Of a DNA stretch of 64,000 nucleotides, positions 1 to 64,000 are shown piece by piece (the stretch's first letter is position 1; every line of letters starts with the position of its first letter). Both the position numbers and the translations under genes were made by a program. Source of the DNA: Candidatus Moanibacter sp. (GTDB lineage Bacteria > Verrucomicrobiota > Verrucomicrobiia > Opitutales > UBA2987); NCBI GenBank assembly GCA_965215885.1, contig CBDCEW010000036.1, positions 19,410 through 83,409 on the forward strand, read 5' to 3'. The notes beneath the pieces were generated by a model. That model made no database searches. It saw only the letters and a list, made by a program, of their open reading frames with translations, and was not told the origin of the DNA.

Positions 1-630
1 GTCGAAACTTTCTCCTGTTTGCACCACCTCTTCAAGGCAGGTGGCGAAGCCTTCGCCGATTCTGGAACAGAAGCCTCGACGGGGCCAAAGCTCGTTTCAC
101 TGGACGGGAATTTTAATCATCCCGGCCTCTATGAGGCAGAGATGGGTACGCCGCTCGCCGAGCTTATTAATGAAATGGGTGGTGGATTCAGTGTGCCGGT
201 AAAGGCAATTCAGGTCGGGGGACCTCTTGGGGGAATCGTGCCGGTCGAGCGAATCGAAGACCTCACGCTTGATTTCGAATCTTTCAGTGAAAACGGTTTT
301 CTTCTCGGGCATGGCAGCATTGTCTGCATTCCGGAATCATTTCCCATTCTCAAGTATATCGAGCACCTCTTTGAGTTTACCGCTGCCGAATCGTGTGGAA
401 AATGCTTCCCTTGCCGGCTTGGGTCCGTGCGCGGACAGGAGCTTGTCGAGAAAGCGCGCACGAGCGATTATAAAATTGACCCGGAATTGATTACGGATTT
501 ATTGGATACTATGGAGATCACCTCCTTATGCGCCCTCGGAGGTGGCGTTCCTTTGCCGATCAGAAACGCATTGCACTATTTTAATGAGGAATTGCGGCCC
601 AATTTCCTGGAGAAAGAGGTAGCGACATGA
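1..630 (+). CDS. NADH-binding (NuoF/FdsB-like) beta subunit of NAD-dependent formate dehydrogenase, 5'-truncated by the window edge
   Basis: Open frame from base 1. Contains GPKLVSLDG, QVGGPLGG and the 4Fe-4S motif ESCGKCFPCR...SLCALG. Stop overlaps the FDH alpha start (ATGA). Confidence 0.9.
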   Translation, partial: VETFSCLHHLFKAGGEAFADSGTEASTGPKLVSLDGNFNHPGLYEAEMGTPLAELINEMGGGFSVPVKAIQVGGPLGGIVPVERIEDLTLDFESFSENGFLLGHGSIVCIPESFPILKYIEHLFEFTAAESCGKCFPCRLGSVRGQELVEKARTSDYKIDPELITDLLDTMEITSLCALGGGVPLPIRNALHYFNEELRPNFLEKEVAT

Positions 631-3431
631 TCAAGATTTACGAGGAATCGCAAGTTGCCCATATCGACGGTCAACCTTGCGAGATTGAAGAGGGTGAGAC
701 GATTCTTTCCTTTCTGGATCGGCACCGGGGCCGCGGCTATGTGCCTACCCTCTGCGATGCTCCGCAATTGGAGCCCTATGGCGCCTGCCGGGTCTGTTCC
801 GTAGAAATCGCTCTCGAAGCGGACGGACCACGGCGCGTAGTGGCGGCTTGCCACACTCCCTTGAGCGAGGGTCTTCATATCTTTGCGGAAACTAAGAAAA
901 TCCAGAGGCTGAGGCGGAACATTATCGAACTTGTATTGACGGACCACCCCTTGGACTGCCTCACCTGCGAGGTAAACGGGAATTGTGAACTTCAGACGGT
1001 CGCCGCTAAAGTAGGCGTTCGCGACGTTCGCTATCCGGAAGGCAGGAATCATCTCGATCGGGAAAAGGATCTGACACACCCCTATATGACGTCTGACCTC
1101 TCCAAGTGCATAAATTGCAACAGATGCGTTCGGGCGTGCGATGAAGTTCAAGGGCAGTTTGTCCTCAGTATGCACGGGCGGGGTTTCGAGAGTCGGATTA
1201 TCAAGGGTTTGGATTCCTCTTTCGCCGACTCCGATTGCGTTTCCTGCGGGGCCTGTTCCCAAGCTTGCCCAACTTCCGCCATATCCGACATTTTTCAATC
1301 CAAATCAATCGAGGCTACCTCTAAGATACGCACCGTCTGTACCTATTGCGGAGTGGGGTGCAACCTCGATGTCGCGGTCAAGAACAATGAGGTGCTTTCT
1401 ATCCAGGCGCCTCCGGACGCGGAGGTGAATCATGCGCATACTTGTTTGAAGGGACGTTACGCGTTTAAGTTCTATAACCATCCTGACAGACTGACTTCCC
1501 CGCTTATCAGACGTAATGGAAAGCTTGAGGAAGCGACCTGGGATGAGGCCTACGATACTATCGTTCAACGCCTGAAAGAGATTCGGACTCGTTCCGGTCC
1601 GGACGCGATTGCAGGAATTTCGTCAGCACGCTGCACAAATGAGGAAAATTACCTAATGCAGAAATTCATTAGGGCGGTAATCGGGACAAATAACATCGAT
1701 TGCTGCGCGCGCGTTTGCCACGCTCCCACTGCCTGGGGCATGCAACAGAGTTTCGGGACGGGCGCTGCCACGAACTCCACAAATGATTTGGAGAAGACCG
1801 ACATGTTCCTGCTCATCGGCGCGAACCCGACGCATGGCCACCCTGTTACCGGCGCGAGAATCAAGCAGCGGCTCATGAAGGGAGTTCCGATGATCATCAT
1901 CGATCCTCGAAAGATCGAATTGGCTCCTTATGCGACCTATCACTTGCAACTGCGCCCCGGGACGAATGTGGCGCTTCTCAATATGTTTGCCCACTTCATT
2001 ATCGAGGCGGGCCTGGTGGATGAAAACTTTGTGAGAGATCGCTGCGAGGAGTTCGAAGGCTTCCGCGAGAAGATACTGCAGTTGAATATCGACAACCTTG
2101 AACGGGTAACAGGGGTTGACCGCAACCTTGTTAGGGAAGCCGCTATCGCCTACGCTTCGGCGCCAAGAGCGATGAGTTTCCATGGTCTTGGCGTTACCGA
2201 GCATTCACAGGGAAGCCAGACTGTCATGCTCATTTCCAACATCGCCATGATGACCGGCAATATCGGGCGCGAAGGGGTCGGAGTAAATCCGCTGCGCGGC
2301 CAGAACAACGTCCAGGGCGCGGCCGACATGGGGGTGCAACCGCATCAGGGCGCCGGCTATTTGAACGTTACGCTCCCCGAAATCCAGGATCACTATGAAC
2401 GGGCTTATGGTGTTTCCGTCTCCAACGAAATTGGGTACAAGATTCCGCAGATGTTCGACGCCGCGAAAGAGAAGGACCTCAAAGCGCTCTGGATTGTCGG
2501 AGAGGATGTGGTTCAGACCGATCCCAATTCCGCTGAGGTGATCAAAGCGTTGGAGAGTCTCGATTTCCTCGTCGTTCAGGAGATATTCATGACGGTAACC
2601 GCGGAATACGCGGACGTGATACTGCCCGCCGCTTCCTTTCTTGAAAAGAGTGGGACTTTCACGAATGCCGAGCGCCGTGTCCAACGGGTCAATCGCGTTG
2701 TCGAACCGCTTTCGGGCACTAAACCCGATGGCCAGATCGTCGTCGAGATTATGAATCGTATGGGCTACACACAGCCCGACTACACGCCCGATGGCGTTCT
2801 TGATGAAATCTCAAAGGTCGTCCCGTTTTTTGAGGGGATTCGATGGGATGAACTCGGCGAAAACGGCAAACAGTGGCCCGTTTCTCAGGACGGTGTGGAC
2901 ACGCAGATTTTGCATCAGGAGACCTTTAAGCGAGGAAAGGGGAAATTTCACTTCTTCGATTGGCATGAGTCGTCCGAGATTGAGGAAAATCGCAGGGAAT
3001 ACCCTTTCATCCTGACCACCGGCCGAATATTGGAACACTATAATTGCGGTACCATGACTCGGCGGACCGGTAACCGGGATATTAACCCTGAGGATCTCCT
3101 CGCCATCAACCCGAGCGATGCCCGCGACAAGGGTATAGTGATGGGAGACAAAGTGCGTATGTTCTCGGCCCGCGGCGAGGTTCTCCTTCGCGCCAAGGTA
3201 TCCGACGAAGTGAAGCCGGGAATCTTGTGGGCCACCTTTCATTTCCCGGAACACCTTGTGAATCAGATCACGAGCGAGGAAAAAGATGAGGAGAGTCTCT
3301 GCCCCGAGTACAAAGTGAGTGCTGTCGATATCGAGAAGGTGGCGAATTCGAAAGTTCCGGAAATTCCCTCGGCCGCAACCACGAATATTCATGAAAAGGT
3401 TCCCGCGGCCGTTCCCGGCGGAGGCGGCTGA
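627..3431 (+). CDS. fdhF: Formate dehydrogenase alpha subunit (Mo/W-bis-PGD, Cys ligand)
   Basis: N-terminal 2Fe-2S and HxxxCxxC clusters, two 4Fe-4S motifs, CTYCGVGC, active-site CARVCH, PLRGQNNVQG, C-terminal molydopterin-binding domain ending CPEYKV. Confidence 0.93.
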   Translation: MIKIYEESQVAHIDGQPCEIEEGETILSFLDRHRGRGYVPTLCDAPQLEPYGACRVCSVEIALEADGPRRVVAACHTPLSEGLHIFAETKKIQRLRRNIIELVLTDHPLDCLTCEVNGNCELQTVAAKVGVRDVRYPEGRNHLDREKDLTHPYMTSDLSKCINCNRCVRACDEVQGQFVLSMHGRGFESRIIKGLDSSFADSDCVSCGACSQACPTSAISDIFQSKSIEATSKIRTVCTYCGVGCNLDVAVKNNEVLSIQAPPDAEVNHAHTCLKGRYAFKFYNHPDRLTSPLIRRNGKLEEATWDEAYDTIVQRLKEIRTRSGPDAIAGISSARCTNEENYLMQKFIRAVIGTNNIDCCARVCHAPTAWGMQQSFGTGAATNSTNDLEKTDMFLLIGANPTHGHPVTGARIKQRLMKGVPMIIIDPRKIELAPYATYHLQLRPGTNVALLNMFAHFIIEAGLVDENFVRDRCEEFEGFREKILQLNIDNLERVTGVDRNLVREAAIAYASAPRAMSFHGLGVTEHSQGSQTVMLISNIAMMTGNIGREGVGVNPLRGQNNVQGAADMGVQPHQGAGYLNVTLPEIQDHYERAYGVSVSNEIGYKIPQMFDAAKEKDLKALWIVGEDVVQTDPNSAEVIKALESLDFLVVQEIFMTVTAEYADVILPAASFLEKSGTFTNAERRVQRVNRVVEPLSGTKPDGQIVVEIMNRMGYTQPDYTPDGVLDEISKVVPFFEGIRWDELGENGKQWPVSQDGVDTQILHQETFKRGKGKFHFFDWHESSEIEENRREYPFILTTGRILEHYNCGTMTRRTGNRDINPEDLLAINPSDARDKGIVMGDKVRMFSARGEVLLRAKVSDEVKPGILWATFHFPEHLVNQITSEEKDEESLCPEYKVSAVDIEKVANSKVPEIPSAATTNIHEKVPAAVPGGGG

Positions 3432-3479
3432 TTCCCAGCCTAGTCAAGTTCAAAACATAATTTTTGAGAAGAGAATTAA

Positions 3480-4842
3480 AATAAGGGACAGTCTTAATAT
3501 CCTATTTCTGTTAACATCGAAACGAAAATTATCAGCATAAATAATCATGCGAAAATCTAGATTGAAGATAATTGGCCGTAGTGCCGTGTATCATTGCATG
3601 ACGCGGACGGTGAATAAGGAAAGTCTGATCGATCGGGTGGCGAAGGAAGTCTTGCGCAAGGAGCTCTGGCAGATTGCCGACTTCAGCGGAGTGGAGGTGA
3701 TTACTTATTGCATTATGAGTAGTCATTTCCACGTCATGGTACGGATTCCCGACCGGGAGAGCGTGATGATATCCGACAAAGAGTTGATGCGACGATATCG
3801 GGTGCTGTATCCGATGCCAACAGCCTATCAGCAGGCCGATGCCAAGGTTTTGGAGATGAAGCTGTTAGAAGATGGAGAGGATGCAAAGGAACTGAGGAAA
3901 CAGCTCCTGGAGCGGATGCATGATGTCTCCCAGTTTATGAAAACCCTCAAGCAACGTTTTTCGATCTGGTATAATCGGTCACATAACCGTGTGGGGACGC
4001 TGTGGAGTGAACGGTTCAAGAGTACTTTGGTAGAGGGGACGGATGCGGCGATGCGGATAGCAGCAGCGTATATTGATCTAAATCCGGTTCGGGCCAAGAT
4101 CGTGAAAGACCCTAAGGAATACCGGTGGAGTGGGTATGGAGAAGCGATGGGCGGTTCTGCCGATGCGCGCCAGGGAATCTGTGAGAGCATTCGGCGTTTT
4201 GATGGTGAAGAACTGAGCTGGAGAAAGGCTGCGAGTGAGTATCGCAAGTTGCTCTATTGCAAGGGAGCGTCACCGTCACCAAGTGGAGGCGCCAAAATCG
4301 CCGATGATGAATGGAGAAGGGTGATAGAAGCGGGGGGTAAAGTGCCGGTAGCAGCGGCGTTGCGCTGCCGGGTGCGATATTTTACGGATGGAGCGGTGCT
4401 CGGCTCGGAGGAGTTCGTGCAGGGCATTTTTGAGGAATTCCGAAGCCAGTTTGGAGCAAAACGGAAGAGCGGCCCCAGGCGGATGAAAGGCAGCGACTGG
4501 GAGGGCTTAACCGTGCTGCGAGATCTCCGTCGGGAGGTATTCGGGTAGGAATTCGCGTGTGCCCGCGGATTCCTGGAGATTTCGCGGCGCGAAATGGAGA
4601 CGGATCGTAGCCAGAGATCGTCAACTTGAGATTCGACGTCGTACCTGCAGCTTGATTTGGGCAATTTTCCCGGCCTGGACGCGGTACGGAAGTGCGGGGA
4701 TATGCCACGCAGTGTGGTTTACCTGGATTGGTGTCTCGTTGTGGGGCTCGATACGAAACCAAATTCGGCAATCATATTAGCCATGGATGTATAGCGAGCG
4801 AGTTACGGAAAGGTAGATAGTATAGATTACCTGTCCCTTATT
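3480..4842 (+). mobile_element. RAYT-like element 1 bounded by 12-bp inverted repeats
   Basis: AATAAGGGACAG (3480-3491) and CTGTCCCTTATT (4831-4842) bracket the HUH transposase gene and about 280 bp of non-coding tail. Confidence 0.55.
3547..4548 (+). CDS. REP-associated tyrosine transposase-like (RAYT, Y1 HUH) protein
   Basis: YHCMTR, YCIMSSHFHVMV (HUH), GTLWSERFKS, YIDLNPVRA, YRWSGY. Paralog at 50449-51432. Confidence 0.88.
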   Translation: MRKSRLKIIGRSAVYHCMTRTVNKESLIDRVAKEVLRKELWQIADFSGVEVITYCIMSSHFHVMVRIPDRESVMISDKELMRRYRVLYPMPTAYQQADAKVLEMKLLEDGEDAKELRKQLLERMHDVSQFMKTLKQRFSIWYNRSHNRVGTLWSERFKSTLVEGTDAAMRIAAAYIDLNPVRAKIVKDPKEYRWSGYGEAMGGSADARQGICESIRRFDGEELSWRKAASEYRKLLYCKGASPSPSGGAKIADDEWRRVIEAGGKVPVAAALRCRVRYFTDGAVLGSEEFVQGIFEEFRSQFGAKRKSGPRRMKGSDWEGLTVLRDLRREVFG

Positions 4843-5027
4843 AATACAGGTACCTGGTTACGGTCCGATCAGTTTCCCGCTGTACCTTTTGATCAGCACG
4901 TTCCAGCACCGCAACTTTTCCTATTGATCGGGGTTAATTGAGATTCGACCTGAGGGGAGGTTTCGTGGTAAGATCCTACGCTTCGTTCGGGAAAGGGCCC
5001 GTCAAGGCCAATTAATCACAATTGAAG

Positions 5028-6491
5028 ATGCTCGATCCTTTATCTGACAACCAGTGGACGCGGCGGCACGCGGACCATCTGTTGAGCCGAGCCGGTTTTG
5101 GCGGTTCTCCGTAGGCGAGGGAGGAACTTTACCAACTGGGTCGAAATGAGGGCGTGGCGGCGGCGGTCGATTCGTTTGTGGAACCGACGGAAGATTGGAG
5201 CGAGTTTCCCTTTCCCGATTGGGTCCTCAATGAGCAAGAGAATCTCGATAAACGGCGTCTCGTCGGAATCCTGGAGTTCGTAGGCTGGTACCTCGAACAG
5301 ATGCGCTTTGGCGGGCAGTTGTCGGCAAAGCTCTTGAAATTCTTTGTCGACCATTTCCCGGTCGATTTTGGGACTATCCAAAACGATGCCCGCTTGCTCT
5401 ACTTTTTCCAATATTTCGATCTCCTGCGGCGATTTTCCGGAGGTGATGTCGATAGCGACGGGGTGCGCGACAATTTTCAAGAGCTGGTGAGAGAGGTCTC
5501 CTGGGCCCCGGCCATGATTCGCATGCTCGATCTCTACCGAAGTGACGCGAGAGAGGTAAATGAAAACTTCGCCCGCGAACTGATGGAGCTTTTCACTCTC
5601 GGGGTCGATGGCGGCTATACCGAGCAGGACGTTGCGGCTGCTTCAGCGGCATTCACGGGGCGAAAACTTCGGCGCGAATGGCCCTATGAGGCGTATCAAG
5701 TCGAACGCCAGCAGGACGACAGCGAGAAGAGTCTACTTGGGGCTACGATTGTCGATGGGGATGATGCCATCGACGTCATATTCGGTACTGGCAAATGCTC
5801 CTACCACACGTGTTGGAAGCTTTGGCGCTACTTTGTCGCACCTGAACCGGATGACACTCTTCTCCAGGAGCTGGCCGTGCGTTTCAAAGACGATTACGAT
5901 TACAGGCTGCGACCCCTTCTTAGAGACATTTTTCTAAGTGAGGAATTCTTCGATCCTGAAGCCACAGGCAGACAGATAAAGGATCCTGTCGATTATGTAC
6001 TGAACGCCTCCCTCTCTCTCGAGACCGACGTTCTGCCCATGGCCACCATGAGTCTCACCCTGGGCGCGCTTGGGTATCAGCCGATGTTTCCACCCACCAT
6101 CGCGGGTTGGCCTGAACCGATTGGGGACGGGAACCAGTGGCTCTCTACCGGCGCGATGATGGGGAGGCTCAACCTACCCGGATTGTGGAGCCATAAGAAT
6201 TATCGGTTATTGAATGAGCGCAGATTGATTCGCAACTTTCACGAAGAAGATCTGCAACCGGACATTGATTTTGATCGCGTGATCCCACCCCAGTTGCGCA
6301 GCCGGGAGAACTTTAATCTGATGATTACGGAAGTCTCCCAGCGTCTACTTCCCTTTCACCGGATTCGGGGCAGCCAGGTGAGAGGCCTATATGAGCAGTT
6401 TGTCGAGGTGGAGGACCGTTTTGGAAATCTCGAGGCGATAATGGAGATGGTGCGGCTTGTCATGGCTTTGCCCGAATTCCAACTACACTGA
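5028..6491 (+). pseudogene. DUF1800 family protein, copy 1, with in-frame TAG at codon 29
   Basis: ATG at 5028 gives MLDPLSDNQWTRRHADHLLSRAGFGGSP*ARE, colinear with the paralog. TAG at 5112-5114. Contains NENFARELMELFTLG and GYTEQDV motifs. Confidence 0.8.
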
Positions 6492-7821
6492 GAGAGTGTA
6501 TTATTTTGAATCCATTCGTCATTTCCAATGTATCTAATTGAAAAGTATAGAAGTATGCTCGATCCACTTCCGCAGTCGCAGTGGTCGCGTCGTAGCGCGG
6601 ACCATTTACTAAGTAGGGTCGCCTTTGGCGGTTCTCCCGATGAGCGCGAACAGGTTTATAGACTGGGACTTGGCGCTGGGGTGGAAACTGTGGTCGATGC
6701 CCTTGTCGATCCGGTTGAGGAATGGAGTCACTTTCCCATACCGGAGTGGGTTCTAAATGAGGAAGGGTCCAGGGAATTCGATTTCTTTGAAGGAGTTATC
6801 TGGATGAACTCCTGGTACTTTATTCAGATGAGTTACGCTCAACCCGTGGCGGCGAAGATGTTCAAATTCTTCGTCGATCACTTCCCGGTCGATTTCTCTA
6901 CTATCGAAGAGGGCGTAGGTTTCGTCTTTCTCTTCAAATACTTCGATCTTTTGCGGTCCTATTCGATGGGCGATTTCAAGGAGCTTGTGGAAAATGTCTC
7001 CTGGTCCGGTGCGATGGTGAGTATGCTCGACCTCTACGAAAGCGACGTCGGAGAGGTAAATGAGAATTTCGCGCGTGAGCTCATGGAACTCTTCACTCTC
7101 GGAGTCGATGGAGGCTATACAGAACAGGACGTGGCCGCCGCCGCCGCAGCCTTCACGGGGCGGAAGTTCGGAGAGGATTGGCCGCATGACCCCGTTCAGA
7201 TAGTCGAGCTCCAGGACCAATCGGAGAAGCAGTTGCTTGGCGCCACAATCGTCTCGGGACAGGATGCGATTGATGTGATTTTCGATAATATCCAGTGTGC
7301 CTACCACACGTGCTGGAAAATCTGGCGATATTTCGTCGCTCCCGATCCGCAGGAGGAATTACTTCAGACTTTGGCCGATCGGTTCAAGAATCTACACGGA
7401 TATCAGATCCGTCCCCTCCTCAAGGACATCTTCCTCAGTGAGGGATTTTACAATTCCGATGGTGTCGGAAAGCAAATCAGTGATCCGGTCGATTACCTGA
7501 TATCATCCTCCAAGGCACTCGAGAGCGAACACTTGCCGAGTTTAACCGCCCTCTTTGCAATGGGCCAGATGGGCCAGGATATTATGTTTCCTCCCTCCAT
7601 CGCGGGCTGGCCCGAACCTGTCGGGGAGGGAAACGAGTGGCTCTCTACCAGTGCCATGCTGCACCGTTTGAATATGCCAAGTATCTGGAGCCACAAGAAT
7701 ATCTCCATTTTTGATCACGGATACCTTATTGAGGAGTTTGGGGAAGTTAAAGAGCTGCCGGAGATACAAATGGACAGAATCGCTCCCCGACAATTGCGGA
7801 CAAGAGAGAATTTCAATTTAT

Positions 7822-9304
7822 GGGTCTACAGCAGAATCTGTGGGTGGGTAACGTCGCTTACAAGAGGAAATAGAGTCGGTGAGCACAAGGAGAAGTCAGG
7901 GCGCTGCCCTGAATCCCGCTCCTCCACAGCCGGAGGGGCTGGTCGGTGTTTTCTTTGCATATGGGATTGAAAGGTTGAAGCACCGGGCCGTTCCGAGGAT
8001 GAAAGTAGTACCGAAAATACATCCTGAACACGGAGGACCCAGTGCTCATCAAAACGCTACTGAATCGGTGCTATTGGCTCAAGAGCTTTGTTTACGCAAA
8101 GGCGAGTATGGAAATGGTGAAATCGGAGGAGGCGATTGTGGTGCAGATTGAGCCGCGCAAGAATAGTCGGGTGTGCTGTTCGGGGTGTGGCCGGACGGCC
8201 AGCGGCTACGACCACATGAGCGAGGCGAGGCATTTTGAATTTGTGCCCTTGTGGGGGATGAAGGTGTATTTTCGTTACCGCATGCGGCGGGTCAATTGCC
8301 GGCGGTGCGGGGTGAAGGTCGAAGAGGTGCCCTGGGCCAAGGGCAAGAGTCATCTGAGTTGGCCAATGCAATGGTTTCTGGCCCAGTGGGCGAGGCGCTT
8401 GAGCTGGGAAGAGACGGCAAGGGTTTTTCGCACGAACTGGCGCAACGTCTTCGAGTCGGTCGAGGCGATGGTGCGTTGGGGGCTCAAACGGCGCGATATG
8501 AGCGGGATTGAGGCGATCGGAGTCGATGAGGTGCAGTATCATCGAGGCCATCACTATCTCACCGTGGTCTACCAGCTTGACGAGGGGCGGCGGCGGCTAT
8601 TGGGCGTATTCAATAAGCGCAACGTAAAATCGCTCTTGCGTTTTTTCTGGGAATTGGGAGCGCAAAAGAGCAGCCAGATCCTCTACGTCTGCTCGGATCT
8701 GTGGAAGCCTTACCTCAAAGTGATCAAGAAAAAGGCACCCCAGGCGCTGCACATCCTCGATCGCTTCCACTTGGTAGCCAACCTGAACAAGGCCCTCAAT
8801 GAGATTCGTGCTGCGGAAGCCAGGCGATTGCAACGGGACGGCTACATCAACGTGCTGGTCAAAAGCAAATACTGTTTCTTCAAAAATCCGCAAAATCTCA
8901 CCCCCACCCAACAGATCCGCCTCAAGGAGGTGCTCCAATACGATCTGAAGAGCGTGCGGGCCTATCTACTAAAGGAGAGCTTTCAGCTCTTGTGGCATTA
9001 TAAAAGTCCCTACTGGGCCCAATGGTATCTGAAAAAATGGTGCACGCGCGCCATGCGTTCGCGCCTCAAACCGATCAAAAGGTTCGTGCGCTCGGTGCGC
9101 AAACACGAGCCGCTCATCCTCAACTGGTTTCGGGCCAAAAAGGCCTTTTCCTGCGGCATTGTGGAGGGCTTTAACCGCAATATAAATCTCACTATCAGAA
9201 AAGCATACGGCTTTAAGAGCTTCGAAGTGCTTAAGATCGCCCTATTTCATACCATGGGCGACTTGCCTGAACCCGAAATAACCCACAGATTCTGCTGACG
9301 AGGC
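7822..9304 (+). mobile_element. ISL3-family insertion sequence
   Basis: IRs GGGTCTACAGCAGAATCTGTGGG / GCCTCGTCAGCAGAATCTGTGGG (reverse complement). 8-bp target duplication CAATTTAT at 7814-7821 and 9305-9312. Confidence 0.93.
8042..9298 (+). CDS. ISL3-family transposase
   Basis: N-terminal zinc finger (CSGCG...CRRCG), IGVDE, CSDLW, LDRFH, VEGFN...AYGF. Confidence 0.93.
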   Translation: MLIKTLLNRCYWLKSFVYAKASMEMVKSEEAIVVQIEPRKNSRVCCSGCGRTASGYDHMSEARHFEFVPLWGMKVYFRYRMRRVNCRRCGVKVEEVPWAKGKSHLSWPMQWFLAQWARRLSWEETARVFRTNWRNVFESVEAMVRWGLKRRDMSGIEAIGVDEVQYHRGHHYLTVVYQLDEGRRRLLGVFNKRNVKSLLRFFWELGAQKSSQILYVCSDLWKPYLKVIKKKAPQALHILDRFHLVANLNKALNEIRAAEARRLQRDGYINVLVKSKYCFFKNPQNLTPTQQIRLKEVLQYDLKSVRAYLLKESFQLLWHYKSPYWAQWYLKKWCTRAMRSRLKPIKRFVRSVRKHEPLILNWFRAKKAFSCGIVEGFNRNINLTIRKAYGFKSFEVLKIALFHTMGDLPEPEITHRFC

Positions 9305-9499
9305 CAATTTATTAATCAATCGTCTGGCCGATCGGCTGATGCCTTTTCATCGGCTGAGGGGCAGTCAGGTGCGCGTCCTCTTCGAACGCTATGTTGAAGT
9401 GGAAGTGAAGGATGGAAATCTCGAGGCTATTAAAGAGGTAGTCCGCCTGCTCATGTCTCTTCCTGAATATCAGATGCAGTAATATCAGATTCTTCTATT

Positions 9500-10888
9500 A
9501 TGAAACGATCGACTCAGTTTCTTGATCGGGGTTTATCTCGCAGAGAATTCTTAAAGCGCTCGCTTGTGGGAGCGGCAGCCGGCTACACGATTCCTTCTTT
9601 TCTGGGAAACACATTTTTTCAGATTGACGCCCATGCACAGGGTTTTCCTCCCACAGAGGGCGATGGACCGATATTGGTGATAATGCAGATGGCGGGTGGC
9701 AACGATAGTCTCAATACCGTAATTCCCTTTGAGAATGACATATATGTCGGAGCGCGATCGAGCCTCCGCTTTACCGAAGAAGACGGTATCCTTAAACTCG
9801 ATACCGCCGCCCCCAGTGTAACGGGAGAAAGCGAAAATGTCGCCCTCCATCCTAATCTGAGCCAATTCAATGAGATTTGGAATGACGGCAATATGGCGAT
9901 TGTTAATGGGGTGGGGTACCCGAACCCCAATCTCTCCCATTTCACTTCCTTTGACTATTACCATACGGCGCGCCCGAACGAACCTGTTCAGGACGGTTGG
10001 TTGGGACGTTTTTTCGACCATCAATGCTCCGGCTGCGAACCAACCACGGCGATTAACTTTTCGGAACGGCCGACTCTGGCTATGCATTCCCAGGAGGCGT
10101 CCAATGCCAGCATCGCGGTAAGCGATCCGGCCAATTTTACCTGGCGGGATTTGGAAAGTGATGAACGCGATATCCACCTTGAGGATCTCTACCGCCGTTT
10201 GGTCGGTCTCGATCATCCGGTAGACAGCGGTCTCGATCTAAACGATGAGACGTTGGCCTATGTACAGCGTGCAGCGCACAGCGCCATGATCAGTTCGCGG
10301 TCGGTGCAGTTGGCCTTGGACGGCTCTTCAGGACCGGCGTTTCCACTCTACCAGAACTGGCCCGAGACGCGGCTGGCAAATGACTTTCGGAACATCGCTG
10401 CGTTGATTTACGGAGGCCTCAACACGAGCATTTACTACGTTAATCAAGGTGGATACGACACGCACAACAATCAAGTCGTTGGGGCATCGCCCTTAGAGGG
10501 AAGACACGCGGACCTCCTTGAGGAACTCGACGGTGCCATCGGCGCCTTTGTCGCGGAGATGAAGGCACAGGGTAACTGGGATCGTGTCTTGATCATGACT
10601 TTCAGCGAATTTGGGCGAAAAGTCATAGAAAATGGCGCAAGTGGTACGGATCACGGCGCGGCTGAGACGCTCTTCGTTTTAGGCGGAAATGTCGTGCCTG
10701 GTTACTTCGGTGAGCTGCCCGATCTATCAGAGCAGGCGCGGATTAAGAACCACAGTCTGCAACACAACGTCGATTTCAGACGTGTCTACCGTACTGTGCT
10801 GGAGAATTGGCTCGGCGCGCCACCCAGCGCCATGTCCCAGATCTTTCCCTCACAGCCCAGTAATTTCGACCTGATTGGATTCGTTTGA
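9500..10888 (+). CDS. DUF1501 domain protein with twin-arginine signal
   Basis: SRREFLK Tat motif, GGNDSLNTVIP, GVGYPNPNLSHF, GGYDTH, FSEFGR, GTDHG. Usual partner of DUF1800. Confidence 0.9.
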   Translation: MKRSTQFLDRGLSRREFLKRSLVGAAAGYTIPSFLGNTFFQIDAHAQGFPPTEGDGPILVIMQMAGGNDSLNTVIPFENDIYVGARSSLRFTEEDGILKLDTAAPSVTGESENVALHPNLSQFNEIWNDGNMAIVNGVGYPNPNLSHFTSFDYYHTARPNEPVQDGWLGRFFDHQCSGCEPTTAINFSERPTLAMHSQEASNASIAVSDPANFTWRDLESDERDIHLEDLYRRLVGLDHPVDSGLDLNDETLAYVQRAAHSAMISSRSVQLALDGSSGPAFPLYQNWPETRLANDFRNIAALIYGGLNTSIYYVNQGGYDTHNNQVVGASPLEGRHADLLEELDGAIGAFVAEMKAQGNWDRVLIMTFSEFGRKVIENGASGTDHGAAETLFVLGGNVVPGYFGELPDLSEQARIKNHSLQHNVDFRRVYRTVLENWLGAPPSAMSQIFPSQPSNFDLIGFV

Positions 10889-10913
10889 TGAGCGACTTGA
10901 AATTTGCCAAGAA

Positions 10914-13616
10914 GTGAAACCGGTAAGACTCAGTTTCAATAAAACCATTCTTTCGGGCCTGCTGTTCCTTGTGGCGGCGGCGGGTATGCCGGCACAGACC
11001 GTCCTCTTCGATACTGTGGCACTCAGTGAAGACGGCGCCCCGGGCACGGGTGGCGCTGAATTTTCGACGTTCGGTAAGCCCCATCTAAACCTTAGCGGCG
11101 ATGTCGCTTTTCAAGCGTCCCTGGCGACGGGCGCGGGGGGAACAAACGGAAGTAATAATGACGGTATCTGGCTCGTTCGTCAGGGGGAAGCGCTGGAGCT
11201 TGTCTCTCGGACTGGAGATGCGGTCCCAACGTCGCCTTCCAACGCCGTTCAAGTTTCGTCGTTGGGTCAACCAGTCCTCGACAATCTTGGTAATGTGGCT
11301 TTCTTGGGGCGGCTCGAACCGTCGGCGGTGGGAGGAGTGCATAGTGCGAATGACGAAGGGATTTGGATTACGGCAGGTAATTCCGGTACTGGTGTTGCCG
11401 GTCTCTCGCTCCTTGCGAGGGAGGATGATCTCGCGGAAACCGATCTCGACGGCAATCGGCAGGGTCGCTACGGGTCCTTAGGCCAGCCCACGATCAGTGG
11501 AAATGGAATTGTCTCCTTTAGCGGAGACCTTCGAGATGGTCAATTTGAAGGAGGCAATGGCGGCTGGTTTCTCCCCTATTCATCGGTCACCCCAGGCGAA
11601 TCCGAACCAGCATTCCTGGTGGCGGTCTCCGGAGAAGCGGCTCCTGGTGTTTCGGGAAGAGAATTTCAGAAGATTGACCTCCCTCTCCAGGGCCGGTTTG
11701 GCGAGTTCGCCTTTAGAGCGACTACCGGTGAGGATGAGAGCGGTATCTGGTTGGGTGAACCCGGATCTTTGAACCTCCTGGCTGCGACAGGAAAGGCTGC
11801 TTCCGGTGCTCCTCAGGGGGCAGGTTTTTTCGAAGTCGGTCTGCCCGAAGTTAATACTTCCAGTGTTGTCGCCTATTGGGGAGGGCTCACGAGTGAAGCC
11901 AGTCCTGAGGGTATCTGGATATATCGGTCGGGTGACACTGAACTGGCGGTATTGGCGGGTGAAATGGCTCCAGGCTTACCCGTCGGGACGGTCTTCGATT
12001 TCTTCTATGATCCCGTGGTGAACGAATCAGCCTCTATCGCTTTTCTTGCCTACCTCAAATCCGATGATGGTGAAGTCGATGAAAACAACAATCAGAGTAT
12101 ATGGGTGCGGGAAGTTGACGGCTCTCTTAATCTGCGAGCACGGTCTGGTGACAACGCTCCCGGAGCGCCCCCGGGCGTACGATTCGACACCTTGAGCAGC
12201 CCGACGCTGAATGACCTGGGACAGTTCGGATTTACCGCTTCGCTGGCGGCGGATGGGGATGAAGTCAGCAGCGAGAGCGATATGGGTGCTTGGGTTGTCG
12301 ACCGCGATGGCACCCTGATTCCCGTGCTGCTTGAGGGCGATCAGTTGGAGTTTGGCGGAGGAGACATGCGCACGGTATCCGCTCTGATGATTTCCGATAT
12401 CAACAATAAGAGTCAGATGGCAGTTACAGTCGATTTTTCAGATGGCAGTTCCGGTGTTTTCAGTGTCGACCTGCCTGTGGAGGGCGCTGATCCTCCACAA
12501 ATTGTGTCGGCGCCTGAAGACCGGGAGATTGAGTTCGGGGAGACCTCTACGATGAGTTTCACAGTGAGCGGTAGCGAGCCGATTACCTACCAGTGGTATG
12601 AGGGGGCAATTGGCGATTTCTCGATTCCCATTGCCGGCGCTGACGGCACAACTTACACGACGGAGCCTCTCTTTGAGACAACCTCCTTTTGGATGCATGC
12701 TTCGAATCTTGCCGGGAGTCTCGAGAGTCCGGCCGTGACAGTAGCGGTTCCGGTAACACTGCTCGTTGAGGGATCGGCTGAACAAGTGAATTTCGGTACT
12801 GAATTTCAGGGCAATACCTACAACGGCTTCGAGATGACGGGGTCAACGGCCACATTTTCTTCAATACCGGGTGAGATTACGCGCATCTCCTTTTTAGATC
12901 CCGACGGAGACCTCGCTTTTGCCGAATTTGGCGGTGAGAATCCCGGGACCACTTTGGCGATTACTCTGGATGAATTCGTCGCCGAAGTGCCCTCACCTTA
13001 TAATCAGCCGGGTACTACTTATGTGCAGGGAAGCGCCATTTTCGTAGTTCAGAATTCCACATCCGCTACTTTCTTTTCCGTATTCAGTCTCGGTAACGAT
13101 AGTGCCCGGGTGGATGTATCCCTCATAAACAGCACGACGTTTTCCGGTGATGTCGATGGAATCGCTGACATCAAGCTCATCAAGGTGGAGAAGGGTACTT
13201 CGGGAACAACCGAAATCGGTGGTATCAACGCAGCAAATGCGAACTTCACGGGTTCTGCCAGCGTTATTGGAATTAATGCCGCGGAGGTCATCATTAGGGC
13301 TTTCCTTTTTATTGGGGATATTGCACCCTCCGGTTCCGCCCAGCCATGGATCCGTCTCAGTGCGGATTCGACTATTCCGTACATGCTTATTACGGGCGGC
13401 GACTTCGCCGAGGCTGTAAACTCTTTCCAGATTGACACAGATGGAATCATTTGCCCGTTTCCTTTTCTCGCAACGGAAGGTCAGCGATCGATCAGCAACG
13501 AAGGGACGCGGACGGACTTGGGCGACGGTGCCCTTCCTGCTATCACCGATACTTTCGTCAGCAATGCGAATGCCTATTTTGTTACGGACGGGCAGAACGT
13601 TGGTGCTGCCGATTGA
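10914..13616 (+). CDS. Secreted protein: NxxGxxAF-type tandem repeats, Ig-like domain and shared ~280-aa C-terminal domain
   Basis: Probable GTG start at 10914 gives a signal peptide. Repeats include LNLSGDVAF, DNLGNVAF, VNESASIAF, LNDLGQFGF. Ig-like PITYQWY segment. Confidence 0.8.
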   Translation: MKPVRLSFNKTILSGLLFLVAAAGMPAQTVLFDTVALSEDGAPGTGGAEFSTFGKPHLNLSGDVAFQASLATGAGGTNGSNNDGIWLVRQGEALELVSRTGDAVPTSPSNAVQVSSLGQPVLDNLGNVAFLGRLEPSAVGGVHSANDEGIWITAGNSGTGVAGLSLLAREDDLAETDLDGNRQGRYGSLGQPTISGNGIVSFSGDLRDGQFEGGNGGWFLPYSSVTPGESEPAFLVAVSGEAAPGVSGREFQKIDLPLQGRFGEFAFRATTGEDESGIWLGEPGSLNLLAATGKAASGAPQGAGFFEVGLPEVNTSSVVAYWGGLTSEASPEGIWIYRSGDTELAVLAGEMAPGLPVGTVFDFFYDPVVNESASIAFLAYLKSDDGEVDENNNQSIWVREVDGSLNLRARSGDNAPGAPPGVRFDTLSSPTLNDLGQFGFTASLAADGDEVSSESDMGAWVVDRDGTLIPVLLEGDQLEFGGGDMRTVSALMISDINNKSQMAVTVDFSDGSSGVFSVDLPVEGADPPQIVSAPEDREIEFGETSTMSFTVSGSEPITYQWYEGAIGDFSIPIAGADGTTYTTEPLFETTSFWMHASNLAGSLESPAVTVAVPVTLLVEGSAEQVNFGTEFQGNTYNGFEMTGSTATFSSIPGEITRISFLDPDGDLAFAEFGGENPGTTLAITLDEFVAEVPSPYNQPGTTYVQGSAIFVVQNSTSATFFSVFSLGNDSARVDVSLINSTTFSGDVDGIADIKLIKVEKGTSGTTEIGGINAANANFTGSASVIGINAAEVIIRAFLFIGDIAPSGSAQPWIRLSADSTIPYMLITGGDFAEAVNSFQIDTDGIICPFPFLATEGQRSISNEGTRTDLGDGALPAITDTFVSNANAYFVTDGQNVGAAD

Positions 13617-13629
13617 GAATCCGGCATTC

Positions 13630-13724
13630 TAGCCCGGTTTGCCTCAAGGGATAGGCGCTGTAGACTGCCGGTATCCGTGTTCCAGCCAAGACGCGCCTTT
13701 GGAATTCGTGAGAAAAGCGGGCTA
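13630..13724. repeat. MITE-like element, TAGCCCGC family, copy A
   Basis: Ends TAGCCCG...CGGGCTA. The right end GTGAGAAAAGCGGGCTA is the reverse complement of the 17-mer at 27008 and 57158. Confidence 0.65.
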
Positions 13725-15596
13725 AGTGCATTAGTCGCCGTTTCTTTTCTGTTTGGCGGTTTCTGCTTCGCTGATACTGCGGAACTTCCCACCTCCAGGG
13801 ATAACTCACTGTTCGAGCCTGAGCCCCCCTTCGATTTTAACAGCGCTGAGGCCAATAAGAGTAATGGCGCGGGCGACTTTATCTTCACGGGACAGACGAA
13901 GCAGGGTGTCAACGGTCTGGGACGCCGCGCACTTGTCGCGTTCGATATCGTCGGAGCTATCCCATCAGGTGCCACCATTACGGATGTCTTTCTGCGGTTA
14001 TACCTTTCACAGACAATTACACAGCCGAGCGTTATCGTGACGGAAGTTGCTCTGCACCGAGTTGTGAGCGATTGGGGAGAGGCGGATTCAGATGCCTCGG
14101 GACAGGAGGGGGGTGGGGCCAACGCGCAGCCCAATGATGCCACCTGGTTGCATGCTTTTTTCAACACTCAAAATTGGAGCGAGGAAGGAGGTGATTTCGT
14201 CGCTATACCGAGCGCCTTCCTGGATGTAGGAACACGAAATCTATTCTATACATGGAAAGATATCGGTATGGTAAACGATGTTCAGTTCTGGCTCGATAAC
14301 CCAGGCCAGAATTTCGGCTGGATAATCCTGGGGGACGAATCGATGCCCGGGACGGCCAAACGATTTGACAGCCGCGAGAGTTTCTTCTTCGACAGCTCAA
14401 GCGGTCTTGCTACTGCCCCTCTACTCACTATTGAGTTCAGTGTTGGTAGCGACGTGCCAGTGATTGCTTCACCTCCTCCAACTCAGCTGATTCCCTCTGG
14501 AGGTAGCGCTACCATCGGGTTCGCCGTTGCCGGTCCGGGACCGTTTACTTTTCAGTGGTATCAGGGGGTGAGTGGAGATACGGTCAATCCGATTGGCGAT
14601 GCCACCGCATCGACCTTTACCACTCCCGCATTATCTGAGACAGGTGACTTCTGGCTTCGTGTGTCGAACGCTCAGGGATCCGCGAATAGTGGGACCGTCT
14701 CCCTGGTCGTCCCGGAGGATACTTCCGTCAGTCCTCATTTGATCGCCGGGTCTGCCGACTTGGTCAATGATGGTACCGAATTTCAAGGTTTCATCTACAA
14801 CGGTTTCGAAATAAACAGTCGCGTCGCCTCCTTTTCCTCAGCTCCTGGTACCATTACTCGCATCTCGTTCCTCGACCCTGACGGTGATCTCATGTTTGCC
14901 GAATTCGGAAGTGATGACCCCGCAACGATTCTAACGATTACTCTCGAAGATTTCAAGGCGACCGTTCCCTCTCCCTATAACCAACCCGGCACGACTTACG
15001 CTCAGGGATCGCCAATCTTTACAATTGAGAATTCCACTCCCCTCACTTTTTTCTCCACTTTCACTCTCGGTAATGACTCTGATAGGGTAGACGTCTCGCT
15101 AATCAATTCTCAAACATTTGACGGTGCTGTTGATGGTATCGCCGATGTCCGATTGATCAGAGTCGTGGCGCCGGATGGAGCCTTTGTTAACATCGGCGGT
15201 ATAAATGCTGCGAATGCGAATTTTGAGGCCCAGTCCGGTGTTATCGGTCTCGATGCGGAAGATGCCAATATCGAGAATTTTCTCTTTGTCGGTGACATTG
15301 AGCCATCGGGAAATGCCTTTTCCTGGTTAAGATTGCTGTCTCAATCTTTCCTTCCGGAAATCCTCATCAATGGCGGCGATCTGCGTGAGGCGACCGGCTC
15401 CCGCCAGATCGATACCAACGGTCTTGTTTATCCATTTTTGATCCTGGCTACCGATGGACAGCGGTCCATCAACAACAGTCCCTTACGGCCCGATCTTGAC
15501 GACGGTTCCCTCGTCCCCGCCTCAGACACTTTCGTTGCGAACCCCGATCTCTATTTCGCTACCGATGGCCAGTCCACTGGCATCGCTGGAAATTGA
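13677..15596 (+). CDS. Secreted protein: DNRLRE-like domain, Ig-like domain and shared C-terminal domain (start uncertain)
   Basis: RDNSL, RRALVAFDI, DWGE, ATW, GGDF, VQFWLDNP..NFGWII motifs and FTFQWY Ig segment. The annotated start lies inside the MITE. Confidence 0.8.
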   Translation: MFQPRRAFGIREKSGLSALVAVSFLFGGFCFADTAELPTSRDNSLFEPEPPFDFNSAEANKSNGAGDFIFTGQTKQGVNGLGRRALVAFDIVGAIPSGATITDVFLRLYLSQTITQPSVIVTEVALHRVVSDWGEADSDASGQEGGGANAQPNDATWLHAFFNTQNWSEEGGDFVAIPSAFLDVGTRNLFYTWKDIGMVNDVQFWLDNPGQNFGWIILGDESMPGTAKRFDSRESFFFDSSSGLATAPLLTIEFSVGSDVPVIASPPPTQLIPSGGSATIGFAVAGPGPFTFQWYQGVSGDTVNPIGDATASTFTTPALSETGDFWLRVSNAQGSANSGTVSLVVPEDTSVSPHLIAGSADLVNDGTEFQGFIYNGFEINSRVASFSSAPGTITRISFLDPDGDLMFAEFGSDDPATILTITLEDFKATVPSPYNQPGTTYAQGSPIFTIENSTPLTFFSTFTLGNDSDRVDVSLINSQTFDGAVDGIADVRLIRVVAPDGAFVNIGGINAANANFEAQSGVIGLDAEDANIENFLFVGDIEPSGNAFSWLRLLSQSFLPEILINGGDLREATGSRQIDTNGLVYPFLILATDGQRSINNSPLRPDLDDGSLVPASDTFVANPDLYFATDGQSTGIAGN

Positions 15597-15949
15597 AGCT
15601 TACGGCTGCGAAACAGCCAATTTGTAGAAACGCTCCCGCGTTCCTCTAAAGAGTGTACGCTCATCTTAATTCGTTTCGCCAGGATTTGGACTATGTAGCC
15701 GGCTTCGCAAGAAGGCGGGGACGAGGTTCGATACGCCTAACTTGGTAATCACAGCTGATTTAGGGGTCGATGCCAAAACCGAACGCTTGCGCGTCCGGCT
15801 ACCTCGTGATCTAAAATCGAAAGAAGAGAAGTTCGACAGGAGATTACGATTGAGAGTCACGATAGTAGAGGGGAGAACGGGTTGAATCTTTTTTCGTGAT
15901 CTAAGATGCATTCTACTTAGATAGGTATGTAATTGATTTAAGGCATTCA

Positions 15950-16366
15950 GTGTCATACTCGGTAACCATGGTTGAATGTTCCAATGCGACTTTAGTCAGC
16001 AATTCCTTAGAAGCTTTAAACAGCGGCAATCCCAAACCCTTCCTGGAAATGATCGCGGAAGACGCCGTCTTTTATCTTTCAGGTGACAATCCGATTTCGG
16101 GAGAATACCGAGGTAATGAGGAAATTGCCTGCCTCTTTCAGAGAATTGTAAATCTGACCGAGACCCCGCCTTTCGTGGAAATAAACCATGTGCTTTCAGG
16201 GGATAGCGAGCATGTGGTCGCCATTTGGACCGCATACGGGACCCGCAAGGGGTTAAGTTATAAGGGCATAGCGGGCTATCTCTTTCGGCTGCTAGAAGGT
16301 AAGATCGTCGAAGCCAGAAGCCTCAATGAAGACCAGGCCGAAATTGATCGGTTTTGGTCGGCTTGA
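15950..16366 (+). CDS. SnoaL/NTF2-like protein
   Basis: AEDAVFYLSGDNPISGEYRG and FRLLEGKIVEA patterns, about 135 aa. Confidence 0.75.
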   Translation: MSYSVTMVECSNATLVSNSLEALNSGNPKPFLEMIAEDAVFYLSGDNPISGEYRGNEEIACLFQRIVNLTETPPFVEINHVLSGDSEHVVAIWTAYGTRKGLSYKGIAGYLFRLLEGKIVEARSLNEDQAEIDRFWSA

Positions 16367-16465
16367 ACGAGGCGAGTTAGTTGGGTCCTCGGCGCGGGCG
16401 GGCGGTTCAGATAGGAGTGAATTTTGGTACCGTTGCAGGTCGAAAAGCTCCCGTCCCGCTGCGCG

Positions 16466-18072
16466 CATTTGCGTTAACCTAAGGAGAAGAAACAAGAGAG
16501 GAAATCAAGACGAGAACGCTTTTCATAGGTGCAGTGTTTGGGGATTTGTTTGAGCCATCGGGGGATGATCTGATCTTTGGGAAGGTGAGAGAGGATGAAG
16601 AAGTAGGGAGCAAAGAAGCCAAACCAGTAGGAGAATTTAAGGATACTCAGAGGAGAGGACAAACTGGTATTCGAATAGTGTCTAAGGGGACCATAGACGA
16701 AGTTGAGTAAGTGGGTAATGAGGATGAGACGGGCGTAGATAAGAAGCTCAACCTGGTAGGGAGTAGTCTCTTTGACCTGACCGAGATTAAGATGTTGCTT
16801 AAAGGCCTTAAAGAAAATTTCGATGCGCCAGCGAAGCCCGTAAAAGCTCAGAATCTGCTTAGGGCTAAAGTCTTTCTGATGGAGGTTGGTAATAAAGATT
16901 TGGAAACCGAGAAGGAAGCTGGTGCGGCTGGTATATCGAAGTCTATTGTCGCGGTTTTGTCTATGCTCGCGGCGGCGTTTATGGGCCACCTTCTGAGGGA
17001 GTTTGACGGCGATCAGACGAACCGGAAGCTTGGCTTTTTTACCCACCCGAACGGGCATATCGAGAAGCTTTTGGCCACGTAAAAGTTTGCGTAGATCGAG
17101 CTCTTCATCGCCTTCGTTGGCTAAAAGGCAAGTGCCGGTTTTCAAACGACTCACAAAGAAGCAGCCGCGCTGATCGAGTTGCTTAAAGACATCGAGGACA
17201 AAATAGCCTAAGTCGCGCAGGATCAAGTCGTTGGGTTGAGCGAGAGCGAGAATGTCTTTGGAAGCAGCCTGATCGTTTTTTCGGAAGCTACTGAGGCTGA
17301 AGTCAACGAAGGATTCATTGCGCAGATCGTAATAGGCCTGAATCTTCAGTTGAGCCTGTTTGGAGCCTGTCTGATTGGACGCTCCGGGGAAGAAGGGGGC
17401 CAGGGACCTTAGGCAAGCCAATCGAAGTGCTGTCGGCAATGAGAACCCGTTCAAAGCTCCTCATGCAATTTGGAACAGCTCTGCCCACAGGCCCATAAGC
17501 TTTAAGTTCTAAAAGCCTCAGGAGCACTAAGGTCATAAAAGCGGTGGCTTTTTTGGCGCACTTTTGGACCGCTTGTCTGGAAATGGTGCGGTTGGCTAAG
17601 AATCCAATAAGCTCGGCTTCTTTGCCAAGGGACAAGGCCCCCTTAGAAGCCATCGCCAGCAAAGCCAAAACAAAGTTCAGAGGGGAGATCTTGCGCGATT
17701 TCCTCTCTCTAAAACCACTCTGTTTAGCGAGGGCTGTGAGGTTCAACTTACGGAAGGTTTGACGGATACAATCAGCTTTTTTTATACTTTGCATCCGAAG
17801 GATAAATCCTATATATGAACGAATGTACAGTATAAAATGCTGCCAAAGTGAAAAAAAATGGGGTAGACGGTAAAAGTAGAGAAGATAACCCGGCCAAAAT
17901 GCACTCGCTCAACTGCGAATTTCCTCACCGCTGTGGTCGAAACGAAGCAAATAGAAAAGGGCGAACAAATGGAGTGGAACCTCGAGGATAGAGACACCCT
18001 CATACTCCGCCGCAAAATACCTCGCAAGTCTTTGAATCTGACTAAGTTGCGAAAATAAGGTTTACGCGTATG
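16466..18072 (-). mobile_element. IS4-family insertion sequence
   Basis: Imperfect IRs CATTTGCGTTAACCT (16466) and CATACGCGTAAACCT (reverse complement, ending 18072). No direct target duplication seen. Confidence 0.7.
16474..17794 (-). pseudogene. IS4-family transposase with a 1-nt frameshift near 17408
   Basis: IADSTSI in the upstream frame. LRDLGYF and the YREK signature YGLRWRIEIFFKAFK in the downstream frame. Confidence 0.85.
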
Positions 18073-18258
18073 CGCCGAGCGGGACTACCTTCTGAATCGG
18101 AGTGTGTAGCGGAAAGCGGAAGCTTTTCGATCCTCGCGAGTTTTCGAGAACGTGGACGAGCATCCCGCTGAGCGGGAAGAACGATATGTGATCTGCTAAA
18201 CCGGCAGTTCCCGCCCTCGAAATCTCGCCGGCAAACATCCAAGCACAGTGATCTTTCT

Positions 18259-18338
18259 AGGAGGGTGACTGAGGGGATTCGAACCCCCGACCCCTGGAAC
18301 CAGTCTGCCGTACGGCAGACCTCTGACGAGCTGAGCTA
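18259..18338 (-). repeat. tRNA-His-derived pseudo-copy with a palindrome in the anticodon arm
   Basis: 18259-18302 is identical to 18609-18652 (44 bp). It is followed by GTCTGCCGTACGGCAGAC and a degenerate D-arm. The 5' acceptor strand is absent. Confidence 0.85.
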
Positions 18339-18593
18339 AGAGTAATCCAGAAATTCCGCCACGATCTCTTTCTTAATCCGGGCCCCACAACCATGCTTGA
18401 AGAATCGTTCCCGTTTCATCGCCTGGCTTCGGGAGGGTGCCTGTTCCCAATAGATTAGCTGTGGATCTTTGAGCCGTCGTGTATAAGGGCAATCACCGGA
18501 ACGGTGTTGCAGCATACGATTCAAGAGATGGTTCGTCTGCCCGACATAAGATCGTTCGGTCTTCGGGCAATATAAAATGTAAACGTAGTACAA
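18336..18593 (-). CDS. Small stand-alone GIY-YIG nuclease (about 85 aa)
   Basis: YYVYIL...SYVGQT...RMLQH...YT...AMKRERFFK. Probable TTG start at 18593; the longer ORF in the track overlaps the tRNA. Confidence 0.85.
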   Translation of the reverse strand: MYYVYILYCPKTERSYVGQTNHLLNRMLQHRSGDCPYTRRLKDPQLIYWEQAPSRSQAMKRERFFKHGCGARIKKEIVAEFLDYS

Positions 18594-18613
18594 AAGCCCA
18601 TCCGCTGAAGGAG

Positions 18614-18688
18614 GGTGACTGAGGGGATTCGAACCCCCGACCCCTGGAACCACAATCCAGTGCTCTAACCAACTGAGCTACAGCCACC
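18614..18688 (-). tRNA. tRNA-His (GTG)
   Basis: GGTGGCTG/CAGTCACC acceptor with G-1:C73, D-arm TAGCTCAGTTGGTTAGAGC, anticodon arm CTGGA-TTGTGGT-TCCAG, T-loop GGTTCGAATCC. CCA not encoded. Confidence 0.96.
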
Positions 18689-18725
18689 ATAAAACCTGCC
18701 TCATAGCTTCGGCAGCTTTTATATT

Positions 18726-18755
18726 GTCTGTTACAAACGTTCGTTTGTAACAGAC
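18726..18755. repeat. Perfect palindrome with 14-bp arms upstream of tRNA-His
   Basis: GTCTGTTACAAACG-TT-CGTTTGTAACAGAC. Confidence 0.75.
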
Positions 18756-18938
18756 GAGAGGAATACGACAAATCCAGATTGAAGTAATGAACGCGTAGTT
18801 CCATTCGTGTCAACTTTCCTCTTCCTAATGCGGCGTAGACCATTTCCGAAAATCTACGCGGGTATCTGAATAGCCTGTTAGGCAGATGTCGGTGGTTGAA
18901 TCCTTCGCATTCCACGAACGCACCGAGATAGCTGACTT

Positions 18939-18976
18939 TTTCCGCGAATTCAGAAAGCGAACTCCGACAGATTCCT
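18939..18976. repeat. Dispersed 38-bp repeat, copy 1
   Basis: 33/38 identical to 21083-21120, ending TCCGACAGATTCCT. Confidence 0.7.
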
Positions 18977-20801
18977 AGTAGCGAATAGGTAGCCGGATCT
19001 TCTTTGCCACGGGGTCGCCGTCTTTCAGGGCTGGTTTAAACCGCCATGTCTGGACGGCATCTATGGTTGGTTGGTCAAAATCCGAGTGAAAGGATTCCGT
19101 TATCTCCACTTTTGTTACATATCCTTGTGCGTCGACAAGCAGTTCAAGCAATACGGTACCATGAATACCTTGATCAAGCAGATGGCTTGGATATGCCGGG
19201 CTGCGTACATGAATTGGCTGTGGAGGGCGATTCATAGCATCGAATTCGTCTTTCGAGCGCTTAGCCACCTTTTCAACGTATTCCCGGTGTGTTTTTACTC
19301 TGTTGACGGCAGAGAAATAGCGAGCCACCACCGTTTCGACATCATCTTCCGAGGCATCGATAGTAGATTGTAGTCTTTGAGCCGCTTTTACTCCATGGGT
19401 GGCGGCCCGGTTCAGCCATTCAAGGAATTTATCGAAGTCTCTAGGAAAAATTGCACCTTGAGAATACCAAAGAGCCAGGAGAAACTCTGCCTCCGGATAG
19501 TCTTGCTCGGCCGATAGCATCAACCATTTCGCCGCCTCCTTGTAGTCCTGCTCTGCTACCTTTCCTCGGCTGAGGATATTGGCCAAGGTGTATTGTGCGG
19601 CCGCGTTTCCCAATTCGGCCGCTTTGACGTAATAGTTAAACGCTTCGCTCTCATCTTCGGCTACGCCGAGGCCACGATCATACATCTCCGCTAAGCTTTG
19701 TATGGCGAGGGAGGAATTGCGTTCGGCAGCCTGGCTTAACCAGTAGCGCGCCTTCTCATAGTCCTTCACAACGCCTTCTCCTCCCAGGTAAAGATTTCCC
19801 AACAGCGCCTGAGAACGCAAGTCACCCTGTTTTGCCGAGAATTCGAGCCAATAGAGAGCTTGGTTGGCATCTTTTTCAACTTCTCGACCGATGTAATACC
19901 AATATCCAAGCTCACCCCGTGCGGGGAAGTCACCACCAATAGCTGCTTTACGGTAGAGTTTGAGGGCCAAAGCATCACTCTGTTCGGTTCCTGATCCTTG
20001 AGCGCACATGCCGGCCAGGTTTGTTGTCGCTTTGACGTGATTTTGATCGCTGGCCTTCTCATACCACTTTGCCGCCTCCTCCAGGTTCACTTTTCCGAAT
20101 CGTCCTTCTTCGAAGAGGATTGCCATCATATATTGTGCATCGGGGTGGCCGCTTGTCGCCGCCTTGCTAAACCACGACGCAGCCAATTTTGGATCGGCCT
20201 GAACTCCCTGTCCCTTTTCATAGAGCATACCCAAGTTATATTGGGCGGTGGTGTTTCCTGCTTTTGCCTGATTCTGGTTCCATTCGAAAGCCCGCTCGAA
20301 GTTCCTAGAATAGGCGTTGCCTTCTACAGCGATCCAGCCAAAGTGAGTCGTGCCCGAACCGCTTACGTTCTCGAGTGCCAGATTTTCGTATTTTCCGGCC
20401 TTCTCGGCATCCTTTGGCGCCTGTGTTCCATTCTCGTATACCCAGTTGAGGTAATGGGCGGCGGTGGCGCTACCTCTGTGGGCGGCGTCAGCCAGAATCC
20501 TCAACGCTTTCTCGTAATCAATGGTAGTGCCAAGGCCGAGCGTATGCATGAATCCCAGGAGACATTTCGCTTGCGGTTCTTTAGCCCTAACGAGTGGCTT
20601 CAGAATGATAAGCGCCTCTTCATATTTGTCACGATTGAGGGATTCTACGGCCTCTTTCATGAGATCGGCGGGATGCTCTTCCTTGATTACCTCACCTTCC
20701 CTGGCCTTAATCGGCTCTGGGCCGGCCTTTCCCATCGTCACAAGTGCCAGGAACACTGGAACCATAAAGAAACGATGACTATTTCTAGTGGTTGGTTTCA
20801 T
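18975..20801 (-). CDS. Sel1-repeat protein fused to a TonB C-terminal domain
   Basis: Signal peptide and repeated AQYNLGMLYEKGQGV-type Sel1 units. C-terminal PAYP...GTVLLELLVDAQGYV...WRFKPALKDG. Confidence 0.88.
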   Translation of the reverse strand: MKPTTRNSHRFFMVPVFLALVTMGKAGPEPIKAREGEVIKEEHPADLMKEAVESLNRDKYEEALIILKPLVRAKEPQAKCLLGFMHTLGLGTTIDYEKALRILADAAHRGSATAAHYLNWVYENGTQAPKDAEKAGKYENLALENVSGSGTTHFGWIAVEGNAYSRNFERAFEWNQNQAKAGNTTAQYNLGMLYEKGQGVQADPKLAASWFSKAATSGHPDAQYMMAILFEEGRFGKVNLEEAAKWYEKASDQNHVKATTNLAGMCAQGSGTEQSDALALKLYRKAAIGGDFPARGELGYWYYIGREVEKDANQALYWLEFSAKQGDLRSQALLGNLYLGGEGVVKDYEKARYWLSQAAERNSSLAIQSLAEMYDRGLGVAEDESEAFNYYVKAAELGNAAAQYTLANILSRGKVAEQDYKEAAKWLMLSAEQDYPEAEFLLALWYSQGAIFPRDFDKFLEWLNRAATHGVKAAQRLQSTIDASEDDVETVVARYFSAVNRVKTHREYVEKVAKRSKDEFDAMNRPPQPIHVRSPAYPSHLLDQGIHGTVLLELLVDAQGYVTKVEITESFHSDFDQPTIDAVQTWRFKPALKDGDPVAKKIRLPIRY

Positions 20802-21082
20802 TTGAGAATCTGAGTGTCTGGTTCAGGTATCTTTTTGCCTGTTTACGAAACGAATCCTTACGAGTAGACTCTCAAAAGTGTGCCGTCAAGCGCTCCCGAG
20901 ATAGTGGATGGCTTCTAAGACTCTTGGCACGCCAAGGCTCCCGGGGTGACGGCGGTTATCCCGCTTGGCGTTAGAACAGGAAGCTTGTCGATTGCAAACC
21001 AGCTTCCTATCCCGAAGCGCCGGATGAAACCTGTGGTAGGAAAGTCGCTTGCGGCTGAAAACGGATGAGTCCAGAATCACTC

Positions 21083-21120
21083 TTTCCGCAAATTCCGAAT
21101 GCTAAGTCCGACAGATTCCT
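21083..21120. repeat. Dispersed 38-bp repeat, copy 2
   Basis: Match to 18939-18976, just downstream of lexA. Confidence 0.7.
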
Positions 21121-21127
21121 GAAGCTT

Positions 21128-21763
21128 CTATAAGTTGCGCACGACCGCCTTTGCCACCCCTTGTATGATGAGCTCTGCCACGGGATGGAGTTTCGGATAT
21201 CGACTGTTTTCCGCCTTGAGGAAGGGCGCCTTTCCGCTCCTTTTTACAAACCTCTTCAGTGTCGTCTCGCCATCGATGAGCGCCGCCACTACGTCACCAT
21301 TTCGAGGCGGACGACGTTCCATTATGACGATATCGCCATCAAAAATGCCCGCGTCGACCATGCTTTCACCCCGTACTTTGAGGGCAAATGCCCGCCGCGC
21401 GCGCCTCAGACCGGCAGTCTCCGCATCGATTTGCAATCGGCCGATCTGGCCTCCGGGCTCCACGCCGTCGGGATATCCTGCCGCGATGCTACCGAATATT
21501 GGAATATCGACGACTTCCTTCGCCCCGATGGGTACATTCTCGTCGTCGAAGTCCATGGTGATGCGAAAGGTGCGCGCCTGACCCGGCACGCGGCTGATAT
21601 AGCCCTTCCGCTCGAGAGCGCGAAGGTGCCCCATCACGGCATTCGTGCTCGCGAATCCGAAGTGCGCCTGAATTTCTCGGAAGCTTGGCCATGTGGCTTC
21701 CTCGCGCATATGCACTTGTATGTAGCCCAGGATTTCCTGTTGGCGGATGGTTAGATCTTCCAT
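21128..21763 (-). CDS. lexA: SOS repressor LexA
   Basis: LTIRQQEIL, PSFREI, HLRALERKGYI, AG cleavage site (IAAG), catalytic VRGESM and TLKR. ATG at 21763. Confidence 0.95.
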   Translation of the reverse strand: MEDLTIRQQEILGYIQVHMREEATWPSFREIQAHFGFASTNAVMGHLRALERKGYISRVPGQARTFRITMDFDDENVPIGAKEVVDIPIFGSIAAGYPDGVEPGGQIGRLQIDAETAGLRRARRAFALKVRGESMVDAGIFDGDIVIMERRPPRNGDVVAALIDGETTLKRFVKRSGKAPFLKAENSRYPKLHPVAELIIQGVAKAVVRNL

Positions 21764-21765
21764 AA

Positions 21766-21802
21766 TGTTCAAATGTATAGATAAACAACTGTTCAGTGTC
21801 AA
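21766..21802 (-). promoter_or_regulatory. lexA sigma70 promoter overlapped by two imperfect LexA boxes
   Basis: Minus strand TTGACA-17-TATACA. Boxes TGTTC-AAAT-GTATA (21766-21779) and TGTAT-AGAT-AAACA (21774-21787) resemble TGTTC-N4-GAACA. Confidence 0.7.
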
Positions 21803-22148
21803 GAGGCGAAAGTCGATTTATTTGATTGGAGATAACTCTGTAAATCCAGTATCCCTGAATGTGGAGAACTTACTGCCGATCTCGCCTATGTGGGATAGTT
21901 CTTCCATTATACAATTTAGGAATCTGTGCGACTTTGCCCATTGAAAAGGCCTTCCTGGTAAACGCTTGACGCCCTAGATTTGGGGCAATGAGCTCAGTGG
22001 GGAAGGCCGAATGAGTGGATTGCTTCGTCATTCTTCCTCGCAATGACATGCCTCGCACACTGTGGAGCGTGGATGATGGATGATTTTCAATCGATCCGCA
22101 TTAGGACCGAATGTTGCTCACGTTCGGCACGTAGAGGCTGATGTTCGA

Positions 22149-22517
22149 TTAAGCACGTTCGAACTGTCCTGTGCTTAAGAGTACCAGAGTACATGCCTCC
22201 ACTACGTGAATGCCTGCTTCAACGAGTGTCGCCTGGTGCGCAGGGGACTCTGATCCAGGGTTGAAGATACACCGGCGCGGGTGAGTTTGTGTGATCGACT
22301 CGATCATGTCATCGAGCCTTCCGGGATTGACGTATATGGTGACTGTGTCCAAAGGCTCGCCAACTTCCTCCAGGTTTCTGTAGCCTTTGACGCCAAGAAT
22401 TTCTTTGCCATCGGCGGAGATCGGGAATACTCGGTGGCCGGCTTTCATAAGCCGCTTCTGAGCCGTGTTTGAGGTTCGTACTTCTTTATCGCTGGCGCCG
22501 ATTATTCCTACTTTCAT
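22149..22517 (-). CDS. CoA-binding protein (YccU-like)
   Basis: VGIIGAS, LDTVTIYV, IFNPGSE, EACTLVLL. Confidence 0.85.
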   Translation of the reverse strand: MKVGIIGASDKEVRTSNTAQKRLMKAGHRVFPISADGKEILGVKGYRNLEEVGEPLDTVTIYVNPGRLDDMIESITQTHPRRCIFNPGSESPAHQATLVEAGIHVVEACTLVLLSTGQFERA

Positions 22518-22662
22518 CGCTGCCGATTCCTTAGTTCTGATTTTGCGCATGATTCAACTGCTTTTGGTCATTGGAGGAAAGAAGCGTATACACTTATCAA
22601 TGTCCTAACTTATCTTACGTAGCTGGACCGCTTCTGGTTCAGTTCTCTTCGCAAAGATTGAA

Positions 22663-23970
22663 TCAAGAGAACAGAATCCGTTCGATGGTGTGCAGGGTTT
22701 TTTCGGTGGCGCCCTTGTTTGTGCTGTGCCATTCGACAGCAGCTTTGGACATGGAGTCACGCTCTTCAGGGGACTTAAGAAGCAGAACCAATTTCTCCTT
22801 CAGGTCAGCTTCGTTAGTAACCATTTGAGCGGCGCCACAATCGAGCAACGCCTCACTTATCGTGAGAAAACTACTCATTCCAGGTCCAAATAGAATCGGT
22901 TTTCCGAGAATGGCCGATTCTATAGGAGTTTGGCCTTCGGTGTGCGGATACAGGCTCTTGCCGACAAAAGCAATCTCGGCAATCTGGGTGAGCAGTTTCA
23001 GCTCTCCCGTCGTATCGCCAACGTAGATCATTGTTGGATTTGGGGCCTGGTTACCGAACGATCGAAAATGGTAGGGGTAGTCAGACTCGTTTAGGAGGGA
23101 CTCGATTTCGTTGCGTCTTTCCGCGTGCCGAGGCACAATCAGGAGGCGGCACGGTATATTTTCGGCGAGGATCGAATGGAATACCTTGATAAGGGTCGCT
23201 TCCTCTCCGGGCCATGTTGAGGAACCTAGAAGAATCAGTGGCTCGCAGCCCTCGTTGCTCTGACGTTGGAATCCGAACTCATGCCTGAGTTCTAATTTCT
23301 CGGAATCATTGAGAAGCGGTTCAATCGAGATGTCGCACTTTAGATTATCTGCCATACGCAAATTTGAGGGGACGGCACCGAGTTGAAGAAAACGCTCATA
23401 ATCGATATCTGAGGAAGTAAGAATGGCACCGAAAGAACTGATTGTAGACCTGATGGTCCAGGGAAACATCCAGTAACGCTGGTAGGAGCGATCAGATAAG
23501 CGAGCGTTTATGAGGATAGTCCGGACATTGCGAGACTTCGCCTGATTTATATGTTCGGGCCATAGTTCGCCTTCAGTAAGAATGGCGAGAGCGGGGTCGA
23601 TTCGACTCCAAGCTAACCTGCTGAAGAGCCAGAAATCTAACGGAAATATTCCAATATATGCGGTAGATTCTCCGTAGCGATCCCGAGCGAGGCGGAGACC
23701 GGTGCTTGTCGTTGTGGTGAGCACGATATCAACTCGGGGATCTTCTGCGAGCTTCCCAAGGAGGGAGCCCAGGGACAGCAACTCGCCGACGCTGACCGCT
23801 TGAATCCAGATTCGCCTTATTCCTTTGCGCTTTTCGGGAACGGGCCCAACGAATCCAAATCGGTGAAAGAATCCGTCTCTATATCCCTCCCTCCTCCACA
23901 TGCGAAACAGGTAGTGAGGTGATGCGATCGTGAGGAGGGGAAGGAATAAGAAACGGTAGAGCCAGATCAT
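22663..23970 (-). CDS. waaA: 3-deoxy-D-manno-octulosonic acid (Kdo) transferase
   Basis: IWIQAVSVGE, EGELWP, INARLSDRS, VPRHAER, DTTGEL, FVGKSL. Confidence 0.93.
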   Translation of the reverse strand: MIWLYRFLFLPLLTIASPHYLFRMWRREGYRDGFFHRFGFVGPVPEKRKGIRRIWIQAVSVGELLSLGSLLGKLAEDPRVDIVLTTTTSTGLRLARDRYGESTAYIGIFPLDFWLFSRLAWSRIDPALAILTEGELWPEHINQAKSRNVRTILINARLSDRSYQRYWMFPWTIRSTISSFGAILTSSDIDYERFLQLGAVPSNLRMADNLKCDISIEPLLNDSEKLELRHEFGFQRQSNEGCEPLILLGSSTWPGEEATLIKVFHSILAENIPCRLLIVPRHAERRNEIESLLNESDYPYHFRSFGNQAPNPTMIYVGDTTGELKLLTQIAEIAFVGKSLYPHTEGQTPIESAILGKPILFGPGMSSFLTISEALLDCGAAQMVTNEADLKEKLVLLLKSPEERDSMSKAAVEWHSTNKGATEKTLHTIERILFS

Positions 23971-24163
23971 TTGATTTGCTTTACTGTTCGTCAGCTTTTG
24001 CCCGGATGGGACGGAGGCCTTCGAACGGGTGGTTCGACTATAAGGCTCCTGAAAGAAGAATTATAGAAAGAGCCGGGACTGGATTGACACAACAAAAAGG
24101 AATATTCCGTTGTTAATCTTGTCCTAATTAGAGAAGTTGGTGGTCGGAGGGAGAAACACTGAG

Positions 24164-27010
24164 ATGAAAGCTCGAGATAGATTCACAAGATTCGTCATCG
24201 TAGGATTTCTCTGTATGCTGGTACCTGGTTATTTCGCCCGGGCGGAAGCAGCCTTATGGCCGCACGACGAGAGCGACTTGAAACCGGATCCGGTGGTAAC
24301 GTGGGGGATGCTGGAGAACGGGTTTCGATTTGCCGTAATGCCAAACAAGGAGCCGCCCGAAAAGGTCAGTCTTCGCCTCTATGTGGACGCGGGATCGCTC
24401 ATGGAGGAGGATGACCAGCGGGGTTTAGCGCATTTTCTTGAGCACATGGCCTTTAATGGATCCCGGAATTTCTCGGAAGGTGATCTGGTCGAGTATCTTC
24501 AGCGGTTGGGGATGGGATTTGGCGCTGACACGAACGCACATACTTCCTGGAAAGAAACGGTCTACTATCTTGAAATTCCGCGGAATGATGAAGAGACGCT
24601 TCGGGAGGGCTTGCAGGTGTTTCGGGACTACGCGGACGGCCTTCTTCTGGATGAGGAAGAGATTGAGAAGGAGCGGGGTGTAATTCTAAGCGAGAAGCGG
24701 GCGCGTGACTCCGTCCGGTTCCGCTTATATAAGGACGAGCTAGGATTCCTGTTTCCCGATACCCTCCTGCCCGGAAGAATCACGATTGGTGAGGAAGCGG
24801 TAATCGAAAATGCAGGCAGAGAACGGTTTGTTGATTTTTACAGGAATTGGTACTCGAGCGATCGGATGGTCCTTGTGGCGGTAGGCGATATTCAGCCCGG
24901 TTCGGTAGAGCCTCTCATCGAGGAATATTTCTCTTCCCTGGTGGCTCCGTCAGAGACCCGACCGGATCCAGAGATCGGCGAGATTGTGGGAACTGGAATA
25001 AAGGTGCATATTAGCCGTGAACCGGAAGCATCCTCGACTACGGTGTCCATCCAAACTCTCCGCCCTTATACTCCTCAACCGGACACGTTCGATCGCCGGC
25101 GCCGGAATCTTCACCGAGTCGTTGCCGTTTCCGTGATCAACCGGAGGTTGGAGATTCTCTCCAAGGAGGAGGGAGCTTCGTTTCGGAGCGCATCGACTTT
25201 TGCATACGACTGGCTCGACTTTGTCGAGATTGCGGGAATCGAATTGCGCACCAGACCAGAACTGTGGAGGGAGGCCATGAACACGGCAGAGAAGGAACTG
25301 AGACGGGCCCTGGCTTTCGGATTCACCGAGCCCGAACTGGAAGAAGCAAAAGCAAACATACTCAATTCCTTCGAACAGAACGTAAAAGCGGCGCCGACAC
25401 GCCAGTCGAGAGGTCTGGCTGGGGCGCTGACCGCGAGTATTTCCGGCAATGACGTTTTCACAAGTCCTGAGGACGATCTGGAAGCGGTTCGTCGTTCGCT
25501 CGTCTCGGCCGACGCGGAAAATTGTCTGGCAGAACTTAGAGGGGCTTGGGAGGGCGGGAATCTTTACCTTCTCGTTGCGGGTAATGTTACGCTTGAGCGT
25601 GCGGAAGAGACAATTTTGACAGCTTATCGGTCGAGTCGGCAAGAGAAGGTGGAACCGCCTCAGGAAGTCATTCAGAAGGCCTTCGCGTATGGTGGATCGG
25701 GAGAGAGTGGAGTAGTAACCGAAAGCAGTACCGATAGCAAACTCGATGTTGAGCAGATTCGCTTCCAGAATGGAGTGAGGCTCAATTTGAAGAAAACGGA
25801 TTTCGAGAAGAACGCGATACATCTGTTGGTTCGATTCGGTGGAGGGATGTTGACGGCGCCAGAAGAACTTCCGGGATTGCCCCTTCTCGCATCGGCCACT
25901 TTTACCGCTGGAGGATTGGGCGAACACAGTTCCGACGAACTCAGCCGGCTCTTTGCGGGAAAGACAGTCGGAATTAACTTCACCGTCCAGGACGATGCCT
26001 TCATTTTAGCCGGATCCACCGGCCCCGAAGATCTCTTCGAGCAACTTCTAATGATGCGAGCTTTTCTGACTGATCCCGGATATCGCGTGGAGTCTATTCG
26101 CCAGGCGCATAAGCATTTCGAACGCTTGTATCTTCAGTCAAAACAGACGCTGAGGGGAGTGATGCAGAACGAGGTGGCGCTTTTCTTACGAAGTGGCGAT
26201 GCGCGTTTCGGGTTGCCTGTAAGATCTCTTTTGTTTGAGCGCACCCTCGATGAGGTGAAAATCTGGTTGGGGCCATATCTGAAATCGAGCTACATGGAGG
26301 TTTCGATCGTTGGTGATTTCGATCCGGAGGAGACGCTGAGTCTTGTGAGTCAGACCTTCGGCACCTTGCCCACACGGGACGACAGCAAACCTGCCTATTT
26401 GGCAGCTCGACGCGTTTCCTTTCCTGGAAGTGATTCGAAGAGGACTTTTTCGGTGGCGACTGAAATCCCTAAAGCCATCACAGCGGTGTATTGGCCGACG
26501 GATGACATCTGGGACATCTCTCGCACACGGAGACTGAATCTCCTTGCCGCGGTTCTTAACGATCGGATGCGGATCCGTATAAGGGAGGATTTGGGAGAAG
26601 CTTACAGCCCCAGAGCTTCCAGTCTTCCCAGCGATACATTTGCTCACTATGGGTACCTTGCTGCAATAACAATTACTGATCCCCTCCAGGCCGAGCGGGT
26701 GATTACGGCGATGAAAGAGATTGCTAACAATCTTAAGAAGGAGGGTGTATCCCAGGACGAACTCGACCGCGCCCTCAAACCGCTTCTCAACGGATTAAAA
26801 GAATGGGTGCGAAACAATGACTACTGGTTAGGCACGGTCATGGGTAGTTCACAGGAATATCCGGAGCGTTTGGAATGGTCGAGGAGTATGGTGGACGATT
26901 TTCAGTCCATCTCTGTCGAGGACGTGAACAGGCTGGCCGAACAGTATATTGGGGGTCACCACGGGGTCGAAGTAATCGTAACGCCCGCCGGGCCCGTCGT
27001 CGAGGAATAG
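24164..27010 (+). CDS. M16-family zinc protease (PqqL-like)
   Basis: Signal peptide, inverzincin motif GLAHFLEHMAFNG, NAHTS, ERGVILSE, four-domain M16 layout. Confidence 0.92.
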   Translation: MKARDRFTRFVIVGFLCMLVPGYFARAEAALWPHDESDLKPDPVVTWGMLENGFRFAVMPNKEPPEKVSLRLYVDAGSLMEEDDQRGLAHFLEHMAFNGSRNFSEGDLVEYLQRLGMGFGADTNAHTSWKETVYYLEIPRNDEETLREGLQVFRDYADGLLLDEEEIEKERGVILSEKRARDSVRFRLYKDELGFLFPDTLLPGRITIGEEAVIENAGRERFVDFYRNWYSSDRMVLVAVGDIQPGSVEPLIEEYFSSLVAPSETRPDPEIGEIVGTGIKVHISREPEASSTTVSIQTLRPYTPQPDTFDRRRRNLHRVVAVSVINRRLEILSKEEGASFRSASTFAYDWLDFVEIAGIELRTRPELWREAMNTAEKELRRALAFGFTEPELEEAKANILNSFEQNVKAAPTRQSRGLAGALTASISGNDVFTSPEDDLEAVRRSLVSADAENCLAELRGAWEGGNLYLLVAGNVTLERAEETILTAYRSSRQEKVEPPQEVIQKAFAYGGSGESGVVTESSTDSKLDVEQIRFQNGVRLNLKKTDFEKNAIHLLVRFGGGMLTAPEELPGLPLLASATFTAGGLGEHSSDELSRLFAGKTVGINFTVQDDAFILAGSTGPEDLFEQLLMMRAFLTDPGYRVESIRQAHKHFERLYLQSKQTLRGVMQNEVALFLRSGDARFGLPVRSLLFERTLDEVKIWLGPYLKSSYMEVSIVGDFDPEETLSLVSQTFGTLPTRDDSKPAYLAARRVSFPGSDSKRTFSVATEIPKAITAVYWPTDDIWDISRTRRLNLLAAVLNDRMRIRIREDLGEAYSPRASSLPSDTFAHYGYLAAITITDPLQAERVITAMKEIANNLKKEGVSQDELDRALKPLLNGLKEWVRNNDYWLGTVMGSSQEYPERLEWSRSMVDDFQSISVEDVNRLAEQYIGGHHGVEVIVTPAGPVVEE

Positions 27011-27096
27011 CCCGCTTTTCTCACCGTATTCCCAAGGAGGGTGTTGCGGCAAGACGCTGTTCCCAAAGAATTGCTGCCTGCCACAATAGCGGGCTA
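27008..27096. repeat. MITE-like element, TAGCCCGC family, copy B
   Basis: TAGCCCGCT...AGCGGGCTA ends. The first ~38 nt resemble the reverse complement of copy A. Its TAG is the protease stop codon. Confidence 0.65.
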
Positions 27097-27278
27097 TCAA
27101 AAAAAAGGCACGGAAGATATTTAAGGGAGGGTTCCAAGATCCTCTCTTTTTGCCTGGCAACTTATCGGACCCAGATTCCGATACACTTTTTATCTCTTCG
27201 AGCGTTAAAAGGATTAAAGTTTTCCCGGTAAGGTGCGATATCAGGGGTGTTTCTTTTAATCCTTAGTAGTCCATAATT

Positions 27279-27968
27279 ATGAAATCCTTATTTGAAGTTT
27301 ATCGAGATTCTAAAGCTGAGAGGAAAGAAGGTTTCAGCCTCATTGAGATGATAGGAGTGCTGGCTATCGTTGCGATCCTCTCGGCGGTAATTCTGCCCAA
27401 GATCTTTGACGCCATGGAGACATCGCGCGTTAACAGCACGATGGTGAATATTAATGCGATAAGGGTCGCGACTACCGATTTTGTGAAAAGATACGGAACT
27501 GTCCCTTTAACCAATAGTCGATCGAGAATCGACGATCTCCTCGCGGCGGCCGGTTTTTTTGACCAGCGCTTCACAGCCAAGATCGGTTCGCAGGCAGATC
27601 CTTACGCGGCTGCGGCTTGGACCTTTAATCAAAGCACTGGAGTTTGGACAAGTGCCGGGGGAGCCAGCCAGAATAATCGGACTCGCGTTATTGCTCTTAC
27701 TTCGAATACAACGAATCCAGAAACGGCAGCGGGGCGCAACTACCAGTTTGACGGAACCACTTCTCTTCCCGCCGGTTCAAGAGTCGTTTCAGCAGTCCTG
27801 GAAAATGTGGCTGCGGACGAAGCTCGGAAACTGAGCATAACAATCGATGGGGCGAGTGCATCGGCTCCTGACAATACTGTTTTGGACGGAGAGGGTAAGA
27901 TCGTATATAACACTCCGAATGCCAATACTTCCCTGACGGATGTGTTTGTTTATGTAGCCCATCTGTAA
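27279..27968 (+). CDS. Type IV prepilin-like protein (probable major pilin)
   Basis: Class III signal G/FSLIEMIGVLAIVAIL. Confidence 0.85.
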   Translation: MKSLFEVYRDSKAERKEGFSLIEMIGVLAIVAILSAVILPKIFDAMETSRVNSTMVNINAIRVATTDFVKRYGTVPLTNSRSRIDDLLAAAGFFDQRFTAKIGSQADPYAAAAWTFNQSTGVWTSAGGASQNNRTRVIALTSNTTNPETAAGRNYQFDGTTSLPAGSRVVSAVLENVAADEARKLSITIDGASASAPDNTVLDGEGKIVYNTPNANTSLTDVFVYVAHL

Positions 27969-28089
27969 CCGACTTTCCATAGTGATGGCATCGTCTGTAT
28001 GCATAGATTCGTTTTGTTTTTCATCTTTCTCTATTTTGAATCAGTGACAATGCGGTTTCGCTTTCTTACCCGAATATAGGAAGATGTCT

Positions 28090-28125
28090 CTAAGAGCCTG
28101 TCGACAAAGTCTGACAGGCTCTTAG
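28090..28125. repeat. Palindrome with 13-bp arms between the pilin and ATPase genes
   Basis: CTAAGAGCCTGTC-10 nt-GACAGGCTCTTAG. Confidence 0.7.
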
Positions 28126-28199
28126 TCTCAATTCGGGTCAGGATCACGGGGCTTACGCGTCGGCTGGCTGCGTGGTGAACGCGGTCAGCGTTTATCTGC

Positions 28200-29861
28200 A
28201 TGAGAGAGCTCCCTACAGTCAAGCGATTGGGTGATCGTCTACTCGATTGCGGTCTGATTACCCATCAGCAGCTCGAACTCGCTCTGCGAGAGCAGAAACG
28301 AACCGGCGATCTAATTGGTGTTACCCTGCAGGAGCTTGGATTCGTTAAGGAGCAGGATATTGCCGCCTTTCTCGCACAGGATGCTCAGACTGAGGTTATC
28401 GATATTCTAGAGGCGGAAATCGATCCCAATCTCTCTTCGTTAATTCCTTACGACCTGGCTAAACAGTTTATCATTATTTCTTTCAGGCAGGATGGTGATA
28501 CGCTTTCCCTTGCGATGTCAGATCCGTTCAACGTTATCGCGATCGATACGGTTGAGCAATTGACCCACCTGAAGATAAGAGTGCTGACAGCTCCTGCGCC
28601 TCAGATCCTGGAGAGACTGGTAAGCCTCTATGAAGAAGGCAATCTCCTCGACCAGACGATCAATGAACTGATGAGAATCGATGGTGAAGGCGGGGATACG
28701 GATGATACAGCACCGATGATTCGATTTGTTGATGAGATCCTTTTTCAGGCTGTAAAAATGGAGGACAGCGATATCCACTTTGAGCCGGATGAACGTGTAC
28801 TTCGGATTCGTATTCGGGTGGATGGTATTCTTCAACCCTATTTGCTTGTTCCCAAGGATCTGCAGGACTCAATTTCCGCGCGGCTCAAGGTGCTCGGGAA
28901 TCTTGATGTCGCGGAGTGTCGGCTTCCGCAGGACGGACGCGCAAGTTTAACGAAAGGCCATCGCGAAATTAATCTGAGGATTTCGACGATGCCTACCTGC
29001 TATGGTGAGAGTGTGGTTTTGCGGATTCTCGACGGTAGCAGCGCGGTTCCACTTCTCTCGGCGCTGGGGATGGAATCCAAAGAGGAAAGCCTCATCCTCA
29101 ATTCCGTCGCCAAACCACATGGCATCATTCTTGTCACGGGGCCGACGGGAAGCGGAAAAACGACTACCCTCTACACTACACTCAATGCCGTCAATGCCGC
29201 GGAACGAAGCATTCTCACGCTGGAAGACCCTATTGAATATCGGCTTGGAGGTGTCCGTCAGACGCAAATTAACGAAAAAATCGGTCTAACCTTTGCAGGC
29301 GGTCTCCGGAACTTGCTGCGACAGGATCCGGATGTCATTCTGGTCGGTGAGACTCGCGACAGGGAAACGGCACAGCTGATGGTCCGCGCTGCTTTGACCG
29401 GACATCTTGTCCCGAGTTCTCTCCATACGAACGATTCCATCAGTGCGATTCCCAGATTGATCGATCTGGAAGTGGAGCCATTTCTCCTTCCTGCTACCCT
29501 TCAGTTGGTTATTGCTCAGCGCCTCGTGCGACGGCTTTGCTCACATTGCAGGGAGGAAATCTCCGAGGCCCGTTCCCTCCTCGAGGAATTACCGGTTCCT
29601 TTGGATAAGGAGGAGTCCTTTCGGCTTTGGAGATCAGGGCAGTGCTCGGTTTGCAACGATTCCGGATACCGGGGACGAATAGGTATCTACGAATTGCTTA
29701 ACATCGACGATGATTATCACTCCATTCTGCCAACGGGGGACGTTGAAAAAATTCGGTCACTCGCCTTGGAAAAAGGGCTCATACCTCTTCTTCGTAATGG
29801 TGTGAAAAAAGCAACGGAGGGTATTACGACTCTCGAGGAAGTCTTCCGGGTCTCTCAATAA
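28200..29861 (+). CDS. PilB/GspE/MshE-family assembly ATPase with MshEN domain
   Basis: RLGDRLLDCGLITHQQLELALREQ, SDIHFEP, LPQDGR, Walker A GPTGSGKT, LRQDPDVILVGE, tetracysteine motif. Confidence 0.93.
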   Translation: MRELPTVKRLGDRLLDCGLITHQQLELALREQKRTGDLIGVTLQELGFVKEQDIAAFLAQDAQTEVIDILEAEIDPNLSSLIPYDLAKQFIIISFRQDGDTLSLAMSDPFNVIAIDTVEQLTHLKIRVLTAPAPQILERLVSLYEEGNLLDQTINELMRIDGEGGDTDDTAPMIRFVDEILFQAVKMEDSDIHFEPDERVLRIRIRVDGILQPYLLVPKDLQDSISARLKVLGNLDVAECRLPQDGRASLTKGHREINLRISTMPTCYGESVVLRILDGSSAVPLLSALGMESKEESLILNSVAKPHGIILVTGPTGSGKTTTLYTTLNAVNAAERSILTLEDPIEYRLGGVRQTQINEKIGLTFAGGLRNLLRQDPDVILVGETRDRETAQLMVRAALTGHLVPSSLHTNDSISAIPRLIDLEVEPFLLPATLQLVIAQRLVRRLCSHCREEISEARSLLEELPVPLDKEESFRLWRSGQCSVCNDSGYRGRIGIYELLNIDDDYHSILPTGDVEKIRSLALEKGLIPLLRNGVKKATEGITTLEEVFRVSQ

Positions 29862-29875
29862 CGCCGATAACCGCC

Positions 29876-31090
29876 ATGCCTCATTATCAGTACAGCGGAA
29901 TCGATACATTAGGTAACAAAGTTTCCGGTTGGATGAACGCGGCGAGTGAGCCATTGCTCGAGTCACGACTCAGGAAGGAACGCATTTGGCTCTTAAGAGC
30001 AAAGCAATCGAAGAAGAGGAGTGGGGCTGGGCAATTCGCAGGGCGGAAAAGACGTATAAAGATCAGGCGGCGAATTCTCGTCAACTTTTTCCTGCAGCTG
30101 TCGCTACTTCTCCGCGCGGGGATCACTTTGCCAAGAGCATTGAAACGGTTGGCTGCAGATTTTCGCTCCAACCCTCTTGGAACGGTAATTGAGGACCTGT
30201 TGCGGCAGGTAGACAGTGGGGTTCCTTTTTTTGAGACTTTGCAAAGCTATCCGTCTATCTTTACTTCGCATATGTCGGCGATGGTTCACGCAGGCGAATT
30301 AAGCGGAAAGCTGCCCGATGTGATCGACGAATTACGCCGCTATCTTGAATGGATGGACCGCCTGATGTTGGATATCAGGCAGGCTCTCCTTTATCCACTC
30401 ATCGTATTTTGTGCCTCCCTGGCGTTTATGCTTATGCTCTTCTCCTTCGTGGTTCCTCGGTTTGTCGTCGTCTTTGAGAGCTTTTCCCTGAAGTTACCGG
30501 CCATAACGCAACTGGTGATGAATGTCAGCGGCTTCATACAAGCCTACTGGGCGATCTGGTTGGGGATCGGATTCCTTTTTTTAGGGTTTCTGTGCTTGAG
30601 TCGTAGAATCGGGCTTCTGGGTATCTTCAGGGATCGATTGTTGATGAGGATACCGCTATTCGGAAAGTTGGTACAGATCTTTGCCTTGTCCCGGTTCTGT
30701 AACAATCTGGCGATGCTCTACAAGGCCGGTATCCCCCTCCTCAAAGCCATCGAGATCTGCAAATATCTTGTCGGAAACCATGTTGTCAGGATCGCTTTGG
30801 GGGAAGTGCACAAGGGAGTGAAAGAGGGTATTCCCATGAGTACGATCATGTCACGATACAGCGTCTTCACCAACACGCTTGTAACTGTAGTGTCAACCGG
30901 CGAGGCGTCCGGCAACCTCGATGTCGCAATGAGTAATCTGGCAGCCTACTACGACGAATTGATCCCGCGTCAGATTAAGACAGTCTTCTCTGTCTTTGAG
31001 CCGATCATGATGCTTGGTCTGATCGGCGTAGTCGGCGTTGTCGCGGTGTCGCTTATTCTTCCCATCATCCAGCTTTGGCAATCGGTGTGA
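29876..31090 (+). CDS. PilC/GspF inner-membrane platform protein
   Basis: LLRAGITL, AGELSGKL, ALLYP, GEASGNL, FEPIM. Confidence 0.92.
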   Translation: MPHYQYSGIDTLGNKVSGWMNAASEPLLESRLRKERIWLLRAKQSKKRSGAGQFAGRKRRIKIRRRILVNFFLQLSLLLRAGITLPRALKRLAADFRSNPLGTVIEDLLRQVDSGVPFFETLQSYPSIFTSHMSAMVHAGELSGKLPDVIDELRRYLEWMDRLMLDIRQALLYPLIVFCASLAFMLMLFSFVVPRFVVVFESFSLKLPAITQLVMNVSGFIQAYWAIWLGIGFLFLGFLCLSRRIGLLGIFRDRLLMRIPLFGKLVQIFALSRFCNNLAMLYKAGIPLLKAIEICKYLVGNHVVRIALGEVHKGVKEGIPMSTIMSRYSVFTNTLVTVVSTGEASGNLDVAMSNLAAYYDELIPRQIKTVFSVFEPIMMLGLIGVVGVVAVSLILPIIQLWQSV

Positions 31091-31107
31091 ATTGCGAGAG
31101 AGCAGGC

Positions 31108-32298
31108 CCAATGCCCCTTGTCGATCAATACCCGCGGCAGAAGTGTGACGCATTTCTCAGTCTTGATCACTATCAGTTGCTGGTCGAAGCCGGGTTGGGA
31201 TTGTTGAGCAGCTTGGGGCATCTTGAGGAACTTCTCGACAACACTTTGGACTACGCATTGCGGATTACTCGTGCTCAGGCCGGTAACGTTTACCTCGTTC
31301 AGGACGATACTCTAAAATTTCGTGCATCTCGAAATCTCATTCTAGATGCGCAGGGTGGAGCAAACTTTCGCGAGGAGAAACGTAGTGCGCTCTCCGAAGA
31401 CAAAATTGCGGGCCATGTCGCCCTCACCGGTGAGCTCCTCTTCATTGAGGACGTCTACAATCTGCCTTCTCATCTTCCCTTTCATTTTGCTCGAGAGATT
31501 GACCAGGATTCCGGATTCAGGACGCAGTCCATGCTGGTCATTCCTTTGATTGGTTTGGAGAATCGAATAACCGGGGTTCTTCAGCTGATTAATCATCAGA
31601 ACGAAATCGGAGTGGCACCGTTTCCTCCGTCGCTCGAAATCGCCGCCCGTACACTCGCCGCCGAGGTAGGAGTAAGCCTGCAGAATACGTTACTTCAGCA
31701 GCAACTTCGGTCAGCCGAAGAGGAAACCGTTTACCGTCTATGTCTAGCCGCCGAAACCCGCGATAACGAGACCGCGGGGCACCTTCACCGTACCAGTCGC
31801 TACATGCATCTGCTCGCCTTTAGTTTTAGAGGGCAGCGAATTTGGGCCAAACGCCTCGAGGCCTCAGCGCCTTTGCATGATATCGGGAAAATTGGAATAC
31901 CCGACGGTATCCTTAACAACAACGGCCCTTTGACCGCCCCTGAGTGGGAAACTATGCGCACCCACACGACCATAGGACACCGGATTCTGGTTGGCAGCTC
32001 GTCTGACCTGCTCAGGCTGGGAGCAGATATCGCTTTGTCTCATCATGAGAAGTGGGACGGCAGTGGTTACCCCCAGGGAATTTCGGGTGAAACCATACCT
32101 ATTGAGGGCCGATTGATGGCTCTGGTCGATGTTTTTGATGCTTTAACCACCCGCCGGCCTTACAAGGACGCATGGCCCCTGAGAGACGCGTTTGCTCACA
32201 TCCGGAAGGAAAGTGGGCGTCACTTCGATCCTTCCCTCGTAGAACTCTTTTTCGAGAACCGTGAAGCTGTCGTCTCCATCTATAAGAGGTTTAGTTAA
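31108..32298 (+). CDS. GAF plus HD-GYP c-di-GMP phosphodiesterase
   Basis: GAF segment FRTQSMLVIPL...GVLQLIN, then LHDIGKIGIPD, HHEKWDGSGYP, DVFDAL..RPYK. Start approximate. Confidence 0.9.
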   Translation, partial: PMPLVDQYPRQKCDAFLSLDHYQLLVEAGLGLLSSLGHLEELLDNTLDYALRITRAQAGNVYLVQDDTLKFRASRNLILDAQGGANFREEKRSALSEDKIAGHVALTGELLFIEDVYNLPSHLPFHFAREIDQDSGFRTQSMLVIPLIGLENRITGVLQLINHQNEIGVAPFPPSLEIAARTLAAEVGVSLQNTLLQQQLRSAEEETVYRLCLAAETRDNETAGHLHRTSRYMHLLAFSFRGQRIWAKRLEASAPLHDIGKIGIPDGILNNNGPLTAPEWETMRTHTTIGHRILVGSSSDLLRLGADIALSHHEKWDGSGYPQGISGETIPIEGRLMALVDVFDALTTRRPYKDAWPLRDAFAHIRKESGRHFDPSLVELFFENREAVVSIYKRFS

Positions 32299-32369
32299 CT
32301 AACCCGGAATTCTCACTGGAATTACGCGTCAACAGCAAAGCTGAAACTGAGAAGATTGAGAGCTAGCTA

Positions 32370-33170
32370 ATGAAAACATCGGTTTCGAGAGAGAAGGTGG
32401 GATTTTCCCTCATTGAGATTATTGGAGCGCTCTCGATCATTGCGATTCTATCGGCCGTTCTCGCTCCCAATATTCTAAAATCCATCGATCGTGCCAAGGT
32501 CGCGGGCGAGAGCGATAACTTAGGGGTCTTGGGCGACCAGATAAAACTCTATCTCCGTGAAAACAATGCACTCCCCACGCCATCCAACTGGGCCGACCGG
32601 CTCTCCTCATATTCGGACCTCAATGCAGACGCCATAGCCAACAATCGACAAAACGTAGCCCGCTCCTTTATTCGAGATCGTTCGACTCTTCCTGTGGTCC
32701 GCATCCTTATCCTTTCGAGTATGCGAAATGGACTAAACCTGCCAGTCGAGGCGAATATCGGAACGGTCGCGTTTGATGAGATCTGGAATACCGCCGACGG
32801 CCAGATCCCACCTGCCTCCTCGTGGGGCGGATGGAATAGTTGGAGCAGTGTCGAAGTCGCCCGTGATTATCTCGTAATCCAGCGAGTGAACCTTCAAACG
32901 GTTTATCAGACCGATCTGCTCACCTATACGGTAAGCCTCAATAATATCTCCTCGGTCGAATGCAGCTACAACATTGTGAGCGCAGACGGGTCTAGTATCC
33001 CTGCCGTAGATCTTCACGGAAATTCGACTCAATCACTCACGGGTTTTATGAAGGGCGATAGGATCAATCTCTACCGAAGCTCGAATGGGTCGAACCTTGG
33101 CTACAGTTATGTTGTCAGCGATTCCGGGATGACATTCGATTTCGATGGGAGTGCTTGGAGACCACTCTAA
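32370..33170 (+). CDS. Type IV prepilin-like protein (minor pilin)
   Basis: G/FSLIEIIGALSIIAIL. Confidence 0.85.
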   Translation: MKTSVSREKVGFSLIEIIGALSIIAILSAVLAPNILKSIDRAKVAGESDNLGVLGDQIKLYLRENNALPTPSNWADRLSSYSDLNADAIANNRQNVARSFIRDRSTLPVVRILILSSMRNGLNLPVEANIGTVAFDEIWNTADGQIPPASSWGGWNSWSSVEVARDYLVIQRVNLQTVYQTDLLTYTVSLNNISSVECSYNIVSADGSSIPAVDLHGNSTQSLTGFMKGDRINLYRSSNGSNLGYSYVVSDSGMTFDFDGSAWRPL

Positions 33171-33212
33171 GAATCTGTCCGGCTTAGAATTCCTAACATA
33201 AAGCGCGAATCT

Positions 33213-34733
33213 ATGAGTTTGTTGATTGCAGAACGATCTTCAACCACCGTGGCCTCAGAAGACGGGGAGAGGTCGGTTAATCTGTCGAGTCGCAGATTGG
33301 ACAGAAGGGAGACTGATTGTGCGGCCCACTACAGAGAGAAAAAGGGCGATAAATTGAGTATAGCCTGGTTCTATGGCGAATTTAGAGCAGGGGTCATTCG
33401 AAATTCCACCCTTATTCGAACTTGGGAAAGCCCTACGTTAGTTGATGGGTCCGATTCGTTCGCCCGTGCTCTGGATTTGGCTGTAGGGAATCTTCGGTTT
33501 TCAGGAAAAGATGTATCCCTACTCCTCGAAATTGAAGGTTTCAGCCATCATGTCGAGAGTGTGCCTAATGCTTCGAATTCGATTCAGCGTAGGGTTCTCT
33601 ATCGTCGTGTAGAGCAGTACGCCGAAACCGAAGAGAGCGGAGTTCAATGGGCATTTCAAAGAGCTCATGGCAATGGCTCCGGCATGAATTTCATCTTACA
33701 TATTCTGCCGAATCGCGTCTTTGAAGATATAAGAGCTGCCATGGCGAAACATAATCTCAATTTGACCAGAGTCGTTTCCCTTTATGCTCTTTTTCACGGC
33801 GCCATAAAGAGACTATCACTTCAGGGCGATCAGATTGTTTTGATTGCCTCCCAGATAGGAGGAGCGATCGCGTTGGTCGCTTGCCGTTGCGACGGCCAGA
33901 TCCTTTTTGGGAGAACGCTTCTTGCGAGTTGGAAGAGTGATTTGAGTCGAGTGGAAACGGAGATCAACCGTTCCATCCTATTCGTGCGGCAGCAATTCAA
34001 TCTCTCAATCAGTCGAATCGTTCTTTTGGGAGAGGGTGCCGAGGCCGTGAAAGCTGGTATGTCCTCGAAATATGGAAATGTCTATGAAATCATAGCCCGC
34101 CGATGGGAACCATTCAAATGGCTGAGTGAAACCGTCAAGCTCTCTCTCCGGCATCATGCTAATCTCGTCGGCGTCTATTCTTGGAGAAAACGTAGAAGAA
34201 GGGTCTTCAGTCAGCTTCTCGGCGGCTTTTGCTGGCTGATTTTCGCTGTTTCAATTTTTACGTGCTTTGATACTGAGCAAAGGCTCGACATTCTCAAACT
34301 CAGGTTGGGAGTACTCAGCCAGAGACTGGAAACTCTCACTCAACGCAGGGACTATCTCGTGCAGCGTAATGCAGAAGGCTGGTCTGACTTTCAGATTATA
34401 GCCGAAACTGTCGATAATCGAAAGCCCCCGGCTGCTTTACACTTTCTGAACCATTCCGCTGAGCATCTTCCATCCAATCTTCGTCTGACACAGTTCATGA
34501 TGAAATCGACGAAAGACGATTCCACTTGGAAGTTTCGCTTCGACGGCCTGGGTGAATCTGACGCGAATGAGACTGTGGTGGCGCTGCAGGAGTTTGAAGA
34601 GATCTTGCGCAGCGGTCCGTTTCGTGTGTCCGTGACTTTGAGCAATAATTCCGAGGTGGGAAGCTTATTTGCCCGCAGGAGTTCTTCGAATCCACCAGGC
34701 TTTTTTATTGAAGGAGAATTTCTCAGATTGTGA
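33213..34733 (+). CDS. Probable PilM/PilN-like (GspL-like) alignment protein
   Basis: Operon position, cytoplasmic domain with ETEINRSILF, single TM helix, coiled coil and a PilN-like tail. Confidence 0.55.
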   Translation: MSLLIAERSSTTVASEDGERSVNLSSRRLDRRETDCAAHYREKKGDKLSIAWFYGEFRAGVIRNSTLIRTWESPTLVDGSDSFARALDLAVGNLRFSGKDVSLLLEIEGFSHHVESVPNASNSIQRRVLYRRVEQYAETEESGVQWAFQRAHGNGSGMNFILHILPNRVFEDIRAAMAKHNLNLTRVVSLYALFHGAIKRLSLQGDQIVLIASQIGGAIALVACRCDGQILFGRTLLASWKSDLSRVETEINRSILFVRQQFNLSISRIVLLGEGAEAVKAGMSSKYGNVYEIIARRWEPFKWLSETVKLSLRHHANLVGVYSWRKRRRRVFSQLLGGFCWLIFAVSIFTCFDTEQRLDILKLRLGVLSQRLETLTQRRDYLVQRNAEGWSDFQIIAETVDNRKPPAALHFLNHSAEHLPSNLRLTQFMMKSTKDDSTWKFRFDGLGESDANETVVALQEFEEILRSGPFRVSVTLSNNSEVGSLFARRSSSNPPGFFIEGEFLRL

Positions 34734-35947
34734 GGGAACTTAGATCTTGGTGCCTTTTGTGAATGTTGTGCGAAAAATCCTCCCGCTTAAGAATGAACTG
34801 AAGAGCGGGCGCTTCTGGCTGAAGCATATCCACTGGGTAGCTCCTTTGGCAGCGACTTTCTTGATGCTTACGTGGACCTACGGGATCCACGCCCCAGGGA
34901 TTCGAAAGATTCTGCATGAAAATCACGGCCTTTTCGCTCTGGAAGCGGAGATTGAAAGCCTCGAATTGGCTTTTTCAGAACAGCAGGTCTTGGATTTTTC
35001 GATTCGATCGAAGGATGCGGAGATTTTTCTACTGCGAAATACGGGCGAAGCGGAGTCGATGTTAGACACCATTGAAGAGAAAGCAACTCTTCTAGGATGG
35101 AATTCCCGTTTCGGACAGGGTAAAAGGATTCCAGGAAGCAACTAGCTGATAAGCAAGAAGATAAAAAAAGAGCTAAACAAACCCGAGGGAATCAGTCATG
35201 TTAAGATGGGATGAAAGACAAAAAATCTTACCAACTGAATCCTTCGATAGATCGTTTAACTCTGCGTCTGGTCCTGCCCGAAGAGCAGGAGCGATTCAAT
35301 GATCTATTGAAACAACATCATTATTTACACAGTGCGGGCAGCGCAGGAGAGACCCTGCGCTATGTGGCGCAGATCGACGGGCAATGGATGGGCCTGCTCT
35401 TGTGGGGGGCCGCATCCTACCGGCTGAAGGATCGAGACGAATGGATCGGGAGGGACGGGGCGCAACGGCATGCACGATTGAAACTGGTAGTACAGAACCG
35501 GCGTTTTCTGATTTTGCCCGGGGTGGATCTTGCAAATTTGGCCTCCAAGACGTTGGGTATGTGCCTGAGAGTCTTAGCCGATCACTGGCAGGAGGCTTTT
35601 GGCTATCGTCCCTTAGTAGCGGAAACGTTCGTGGACCCACAGATTCACCGGGGCACTTGCTACGAAGCGAGCGGGTGGACGCCCTTGGGCTTGAGCGCGG
35701 GATATGGCCGCCAACGCGAAGATTTCTATCAACGCCATGAGCGTCCCAAGCAGATCTGGGTCAAACCCCTCAAGGCTAATGCCCTTGAGCTTTTGCGCGC
35801 TTCAGGGCCATTGCCCGCGGCACAGAGCCAGGCGCTCAATGAAACCGATAACTCCCATGCGGTCTGCCTCAAAGTGGAACAGATGAGCAGCCTGTGGGAA
35901 CGCTTCAATCAGATAGAAGACTTCCGTCGTAAAGCGGGCCTTAGATA

Positions 35948-37864
35948 GACCTTATCCGAAAAGCTACTGATTGGCCGCAAAGAGGCGCAAAAGGCGCAAG
36001 AAAAACTTGAGAAAAATCATTTTTTGGCTTGATAAAAAGTGTCGCAACATGCTAGTGTTTAACAACCTAAGATTAAGAAAGGAGTTAAACATGCCAACAT
36101 GTGCGACAGAGGAGAACAAAAGCGATAAGACGCCCCTTAGCAACCTCATTCTGCCGGTTCCAGACACGGATTTCCGTGATTTTCTGGATGAAGTTGAAGA
36201 ATTGGCCGGGTTCGCGGCGCAAATCATCGAGGCGATCGAGAAGGATCTGGACGCCCATGCGCGTGAGAAGAAGAAACTTCGATTGGAAGATCGCAGGTTC
36301 TTTGAAGGGCGCACAGCGGAGCTGCCGGAGCTGGACATCGAGGAGGAGAATATTCTGGCTGCTGAATTGAATCTTGGGGCAGGCCGGCCGCGGATGCCGG
36401 CTTATGCGGTATACGTGTTCGTGATGATTCGAGGGTTTCTGGGTTCGTTGACCACGAAACCGGCACGGCGGTTTGTGCGCGAGTCGATGAGCTTGTACGG
36501 ATTTTTGCAGAGCGGGGGACTGAGAATGCCGGCGGTGACGACGATTCTGGAGAACGTGAACCTGGTCAGCCATACGACCCGCGAGTTGATCTTTGATAAA
36601 CAGATTGGGTTTATCCTCCAGGAGCAATGGGACGATTTCGGGAAGCTGACGATCGACAGCACCTCGGTGAAAGCAAACAGCTGCTGGCCCACCGATGGGA
36701 AGATTCTGAGCGGTCTTTTGATGCGGGCCAATCGTTTGGGTCAGAAGTTGCATGTCTTCGGGCTGGAGGATTTTCGCAAGGGATGGGTTGGGCGTTGGCT
36801 GGAGGAAATGGACAAGCTGGAGTTTCAGATTTGTCTGGCCGCGGGCAAACCGAAGTCGAAGGGCAAGCTGAAGAAACACTACCGGCGGTTGCTCAAGCGG
36901 GGCCGCAAGGCGGCCGACTCACTAACGGGGGAACTGAGCCATCTTGAAGAGGGCCTGTCGATGGATTCACTGCCTCCCACTCGCCGGGAGCTTCTGGAGC
37001 GGGCATTGAGCCAGATCAGGGGCGATATTGCCGACGCCAAGCGGGTTGTTGAGTATGCTCATGATCGGGTGTTTCACGAAAAGAAGCTACCGTCCACACA
37101 GAAGGTCCTGAGCCTCTCGGACGGATCGGCGGCCTACATCAAGAAGGGCAGCCGCAATCCAGTGATCGGGTACAAGCCACAACTGGTTCGCAGCGAAAAC
37201 GGTTTTGTCACCAGCCTGATCGTACCGCAAGGCAACGCGGCAGACTCCATTGAGCTGGCGCCGGCCATCGGCGATTCGATCAAGCGCACCGGTGTCATTG
37301 CTGAACTGGTCAGCACCGATGACGGATATGCTTCGGCGAAGGGACGCAAGGAGGTGCTGAGCATGGGGGTAAAGCAGATCAGTATCAGTGGGGCGAAGGG
37401 CAAGAAGTTGACCACCCCCGAGGACTGGGAGAGCGAGGCGTATCGCGAGGCACGCCGCGATCGCTCCGCAGTGGAGTCGCTGATGTTCACGATTAAAGAT
37501 GGATTTGCCTTTGGCGAACTCGGCCGCCGCGGCATCGATGCGGTAGGCGATGAACTGCTCGAGAAGGTTCTGGCCTACAACTTCTGCCGCATCATACTGA
37601 TGAAGAAACGCCGAGGGGAGGAACTGGAACAGGCAGCCTGAATCTGACCGCTTTGAAGCTCAGAGAAAAAAGCACCACGGGATGAGTATGCCTCCAGACA
37701 GCGGCAAATATACGTATTGTGCAGCAAGCCACGCCGATGGCCGCTCAATACCTGCTCATCGGCAGCGCCGGCAGCCTAAAACCCGAAACCTGCCAGCCAT
37801 AGGCTGGTCCGCCCGTGGCGGAGAACCTTAAACCGCCCGCTCGAAAGGCTTTTCGAATGGGGTC
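35948..37864 (+). mobile_element. ISNCY/IS5-like insertion sequence, copy 1
   Basis: IRs GACCTTATCCGAAAAGC / GACCCCATTCGAAAAGC (reverse complement). 6-bp target duplication TAGATA at 35942-35947 and 37865-37870. Confidence 0.9.
36091..37641 (+). CDS. DDE transposase (ISNCY/IS5-like)
   Basis: GRPRM, IDSTSVKANSCWPTD, STDDGY, RSAVESL. Start uncertain; the ORF is open from 35971. Confidence 0.85.
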   Translation: MPTCATEENKSDKTPLSNLILPVPDTDFRDFLDEVEELAGFAAQIIEAIEKDLDAHAREKKKLRLEDRRFFEGRTAELPELDIEEENILAAELNLGAGRPRMPAYAVYVFVMIRGFLGSLTTKPARRFVRESMSLYGFLQSGGLRMPAVTTILENVNLVSHTTRELIFDKQIGFILQEQWDDFGKLTIDSTSVKANSCWPTDGKILSGLLMRANRLGQKLHVFGLEDFRKGWVGRWLEEMDKLEFQICLAAGKPKSKGKLKKHYRRLLKRGRKAADSLTGELSHLEEGLSMDSLPPTRRELLERALSQIRGDIADAKRVVEYAHDRVFHEKKLPSTQKVLSLSDGSAAYIKKGSRNPVIGYKPQLVRSENGFVTSLIVPQGNAADSIELAPAIGDSIKRTGVIAELVSTDDGYASAKGRKEVLSMGVKQISISGAKGKKLTTPEDWESEAYREARRDRSAVESLMFTIKDGFAFGELGRRGIDAVGDELLEKVLAYNFCRIILMKKRRGEELEQAA

Positions 37865-39188
37865 TAGATATCGGCTCGCCACGGTCCTGAGCATGATTGT
37901 GCTCGGCACGATGTGCGGCAAACGACCCTCAAGGGCATCGTGCGCCTGGCCCATCATCTCAATCAAGCCCAATTGCGCGCCTTACGCTCCTGGAAAAACC
38001 CCAAAACAGGCCGCTATAAGGCCCCTTGCTATGATGTCTTCTATCGGGTCTTGCAAAACGTAAAGGCCGAGCTCTTCGATAAAACCCTCACCGAATTCAT
38101 CTGCTTACAAGACGGCTGTTTGCCCCGCGATATTGCCGTCGACGGCAAGACCCTCAAAGGCACAAACACCGAAGAATCAAAGGCTCTGCACCTGGTGGCC
38201 GCAGTCGATCACCAAAGCGCTCAAACCTTAGCCCAAGTCGCTACCGCCGATAAATCCAACGCGATCACCGCCGCCCAGACTCTCTTGCGAAAGATGCCCA
38301 TTTTGGACGGCTCCACCTTCACCTTCGACGCCATGCATAATCAAAAAGAAACTGCCCACATCGTCGTCGAAGAACTCAGTGCTGACTATGTTATTCAAAT
38401 TAAAGACAATCAGCCCAACATGCATCAATACGCTCAGAATCTCTTCAGCTCCACCCCCTTTTTCTCCACCAAACCGTGGACAATGACCATGGGCGACTCG
38501 AAATACGTCAAATAGCAACCCATTCTCTAAGCGCTCCCTCTGCCGGCCTGCCCCATGCCCGCCAGTTCGCCTGTGTGCAACGCACCTTCCATTATCCAAA
38601 CAAAGCTGAACCTTCCTCTGAACGCTCTTACTACGTAAGCAGTCTCGATCCCGCCGATTTGAGCCCTCAACAGTTCCTCTCGAAAATTCGCAACCATTGG
38701 TCGATCGAAAATAAAAATCATTACCCCAGGGATCGCTTCTTCGATGAAGATCGATGTATGATCCGTAATCATAACGCAGCCAGAATTCTTGCTGCATGCA
38801 GGCAACTGGTTCTCAGCCTCAAGTCTTCCATGGGCGCTGAATCCACTCCCGCACTCTGTGATGATTTCGTCTTTAACTTACATAAGGCCATCAATATCAT
38901 CACCTAATGCTCCGAGAATCAAAATACCGTGTCGTTTCGGAGACGGGCCGGAGTATTCATATCAGACTTCGTCGGAATCCCCTGTGCGTTACAGCTGCTA
39001 CCGCTTCGAACTTCTACCTTCTTCCAGAGCTGAGGCGGGTGACGAATCCTACTCGAAGCTCCTGGAACTTCTGAACCACGTTGATAAGCTGGAAAAACAT
39101 ATCGACGTGATGCGGCTATCCATCAAAACCGAGGGCGAGTTGATAAAACAGGTGGTGATGTTATTGAGAATGGCCGTAAGAGTATAAT

Positions 39189-39710
39189 ATGTCGATTCTT
39201 CCAAATAATCTGATTTTCGCCTTTGGAATTCTTATCCTGGGCGCAATGGCTCTTGGTTTGAAGGCCTTTGAAGGCGACCCGGTTTCTGTGTATGATATCG
39301 GCTTTACGGGCAAGTTGTTCTCGGTGCCGGACCTCAACCTGAAAAAGGCTGAGCTATTCAGAGAGCTGACGAGTTACGAGCGAATGTCGAAGATAAGGGA
39401 CCCTTTCCGATTTTCGAAAAGGAAGTCGGTTTCGGAGGATAAATTCACTTTAGAAAACTCCTTTAGGGTCGAAGAAATTGAACTCTCGGCCATTTGGCGA
39501 CAGGGAGACATCACACTCATTCTGTTGAATGATCGGATTTATGAGGTGGGGGATGATGTTGGTAATGCCAGGATCGAGGAGGTGCAGGATAACGGAGTTT
39601 TGCTATCCCATCCCGGAGGGCGAAGTTTAGTTGAGGTGGGGAATTCCTTGACGTTCGAATTCCCGGCTGTGGAGGAGAAGCTGAAACCGTTTACAGGGAA
39701 TGAATTATAA
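39189..39710 (+). CDS. Pilus-cluster accessory protein (PilP/MshK-like)
   Basis: RDPFR, ELSAIW, LLNDRIYEVGDDV. Lies directly before the secretin. Confidence 0.55.
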   Translation: MSILPNNLIFAFGILILGAMALGLKAFEGDPVSVYDIGFTGKLFSVPDLNLKKAELFRELTSYERMSKIRDPFRFSKRKSVSEDKFTLENSFRVEEIELSAIWRQGDITLILLNDRIYEVGDDVGNARIEEVQDNGVLLSHPGGRSLVEVGNSLTFEFPAVEEKLKPFTGNEL

Positions 39711-41238
39711 ACGCTTAGGAAGTAGACGAATGCGATCTGGCGTTTTGAGAATCTTGCGTTTGCCTGGCGTGCATCGTCCCTGGCTTTCGCTTGCTAGCGT
39801 AGTAGCCATGACCGCTTCCTATCAGGCTTCCGAGGCAGAAAGCGCGCACGAGATCGCTCAAGACGTTGCCTCGCGTTTGATCGTGGAGACAGAGCCCGAG
39901 GAAGATGACTTGCTCTCCCATGAAGTTCAGGACCCCACTCGAGACCTGTTTAGTTTCCGAGCCGAAAATGTCGATTTGAAACGCGTCCTCGCCATGTTCG
40001 CGCGTTCCAACGGCCTGAATATTGTTCCCGATCTCGATATTATGGGTGATTTGACGGTTGATTTTCGCAACCTTCCTCTGGATCTGGCAATGAAGGCCCT
40101 TTTAGACGCGCATGGCTTCTATTTTGTTAGAGAGGGTGAACTGATTCGCGTCCGAAACGTCGAAACACGGTTGTTCCAGGTCGATTATATGCGTATCAAA
40201 CGGTCCGGCCAGGGAGCCAATTCGGTCCAAATCAGTTCGGCGGCTGGCTCTTCAGGAGGCAGTCAGGCCGGTGGTTCCGCTTCTTCCTCCAGTGGAGGGG
40301 AGGGCTCCAACATGGTGGTCACGGCCGATTCAAGCATCGACTTCTGGAGCGATGTGCGCCTGCAACTCGAAGAGTTGATCTCCCCCGAAGGGTCCTTTTC
40401 GATAAATAGTCTCTCCGGGGTCATTACCGTTACTGATCGTCATGGACACGTCCTCAAAATAGCCGACTTTATTGATCGCGTCTCTCGTAATATTGTCCGC
40501 CAGATTGATCTCGAAGTAGAAATTTACGAAGTAAAATTGAGTGAGCAAAACAAGCTGGGTATCAACTGGTCCAGTGTCTCCCAAAACCTGGATACGACTT
40601 TTGCGGGAGGCCTGATTATTAGTGAACCTCAGTTTGGGACGCTTCCCGGGTCGAATTCGATAAGCATTTCACATAATCGTGGTGGAACTTCCGCGGTCCT
40701 CGAAGCTCTCCAGGAACAAGGAGAATTAAGGGTCGTCTCAAAGCCTCGTCTACGCACGCTCAACAACCAACCCGCCGTCATTCGTGTAGGCCAGGACTTG
40801 CCCGTGTTCTTCCAAACCATTACCACTACTCCCAGTAATCCACCAGTTATTACCACGAACGAGGAAGTGAAGATTGTTACGATCGGAACAGTTCTCTCCG
40901 TTACTCCTCAGGTATCCGCGGAAGGTGTTATTACCCTCGATATTTCTCCCGCCGTGAGTCGATTAGTTCGCAATGAGATTTCCGCGGTTACCGGGGCATC
41001 GGCGCCGATCATAGATATTCGACAAGCTTCCTCGATCGTTAGGATTCGCGATGGAGATACGATCGTGATGGGTGGCCTGGTTCAGGACGGGTCCACCGAG
41101 ACCGTTAGGAAGATTCCGATTCTAGGGGATATTCCGATTGTCGGGCGTGCCTTTACTGGGACTTTCAGTACAGAGGATAAGACCGAGCTGGTTATCTTTC
41201 TAACGCCTCGGATAATTGATCCTCATTCCCTGAATTGA
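39700..41238 (+). CDS. MshL-like secretin
   Basis: TRLFQVDY, Ser/Gly-rich loop then DFW, GINWS, PRLRTLNNQPA, LSVTPQ, TIVMGGL, KIPILGDIP, TELVIFLTPRII. Confidence 0.9.
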   Translation: MNYKRLGSRRMRSGVLRILRLPGVHRPWLSLASVVAMTASYQASEAESAHEIAQDVASRLIVETEPEEDDLLSHEVQDPTRDLFSFRAENVDLKRVLAMFARSNGLNIVPDLDIMGDLTVDFRNLPLDLAMKALLDAHGFYFVREGELIRVRNVETRLFQVDYMRIKRSGQGANSVQISSAAGSSGGSQAGGSASSSSGGEGSNMVVTADSSIDFWSDVRLQLEELISPEGSFSINSLSGVITVTDRHGHVLKIADFIDRVSRNIVRQIDLEVEIYEVKLSEQNKLGINWSSVSQNLDTTFAGGLIISEPQFGTLPGSNSISISHNRGGTSAVLEALQEQGELRVVSKPRLRTLNNQPAVIRVGQDLPVFFQTITTTPSNPPVITTNEEVKIVTIGTVLSVTPQVSAEGVITLDISPAVSRLVRNEISAVTGASAPIIDIRQASSIVRIRDGDTIVMGGLVQDGSTETVRKIPILGDIPIVGRAFTGTFSTEDKTELVIFLTPRIIDPHSLN

Positions 41239-42207
41239 AGGTGTCCGAAACAGAGATGCAGTTTCGACCCTTTCGCTTCGCTCTGTAAAGGGCTTGATCG
41301 GCAGCTTGGATAAGCAGATTGGCTCCGAATTTTAATTTCGGGCAAGCCGTGGCAATACCGATGCTCACGGTCAGCATCCCTTTAAAGGGGGAGTATTCGT
41401 GAGGAATCCTCTCCCTTTCAATTGCTTCACTCGCTCTCAGCGCTACGGCGATAGCGCCTTCTGTTTTTGTCTCCGGCAGCGCGATTACGAACTCCTCTCC
41501 TCCAAACCGAGCAACGAAGTCACTGGCACGTGCTATGGACTTCTTCAATGCCTTTCCGACGCTTATGAGACCTTGATCGCCCGCCCGATGACCATAATTG
41601 TCGTTGAACTTCTTGAAATGATCGACATCGACCATGAGAAGGGAGACAGGGGTCTTGTTTCTGAATCCCCGTGAGCACTCTTCAGCCAGCCTTTCGTCGA
41701 GAAATCGGCGGTTGGCGACTTTGGTCAGTCCGTCCTGTCGAGATATGAGGTGCAGTTGGCGATTGGCTTCCTCCAATTGGTCGGTCAACATCTGGAGTTT
41801 TCTCTCTCTCTCTTTACGTGCTTCGATTTCCGTTTTTAACCGAAGGACTGATCTTGCCCGGGCAATGAGTTCCGTCGGCTGAACCGGTTTCGTGATATAA
41901 TCGTTGGCTCCGGCGTCAAGAGCTGCGTCGAGATTTTTCAAGTCCTTTTTTCCCGTTACCATGATTATCGGAATATCCTGCAGCGAGGCGTCAGCTTTCA
42001 GAATTTCAATGGCACGTAGACCGTCAATTTCACCCATATGAAAGTCCATCAGGATAAGATCGGGAAGTGGAGTCTTCTCACGAAAAAGAGATTCGAACGC
42101 TTCCTCCGCGGAATGGGTAAGTTTGATCGACCGATAATCGGCTCGATTTAGGATATGTCGTAAGAGGGCACAGGTCGATATCGAATCGTCCACAATGAGA
42201 ATGGTCT

Positions 42208-44101
42208 CAGGGTAAAAGGATTCCAGGAAGCAACTAGCTGATAAGCAAGAAGATAAAAAAAGAGCTAAACAAACCCGAGGGAATCAGTCATGTTAAGATG
42301 GGATGAAAGACAAAAAATCTTACCAACTGAATCCTTCGATAGATCGTTTAACTCTGCGTCTGGTCCTGCCCGAAGAGCAGGAGCGATTCAATGATCTATT
42401 GAAACAACATCATTATTTACACAGTGCGGGCAGCGCAGGAGAGACCCTGCGCTATGTGGCGCAGATCGACGGGCAATGGATGGGCCTGCTCTTGTGGGGG
42501 GCCGCATCCTACCGGCTGAAGGATCGAGACGAATGGATCGGGAGGGACGGGGCGCAACGGCATGCACGATTGAAACTGGTAGTACAGAACCGGCGTTTTC
42601 TGATTTTGCCCGGGGTGGATCTTGCAAATTTGGCCTCCAAGACGTTGGGTATGTGCCTGAGAGTCTTAGCCGATCACTGGCAGGAGGCTTTTGGCTATCG
42701 TCCCTTAGTAGCGGAAACGTTCGTGGACCCACAGATTCACCGGGGCACTTGCTACGAAGCGAGCGGGTGGACGCCCTTGGGCTTGAGCGCGGGATATGGC
42801 CGCCAACGCGAAGATTTCTATCAACGCCATGAGCGTCCCAAGCAGATCTGGGTCAAACCCCTCAAGGCTAATGCCCTTGAGCTTTTGCGCGCTTCAGGGC
42901 CATTGCCCGCGGCACAGAGCCAGGCGCTCAATGAAACCGATAACTCCCATGCGGTCTGCCTCAAAGTGGAACAGATGAGCAGCCTGTGGGAACGCTTCAA
43001 TCAGATAGAAGACTTCCGTCGTAAAGCGGGCCTTAGATATCGGCTCGCCACGGTCCTGAGCATGATTGTGCTCGGCACGATGTGCGGCAAACAGACCCTC
43101 AAGGGCATCGTGCGCCTGGCCCATCATCTCAATCAAGCCCAATTGCGCGCCTTACGCTCCTGGAAAAACCCCAAAACAGGCCGCTATAAGGCCCCTTGCT
43201 ATGATGTCTTCTATCGGGTCTTGCAAAACGTAAAGGCCGAGCTCTTCGATAAAACCCTCACCGAATTCATCTGCTTACAAGACGGCTGTTTGCCCCGCGA
43301 TATTGCCGTCGACGGCAAGACCCTCAAAGGCACAAACACCGAAGAATCAAAGGCTCTGCACCTGGTGGCCGCAGTCGATCACCAAAGCGCTCAAACCTTA
43401 GCCCAAGTCGCTACCGCCGATAAATCCAACGCGATCACCGCCGCCCAGACTCTCTTGCGAAAGATGCCCATTTTGGACGGCTCCACCTTCACCTTCGACG
43501 CCATGCATAATCAAAAAGAAACTGCCCACATCGTCGTCGAAGAACTCAGTGCTGACTATGTTATTCAAATTAAAGACAATCAGCCCAACATGCATCAATA
43601 CGCTCAGAATCTCTTCAGCTCCACCCCCTTTTTCTCCACCAAACCGTGGACAATGACCATGGGCGACTCGAAATACGTCAAATAGCAACCCATTCTCTAA
43701 GCGCTCCCTCTGCCGGCCTGCCCCATGCCCGCCAGTTCGCCTGTGTGCAACGCACCTTCCATTATCCAAACAAAGCTGAACCTTCCTCTGAACGCTCTTA
43801 CTACGTAAGCAGTCTCGATCCCGCCGATTTGAGCCCTCAACAGTTCCTCTCGAAAATTCGCAACCATTGGTCGATCGAAAATAAAAATCATTACCCCAGG
43901 GATCGCTTCTTCGATGAAGATCGATGTATGATCCGTAATCATAACGCAGCCAGAATTCTTGCTGCATGCAGGCAACTGGTTCTCAGCCTCAAGTCTTCCA
44001 TGGGCGCTGAATCCACTCCCGCACTCTGTGATGATTTCGTCTTTAACTTACATAAGGCCATCAATATCATCACCTAATGCTCCGAGAATCAAAATACCGT
44101 G
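42208..44101 (+). mobile_element. ISAs1-family element (DUF4338-fused), intact copy 2
   Basis: IRs CAGGGTAAAAGGATTC / CACGGTATTTTGATTC (reverse complement). 10-bp target duplication AGAATGGTCT at 42198-42207 and 44102-44111. Confidence 0.95.
42303..44077 (+). CDS. DUF4338 (DruA-like) domain fused to an ISAs1 transposase, encoded across a -1 frame break at about 43624-43634
   Basis: N-terminal HHYL, RDEWIG, NRRFLILP, NLASK, ETFVDP, GTCY..SGW. ISAs1 motifs AVDGKTL, FDAMH, YVIQIKDNQP. HGRLEIR and RNHWSIEN lie in the second frame. Confidence 0.85.
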
Positions 44102-44455
44102 AGAATGGTCTGCTCCTTTTTCTCTCTGTGTTGAGACGGCGGCTTTGGCTTGACCGGAACGACCGTCTCGGCCTCATGCATGAAAGAGGAGCCTGTAGCG
44201 GATTCGATCGAGTCTATGGACATGGCTCAGAAAGAATGTCGGGATAGAGCGACTAAACCTGAGTCGTAGCAAATTCGAATCTGACGACCGGTCAGCGCCG
44301 GTGCGAAACTTGAGAGTAATCTATGGTAGGATCTGCCGCTCCCCATTGGTTCTTTAAGAAAGTCGGCCATCATGGACGAAAGTTGAGATACCGAATCGGT
44401 CTTTCTTTTTTTGGGATTGTCCGTTTCATCACTGCTGCTTTAAGACTAGCTGTAA

Positions 44456-45244
44456 ATGGATCGAATCGCGAATACATTCAAGAATTCCATCAGGGAAGAT
44501 CGTTCCTGTTTCATCTCTTACGTATGCGCGGGAGATCCGGATTTTGATACCTCGGTCGAGATCTGTCGCCTCCTGGCCGAAGGGCCCGTTGATTTACTTG
44601 AAATTGGTGTCCCTTTCTCCGATCCTTTGGCAGACGGCCTTACGAATCAACTGGCCTCGCAGCGTGCCCTTGAAAACGGCATGAGTCAGGACAGAGTGTT
44701 TGAACTGGCAAGGATTGTCCGCTCTTTTACCAATAAGCCTATTGTTTTCTACACCTATTATAATCTGGTTCATTCCAGGGGTATCGAAGAATATCTTGGA
44801 AAGGTCCGCGATGCTGGGGTCGACGGCCTCCTTACTTTAGACCTTCCTCCCGAAGAGGCAGGCGAACTATGCGAAGCTAGTGCACGAATAGGAGTAAAGA
44901 ATATCTTCATTGTTGCGCCGACAACACCCCCAGAGCGCGTTAAGCTTATCTCAGATTCCGCATCCGGTTTCCTCTATTATGTTTCGCGGGAAGGAGTAAC
45001 CGGTGAGCGCGAGACAATCGCTGAAAATATAGATAAGGCTGTAAGGGTTATAAAGAGGGTTACGGATCTGCCCGTGGTGGTCGGGTTTGGGATTTCTACT
45101 CCCGAGCAGGTCAAGGCAGTTGCAGCCGTGGCAGATGGAGTCGTGGTCGGGAGCGCTCTCGTAAACAGTATTGCAGAGGATCTGTCGGATTGCGGCCGTG
45201 TGCTTGAGAATCTCTCCGAGAGGCTGGCTTACCTAACGAGCTGA
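44456..45244 (+). CDS. trpA: Tryptophan synthase alpha chain
   Basis: AGDP, EIGVPFSDPLADG, DLPPEE, APTT, YYVSREGVTG, VGFGIS, DGVVVGSA. Confidence 0.96.
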   Translation: MDRIANTFKNSIREDRSCFISYVCAGDPDFDTSVEICRLLAEGPVDLLEIGVPFSDPLADGLTNQLASQRALENGMSQDRVFELARIVRSFTNKPIVFYTYYNLVHSRGIEEYLGKVRDAGVDGLLTLDLPPEEAGELCEASARIGVKNIFIVAPTTPPERVKLISDSASGFLYYVSREGVTGERETIAENIDKAVRVIKRVTDLPVVVGFGISTPEQVKAVAAVADGVVVGSALVNSIAEDLSDCGRVLENLSERLAYLTS

Positions 45245-45361
45245 GCCTCCAGCTGTCTGCTCTTGAAGGTTTTGGGTGAGTCCTATATTGAAGCCCGGGA
45301 AAGAGAAATTCCTCAATTTCAAGCGCTGTTTGAATCACTGCTGTCTCGTAACTAGATTTTA

Positions 45362-45381
45362 TTGTCCACAGGTTATCCACA
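45362..45381 (+). promoter_or_regulatory. Tandem DnaA-box pair
   Basis: TTGTCCACA (45362-45370) and perfect TTATCCACA (45373-45381) in the trpA-miaA intergenic region. Confidence 0.5.
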
Positions 45382-45681
45382 CACCCATCGAACGACTGAA
45401 ATCCGTTTAATTCTGCCCCGTTTTTCATGGTTTTCGCCCAAATTCCTTCTAGAATGCGGATTTTTCGGCCAGTGTATTGAGGAACTGTGGGTCCCTCGAT
45501 CGTGATATTAGGCTGATGTTTGCTCACTTTTGACGTTATCGTACTTTGAATTCCGTGCTGGTATGTCTTTATGCGGGTGCAGAATTATGATTTTGACAGT
45601 TGGTGTCGATTATTGAGACAAAATGTCCCATGCTGCGCTGTAAACTGCTATTCTCCCAGACTTATTCTCATCGTTTCAAGG

Positions 45682-46602
45682 ATGGATAATTTGATATATT
45701 TAATCACTGGACCGAGCGGAGTGGGAAAGACCGATATTGCGCTCTCTTGGGCTGAAGCAAATCGGGCCGAGATCATTTCCTGCGATTCGCTGCTTGTTTA
45801 CAGGGGAATGGACATCGGAACTGCGAAGCCCGTGATTAGTGAAATCGAGCGGGTGCCGCATCATTGCATAGATCTTGTGCCGGTGCGTCGGCAGTTCAGC
45901 ATTGGTGAATATATCAAGACCGCCAGAAAGGCGGTGGATGAGATTTCCAGGAGGGGGAAAAAGATCTTGGTCGCTGGGGGCAGCGGCTTCTATTTGAAGT
46001 CGTTTTTTGCACCCGTCGTCGACGACATCGAGATTTCAACTTCCTTGATTCAGAAGACAAACGATCTCTACGAGAAGGAAGGATTGGAGGGGCTATGTCG
46101 TGAGTTGAAGAAGATTGATCCTGAAGGGGTCGAGGGAATTGACCTCAGGAACGCCCGACGCGTGATTAATGCGCTGAGAAGATGTCTTGCTTCAGGAAAA
46201 ACGATAATGCAATTGAGAGAGGCTTTCAGAAGCAAGCCTCACCCTTTCAAGGACTATAGAATTAGATCCTGTTGCCTGATACGCGATACCGATGATTTGC
46301 GAAGGCGCATACAACGCCGCACCCTCAATATGCTCGCCCGCGGTTTAGTCGATGAAGTGCGAAAGCTTCTCTGTGACGGTATTGAAAATAATCCGAGTGC
46401 AGCTTCCGCCATCGGCTATCGTGAGACAATTGCCTACCTGAGGAACGAGATCGAATTTGAGGAACTTCCGGGCAGGATAGTAAGAAATACCAAGGAGTTG
46501 ATCAGGAAGCAACGTATCTGGTTTCGCACCCAAATTCCGATGGGCGAAGAGCTCTTTCTGAGTTCGGATACTTGCAGTGTTGGAGAGGATTTGTTTCGTT
46601 GA
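45682..46602 (+). CDS. miaA: tRNA dimethylallyltransferase
   Basis: GPSGVGKT, IISCDS..VYRGMDIGTAKP, GGSGFY, AIGYRE, KQRIWF. Confidence 0.95.
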   Translation: MDNLIYLITGPSGVGKTDIALSWAEANRAEIISCDSLLVYRGMDIGTAKPVISEIERVPHHCIDLVPVRRQFSIGEYIKTARKAVDEISRRGKKILVAGGSGFYLKSFFAPVVDDIEISTSLIQKTNDLYEKEGLEGLCRELKKIDPEGVEGIDLRNARRVINALRRCLASGKTIMQLREAFRSKPHPFKDYRIRSCCLIRDTDDLRRRIQRRTLNMLARGLVDEVRKLLCDGIENNPSAASAIGYRETIAYLRNEIEFEELPGRIVRNTKELIRKQRIWFRTQIPMGEELFLSSDTCSVGEDLFR

Positions 46603-46614
46603 CCGGAGGGAACC

Positions 46615-48279
46615 TCAGCGCTCTCTTACTAAATTGGTATCAGTAGTCTCTAACTCTTTCGCCATGATCTCAGAAATGAGATCGAGACCGCCGATCGTCG
46701 CATAATAGGAGTTTATGTTGGCAATTTGATTGAGCTTATTCTCCGTTTCCTTTGTATCGCTTCCGTCGTCGGGAATATCCTTGCTCCTTATGTGTACGAA
46801 CTTTCCATCTCCACTAATCAGCACCATTGGTGATATCTGGCCGGGATTCAAATAGGTGTTCTGTGAAAATAGAGAGCGATTGAATTCTTGAGGCGGTTGG
46901 TTGCTCGTAAATTCTTCAAATGTCTTCACCTCCAAGCCTTCCCCCTCGGCCATTTCTTGAAATTCCTTCCCTTCTACAAGACCTTTCTCGAAAGTCTCCT
47001 TCAATGTCTTTCCCCGCTCAACGAATTGCCTCTTGCGTTCGTTCATGAGAAAGTCAGTGCGGACCTTGTCTAGCACTTCCGCAAGTTCGGGTGTCCGTGA
47101 TTCAATATCTCCTTTGTATATGAGTACGTAAGCCCCTTCTTCGCCCTGAATTACGTCCGAATAGTAACGCCTTTCGTTCAAGGCAAAAGCTGTTTGCAAT
47201 CCGCTTGCAGGTATTCCTGATAGATTCGAAGACTGGCTGCGCGTATACGGCGTAATTTTTACAATTTCTGCGCCCGTCTCATTAAGGATTTCCTTAAATT
47301 TCGCTGAGTCGCGGGCAATCGATTCACTGTAAATATGCTCCGTAAACGCGTCCGCGGATTCAGCGGCAAGGCGGTTTGCCTTCTCCACCATCCAAAACTC
47401 ACGCACCTTTTCCCGAGCGGTTTCAAAAGTCACCGGCGGAGGCTCTTCTTCTTTGTCCTCTTCCGGGATAGACTGCTTTCTAAAGGCGTCCAGATTATCA
47501 TCGTAATATGCCTTCAAGTCCAATTCGGTCGGTGCCGCCACTCTTCCAATATGACTGGCAATAGAAAACTTTACGCCGTCAGTTTCCACCTTCGCCTCTT
47601 CTTCGTAGTTGAATTTATTGGCCTCATAATAAGAAGCCAACTGATCATCATCGATCGCGATTTCGGGACTAAAGTCGTCAGACTTGTAAGTGGCTACATC
47701 TACCGACCAGACGGTTTTTTCATTTTCTATTTGCTTTATTGCCTCGTAGGGCATTACGTGGCCTGGGCCGATGAGCGATTCTCTTACCCTGCGTATACGG
47801 TGGTCTTCGATCAACGCCTGCATGATCAGTTCATCCGTGATCTCAGTATCCGTCCTGACCGTATCAATAAATCGGGTATACGTATCTTCGCTGAAATTCC
47901 CTTCTGCATCGGCAAAGTGGCGTTTGGAGCGAATCGAATCCTCAATTTCCTTCTGGCTCGGCCTGGGAATTCCAATTTCTTCGGCCAGTGAGAGAAATGC
48001 CGTTCGTTGGAGGGCTAATTGTTGTAGTTGATTTTGGTCAAATGATCGTCTTCCCGAGTTTATCCAGGTGCTTGCTTCTGCGGCGGCGATGATCGGGCCC
48101 ACATCCTTTCTTGAAGCGAGATTAAGGCCGAAGTATCTCCTCTCACTAACGGTTTCTCCTGTGCCTGTGAGGCCGCCTCCCGCGGGAGTGATTGTCAACA
48201 CAAAGGCAACAATTACCACTCCCAGAAGGAGGGCGAAAAACCATTTGTTAATGAAATACCTTTGAAGCCAAGCAATCAC
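46615..48279 (-). CDS. PpiD/SurA-N-like membrane-anchored periplasmic chaperone
   Basis: N-terminal TM (LLGVVIVAFVL), AEEIGI..S..EI...I, GNFSEDTY, LASYYEANK patterns. Confidence 0.7.
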   Translation of the reverse strand: MIAWLQRYFINKWFFALLLGVVIVAFVLTITPAGGGLTGTGETVSERRYFGLNLASRKDVGPIIAAAEASTWINSGRRSFDQNQLQQLALQRTAFLSLAEEIGIPRPSQKEIEDSIRSKRHFADAEGNFSEDTYTRFIDTVRTDTEITDELIMQALIEDHRIRRVRESLIGPGHVMPYEAIKQIENEKTVWSVDVATYKSDDFSPEIAIDDDQLASYYEANKFNYEEEAKVETDGVKFSIASHIGRVAAPTELDLKAYYDDNLDAFRKQSIPEEDKEEEPPPVTFETAREKVREFWMVEKANRLAAESADAFTEHIYSESIARDSAKFKEILNETGAEIVKITPYTRSQSSNLSGIPASGLQTAFALNERRYYSDVIQGEEGAYVLIYKGDIESRTPELAEVLDKVRTDFLMNERKRQFVERGKTLKETFEKGLVEGKEFQEMAEGEGLEVKTFEEFTSNQPPQEFNRSLFSQNTYLNPGQISPMVLISGDGKFVHIRSKDIPDDGSDTKETENKLNQIANINSYYATIGGLDLISEIMAKELETTDTNLVRER

Positions 48280-48368
48280 GCTAAATACCTACCCTTAATT
48301 TGAAAGTCGCAGGAGTTTATCCTTATCCGTGGGGGAGTCAATTACGCGTCGTCTCTCTTTTTCGAATT

Positions 48369-49427
48369 TTATGAGCTTTCCCATGCCTCTTTTAGAAAGC
48401 GGATGAAGTTGCTGTGTAACACATTCGCGGTATCTTCTTCATCATAACCGCGGGCCCGTAGCATTTTGGAAATCCGCTTCAAGTCCGAAATCGTATCCAG
48501 GTCTTCCGGTGTCTGTTCGCGCCCAAACGTTCCATCGAGATCGGAACCGATTCCGGAATGATGTGCATTGCCTGCCAGCTGGTTGACGTGGTCGATATGG
48601 TCTAAACCAGCCTCCAGTTTGAGTCCCGCCTCGGCCGGAGTTGTCCTCCCTGGTTTCCAACCCGGATATAGCATCCAGGCATCAAGTGTTGTACCAATGA
48701 CTGCCCCACGATCGATAAGGGCCATTATTTGATCGTCCCCCAACTGGCTTGGGCCAGGTACCAAAGTCCGGCAGTTCGAATGGCTCGCCCAAATCGGACC
48801 CTCGAAATTGTCGAGCGCTCCCCAAAAACTCTCTTCACAGAAATGTGTCACGTCGAGAATCATTCCAAGTCGGTCCATCTCTTTTAGCAGTGCGCGCCCC
48901 CGATGATCGAGGCCGCTCTGTGCGTATATCCCATCTCCGTAGTGAGCCGGCCCCAGCACCCGCAACCCATCATCGTAGCTTCGTTCAATGTGATTGATCG
49001 ATACAATAGAATCGGCACCCTCCAGACTGAGAATATAGCCTATCGGTTTTATTTTTATCGGGGTTCGTTCCAAGAGGCTGAGAAAGCCGGTGAGCTCGCG
49101 AGCGTTCGCTATCTGAATCAGTTCACCAGCTTCCTCCATTGCTCGATACCATGCCAGCTGACCTTGTGTTTGAGCCCAAGCCTGTTCCGGAGAATGCCAT
49201 CCCGGTAGCGGGTTATATGGCTTTGTATATCGGGCGAACTGGGTCCCTACACAGAGATTCACCCCTGCCCGGCGCATTTCCGGAAACGCCACCGTTCCTT
49301 CTCCACGCCCTCGCTTGTCTGTCATTCCAGATTCGCGCTCACGAATTGCGCAAATCTCCTGTGTCAGATCCCTGTTCCATTCAAGAGCGTTCAAGGCCAG
49401 ATCGAGATGGGCGTCAAATCTCAGCAT
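48369..49427 (-). CDS. Membrane dipeptidase (peptidase M19)
   Basis: FDAHLD, LEGAD, LDVTH, ASHSN, DHIDH, GIGSDLDG. Confidence 0.9.
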   Translation of the reverse strand: MLRFDAHLDLALNALEWNRDLTQEICAIRERESGMTDKRGRGEGTVAFPEMRRAGVNLCVGTQFARYTKPYNPLPGWHSPEQAWAQTQGQLAWYRAMEEAGELIQIANARELTGFLSLLERTPIKIKPIGYILSLEGADSIVSINHIERSYDDGLRVLGPAHYGDGIYAQSGLDHRGRALLKEMDRLGMILDVTHFCEESFWGALDNFEGPIWASHSNCRTLVPGPSQLGDDQIMALIDRGAVIGTTLDAWMLYPGWKPGRTTPAEAGLKLEAGLDHIDHVNQLAGNAHHSGIGSDLDGTFGREQTPEDLDTISDLKRISKMLRARGYDEEDTANVLHSNFIRFLKEAWESS

Positions 49428-49889
49428 TCCCCTAACGGCTTTTCAGTTTCTCGCAGATTAGTCGCCATCACAGAACTCAAATTCGTGCCACAGATTTGCA
49501 GGTTTATTCGTCTCGTCAATGGATTTTTCGCCTGTAATCTCACGAACAGTAATAATTACAGTAATAATTAGACAGGTTATTTATCTTTGATACGGCTACT
49601 CTTCTTATAGAACCATAACTTCAGAGGAAATGAGCGGAGAGTTTGTGCGCCGACTGTTCTAATTTGCGAGATTTGAGGCTGACCACTACTCTTTCGTTAT
49701 CGGAAGACTCCCATTTAAGACGATGTTCGCTATGCCACTCGCAATTCCCGTCAAATCGGGGAGCCATTGCGATGAGGACCTGTGCAAAGTCGGCGTAGAA
49801 TGGGTATATCTGAGAGCGCATTCTCGTGCCTTCTTCGAGAATTATTTCGAGAGTTTGTCTGGAATATCTTCCGCCCCTTTGCTTATCCG

Positions 49890-50230
49890 AGTTTTGGTTG
49901 TACTGCCCGCAGGCAGGTTTCGATGTCGCGCAGACTCTCCCGGTAGGTCAACTCGGCAAAACCCATGCAGAGAAATTGTTCGAAGCAACTGAACTTTTGA
50001 ACTTTGTAGTCGCCTCCGTAGCGTTGGACGCAACGATGGAACTGATGGCGCGGAAGATAATCTATGATTTGAGAAAAAACTGACCTGTATACATGATTTG
50101 GACCCTCGAAATTTTTGAGAGTCCACAAGGCTTTTTGCAATTTCAAGTCGAAAACAGCAGAAATCATATGTAAAATGTTGGTTATCAATCGATTAACCTG
50201 CGTTCCTAGAAAAACAACCGGACAGTAGTG
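49890..50230 (-). pseudogene. 5' remnant of an IS4-family (DUF4372-type) element
   Basis: VFSQIIDYLPRHQFHRCVQRY...QFLCMGFAELTYRESLRDIE. IS-end-like CACTACTGTCCGGTT (reverse complement) ends at 50230. Confidence 0.75.
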
Positions 50231-50448
50231 ATCTACTCTTCTTATAGAACCCCCGGAGAGTTTGTGCGCCGACTGTTCTAATGCGAGATTTGAGGCTGAC
50301 CACTACTCTTTCGTTATCGGAAGACTCGACGATGTTCGCTATGCCACTCGCAATTCGTCAAATCGGGGAAATGGGTATATCTGAGAGCGCATTCTCTGCC
50401 TTCTTCGAGAATTATTTCAGTTTGTCTGGAATATCTTCCGCCCCTTTG

Positions 50449-51432
50449 TTATCCGAAGACCTCGCTTCTTAGATCGCGCAAGACTGCCAGCTCTCCCCAT
50501 TCGCTTCCCCGCATCCGCTTCGGTCCTTCTTTCCTCCTTTTTCCCAGCCGCTCCCGATTCTCTTCATACCAGCTTTGGATGTATTCTCTTGTCCCCAGGA
50601 TCGCTCCGTCCGTGAAATACCTCACCCGGCAACGCAACAGCTCCTGAATACTTACTTTGCCACCGCTTTGCAGTACTTCTTTGACCTTCTGCGGATCTAT
50701 TCGCGCTCCCTCTCTGTCCTTGCCGTGGTAGCCGGTCCCAAAGACTACCGTCCGATACCCGCGTAAGGCCTCCGCCCAATCCTCCTCCCCCATGATCCAC
50801 TCCAGGCCCCATTGCGCCTGCTCTTCCCCGCTCAAAGCCTCGGCATAACCGCTCCAGCGATAGCTCTTCGGGTCCCGGCACAGGCCCGCCCGTACCGAAT
50901 TCAGATCGATGTAAGCCGCTACCATCTTGAGCGCTTCGGGACTATTCTCTACTAACAGACTTTTGAAGCGTTCCGACCAAAGGGTCCCATGGCTGCCGTA
51001 GGTGTGGTTAAACCAGATGCTGAAGCGCTGCTTGAGCTCTTTCATGAAGACCGATACCTCCCCCATCCGACTCTTCAGACGCTCTCGCAATGCTTCCGCC
51101 TCCCGTCCTCCCAAGGCCAGCATTTCCGCTAATACCTCCGGGGCCATTGCGCTCATGGGCAACCGCCCCCTGCCATAGAGAATGCGGTAACGTCTCATGA
51201 GCTCCATATCGCTAATCTCCTCGTCGTAAGGAACCCGAACCAGGATATGCAGATGGTTGCTAAGCAAGCAGTAAGTCAAAACTTCCACTCCACAGAAACC
51301 GGCCTGCCTCCACATCTGTTTGCGCAACACCTCCTTCCCCCTCGAATCAATGATCTTCTCGCCCAATACGGTCCGCGATATACAATGATAGACCGCTGTC
51401 TGCTCTTTCACCAATACCCTAGAAGTAGCCAT
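50449..51432 (-). CDS. RAYT-like Y1 HUH transposase, paralog 2
   Basis: YHCISR, YCLLSNHLHILV, GTLWSERFKS, YIDLNSVRA, CRVRYFTDG. Start at ATG 51432 by alignment to paralog 1. Confidence 0.88.
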   Translation of the reverse strand: MATSRVLVKEQTAVYHCISRTVLGEKIIDSRGKEVLRKQMWRQAGFCGVEVLTYCLLSNHLHILVRVPYDEEISDMELMRRYRILYGRGRLPMSAMAPEVLAEMLALGGREAEALRERLKSRMGEVSVFMKELKQRFSIWFNHTYGSHGTLWSERFKSLLVENSPEALKMVAAYIDLNSVRAGLCRDPKSYRWSGYAEALSGEEQAQWGLEWIMGEEDWAEALRGYRTVVFGTGYHGKDREGARIDPQKVKEVLQSGGKVSIQELLRCRVRYFTDGAILGTREYIQSWYEENRERLGKRRKEGPKRMRGSEWGELAVLRDLRSEVFG

Positions 51433-51652
51433 ATGTTCACTATCGCACTCCTTGTCGATCCTGTCAAATACTTTATACAATAAACAACCTGTCTGATTAT
51501 CCCTGTTTCTTGGAGGTATGGAGGCGGCTGTGCCAGGGTAGGTCGGGATTGGGAAATAATATCGAGGGAATGGGCTCTCTATAAAGAACTCGGGATAGGG
51601 GCATTCCAAATTTGCTTGCACATACCCTGCATTCAGTCAAAACTGGTTAGTC

Positions 51653-54045
51653 ATGAAAATTCCATACTCCCCTGAAAGATACGCCAAACTCATCCTCGTT
51701 TCCCTAATTTCTGTAAGTCTGTGGAGTCCGCATGCGGCGGGCGACACGGTGACGCTGGATGCCTCGAGAGACAATACGATCTACGAAGAGGACGGGAACG
51801 AAAGCAGCGGAAACGGTGCAGCTCTGTTTACTGGCGATACGGGGTCAAATAATGGCGGAGCGTCGCGCCGTGCCTTGGTATTACGAAGAGGACGGGAACG
51901 AAAGCAGCGGAAACGGTTTTGATATTGTTAACGGGGACGGTCAGAATCCGGGAGTGCCGGCAGATGCGACGATTGACGACGTAACGTTGACAATATCAGT
52001 GGAGGCGGCCCGCAGTGGAGCGCAGACAACGACGATCCACAAGCTCACAGCAGACTGGGGTGAAGCGGGATCGCCGAATTCGGGATCCGGGGGCAGTGGC
52101 GAAGGAGGAGACGCGCAAACGAATGACGCCACTTGGACACACCGTTTCTTTAATACTGCCATGACCTGGACGAGTTCGGGAGGCGATTTTCTAGGAGCCT
52201 CAGATAGTTCGTCGATCAGCACAATCGGAGCGAGTTGGACTTCCGCACAGATGACGGCGGATGTTCAGGATTGGTTGGATAATCCAACGAACAATTTTGG
52301 TTGGATAATAGTTGGAAACGAGGGAACGCAGCAGACCGCGATGCGAATTGGGAGCCGGGAAGGGAGTTCCGGGCCAACATTACAGATCAATTTCACACCT
52401 GCCGGCGGGATGATGCAGGACCAGACGATCACATTTGGGGCGCTTGATGATAAGTTTGTGGACGACGCGGATTTTGATGTTTCGGCGACGGCCTCGAGTG
52501 GATTGACGGTTGAGTTTTCGGTGGAGTCGGGCCCGGCAACGATCAATGGAGCGACGGTGAGCCTGAACGGAACGGAAGGAACCGTAACGATTCGGGCTTC
52601 ACAGCCAGGCGATGCCAATTTTAATGCGGCGCCGAATGTGGATCAGAGTTTCGACGTAACCAAGCAGGACCAGACGATTACTTTTGATGCGCTCGTTAAC
52701 CGGGAGACAACAGATCCGCCGTTCGATGTAGCGGCGACGTCCGACAGCGGGTTGGCGGTGACATTTGCGATTCAATCCGGTCCGGCGACGATTGACGGAA
52801 GTACGGTTACACTGACCGGTGAGGAAGGGACAGTAACAGTTCGCGCGTCTCAAGCCGGTGACAGCGTCTACAATGCGGCAGTTGATGTGGATCAGAGTTT
52901 CAACGTGGGCGCCCCGGCGCCGCAGGATCAAACGATTACGTTCGATCCAATCGCGGATACGACATTCGGGATGGACCGGGTAGCGTTGAGCGCGACGGCA
53001 AGTAGCGGTTTGGCGGTGAGCTATGCGGTGATATCGGGCCCCGGACTGTTAAATCCGGATAACAGTCTCAGTATTACGGGACCGGGGACCGTTACGATTC
53101 GGGCTTCACAGGCAGGTGACGGCAGTTTCAACCCGGCGCCGGATGTGGAATGAGAGTTTCAGCGTGACGCAACCGTCCACGGGAGGGGCCTCGTTGCTGA
53201 CGGACGGGGATGCAAAGTTTGTCAACGACGGGACGGAGTTCATGGGCAATACCTACAACGGATTTGAGCTGGCGGGACAGACGGGTACATTCAGTTCGAT
53301 CGCGGGCGAGATTACGCGCGTCTCGTTTCTGGATGAGGATGGTGATCTGATGTTCGCCGAATTTGGCGCCGGAGATCCAAATGTTGTGGTGGTGATCACG
53401 CTGGATCCGTTTCGTGGGGCAGACTTGCCTTCTCCATATAATCAACCCGGAACGGTTTACGCGAAGGGGCACCCACGAATTGAGATCTTGAATTCATCAA
53501 ACGCAACCTTTGTTTCTCTTTTCAGCTTGGGCAATGACCCGTCGCGGGTGGACAACTCTCTTATCCTGGTTGGTACTCTGGCCGATCCGGTAAACGGGAT
53601 CGCCGATGTCCAGTCGCTCACAATCTCCGATGGTGCGACGCAAATCGGAGGGATCGGCGCGGCCAACACCAACTTTACCGGGACGGACGGTAACATTGGG
53701 ATTGATGCACCGGATGTCGTGGTAGGGTTATTCCTCTTCGTGGGAGACATCACTCCGATGGGGACAGCAATGCCGGTACTTCGAGTGAGCGCGGATTCGA
53801 TGCTGGATGACCTCTTCATCACGGGTGGAGATCTCGCTGAAGCGATGGGGATGTTTGAGATCGACACAAACGGAGTCGTCTATCCGTTCCCGATTACAGC
53901 AACGGACGGGCAACGTTCGATCAACGGTTCGCCTTTCCGTACTGATCTGGGCGATGGGAGTCTGGATCCGGTTTCGGACACCTTTGCAGCCGGTATCGAC
54001 GACTTCTTTGCCACTGACGGGCAGATGACGCGAGTGAATCAGTGA
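51653..54045 (+). pseudogene. Secreted protein: DNRLRE-like domain, three QTITF repeats and shared C-terminal domain, broken by two frameshifts
   Basis: Signal peptide at 51653. Frame breaks at about 51881 (36-bp ectopic duplication) and about 53149 (extra A relative to sister repeats). Confidence 0.8.
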
Positions 54046-54246
54046 ATCGAAGCCTCGAATATCCCGCGCGAGCGCGGTCCTGCAGTGGACCGGAAGGTTT
54101 GGGCAACACGCCCTAAAGCAACGCGCTAGCGCGGCCACGATGCTGCGTAACTCGTTGATTTTTTGGGAGTGTTCGAGAGGGACCGTCTTCTTGCGAAGAC
54201 GGCTACAAATAGCTGCTAAGGTAGTTGGGCCTGGAAAAGTGCATCA

Positions 54247-55020
54247 ATGATCGATATGAAACGCCGTTCCTTGCTAAGTTGTGTTACTTTGATCTTGGCA
54301 ACTCCCTTTGCAGTGGTCGGCGAGACCGTGAAAATTTACGTGGCCAAGGATACAACGATTTACTCGGATCGCGACGAATCGGGAGAGGTCACAAACCACA
54401 GCAATGGCGTAGGTGAGGGGCTTTACGCGGGAAAAAACGGGCGCGGATTTATCAGGCGGGCGCTTTTGCAGTTTGCCGTTGAAGGGATTTTGCCAAAAGA
54501 GGCGACTATCAAGGAAGCCACGCTCATTCTCCACGGTGCAGGAGGGAATGTGAGCGAGGATGAACTGTCCCTTCACAGGCTAGCGGGAGACTGGGGAGAG
54601 AGTGGGACAAGCTCTGGAGATGGCGAAGGGAAACACGACGGTTCAGGAGATCAGAGTAGGGAGATTGGCAGTTCCGGGGGTGGGGGAGGTGCACCGGCGA
54701 CACCGGGTGACGCTACCTGGACGTTCCGCTTCTACGATGAAGAAAAATGGGATGAAGAGGGTGGCGATTTTATGGCGAATGCATCCGCGACTAAGATTCT
54801 GGCGACACTTCAAAGATGCACCATTGCATCGGAAGGTCTGGCAAAGGACGTTCGCTTTTGGATAGAAAATCCGGATAGAAACTATGGATGGATATTGCGG
54901 GGAAACGAGGGAAAGTCGGGCACGGCGAAAGTCTTTGAGAGCGCCCAGAGTTCGAATGAGGAGCGTCGGCCTGTGCTTCTGATCGTTTATGGATTGCTTC
55001 GTCATTCTTTCTCGCAATGA
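54247..55020 (+). CDS. Secreted stand-alone DNRLRE-like domain protein
   Basis: Signal peptide, KDTTIY, RRALLQF, DWGE, ATW, GGDF, WIENPDRNYGWIL. Confidence 0.8.
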   Translation: MIDMKRRSLLSCVTLILATPFAVVGETVKIYVAKDTTIYSDRDESGEVTNHSNGVGEGLYAGKNGRGFIRRALLQFAVEGILPKEATIKEATLILHGAGGNVSEDELSLHRLAGDWGESGTSSGDGEGKHDGSGDQSREIGSSGGGGGAPATPGDATWTFRFYDEEKWDEEGGDFMANASATKILATLQRCTIASEGLAKDVRFWIENPDRNYGWILRGNEGKSGTAKVFESAQSSNEERRPVLLIVYGLLRHSFSQ

Positions 55021-55087
55021 CTCGTATCGTTAGTTGCAGGGAGGGGATGATTCATGTATTCTAACTGACCTGCCGAAATTCCGCGGG

Positions 55088-56194
55088 TTACCCATAGACC
55101 TTAAGGGAGTTGCTTTTCATGATCAGAAAAACCCGGGCCCCCGGCTGAATTTCCAGTTCGTCCACGGAATGTTCGGTTACTTCGACAACAAAGTCCGGCA
55201 GATTCTGGTGGAGTCGGGCGACTACCAGGCGGCATTTATCGAGGTCTTCGATTGATCTCACCTCAGCGGGGAGGATATTTCGCGCTGAGAGCCCAACGGG
55301 TCTGGTGGTAGCCAAGAGAATCTCGTGAGCGGGGATACTCACGAGAACGACATCGCCGACATCGCCTTCCGCCTTCGGTCCCGTGATCGACAACCCGGTC
55401 TTCACACCGCCCAGCTGGAACGTGCTGGTCTCCCCCGAATGTGCCACAATAGTAGCGGAAAAGGTATTTTCGAAACCCTCATTTTCGGCAATGGGAAAAA
55501 TATCCGGCCGGGTGAGCACGCTTCTCGGATTGCCGGAACCGATGATTTTGCCATCACGCAGAACAATGAGGTAGTCACATAGAGCCTGGATCTCGACGGG
55601 GTCGTGGGATACGAGGAGCATCGGGAGGTCAAACTGATCACGAACTCTTCGCAGAAAGGGGAGGACTCTTTGTCGCAAACCGATATCGAGAGAGGCGAGA
55701 GGCTCATCCATGAGGAGAAGTTGTGGGCCTGAACAGATTGCTCTTCCCAGGGCGACGCGTCGGGTTTCACCTCCCGAGAGTGTTGCAACGTCATGATCGA
55801 GGAGGGCTTCCAGTTTGAGGACTGCTATGACGGATTGAAAGAGTTCGTCGATGGCGTGTCCGTTTGCGACTGCCCGGAATCCGCCATCGAGAAGGTTTCC
55901 GCGAACCGTCTTGTGGGGAAATAAAAGACTCTCCTGGGGAACGTAACCTATACCCCGCCTCTCTGGTCGAAGGCGAATTCCGCCCTCAGAATCCTGCCAC
56001 AGTGTATCCCCGAATTGAACTCTGCCCCGGGCCCTTTTTTGAATACCAGCGATAGCCTTAAGGAGTGTAGTCTTACCGGAACCGGATACACCGAAAATAC
56101 CGGTTACCCGCTCATTAGTCGCGAAACTCACTTCGAGGTGAAAACGATCGAGAGGGACGCTTAGATTTACGCTCAACGACTTTTGATCGTTCAT
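55088..56194 (-). CDS. modC: Molybdate ABC transporter ATPase
   Basis: GVSGSGKT, LSGGE, LLMDEP, SHD, C-terminal TOBE domain with LSARNIL. Confidence 0.93.
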   Translation of the reverse strand: MNDQKSLSVNLSVPLDRFHLEVSFATNERVTGIFGVSGSGKTTLLKAIAGIQKRARGRVQFGDTLWQDSEGGIRLRPERRGIGYVPQESLLFPHKTVRGNLLDGGFRAVANGHAIDELFQSVIAVLKLEALLDHDVATLSGGETRRVALGRAICSGPQLLLMDEPLASLDIGLRQRVLPFLRRVRDQFDLPMLLVSHDPVEIQALCDYLIVLRDGKIIGSGNPRSVLTRPDIFPIAENEGFENTFSATIVAHSGETSTFQLGGVKTGLSITGPKAEGDVGDVVLVSIPAHEILLATTRPVGLSARNILPAEVRSIEDLDKCRLVVARLHQNLPDFVVEVTEHSVDELEIQPGARVFLIMKSNSLKVYG

Positions 56195-56195
56195 C

Positions 56196-56443
56196 ACGGT
56201 ACGTGTTTAGCGTGGTGGCAGGTGCCTAAGTTCGATGTTGAAAGCAAGGGGTCAAGCCTTAGAAGTGTCTGTTTTTCGGGGTCAGCCGCCTTAACAAATT
56301 GCCCTGAGCTTGCGAAGGGCTGTTTGTAAGGCCTGACCCCCTCAGCGAAGAGGAAAAACAGACACTTCTTAAGGTCATGACCCCGAACGGCGAACAAATC
56401 TGCAAGAACCTTAAGACCATAAGCCATCACGCTAAACACGTAC
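56196..56443. mobile_element. 248-bp non-coding nested-hairpin insertion (MITE/REPIN-like)
   Basis: 21-bp outer IR (56199-56219 / 56423-56443) and a 17-bp perfect inner IR. Flanked by the direct repeat TTCATC. Confidence 0.8.
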
Positions 56444-56444
56444 T

Positions 56445-57125
56445 TCATCGCATGAGAAGAAAGCCGGGTCGTTCACGGGAGAGTAATTCCGAGATAAAGA
56501 TAGCGGCGAAACCCACGGAAAGGGCAACAAAGAGCAGGAAAATAGCTTCGCGTTCGTTGCCAACCTGTTGTGCGGTAAAGATTGCCGACGCGATAGTTTG
56601 CGTTTTTCCCGGGATATTCCCCGCCAGTGTGACGGTAGCGCCGAATTCACCCAGGGCCCGGGAAAATCCGAGAATCATTGCCGCGAGGAGGCCTTTGGAT
56701 GCGAGGGGTAGGGTATACAAGCAGAATACCGATACAGGTCCGCGGCCGAGGGTACGAGCCATGGCTTCAAGATTCGGATCAACAGCCTCGAAAGCCACTC
56801 GCGCAGTCCTCACCACCAATGGAATCGACATCACTGTGCAGGCCACAACGACTGCTTTCCAGGTAAGGACAATATCAAGGTCAAGGCCGATTTGGTTGGC
56901 CCCGAGAAGCCCGTTGGTGGCGAACAGACTGAGGAGCAGATAGCCAACGGCGGTGGGAGGCAGGACGAGAGGCAAACTGACTAAAGTCGATATGATTGTT
57001 TTCCCGGGAAAGTTATAGCGAGCCAAGAGATAGGCAAGAATTGTGCCGGGGACCATTACAACAATAGTAGTCAACGAGGCACACTTTAGCGTAAAGATGA
57101 GGGTGATGAGGGTGGTTTCGCTCAT
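56445..57125 (-). CDS. modB: Molybdate ABC transporter permease
   Basis: [42 protein letters not shown]. Start at 57125 or 57152. Confidence 0.94.
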
Positions 57126-57157
57126 ATTTAAATCGGAATAGGGAAAGAACACTCTCC

Positions 57158-57174
57158 TAGCCCGCTTTTCTCAC
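57158..57174. repeat. TAGCCCGC-family end, copy C
   Basis: TAGCCCGCTTTTCTCAC, identical to 27008-27024. No second end found. Confidence 0.55.
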
Positions 57175-57304
57175 AATTTTCCGAGAATAGCGTCACGACA
57201 AAAGATTCCCCGACACTCTGGCGCAATCGACTCCCTGTGGCAAAGGCCCTTCAGAATCAGAGGGCGAATCGGCCTTCACCAACGTAGAATTAGCGATTTT
57301 CATC

Positions 57305-58153
57305 TTACCGCTTCGTTTCAGAGGAACCGGTGAGAGGAACGAAACCATATTTCTTGAAGACTTCATTTGCTTCGGAACCAATTAAGTAGTCGTAGAACTT
57401 CTGGGTAGAGCGATGCGGCGGCGCCTGTTTAATCCGTGCCATTGAATACGTAATCATCGGTCCAGTCTCTGGCGGTATTTCGTATACGACGCGCACTTTT
57501 TCGGAGACCGCCGCATCTGTTTTATAGACGATACCAATAATTGAGGGGTCTGATTCTACAAGGCTCATTGCGGAACGGACATCGAGCGTCGAGGCGATGC
57601 GGCCACGCAACATTTCCCAAAGAGAAGGCATTCCGCAGCTGCTCCCTTCAAGCCACTCTTTGGCATAGCGTCCCGCGGGCACGGCGTCCGGATTAGCGAG
57701 GGCGAGATAACTGAATTCGGCCCGGCAGATGTCTGCAGGATGTATCGGGTGCCATGAGTTGGCTACGTTCGCGATTACGACGAGTTGATTGCTAAGATAA
57801 GAAACGCGTGAATCCTCGACGACTCGGCCCGCGGATTCTACTTCATCCATCCAATACTCGTTGGCGCAAATAAATATATCTGCTATGGGCGCTGAAATGA
57901 TCTGCCGGGCCAAAGTATTAGATCCAGCGTAGTTGAAAAAGAGCTGAAAATCTGAGTTATGGGCAAGAAACCTTTCTTCCAGTTCCGAAGTGGCGTCGCG
58001 AAGACTGGCCGCCGCGAAGACCATAATCTCGGTCGCCTTCGTGTCGCTTCCGGGCACTATCTTCTGACAGCCAACGGCAAGCAGGGCCACGACCAAGAGG
58101 TAAAGCGCCCGGCAAAAGGTTCGTCGATTGACATTTACAAATCGAGTTACCAT
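57305..58153 (-). CDS. modA: Molybdate-binding lipoprotein
   Basis: Lipobox-like LAVGC, VFAAASL, AGSNTLARQI, NPDAVPAGRYA, GIVYKTDA. Confidence 0.93.
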   Translation of the reverse strand: MVTRFVNVNRRTFCRALYLLVVALLAVGCQKIVPGSDTKATEIMVFAAASLRDATSELEERFLAHNSDFQLFFNYAGSNTLARQIISAPIADIFICANEYWMDEVESAGRVVEDSRVSYLSNQLVVIANVANSWHPIHPADICRAEFSYLALANPDAVPAGRYAKEWLEGSSCGMPSLWEMLRGRIASTLDVRSAMSLVESDPSIIGIVYKTDAAVSEKVRVVYEIPPETGPMITYSMARIKQAPPHRSTQKFYDYLIGSEANEVFKKYGFVPLTGSSETKR

Positions 58154-58348
58154 AGCCAAATCCCAATCATCAGGACATATCTTGACAACGGAAATCGCTG
58201 CACGATTTCGTATAGGAGCCTAAGGTTTTGGTTTTTTACCTTGGTATTTAGGACCTTTTTAGCGTCATACCTTCGATTGCTGGCTGCCCCGGTCTTGTGC
58301 CGGGGTGGCGCACGGTATACAACTACAACACGCGATTGGCACCACTCT

Positions 58349-58418
58349 CCCCCCGCCCGTCCCTTCTTACCCCAGTCCCGGGTCACCCGGACTGGGGTAA
58401 GAAGGGACGGGCGGGGGG
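58349..58418. repeat. 70-bp near-perfect GC-rich palindrome
   Basis: CCCCCCGCCCGTCCCTTCTTACCCCAGTCC and its exact reverse complement around a short self-complementary centre. Confidence 0.85.
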
Positions 58419-58695
58419 CCGGTAGAAGCACCCGGTTTGTAGCAAGACATAGCGGGGATTGTGTAAGTTGGCCAGGAGCATGTATTCTTCGGGGAGCGCT
58501 TCAAAGTCGCGCGTCAGATTTTTGCGCCCGTGGGTTTGACGGCGTTTGCGCTTGGAGGTGCGCCAGGTGCCTTCCAGCTCATTGGTCGTGCGTACGCTGT
58601 CTGGATGGGCCGGTGGGGGAAGCAGCCGCTGCCAGTATTTGTCCAGATGAGTGACCACGGTGCGGTAGAGTTTGGCTTTCGAGGGGTTGGTCAGG
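58419..58695 (-). pseudogene. Probable transposase C-terminal fragment
   Basis: HLDKYWQRL...RTTNELE..W...KRKRRQTHG resembles transposase RTNNxxE motifs. Truncated by the adjacent IS. Confidence 0.5.
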
Positions 58696-60612
58696 GACCT
58701 TATCCGAAAAGCTACTGATTGGCCGCAAAGAGGCGCAAAAGGCGCAAGAAAAACTTGAGAGAAATCATTTTTTGGCTTGATAAAAAGTGTCGCAACATGC
58801 TAGTGTTTAACAACCTAAGATTAAGAAAGGAGTTAAACATGCCAACATGTGCGACAGAGGAGAACAAAAGCGATAAGACGCCCCTTAGCAACCTCATTCT
58901 GCCGGTTCCAGACACGGATTTCCGTGATTTTCTGGATGAAGTTGAAGAATTGGCCGGGTTCGCGGCGCAAATCATCGAGGCGATCGAGAAGGATCTGGAC
59001 GCCCATGCGCGTGAGAAGAAGAAACTTCGATTGGAAGATCGCAGGTTCTTTGAAGGGCGCACAGCGGAGCTGCCGGAGCTGGACATCGAGGAGGAGAATA
59101 TTCTGGCTGCTGAATTGAATCTTGGGGCAGGCCGGCCGCGGATGCCGGCTTATGCGGTATACGTGTTCGTGATGATTCGAGGGTTTCTGGGTTCGTTGAC
59201 CACGAAACCGGCACGGCGGTTTGTGCGCGAGTCGATGAGCTTGTACGGATTTTTGCAGAGCGGGGGACTGAGAATGCCGGCGGTGACGACGATTCTGGAG
59301 AACGTGAACCTGGTCAGCCATACGACCCGCGAGTTGATCTTTGATAAACAGATTGGGTTTATCCTCCAGGAGCAATGGGACGATTTCGGGAAGCTGACGA
59401 TCGACAGCACCTCGGTGAAAGCAAACAGCTGCTGGCCCACCGATGGGAAGATTCTGAGCGGTCTTTTGATGCGGGCCAATCGTTTGGGTCAGAAGTTGCA
59501 TGTCTTCGGGCTGGAGGATTTTCGCAAGGGATGGGTTGGGCGTTGGCTGGAGGAAATGGACAAGCTGGAGTTTCAGATTTGTCTGGCCGCGGGCAAACCG
59601 AAGTCGAAGGGCAAGCTGAAGAAACACTACCGGCGGTTGCTCAAGCGGGGCCGCAAGGCGGCCGACTCACTAACGGGGGAACTGAGCCATCTTGAAGAGG
59701 GCCTGTCGATGGATTCACTGCCTCCCACTCGCCGGGAGCTTCTGGAGCGGGCATTGAGCCAGATCAGGGGCGATATTGCCGACGCCAAGCGGGTTGTTGA
59801 GTATGCTCATGATCGGGTGTTTCACGAAAAGAAGCTACCGTCCACACAGAAGGTCCTGAGCCTCTCGGACGGATCGGCGGCCTACATCAAGAAGGGCAGC
59901 CGCAATCCAGTGATCGGGTACAAGCCACAACTGGTTCGCAGCGAAAACGGTTTTGTCACCAGCCTGATCGTACCGCAAGGCAACGCGGCAGACTCCATTG
60001 AGCTGGCGCCGGCCATCGGCGATTCGATCAAGCGCACCGGTGTCATTGCTGAACTGGTCAGCACCGATGACGGATATGCTTCGGCGAAGGGACGCAAGGA
60101 GGTGCTGAGCATGGGGGTAAAGCAGATCAGTATCAGTGGGGCGAAGGGCAAGAAGTTGACCACCCCCGAGGACTGGGAGAGCGAGGCGTATCGCGAGGCA
60201 CGCCGCGATCGCTCCGCAGTGGAGTCGCTGATGTTCACGATTAAAGATGGATTTGCCTTTGGCGAACTCGGCCGCCGCGGCATCGATGCGGTAGGCGATG
60301 AACTGCTCGAGAAGGTTCTGGCCTACAACTTCTGCCGCATCATACTGATGAAGAAACGCCGAGGGGAGGAACTGGAACAGGCAGCCTGAATCTGACCGCT
60401 TTGAAGCTCAGAGAAAAAAGCACCACGGGATGAGTATGCCTCCAGACAGCGGCAAATATACGTATTGTGCAGCAAGCCACGCCGATGGCCGCTCAATACC
60501 TGCTCATCGGCAGCGCCGGCAGCCTAAAACCCGAAACCTGCCAGCCATAGGCTGGTCCGCCCGTGGCGGAGAACCTTAAACCGCCCGCTCGAAAGGCTTT
60601 TCGAATGGGGTC
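58696..60612 (+). mobile_element. ISNCY/IS5-like insertion sequence, copy 2
   Basis: Near-identical to 35948-37864. Right flank is TAGATA; left flank GTCAGG does not match it. Confidence 0.9.
58839..60389 (+). CDS. DDE transposase (ISNCY/IS5-like), copy 2
   Basis: Same protein as 36091-37641. Confidence 0.85.
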   Translation: MPTCATEENKSDKTPLSNLILPVPDTDFRDFLDEVEELAGFAAQIIEAIEKDLDAHAREKKKLRLEDRRFFEGRTAELPELDIEEENILAAELNLGAGRPRMPAYAVYVFVMIRGFLGSLTTKPARRFVRESMSLYGFLQSGGLRMPAVTTILENVNLVSHTTRELIFDKQIGFILQEQWDDFGKLTIDSTSVKANSCWPTDGKILSGLLMRANRLGQKLHVFGLEDFRKGWVGRWLEEMDKLEFQICLAAGKPKSKGKLKKHYRRLLKRGRKAADSLTGELSHLEEGLSMDSLPPTRRELLERALSQIRGDIADAKRVVEYAHDRVFHEKKLPSTQKVLSLSDGSAAYIKKGSRNPVIGYKPQLVRSENGFVTSLIVPQGNAADSIELAPAIGDSIKRTGVIAELVSTDDGYASAKGRKEVLSMGVKQISISGAKGKKLTTPEDWESEAYREARRDRSAVESLMFTIKDGFAFGELGRRGIDAVGDELLEKVLAYNFCRIILMKKRRGEELEQAA

Positions 60613-61680
60613 TAGATATCGGCTCGCCACGGTCCTGAGCATGATTGTGCTCGGCACGATGTGCGGCAAACAGACCCTCAAGGGCATCGTGCGCCTGGCC
60701 CATCATCTCAATCAAGCCCAATTGCGCGCCTTACGCTCCTGGAAAAACCCCAAAACAGGCCGCTATAAGGCCCCTTGCTATGATGTCTTCTATCGGGTCT
60801 TGCAAAACGTAAAGGCCGAGCTCTTCGATAAAACCCTCACCGAATTCATCTGCTTACAAGACGGCTGTTTGCCCCGCGATATTGCCGTCGACGGCAAGAC
60901 CCTCAAAGGCACAAACACCGAAGAATCAAAGGCTCTGCACCTGGTGGCCGCAGTCGATCACCAAAGCGCTCAAACCTTAGCCCAAGTCGCTACCGCCGAT
61001 AAATCCAACGCGATCACCGCCGCCCAGACTCTCTTGCGAAAGATGCCCATTTTGGACGGCTCCACCTTCACCTTCGACGCCATGCATAATCAAAAAGAAA
61101 CTGCCCACATCGTCGTCGAAGAACTCAGTGCTGACTATGTTATTCAAATTAAAGACAATCAGCCCAACATGCATCAATACGCTCAGAATCTCTTCAGCTC
61201 CACCCCCTTTTTCTCCACCAAACCGTGGACAATGACCATGGGCGACTCGAAATACGTCAAATAGCAACCCATTCTCTAAGCGCTCCCTCTGCCGGCCTGC
61301 CCCATGCCCGCCAGTTCGCCTGTGTGCAACGCACCTTCCATTATCCAAACAAAGCTGAACCTTCCTCTGAACGCTCTTACTACGTAAGCAGTCTCGATCC
61401 CGCCGATTTGAGCCCTCAACAGTTCCTCTCGAAAATTCGCAACCATTGGTCGATCGAAAATAAAAATCATTACCCCAGGGATCGCTTCTTCGATGAAGAT
61501 CGATGTATGATCCGTAATCATAACGCAGCCAGAATTCTTGCTGCATGCAGGCAACTGGTTCTCAGCCTCAAGTCTTCCATGGGCGCTGAATCCACTCCCG
61601 CACTCTGTGATGATTTCGTCTTTAACTTACATAAGGCCATCAATATCATCACCTAATGCTCCGAGAATCAAAATACCGTG
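60613..61680 (+). mobile_element. 3' half of the ISAs1 element, copy 3
   Basis: Matches copy 2 from TAGATA to the right end ...AAAATACCGTG. The DUF4338-encoding 5' half is missing. Confidence 0.9.
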
Positions 61681-62434
61681 GGGCATACCTTCTCGGGCAG
61701 TCGAAGAGATTGTAAAAGCGATTTCCAGCCTCGCGCCAATCCTGCCGGAAAGCGTTCTTCTCGAGATTGGTGCCGGCACCGGTGAAATCGGCTTTCCTCT
61801 CAGTAAGATGCCGAATAAATACATCGGCTTCGATCTCTCAAATCAGATGCTCGAGATTTTTCGAAAGCGTCTTAATTCAACGAATTCTGACTACCTTCTT
61901 GTCGAAACAGACGGCAACTCAAGCTGGCCGGTAGACGATGCTTCAGTCGATATCATTTTCTCCGCTCGTGTGCTTCACCTCCTCGAGCCGAAACAAGTCG
62001 TCAAGGAAATCCTGCGAGCAGGAAAAAGTTCTGGTTCTGTCATTATAACCGGACGTATTCGGCGTGACAATCAATCCATAAATTCGAGAATGCGGCACAG
62101 AATGCGTGAACTGTTGGAAATTCGTGGGATTAATGTCAAGGACGCGAAGAGTGCATTGGTTTCCATTTATGGGAAACTGGAAGCGTGTGGCGGAGAGAGA
62201 ATTCGGCCTCGTTTTGTTTCCCGTTGGACAAGGCCCTCCTCTCCCCTTCAATCAATAGATAGCTGGCGAAAGAAACGGGGACTCGGCGGAATTGATATCA
62301 GCAACGATATCAAGACTCGGGTTCTCGAAGAACTCTACCAATGGACTACGGAAGAGTACAGTGATCCTGAACAAACTCTTGAAACAGTTGAACAATACGA
62401 ACTTTCGGGTGTAAGGCTCAAAGTTCAACAATAA
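61681..62434 (+). pseudogene. Class I SAM-dependent methyltransferase, 5' end lost at the IS boundary
   Basis: LLEIGAGTG, IGFDLSNQML, VDII...VLHLL. The first 47 aa of ORF 61538 are IS-derived. Confidence 0.75.
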
Positions 62435-62440
62435 TGGCCT

Positions 62441-63257
62441 ATGCGTAACGACCTTCTAACTGAGCTCGGAGCTTCCCTTGTCAAAGGTAGTTTGACCGAC
62501 TCATCTCTGCTCGAACAGACCTCTCGGAACCAAGCCATCCAGATTCTTCCCGAAGCAAATGTTATCAAAATCGGCGGTCAGAGTTTCATAGATCGGGGCA
62601 GAGCGGCTGTATTTCCTCTCATCGACGAGCTCGTTGCGAATCTCAGGCGACACAAGATGATTAATCGGCACGGGCGCGGGAACGCGGGCACGTCACGCTT
62701 ATAGTGTTGGAATCGACCTGGGAATGCCAACGGGAGTCCTCAGCGTATTGGGCACTTTCGTGAGTATGCAAAATGCCCGCATGCTCCACTATCTCATGGC
62801 CAAACATGGGATTCCTTTTATCGAACCGATTCAGTTTGCGCAACTGCCACTATACCTCGCCGAAAGACAGGCAGTCATTTTCTTCGGAATGCCTCCCTAT
62901 ACTTTCTGGCAGCAGAACCCCCCGGTAGGACGTATTCCACCACACCGCACCGACACTGGCTCCTACCTCGTCAGCGAAGTGTTCGGTACGCGTTCCATGA
63001 TCTTTGTCAAAGATGAAGAGGGCCTTTATACGGCGGATCCCAAAAAGGACCGCAATGCGAAATTTATCCCAAAAATATCAGTGTCCGAGATCAAGTCGAT
63101 GAATCTGCGAGACATCGTCGTCGAGCGGGCTGTTCTTGATATGATGGAGAATGCCGAGCATAGCCGATCGATTCAGGTAATTAACGGCCTTCAACCGGGC
63201 ACTCTCACTCGAGCCCTTAACGGGGAGGAAGTGGGGACGGTTATCACTGCCGATTGA
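62441..63257 (+). pseudogene. mosB: Molybdenum storage protein beta subunit with a 1-nt frameshift near 62663
   Basis: VIKIGGQSFIDRG, then GTGAGTRARH in the shifted frame, GMPPY..W, RIPPHRTDTG, FVKDEEGLYTADPK (UMP-kinase-like MoSto fold). Confidence 0.8.
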
Positions 63258-63358
63258 CGAAAGCATAACTCCATCACGCCACCACTCCACGAGAACCTAT
63301 CACTCCGGACTTACGAATCTGTCGGACATAGAATTCATCTGTTTCGAAAAATCCACTC

Positions 63359-64000
63359 ATGACAGAACCAACTCCCGACCAACGCCACCACGTGGAGTCA
63401 ATGCTGATGAGAGAAAGTCTCATTGACGAGGACCTTATCGCCTCCACCGAAGCGCCCGTCGTCAGCATGCTTCCCGATGTGCATGTCGTGAAGATTGGAG
63501 GGCGCTCCATCATAGACCAGGGTCGCGTCACTACCTACCCGGTTGTGGAGACTCTAAGCCGCATCTTGAAATCCGAGAAACTCATTCTTGGAGTCGGCGG
63601 AGGAACTCGAAGCCGCCACGTCTTTTCCATAGGCCTCGATCTCGGCCTGCCAACTGGTGTGCTTGCCCAGATCTCAATCGCAGATGCACTTGGCAATGCC
63701 CACATCCTCGGCACCCTCCTCGCTCCCCACGGAGTTGTAGCCATACCTCCCGAAATCTTTGGACACCTCCTTCCTCTCTTCATTCATTCCGCCCCCGGGG
63801 TCATATTTAATGGTGTGCCGCCGTATTCGCTCTGGGAGCACCCTCCATCGGTCGGAAGAATCCCTCCCCACCGAACGGACGCAGGTTGTTTTATCCTGGG
63901 AGAATGTTTCGGCTGCAAATCGATCACCCTCGTGAAAGATGTAGACGGTCTCTTTGAAGCAGATCCCAAGACCGAATCCTCCGCCTCCTTCATCGACACA
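63359..64000 (+). CDS. mosA: Molybdenum storage protein alpha subunit, 3'-truncated by the window edge
   Basis: Manual translation, absent from the ORF track: MTEPTPDQRHHVESMLMRESLID...VVKIGGRSIIDQG...GGGTRSRH...PPYSLWEH...RIPPHRTDAG...VKDVDGL. Confidence 0.85.
   Translation, partial: MTEPTPDQRHHVESMLMRESLIDEDLIASTEAPVVSMLPDVHVVKIGGRSIIDQGRVTTYPVVETLSRILKSEKLILGVGGGTRSRHVFSIGLDLGLPTGVLAQISIADALGNAHILGTLLAPHGVVAIPPEIFGHLLPLFIHSAPGVIFNGVPPYSLWEHPPSVGRIPPHRTDAGCFILGECFGCKSITLVKDVDGLFEADPKTESSASFIDT

Follow-up and report, generated by a model that had tools for sequence, protein, structure and literature searches.

A tRNA-His-linked unit of a small GIY-YIG nuclease gene and a hairpin-bearing tRNA copy is a likely selfish DNA element

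Downstream of the tRNA-His gene of the uncultured bacterium Candidatus Moanibacter sp. lies a 350-bp unit made up of a small GIY-YIG nuclease gene and a copy of the tRNA in which a perfect palindrome replaces part of the anticodon arm. Judged from sequence, this unit is a tRNA-His-targeted cassette of nuclease and hairpin copy, and it is probably an integrase-free selfish element that spreads by nuclease-triggered recombination. The layout recurs in many uncultured bacteria, and thus the unit is likely to be a small selfish DNA element. Its architecture, its recurrence with a fixed boundary, its presence or absence in congeners, its tandem arrays and the purifying selection on its protein were observed directly. 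No description of the tRNA-His cassette layout was found in the literature outside subscription journals.

Organization of the locus

The window, as the whole analyzed stretch of 64,000 nucleotides is called here, carries the following features (coordinates are positions in the window).

18613..18688, minus strand: intact tRNA-His(GTG) with no encoded CCA (ARAGORN, at 18613-18687; Rfam, 67.8 bits)
18609..18652, minus strand: upstream copy of a 44-bp direct repeat (T35 to C73 of the tRNA plus 5 nt of flank)
18336..18593, minus strand: 85-aa GIY-YIG nuclease gene, from TTG at 18593 to TAG at 18336 (start inferred)
18321..18338, minus strand: D-arm-like remnant, tRNA positions 8-24 with 3 substitutions
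18303..18320, no strand: perfect 18-nt palindrome in place of tRNA positions 25-34
18259..18302, minus strand: downstream copy of the 44-bp direct repeat (3' half of the tRNA copy), with host flank beyond it
18259..18608, minus strand: whole 350-bp unit, the exact stretch skipped by joined contigs in runs X6 and X4
18726..18755, no strand: second palindrome, 30 nt with 14-bp arms, single-copy, in the tRNA-His leader

An earlier note on this DNA had described an intact tRNA-His, a GIY-YIG gene of ~85 aa, a tRNA-like copy and a stop codon shared with a tRNA motif, and every one of these elements is present. The tRNA-His, which is the cassette's putative target and anchor, is separated from the nuclease ORF by 19 nt. 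The nuclease stop codon TAG is the TAG of TAGCTCAG and is supplied by the D-arm remnant (18321-18338), 15 of whose 18 bases are those of the tRNA. The 44-nt repeats are 100% identical and spaced 350 nt apart, exactly as had been claimed. The palindrome at 18726-18755 shares its five terminal bases with the 18-nt hairpin, which makes for a possible link to the cassette.

The earlier note had made its reading depend on support for the duplication in reads, and contigs from two studies hold the unit. In runs X1 and X3 the stretch 18273-18638 is spanned by a single 366-nt contig (0 and 1 differences), whose depth is close to that of the flanks. Thus, with the reservation that X1 or X3 could be the assembly's own source, the unit is no assembly artefact and is unamplified in those runs. 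The assembly has one copy, and tandem expansion was not seen at the window locus. Among the contigs of 8 runs no circle junction of the unit was listed, a result that leaves room for circles in the population. The absence of an integrase was also borne out: none of the 48 translated ORFs of the window scanned with Pfam matched an integrase or recombinase family (4 of 49 long frames were left out of the scan). A scan of 18000-19000 for promoters and terminators found none. Neither the nuclease gene nor the tRNA copy is covered by an RNA contig, as could happen with or without expression.

Transposase genes also lie in the window. An IS4-like DDE transposase in two frames (16474-17794, with flank to ~18075) has about 35 genome copies and is a separate element. 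IS200/RAYT-like Y1 transposase (Y1_Tnp) genes are found at 3541-4545 and 50452-51636, and a DruA-like domain adjoins or is fused to a DDE transposase domain at 35205-35945 and 42297-43682.

The nuclease

The 85-aa ORF matches the Pfam GIY-YIG domain (PF01541) with E=1.6e-12 and 48 bits against a cut-off of 22.6. The catalytic columns Tyr, Tyr, Gly, Arg, His and Glu are all present, and with the domain and a three-strand fold they place the protein in the GIY-YIG superfamily. NCBIfam has no model above cut-off for the 85-aa protein, and a viral contig search with this single protein gave no match. Slx1/HIGLE and UPF0213 (YhbQ-like) proteins are its best likenesses in PDB sequence and fold. A profile of 19 relatives found its best PDB sequence matches in UPF0213 (1zg2, 1ywl) and Slx1, and the AlphaFold model (pLDDT 95) matches the folds of HIGLE (Z 7.1), Slx1 (6.6) and I-TevI (6.3), with 7wme and 6seh among the best; these fold scores are middling, covering 74-81 residues at an rmsd of 3.2-3.9. 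Slx1 differs in being a eukaryotic branched-DNA repair nuclease with a partner (PDB entry titles).

According to the model, the protein is a single GIY-YIG domain (residues 1-84) with no separate DNA-binding part. SegB-type homing endonucleases consist of a catalytic domain and one or more separate DNA-binding domains for a long dsDNA site, and no such separate domain is found in the one-domain model.

Within the clade linked to tRNA-His, dN/dS is 0.05-0.13 in five unsaturated close pairs; by this sequence measure the protein is under purifying selection. Nuclease genes are broken in six loci (L186, L199, L200, L215, L216 and L377). Small single-domain GIY-YIG proteins form 2190 representative clusters at E<=0.001. 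Among 47 homologues with N-terminal extensions of at least 15 aa, 13 contain T-loop-like translations (P0005, P0007, P0115, P0118 and others), and their sequences suggest that these N-termini are probably gene callers reading through the upstream tRNA. P0029 and P0141 carry the small GIY-YIG domain within longer proteins that, by eye, resemble type I restriction specificity subunits.

A clade linked to tRNA-His

A narrower alignment found 37 metagenome and 5 genome loci, to which the gene of the window itself and two loci of the phylum search were added for the tree. Twenty-two loci form one tRNA-His branch (support 0.983; SH-aLRT 99 in a second tree), and on this phylogenetic evidence the nuclease is a member of a tRNA-His-specific clade. 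A hairpin-substituted tRNA-His copy is found in all 22 tree-defined loci and an intact tRNA-His in 19; the remaining three have just 112-209 nt upstream. When six truncated genes picked by eye are added, the counts are 26 of 28 for the hairpin copy and 24 of 28 for the intact tRNA. The counts exclude L192-L198 and L202-L211, which belong to other clades or are too short; they include a near-identical pair, L184 and L187, and two loci of a single genome, L212 and L214.

The right boundary of the hairpin is fixed, in that tRNA identity always resumes at T35, a base of the anticodon; the left boundary, at position 25 or 27, is imposed by the search pattern. In an alignment of 23 copies, all 138 cells of the 6-bp stem are paired, none of them as G-U. 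The stem covaries, with 19 double-sided changes over three pairs and three invariant pairs. The 16-nt core of the window is shared by L184, L187 and L376. The 3' half of each copy matches its own host's tRNA, and the copy of L376 is full-length. A unit size of ~340-390 bp recurs in many loci.

Copies also occur upstream of the gene. These left-hand copies comprise the promoter, tRNA positions 1-25/27, the hairpin and about ten more bases, ending near position 46, so that most have no T-arm and no acceptor 3' strand. L079, L212 and L190 have two to four such copies in a row. At L181 and L200 a broken copy comes first, followed by the gene, a second promoter and the intact tRNA, and native tRNA copies appear broken at L106, L181 and L200. 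Among right-hand copies the T-arm is broken in 8 of 18, often by another hairpin.

Linkage of small GIY-YIG genes to tRNA genes

The earlier note had proposed a search for GIY-YIG genes next to tRNAs, and such genes are common. Loci were taken from 30 of 42 matches in 61 relatives, from the Moanibacter genome itself and from 30 plus 80 stretches of a ranked phylum search, whose lowest-ranked and 27 unlisted matches were left out; 112 of 138 loci had at least 600 nt upstream. A tRNA or tmRNA lies within 600 nt upstream on the same strand in 77 of these 112 loci, some of them related and so not independent. The opposite strand has none, and the background is 0.2%. The fraction of 77 in 112 is biased upward because the profile was built largely from tRNA-linked proteins. 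Nine more of the 112 have a T-loop motif alone upstream.

Two layouts recur. The first is tRNA, hairpin, gene, hairpin; the second, as in the window, is tRNA, gene and hairpin-bearing tRNA copy, and it is also found at Arg, Asn, Met, Cys, Tyr and Pro genes. Other nuclease clades have different hairpins at tRNA genes for Asn, Met, Pro, Arg, Cys and Tyr. Tandem arrays occur in L016, L045 and L059; tandem expansion, which the earlier note had also wished to see sought, is thus found at other loci and not at that of the window. The UPF0213-like genes L020 and L021 have no tRNA link.

The Moanibacter genome has two further small GIY-YIG genes. One (L031, C95:78400-78820) follows a fragment resembling the 3' end of tmRNA and a hairpin, and the stretch upstream of L005 in genome G032 is near-identical to that of L031. 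The other, at C95:84210, has no tRNA. In L192, L193 and L195, related GIY-YIG genes lie upstream of tRNA-Gln with other hairpins.

Filled and empty sites

In the Moanibacter genome and its relatives, a GIY-YIG gene stands behind tRNA-His in 2 of 29 loci, that of the window and L160, which has the other layout (tRNA, hairpin, gene, hairpin). None of six same-family tRNA-His loci carries the cassette, and the His-clade profile matches 9 of 401 genomes of the phylum at E<=1e-16, seven of them strongly. A second, divergent tRNA-His gene of the Moanibacter genome (C104:326042-326115) is without a cassette.

The empty tRNA-His loci that the earlier note had asked about were found in congeners. In genus g67, for which the locus with its tRNA was obtained from 12 of 13 genomes, 2 of the 12 syntenic loci have the gene and the hairpin copy and 10 are plain; the hairpin copy is found solely where the nuclease gene is present. 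The promoter ahead of the broken copy in G199 resembles that of the plain congeners, and a second promoter precedes the intact tRNA. In part of this genus the tRNA-His and its promoter are inverted between the same two flanking genes (L354, L356, L360 and L361 versus L351, L352, L355, L358, L362, L363 and L368).

Some contigs hint at an empty allele in the source population as well. In X6 (an RNA library; contig depth 2.6, no differences) and X4 (contig depth 5.6), a contig passes straight from 18258 to 18609, skipping exactly 350 nt. The 44-bp repeat is longer than the 31-letter word, and the joins may be collapsed-repeat or chimeric; the joined X4 contig has 3 differences and, from 18694 on, another sequence upstream, and X10, which shares its study with X6, extends 8 nt into the cassette. 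For these reasons the empty allele is suggestive only. A cassette contig of X4 departs from the reference at 18580, inside the nuclease gene, with 21 unlike letters, which is possibly an insertion in that strain.

The hairpin as a genome-wide repeat

The palindrome search proposed by the earlier note showed a genome-wide repeat, which adds to the first reading that the palindrome is not private to the tRNA copy. The 12-nt core has 115 copies in the Moanibacter genome, where 80 shuffled palindromes average 0.44 copies. The 14-nt core has 107 copies, of which 15 lie inside long ORFs, against ORF coverage of 72% of the genome; the 16-nt core has 81 copies there, one in G006 and none in 39 other relatives. 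Only 3 of the 115 copies lie within 500 nt of a tRNA, and the window's only core copy is that at 18306, although the window has two Y1_Tnp genes. REP/REPIN elements with RAYT transposases are short, mostly intergenic, high-copy palindromes. The hairpin is REP-like in being a high-copy and mostly intergenic palindrome; it differs in that its partner gene is a GIY-YIG nuclease and in that it replaces target bases.

This replacement is visible outside tRNA genes. A hairpin-free paralog was available for 11 of 86 distinct flank pairs, and in 10 of these 11 the hairpin replaces a tract of 6-14 nt bounded as purine|C...G|pyrimidine (chance ~1.4% each). The tRNA tract replaced by the hairpin has the same bounds; in the 23 tRNA-His cases the purine|C rule is partly imposed by the search pattern and by tRNA conservation. 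Several T-arm patches show, by eye, no obvious purine|C rule.

The idea that each host's copy hairpin is its genome-wide repeat was rejected, as the copy hairpin has 1-4 genome copies in six other hosts (G029, G024, G073, G127, G206 and G207). Thus, spread of the hairpin is no general consequence of the nuclease. The hairpin also sits in other repeat families of the Moanibacter genome. That genome is rich in palindromes, with nine hairpin words at 99-124 copies, some of them nested; one hairpin word, with 80 copies there, matches the type in a tRNA-Asn copy of G024.

Comparison with known systems

Two characterized systems resemble the cassette. SsnA of Neisseria meningitidis is a 94-aa GIY-YIG protein with hairpin-dependent cleavage of ssDNA, and small single-domain GIY-YIG proteins apart from the Ssn family are called uncharacterized in that report (Chenal et al. 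2025, PMC11893778). Ssn proteins (cd10448) are, in the account given there, single-domain GIY-YIG proteins of ~90 aa adjoining a clade-specific NTS/SRM hairpin, which is amplified genome-wide in some hosts and for which the authors propose a mobile origin (PMC11893778). The 85-aa protein is of Ssn size (single domain, <150 aa) and is 33% identical to an NTS-flanked candidate. The SRM motif occurs neither in the window nor in any of 28 His-clade loci; L218 and L274, which a search with the motif detected, have it on either side. In the best tree a separate branch takes up two NTS-flanked candidates, and joining them to the His clade is not rejected (AU p=0.156). The window hairpin further differs in being embedded in a tRNA copy; tRNA is unmentioned in the Ssn main text (PMC11893778).

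SegB of phages T4 and T6 is described as a free-standing GIY-YIG homing endonuclease of tRNA clusters, with its gene beside tRNA genes, recognition of a tRNA motif, homing, and the ability to produce tandem repeats of a tRNA and nuclease unit by microhomology (PMC2330249, PMC13096335). It is a phage dsDNA endonuclease with a 27-bp site, in contrast to the 85-aa chromosomal Slx1/UPF0213-like domain found here, and no hairpin-substituted tRNA copy was found described for SegB in the available parts of these two papers (PMC2330249, PMC13096335). Presence and absence at orthologous loci, as in genus g67, is a trait of homing endonucleases of this type. The cassette would work like the Ssn nucleases and SegB, probably as a member of neither family.

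Mechanism and alternative explanations

The earlier note had offered two interpretations, a minimal selfish element using the nuclease and a REP-like hairpin, or a nuclease with a tRNA-like RNA partner. The first is supported by the tRNA-linked homologues, tandem arrays, empty sites and genome-wide hairpin, all of them sequence evidence; the second fares badly. Cleavage and mobility we infer. Much as Ssn does with NTS, the nuclease would bind the hairpin of its clade in single-stranded DNA and nick nearby; the anticodon arm of tRNA-His genes may be nicked by it as well. The cut DNA could be the donor hairpin or the recipient anticodon arm, between which sequence cannot distinguish. Host recombination into a recipient tRNA-His would then be steered by homology on either side of the hairpin (the D-arm to its left, positions from 35 on to its right) and by the tRNA 3' end that precedes the gene. 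The outcome would be an intact tRNA-His accompanied by at least one dead copy with a hairpin. In the window the dead copy is downstream; at other loci it is upstream, where it has the native promoter, and a replacement tRNA is present. The extra T-arm hairpins and the 107 copies in the Moanibacter genome would result from recurrent cutting and patching. Homology to the tRNA could by itself account for isotype specificity, with no cut in the target. This genome also has many other abundant palindromes, and IS200/RAYT-like transposase genes that could move hairpins instead.

A bolder form of the mechanism, which we hold only tentatively, makes the nuclease a cut-and-patch mobilizer. Paired purine^C nicks 6-14 nt apart on opposite strands would, with host repair, write the 18-nt hairpin over the tract between them; the nuclease would in this way break tRNA-His copies, drag its own gene into tRNA loci and have seeded more than 100 hairpins.

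The alternative that survives best, unlikely as it seems, makes the nuclease a passenger. Homologous recombination would have spread the unit as an ordinary duplication of the tRNA, and the hairpin would be a REP moved by a transposase, of RAYT/IS200 type or another, that patches unselected tRNA copies. The two Y1_Tnp genes of the window, the many abundant palindrome families of the genome and the presence of the hairpin in other repeat families all fit such a history. However, hairpin type tracks nuclease clade across genomes, the hairpin is at low copy in hosts without expansion and missing from the 10 nuclease-free syntenic loci, and the protein is under purifying selection.

A little less probable is a role in host defense or repair, in which the nuclease uses the tRNA promoter and cuts incoming ssDNA bearing the hairpin or a tRNA att site, much as SsnA restricts the transformation of Neisseria. 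The reported activity of SsnA is a precedent (PMC11893778), the genes lie downstream of tRNAs on the same strand, and purifying selection would be expected to fit. Conversely, the distribution is patchy, broken copies are frequent, tandem arrays exist, and the native tRNA copies of L106, L181 and L200 are seemingly broken; such a role is also compatible with a selfish origin.

The RNA partner of the earlier note, a copy transcribed as a tRNA-like RNA that guides, decoys or neutralizes the nuclease in the manner of a type III toxin-antitoxin system, is improbable. It would suit the co-orientation of the copy with the tRNA and gene, the tandem copies upstream of the gene in L079, L190 and L212, and the strictly conserved stem. 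However, the hairpin copy has no tRNA-like fold (z=-0.44), and Rfam finds in it no tRNA, only a weak tmRNA match (13.8 bits versus 47). The broken T-arms of 8 of 18 right-hand copies and the left-hand copies, which mostly lack the T-arm, take in promoter and leader DNA and end near position 46, tell against it too, as does the absence of G-U pairs in 138 stem cells, which fits a DNA palindrome. SsnA shows no RNA binding (PMC11893778).

Least probable is a relic of an integrase-driven island shrunk to one gene, with the 44-bp repeat as att site: a duplication from the anticodon loop to the tRNA 3' end is the usual att footprint (PMC9897764) and tRNA-integrating islands and prophages with tyrosine integrases duplicate the tRNA 3' half in this way, here 44 bp from T35, but the ~350-bp unit has no integrase among the scanned ORFs of the window, many loci have units of ~340-390 bp, and att recombination does not produce D-arm copies, a full-length copy such as that of L376, or upstream copies; the hairpin copy is a further difference from such islands.

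Implications

One clade, one tRNA gene and one covarying, fixed-boundary hairpin make a ready enzyme-substrate pair for an oligonucleotide assay. If the preferred reading, that of an integrase-free selfish cassette, is right, it defines an integrase-free parasite of tRNA genes, would account for a class of pseudo-tRNAs in annotations, hints at the source of some REP-like palindromes and adds compact sequence-specific nucleases that are possibly useful as tools. If the cut-and-patch form is true, the cassette would be a mobile element that has neither a transposase nor an integrase nor a reverse transcriptase, and REP-like repeats would have a second way to arise.
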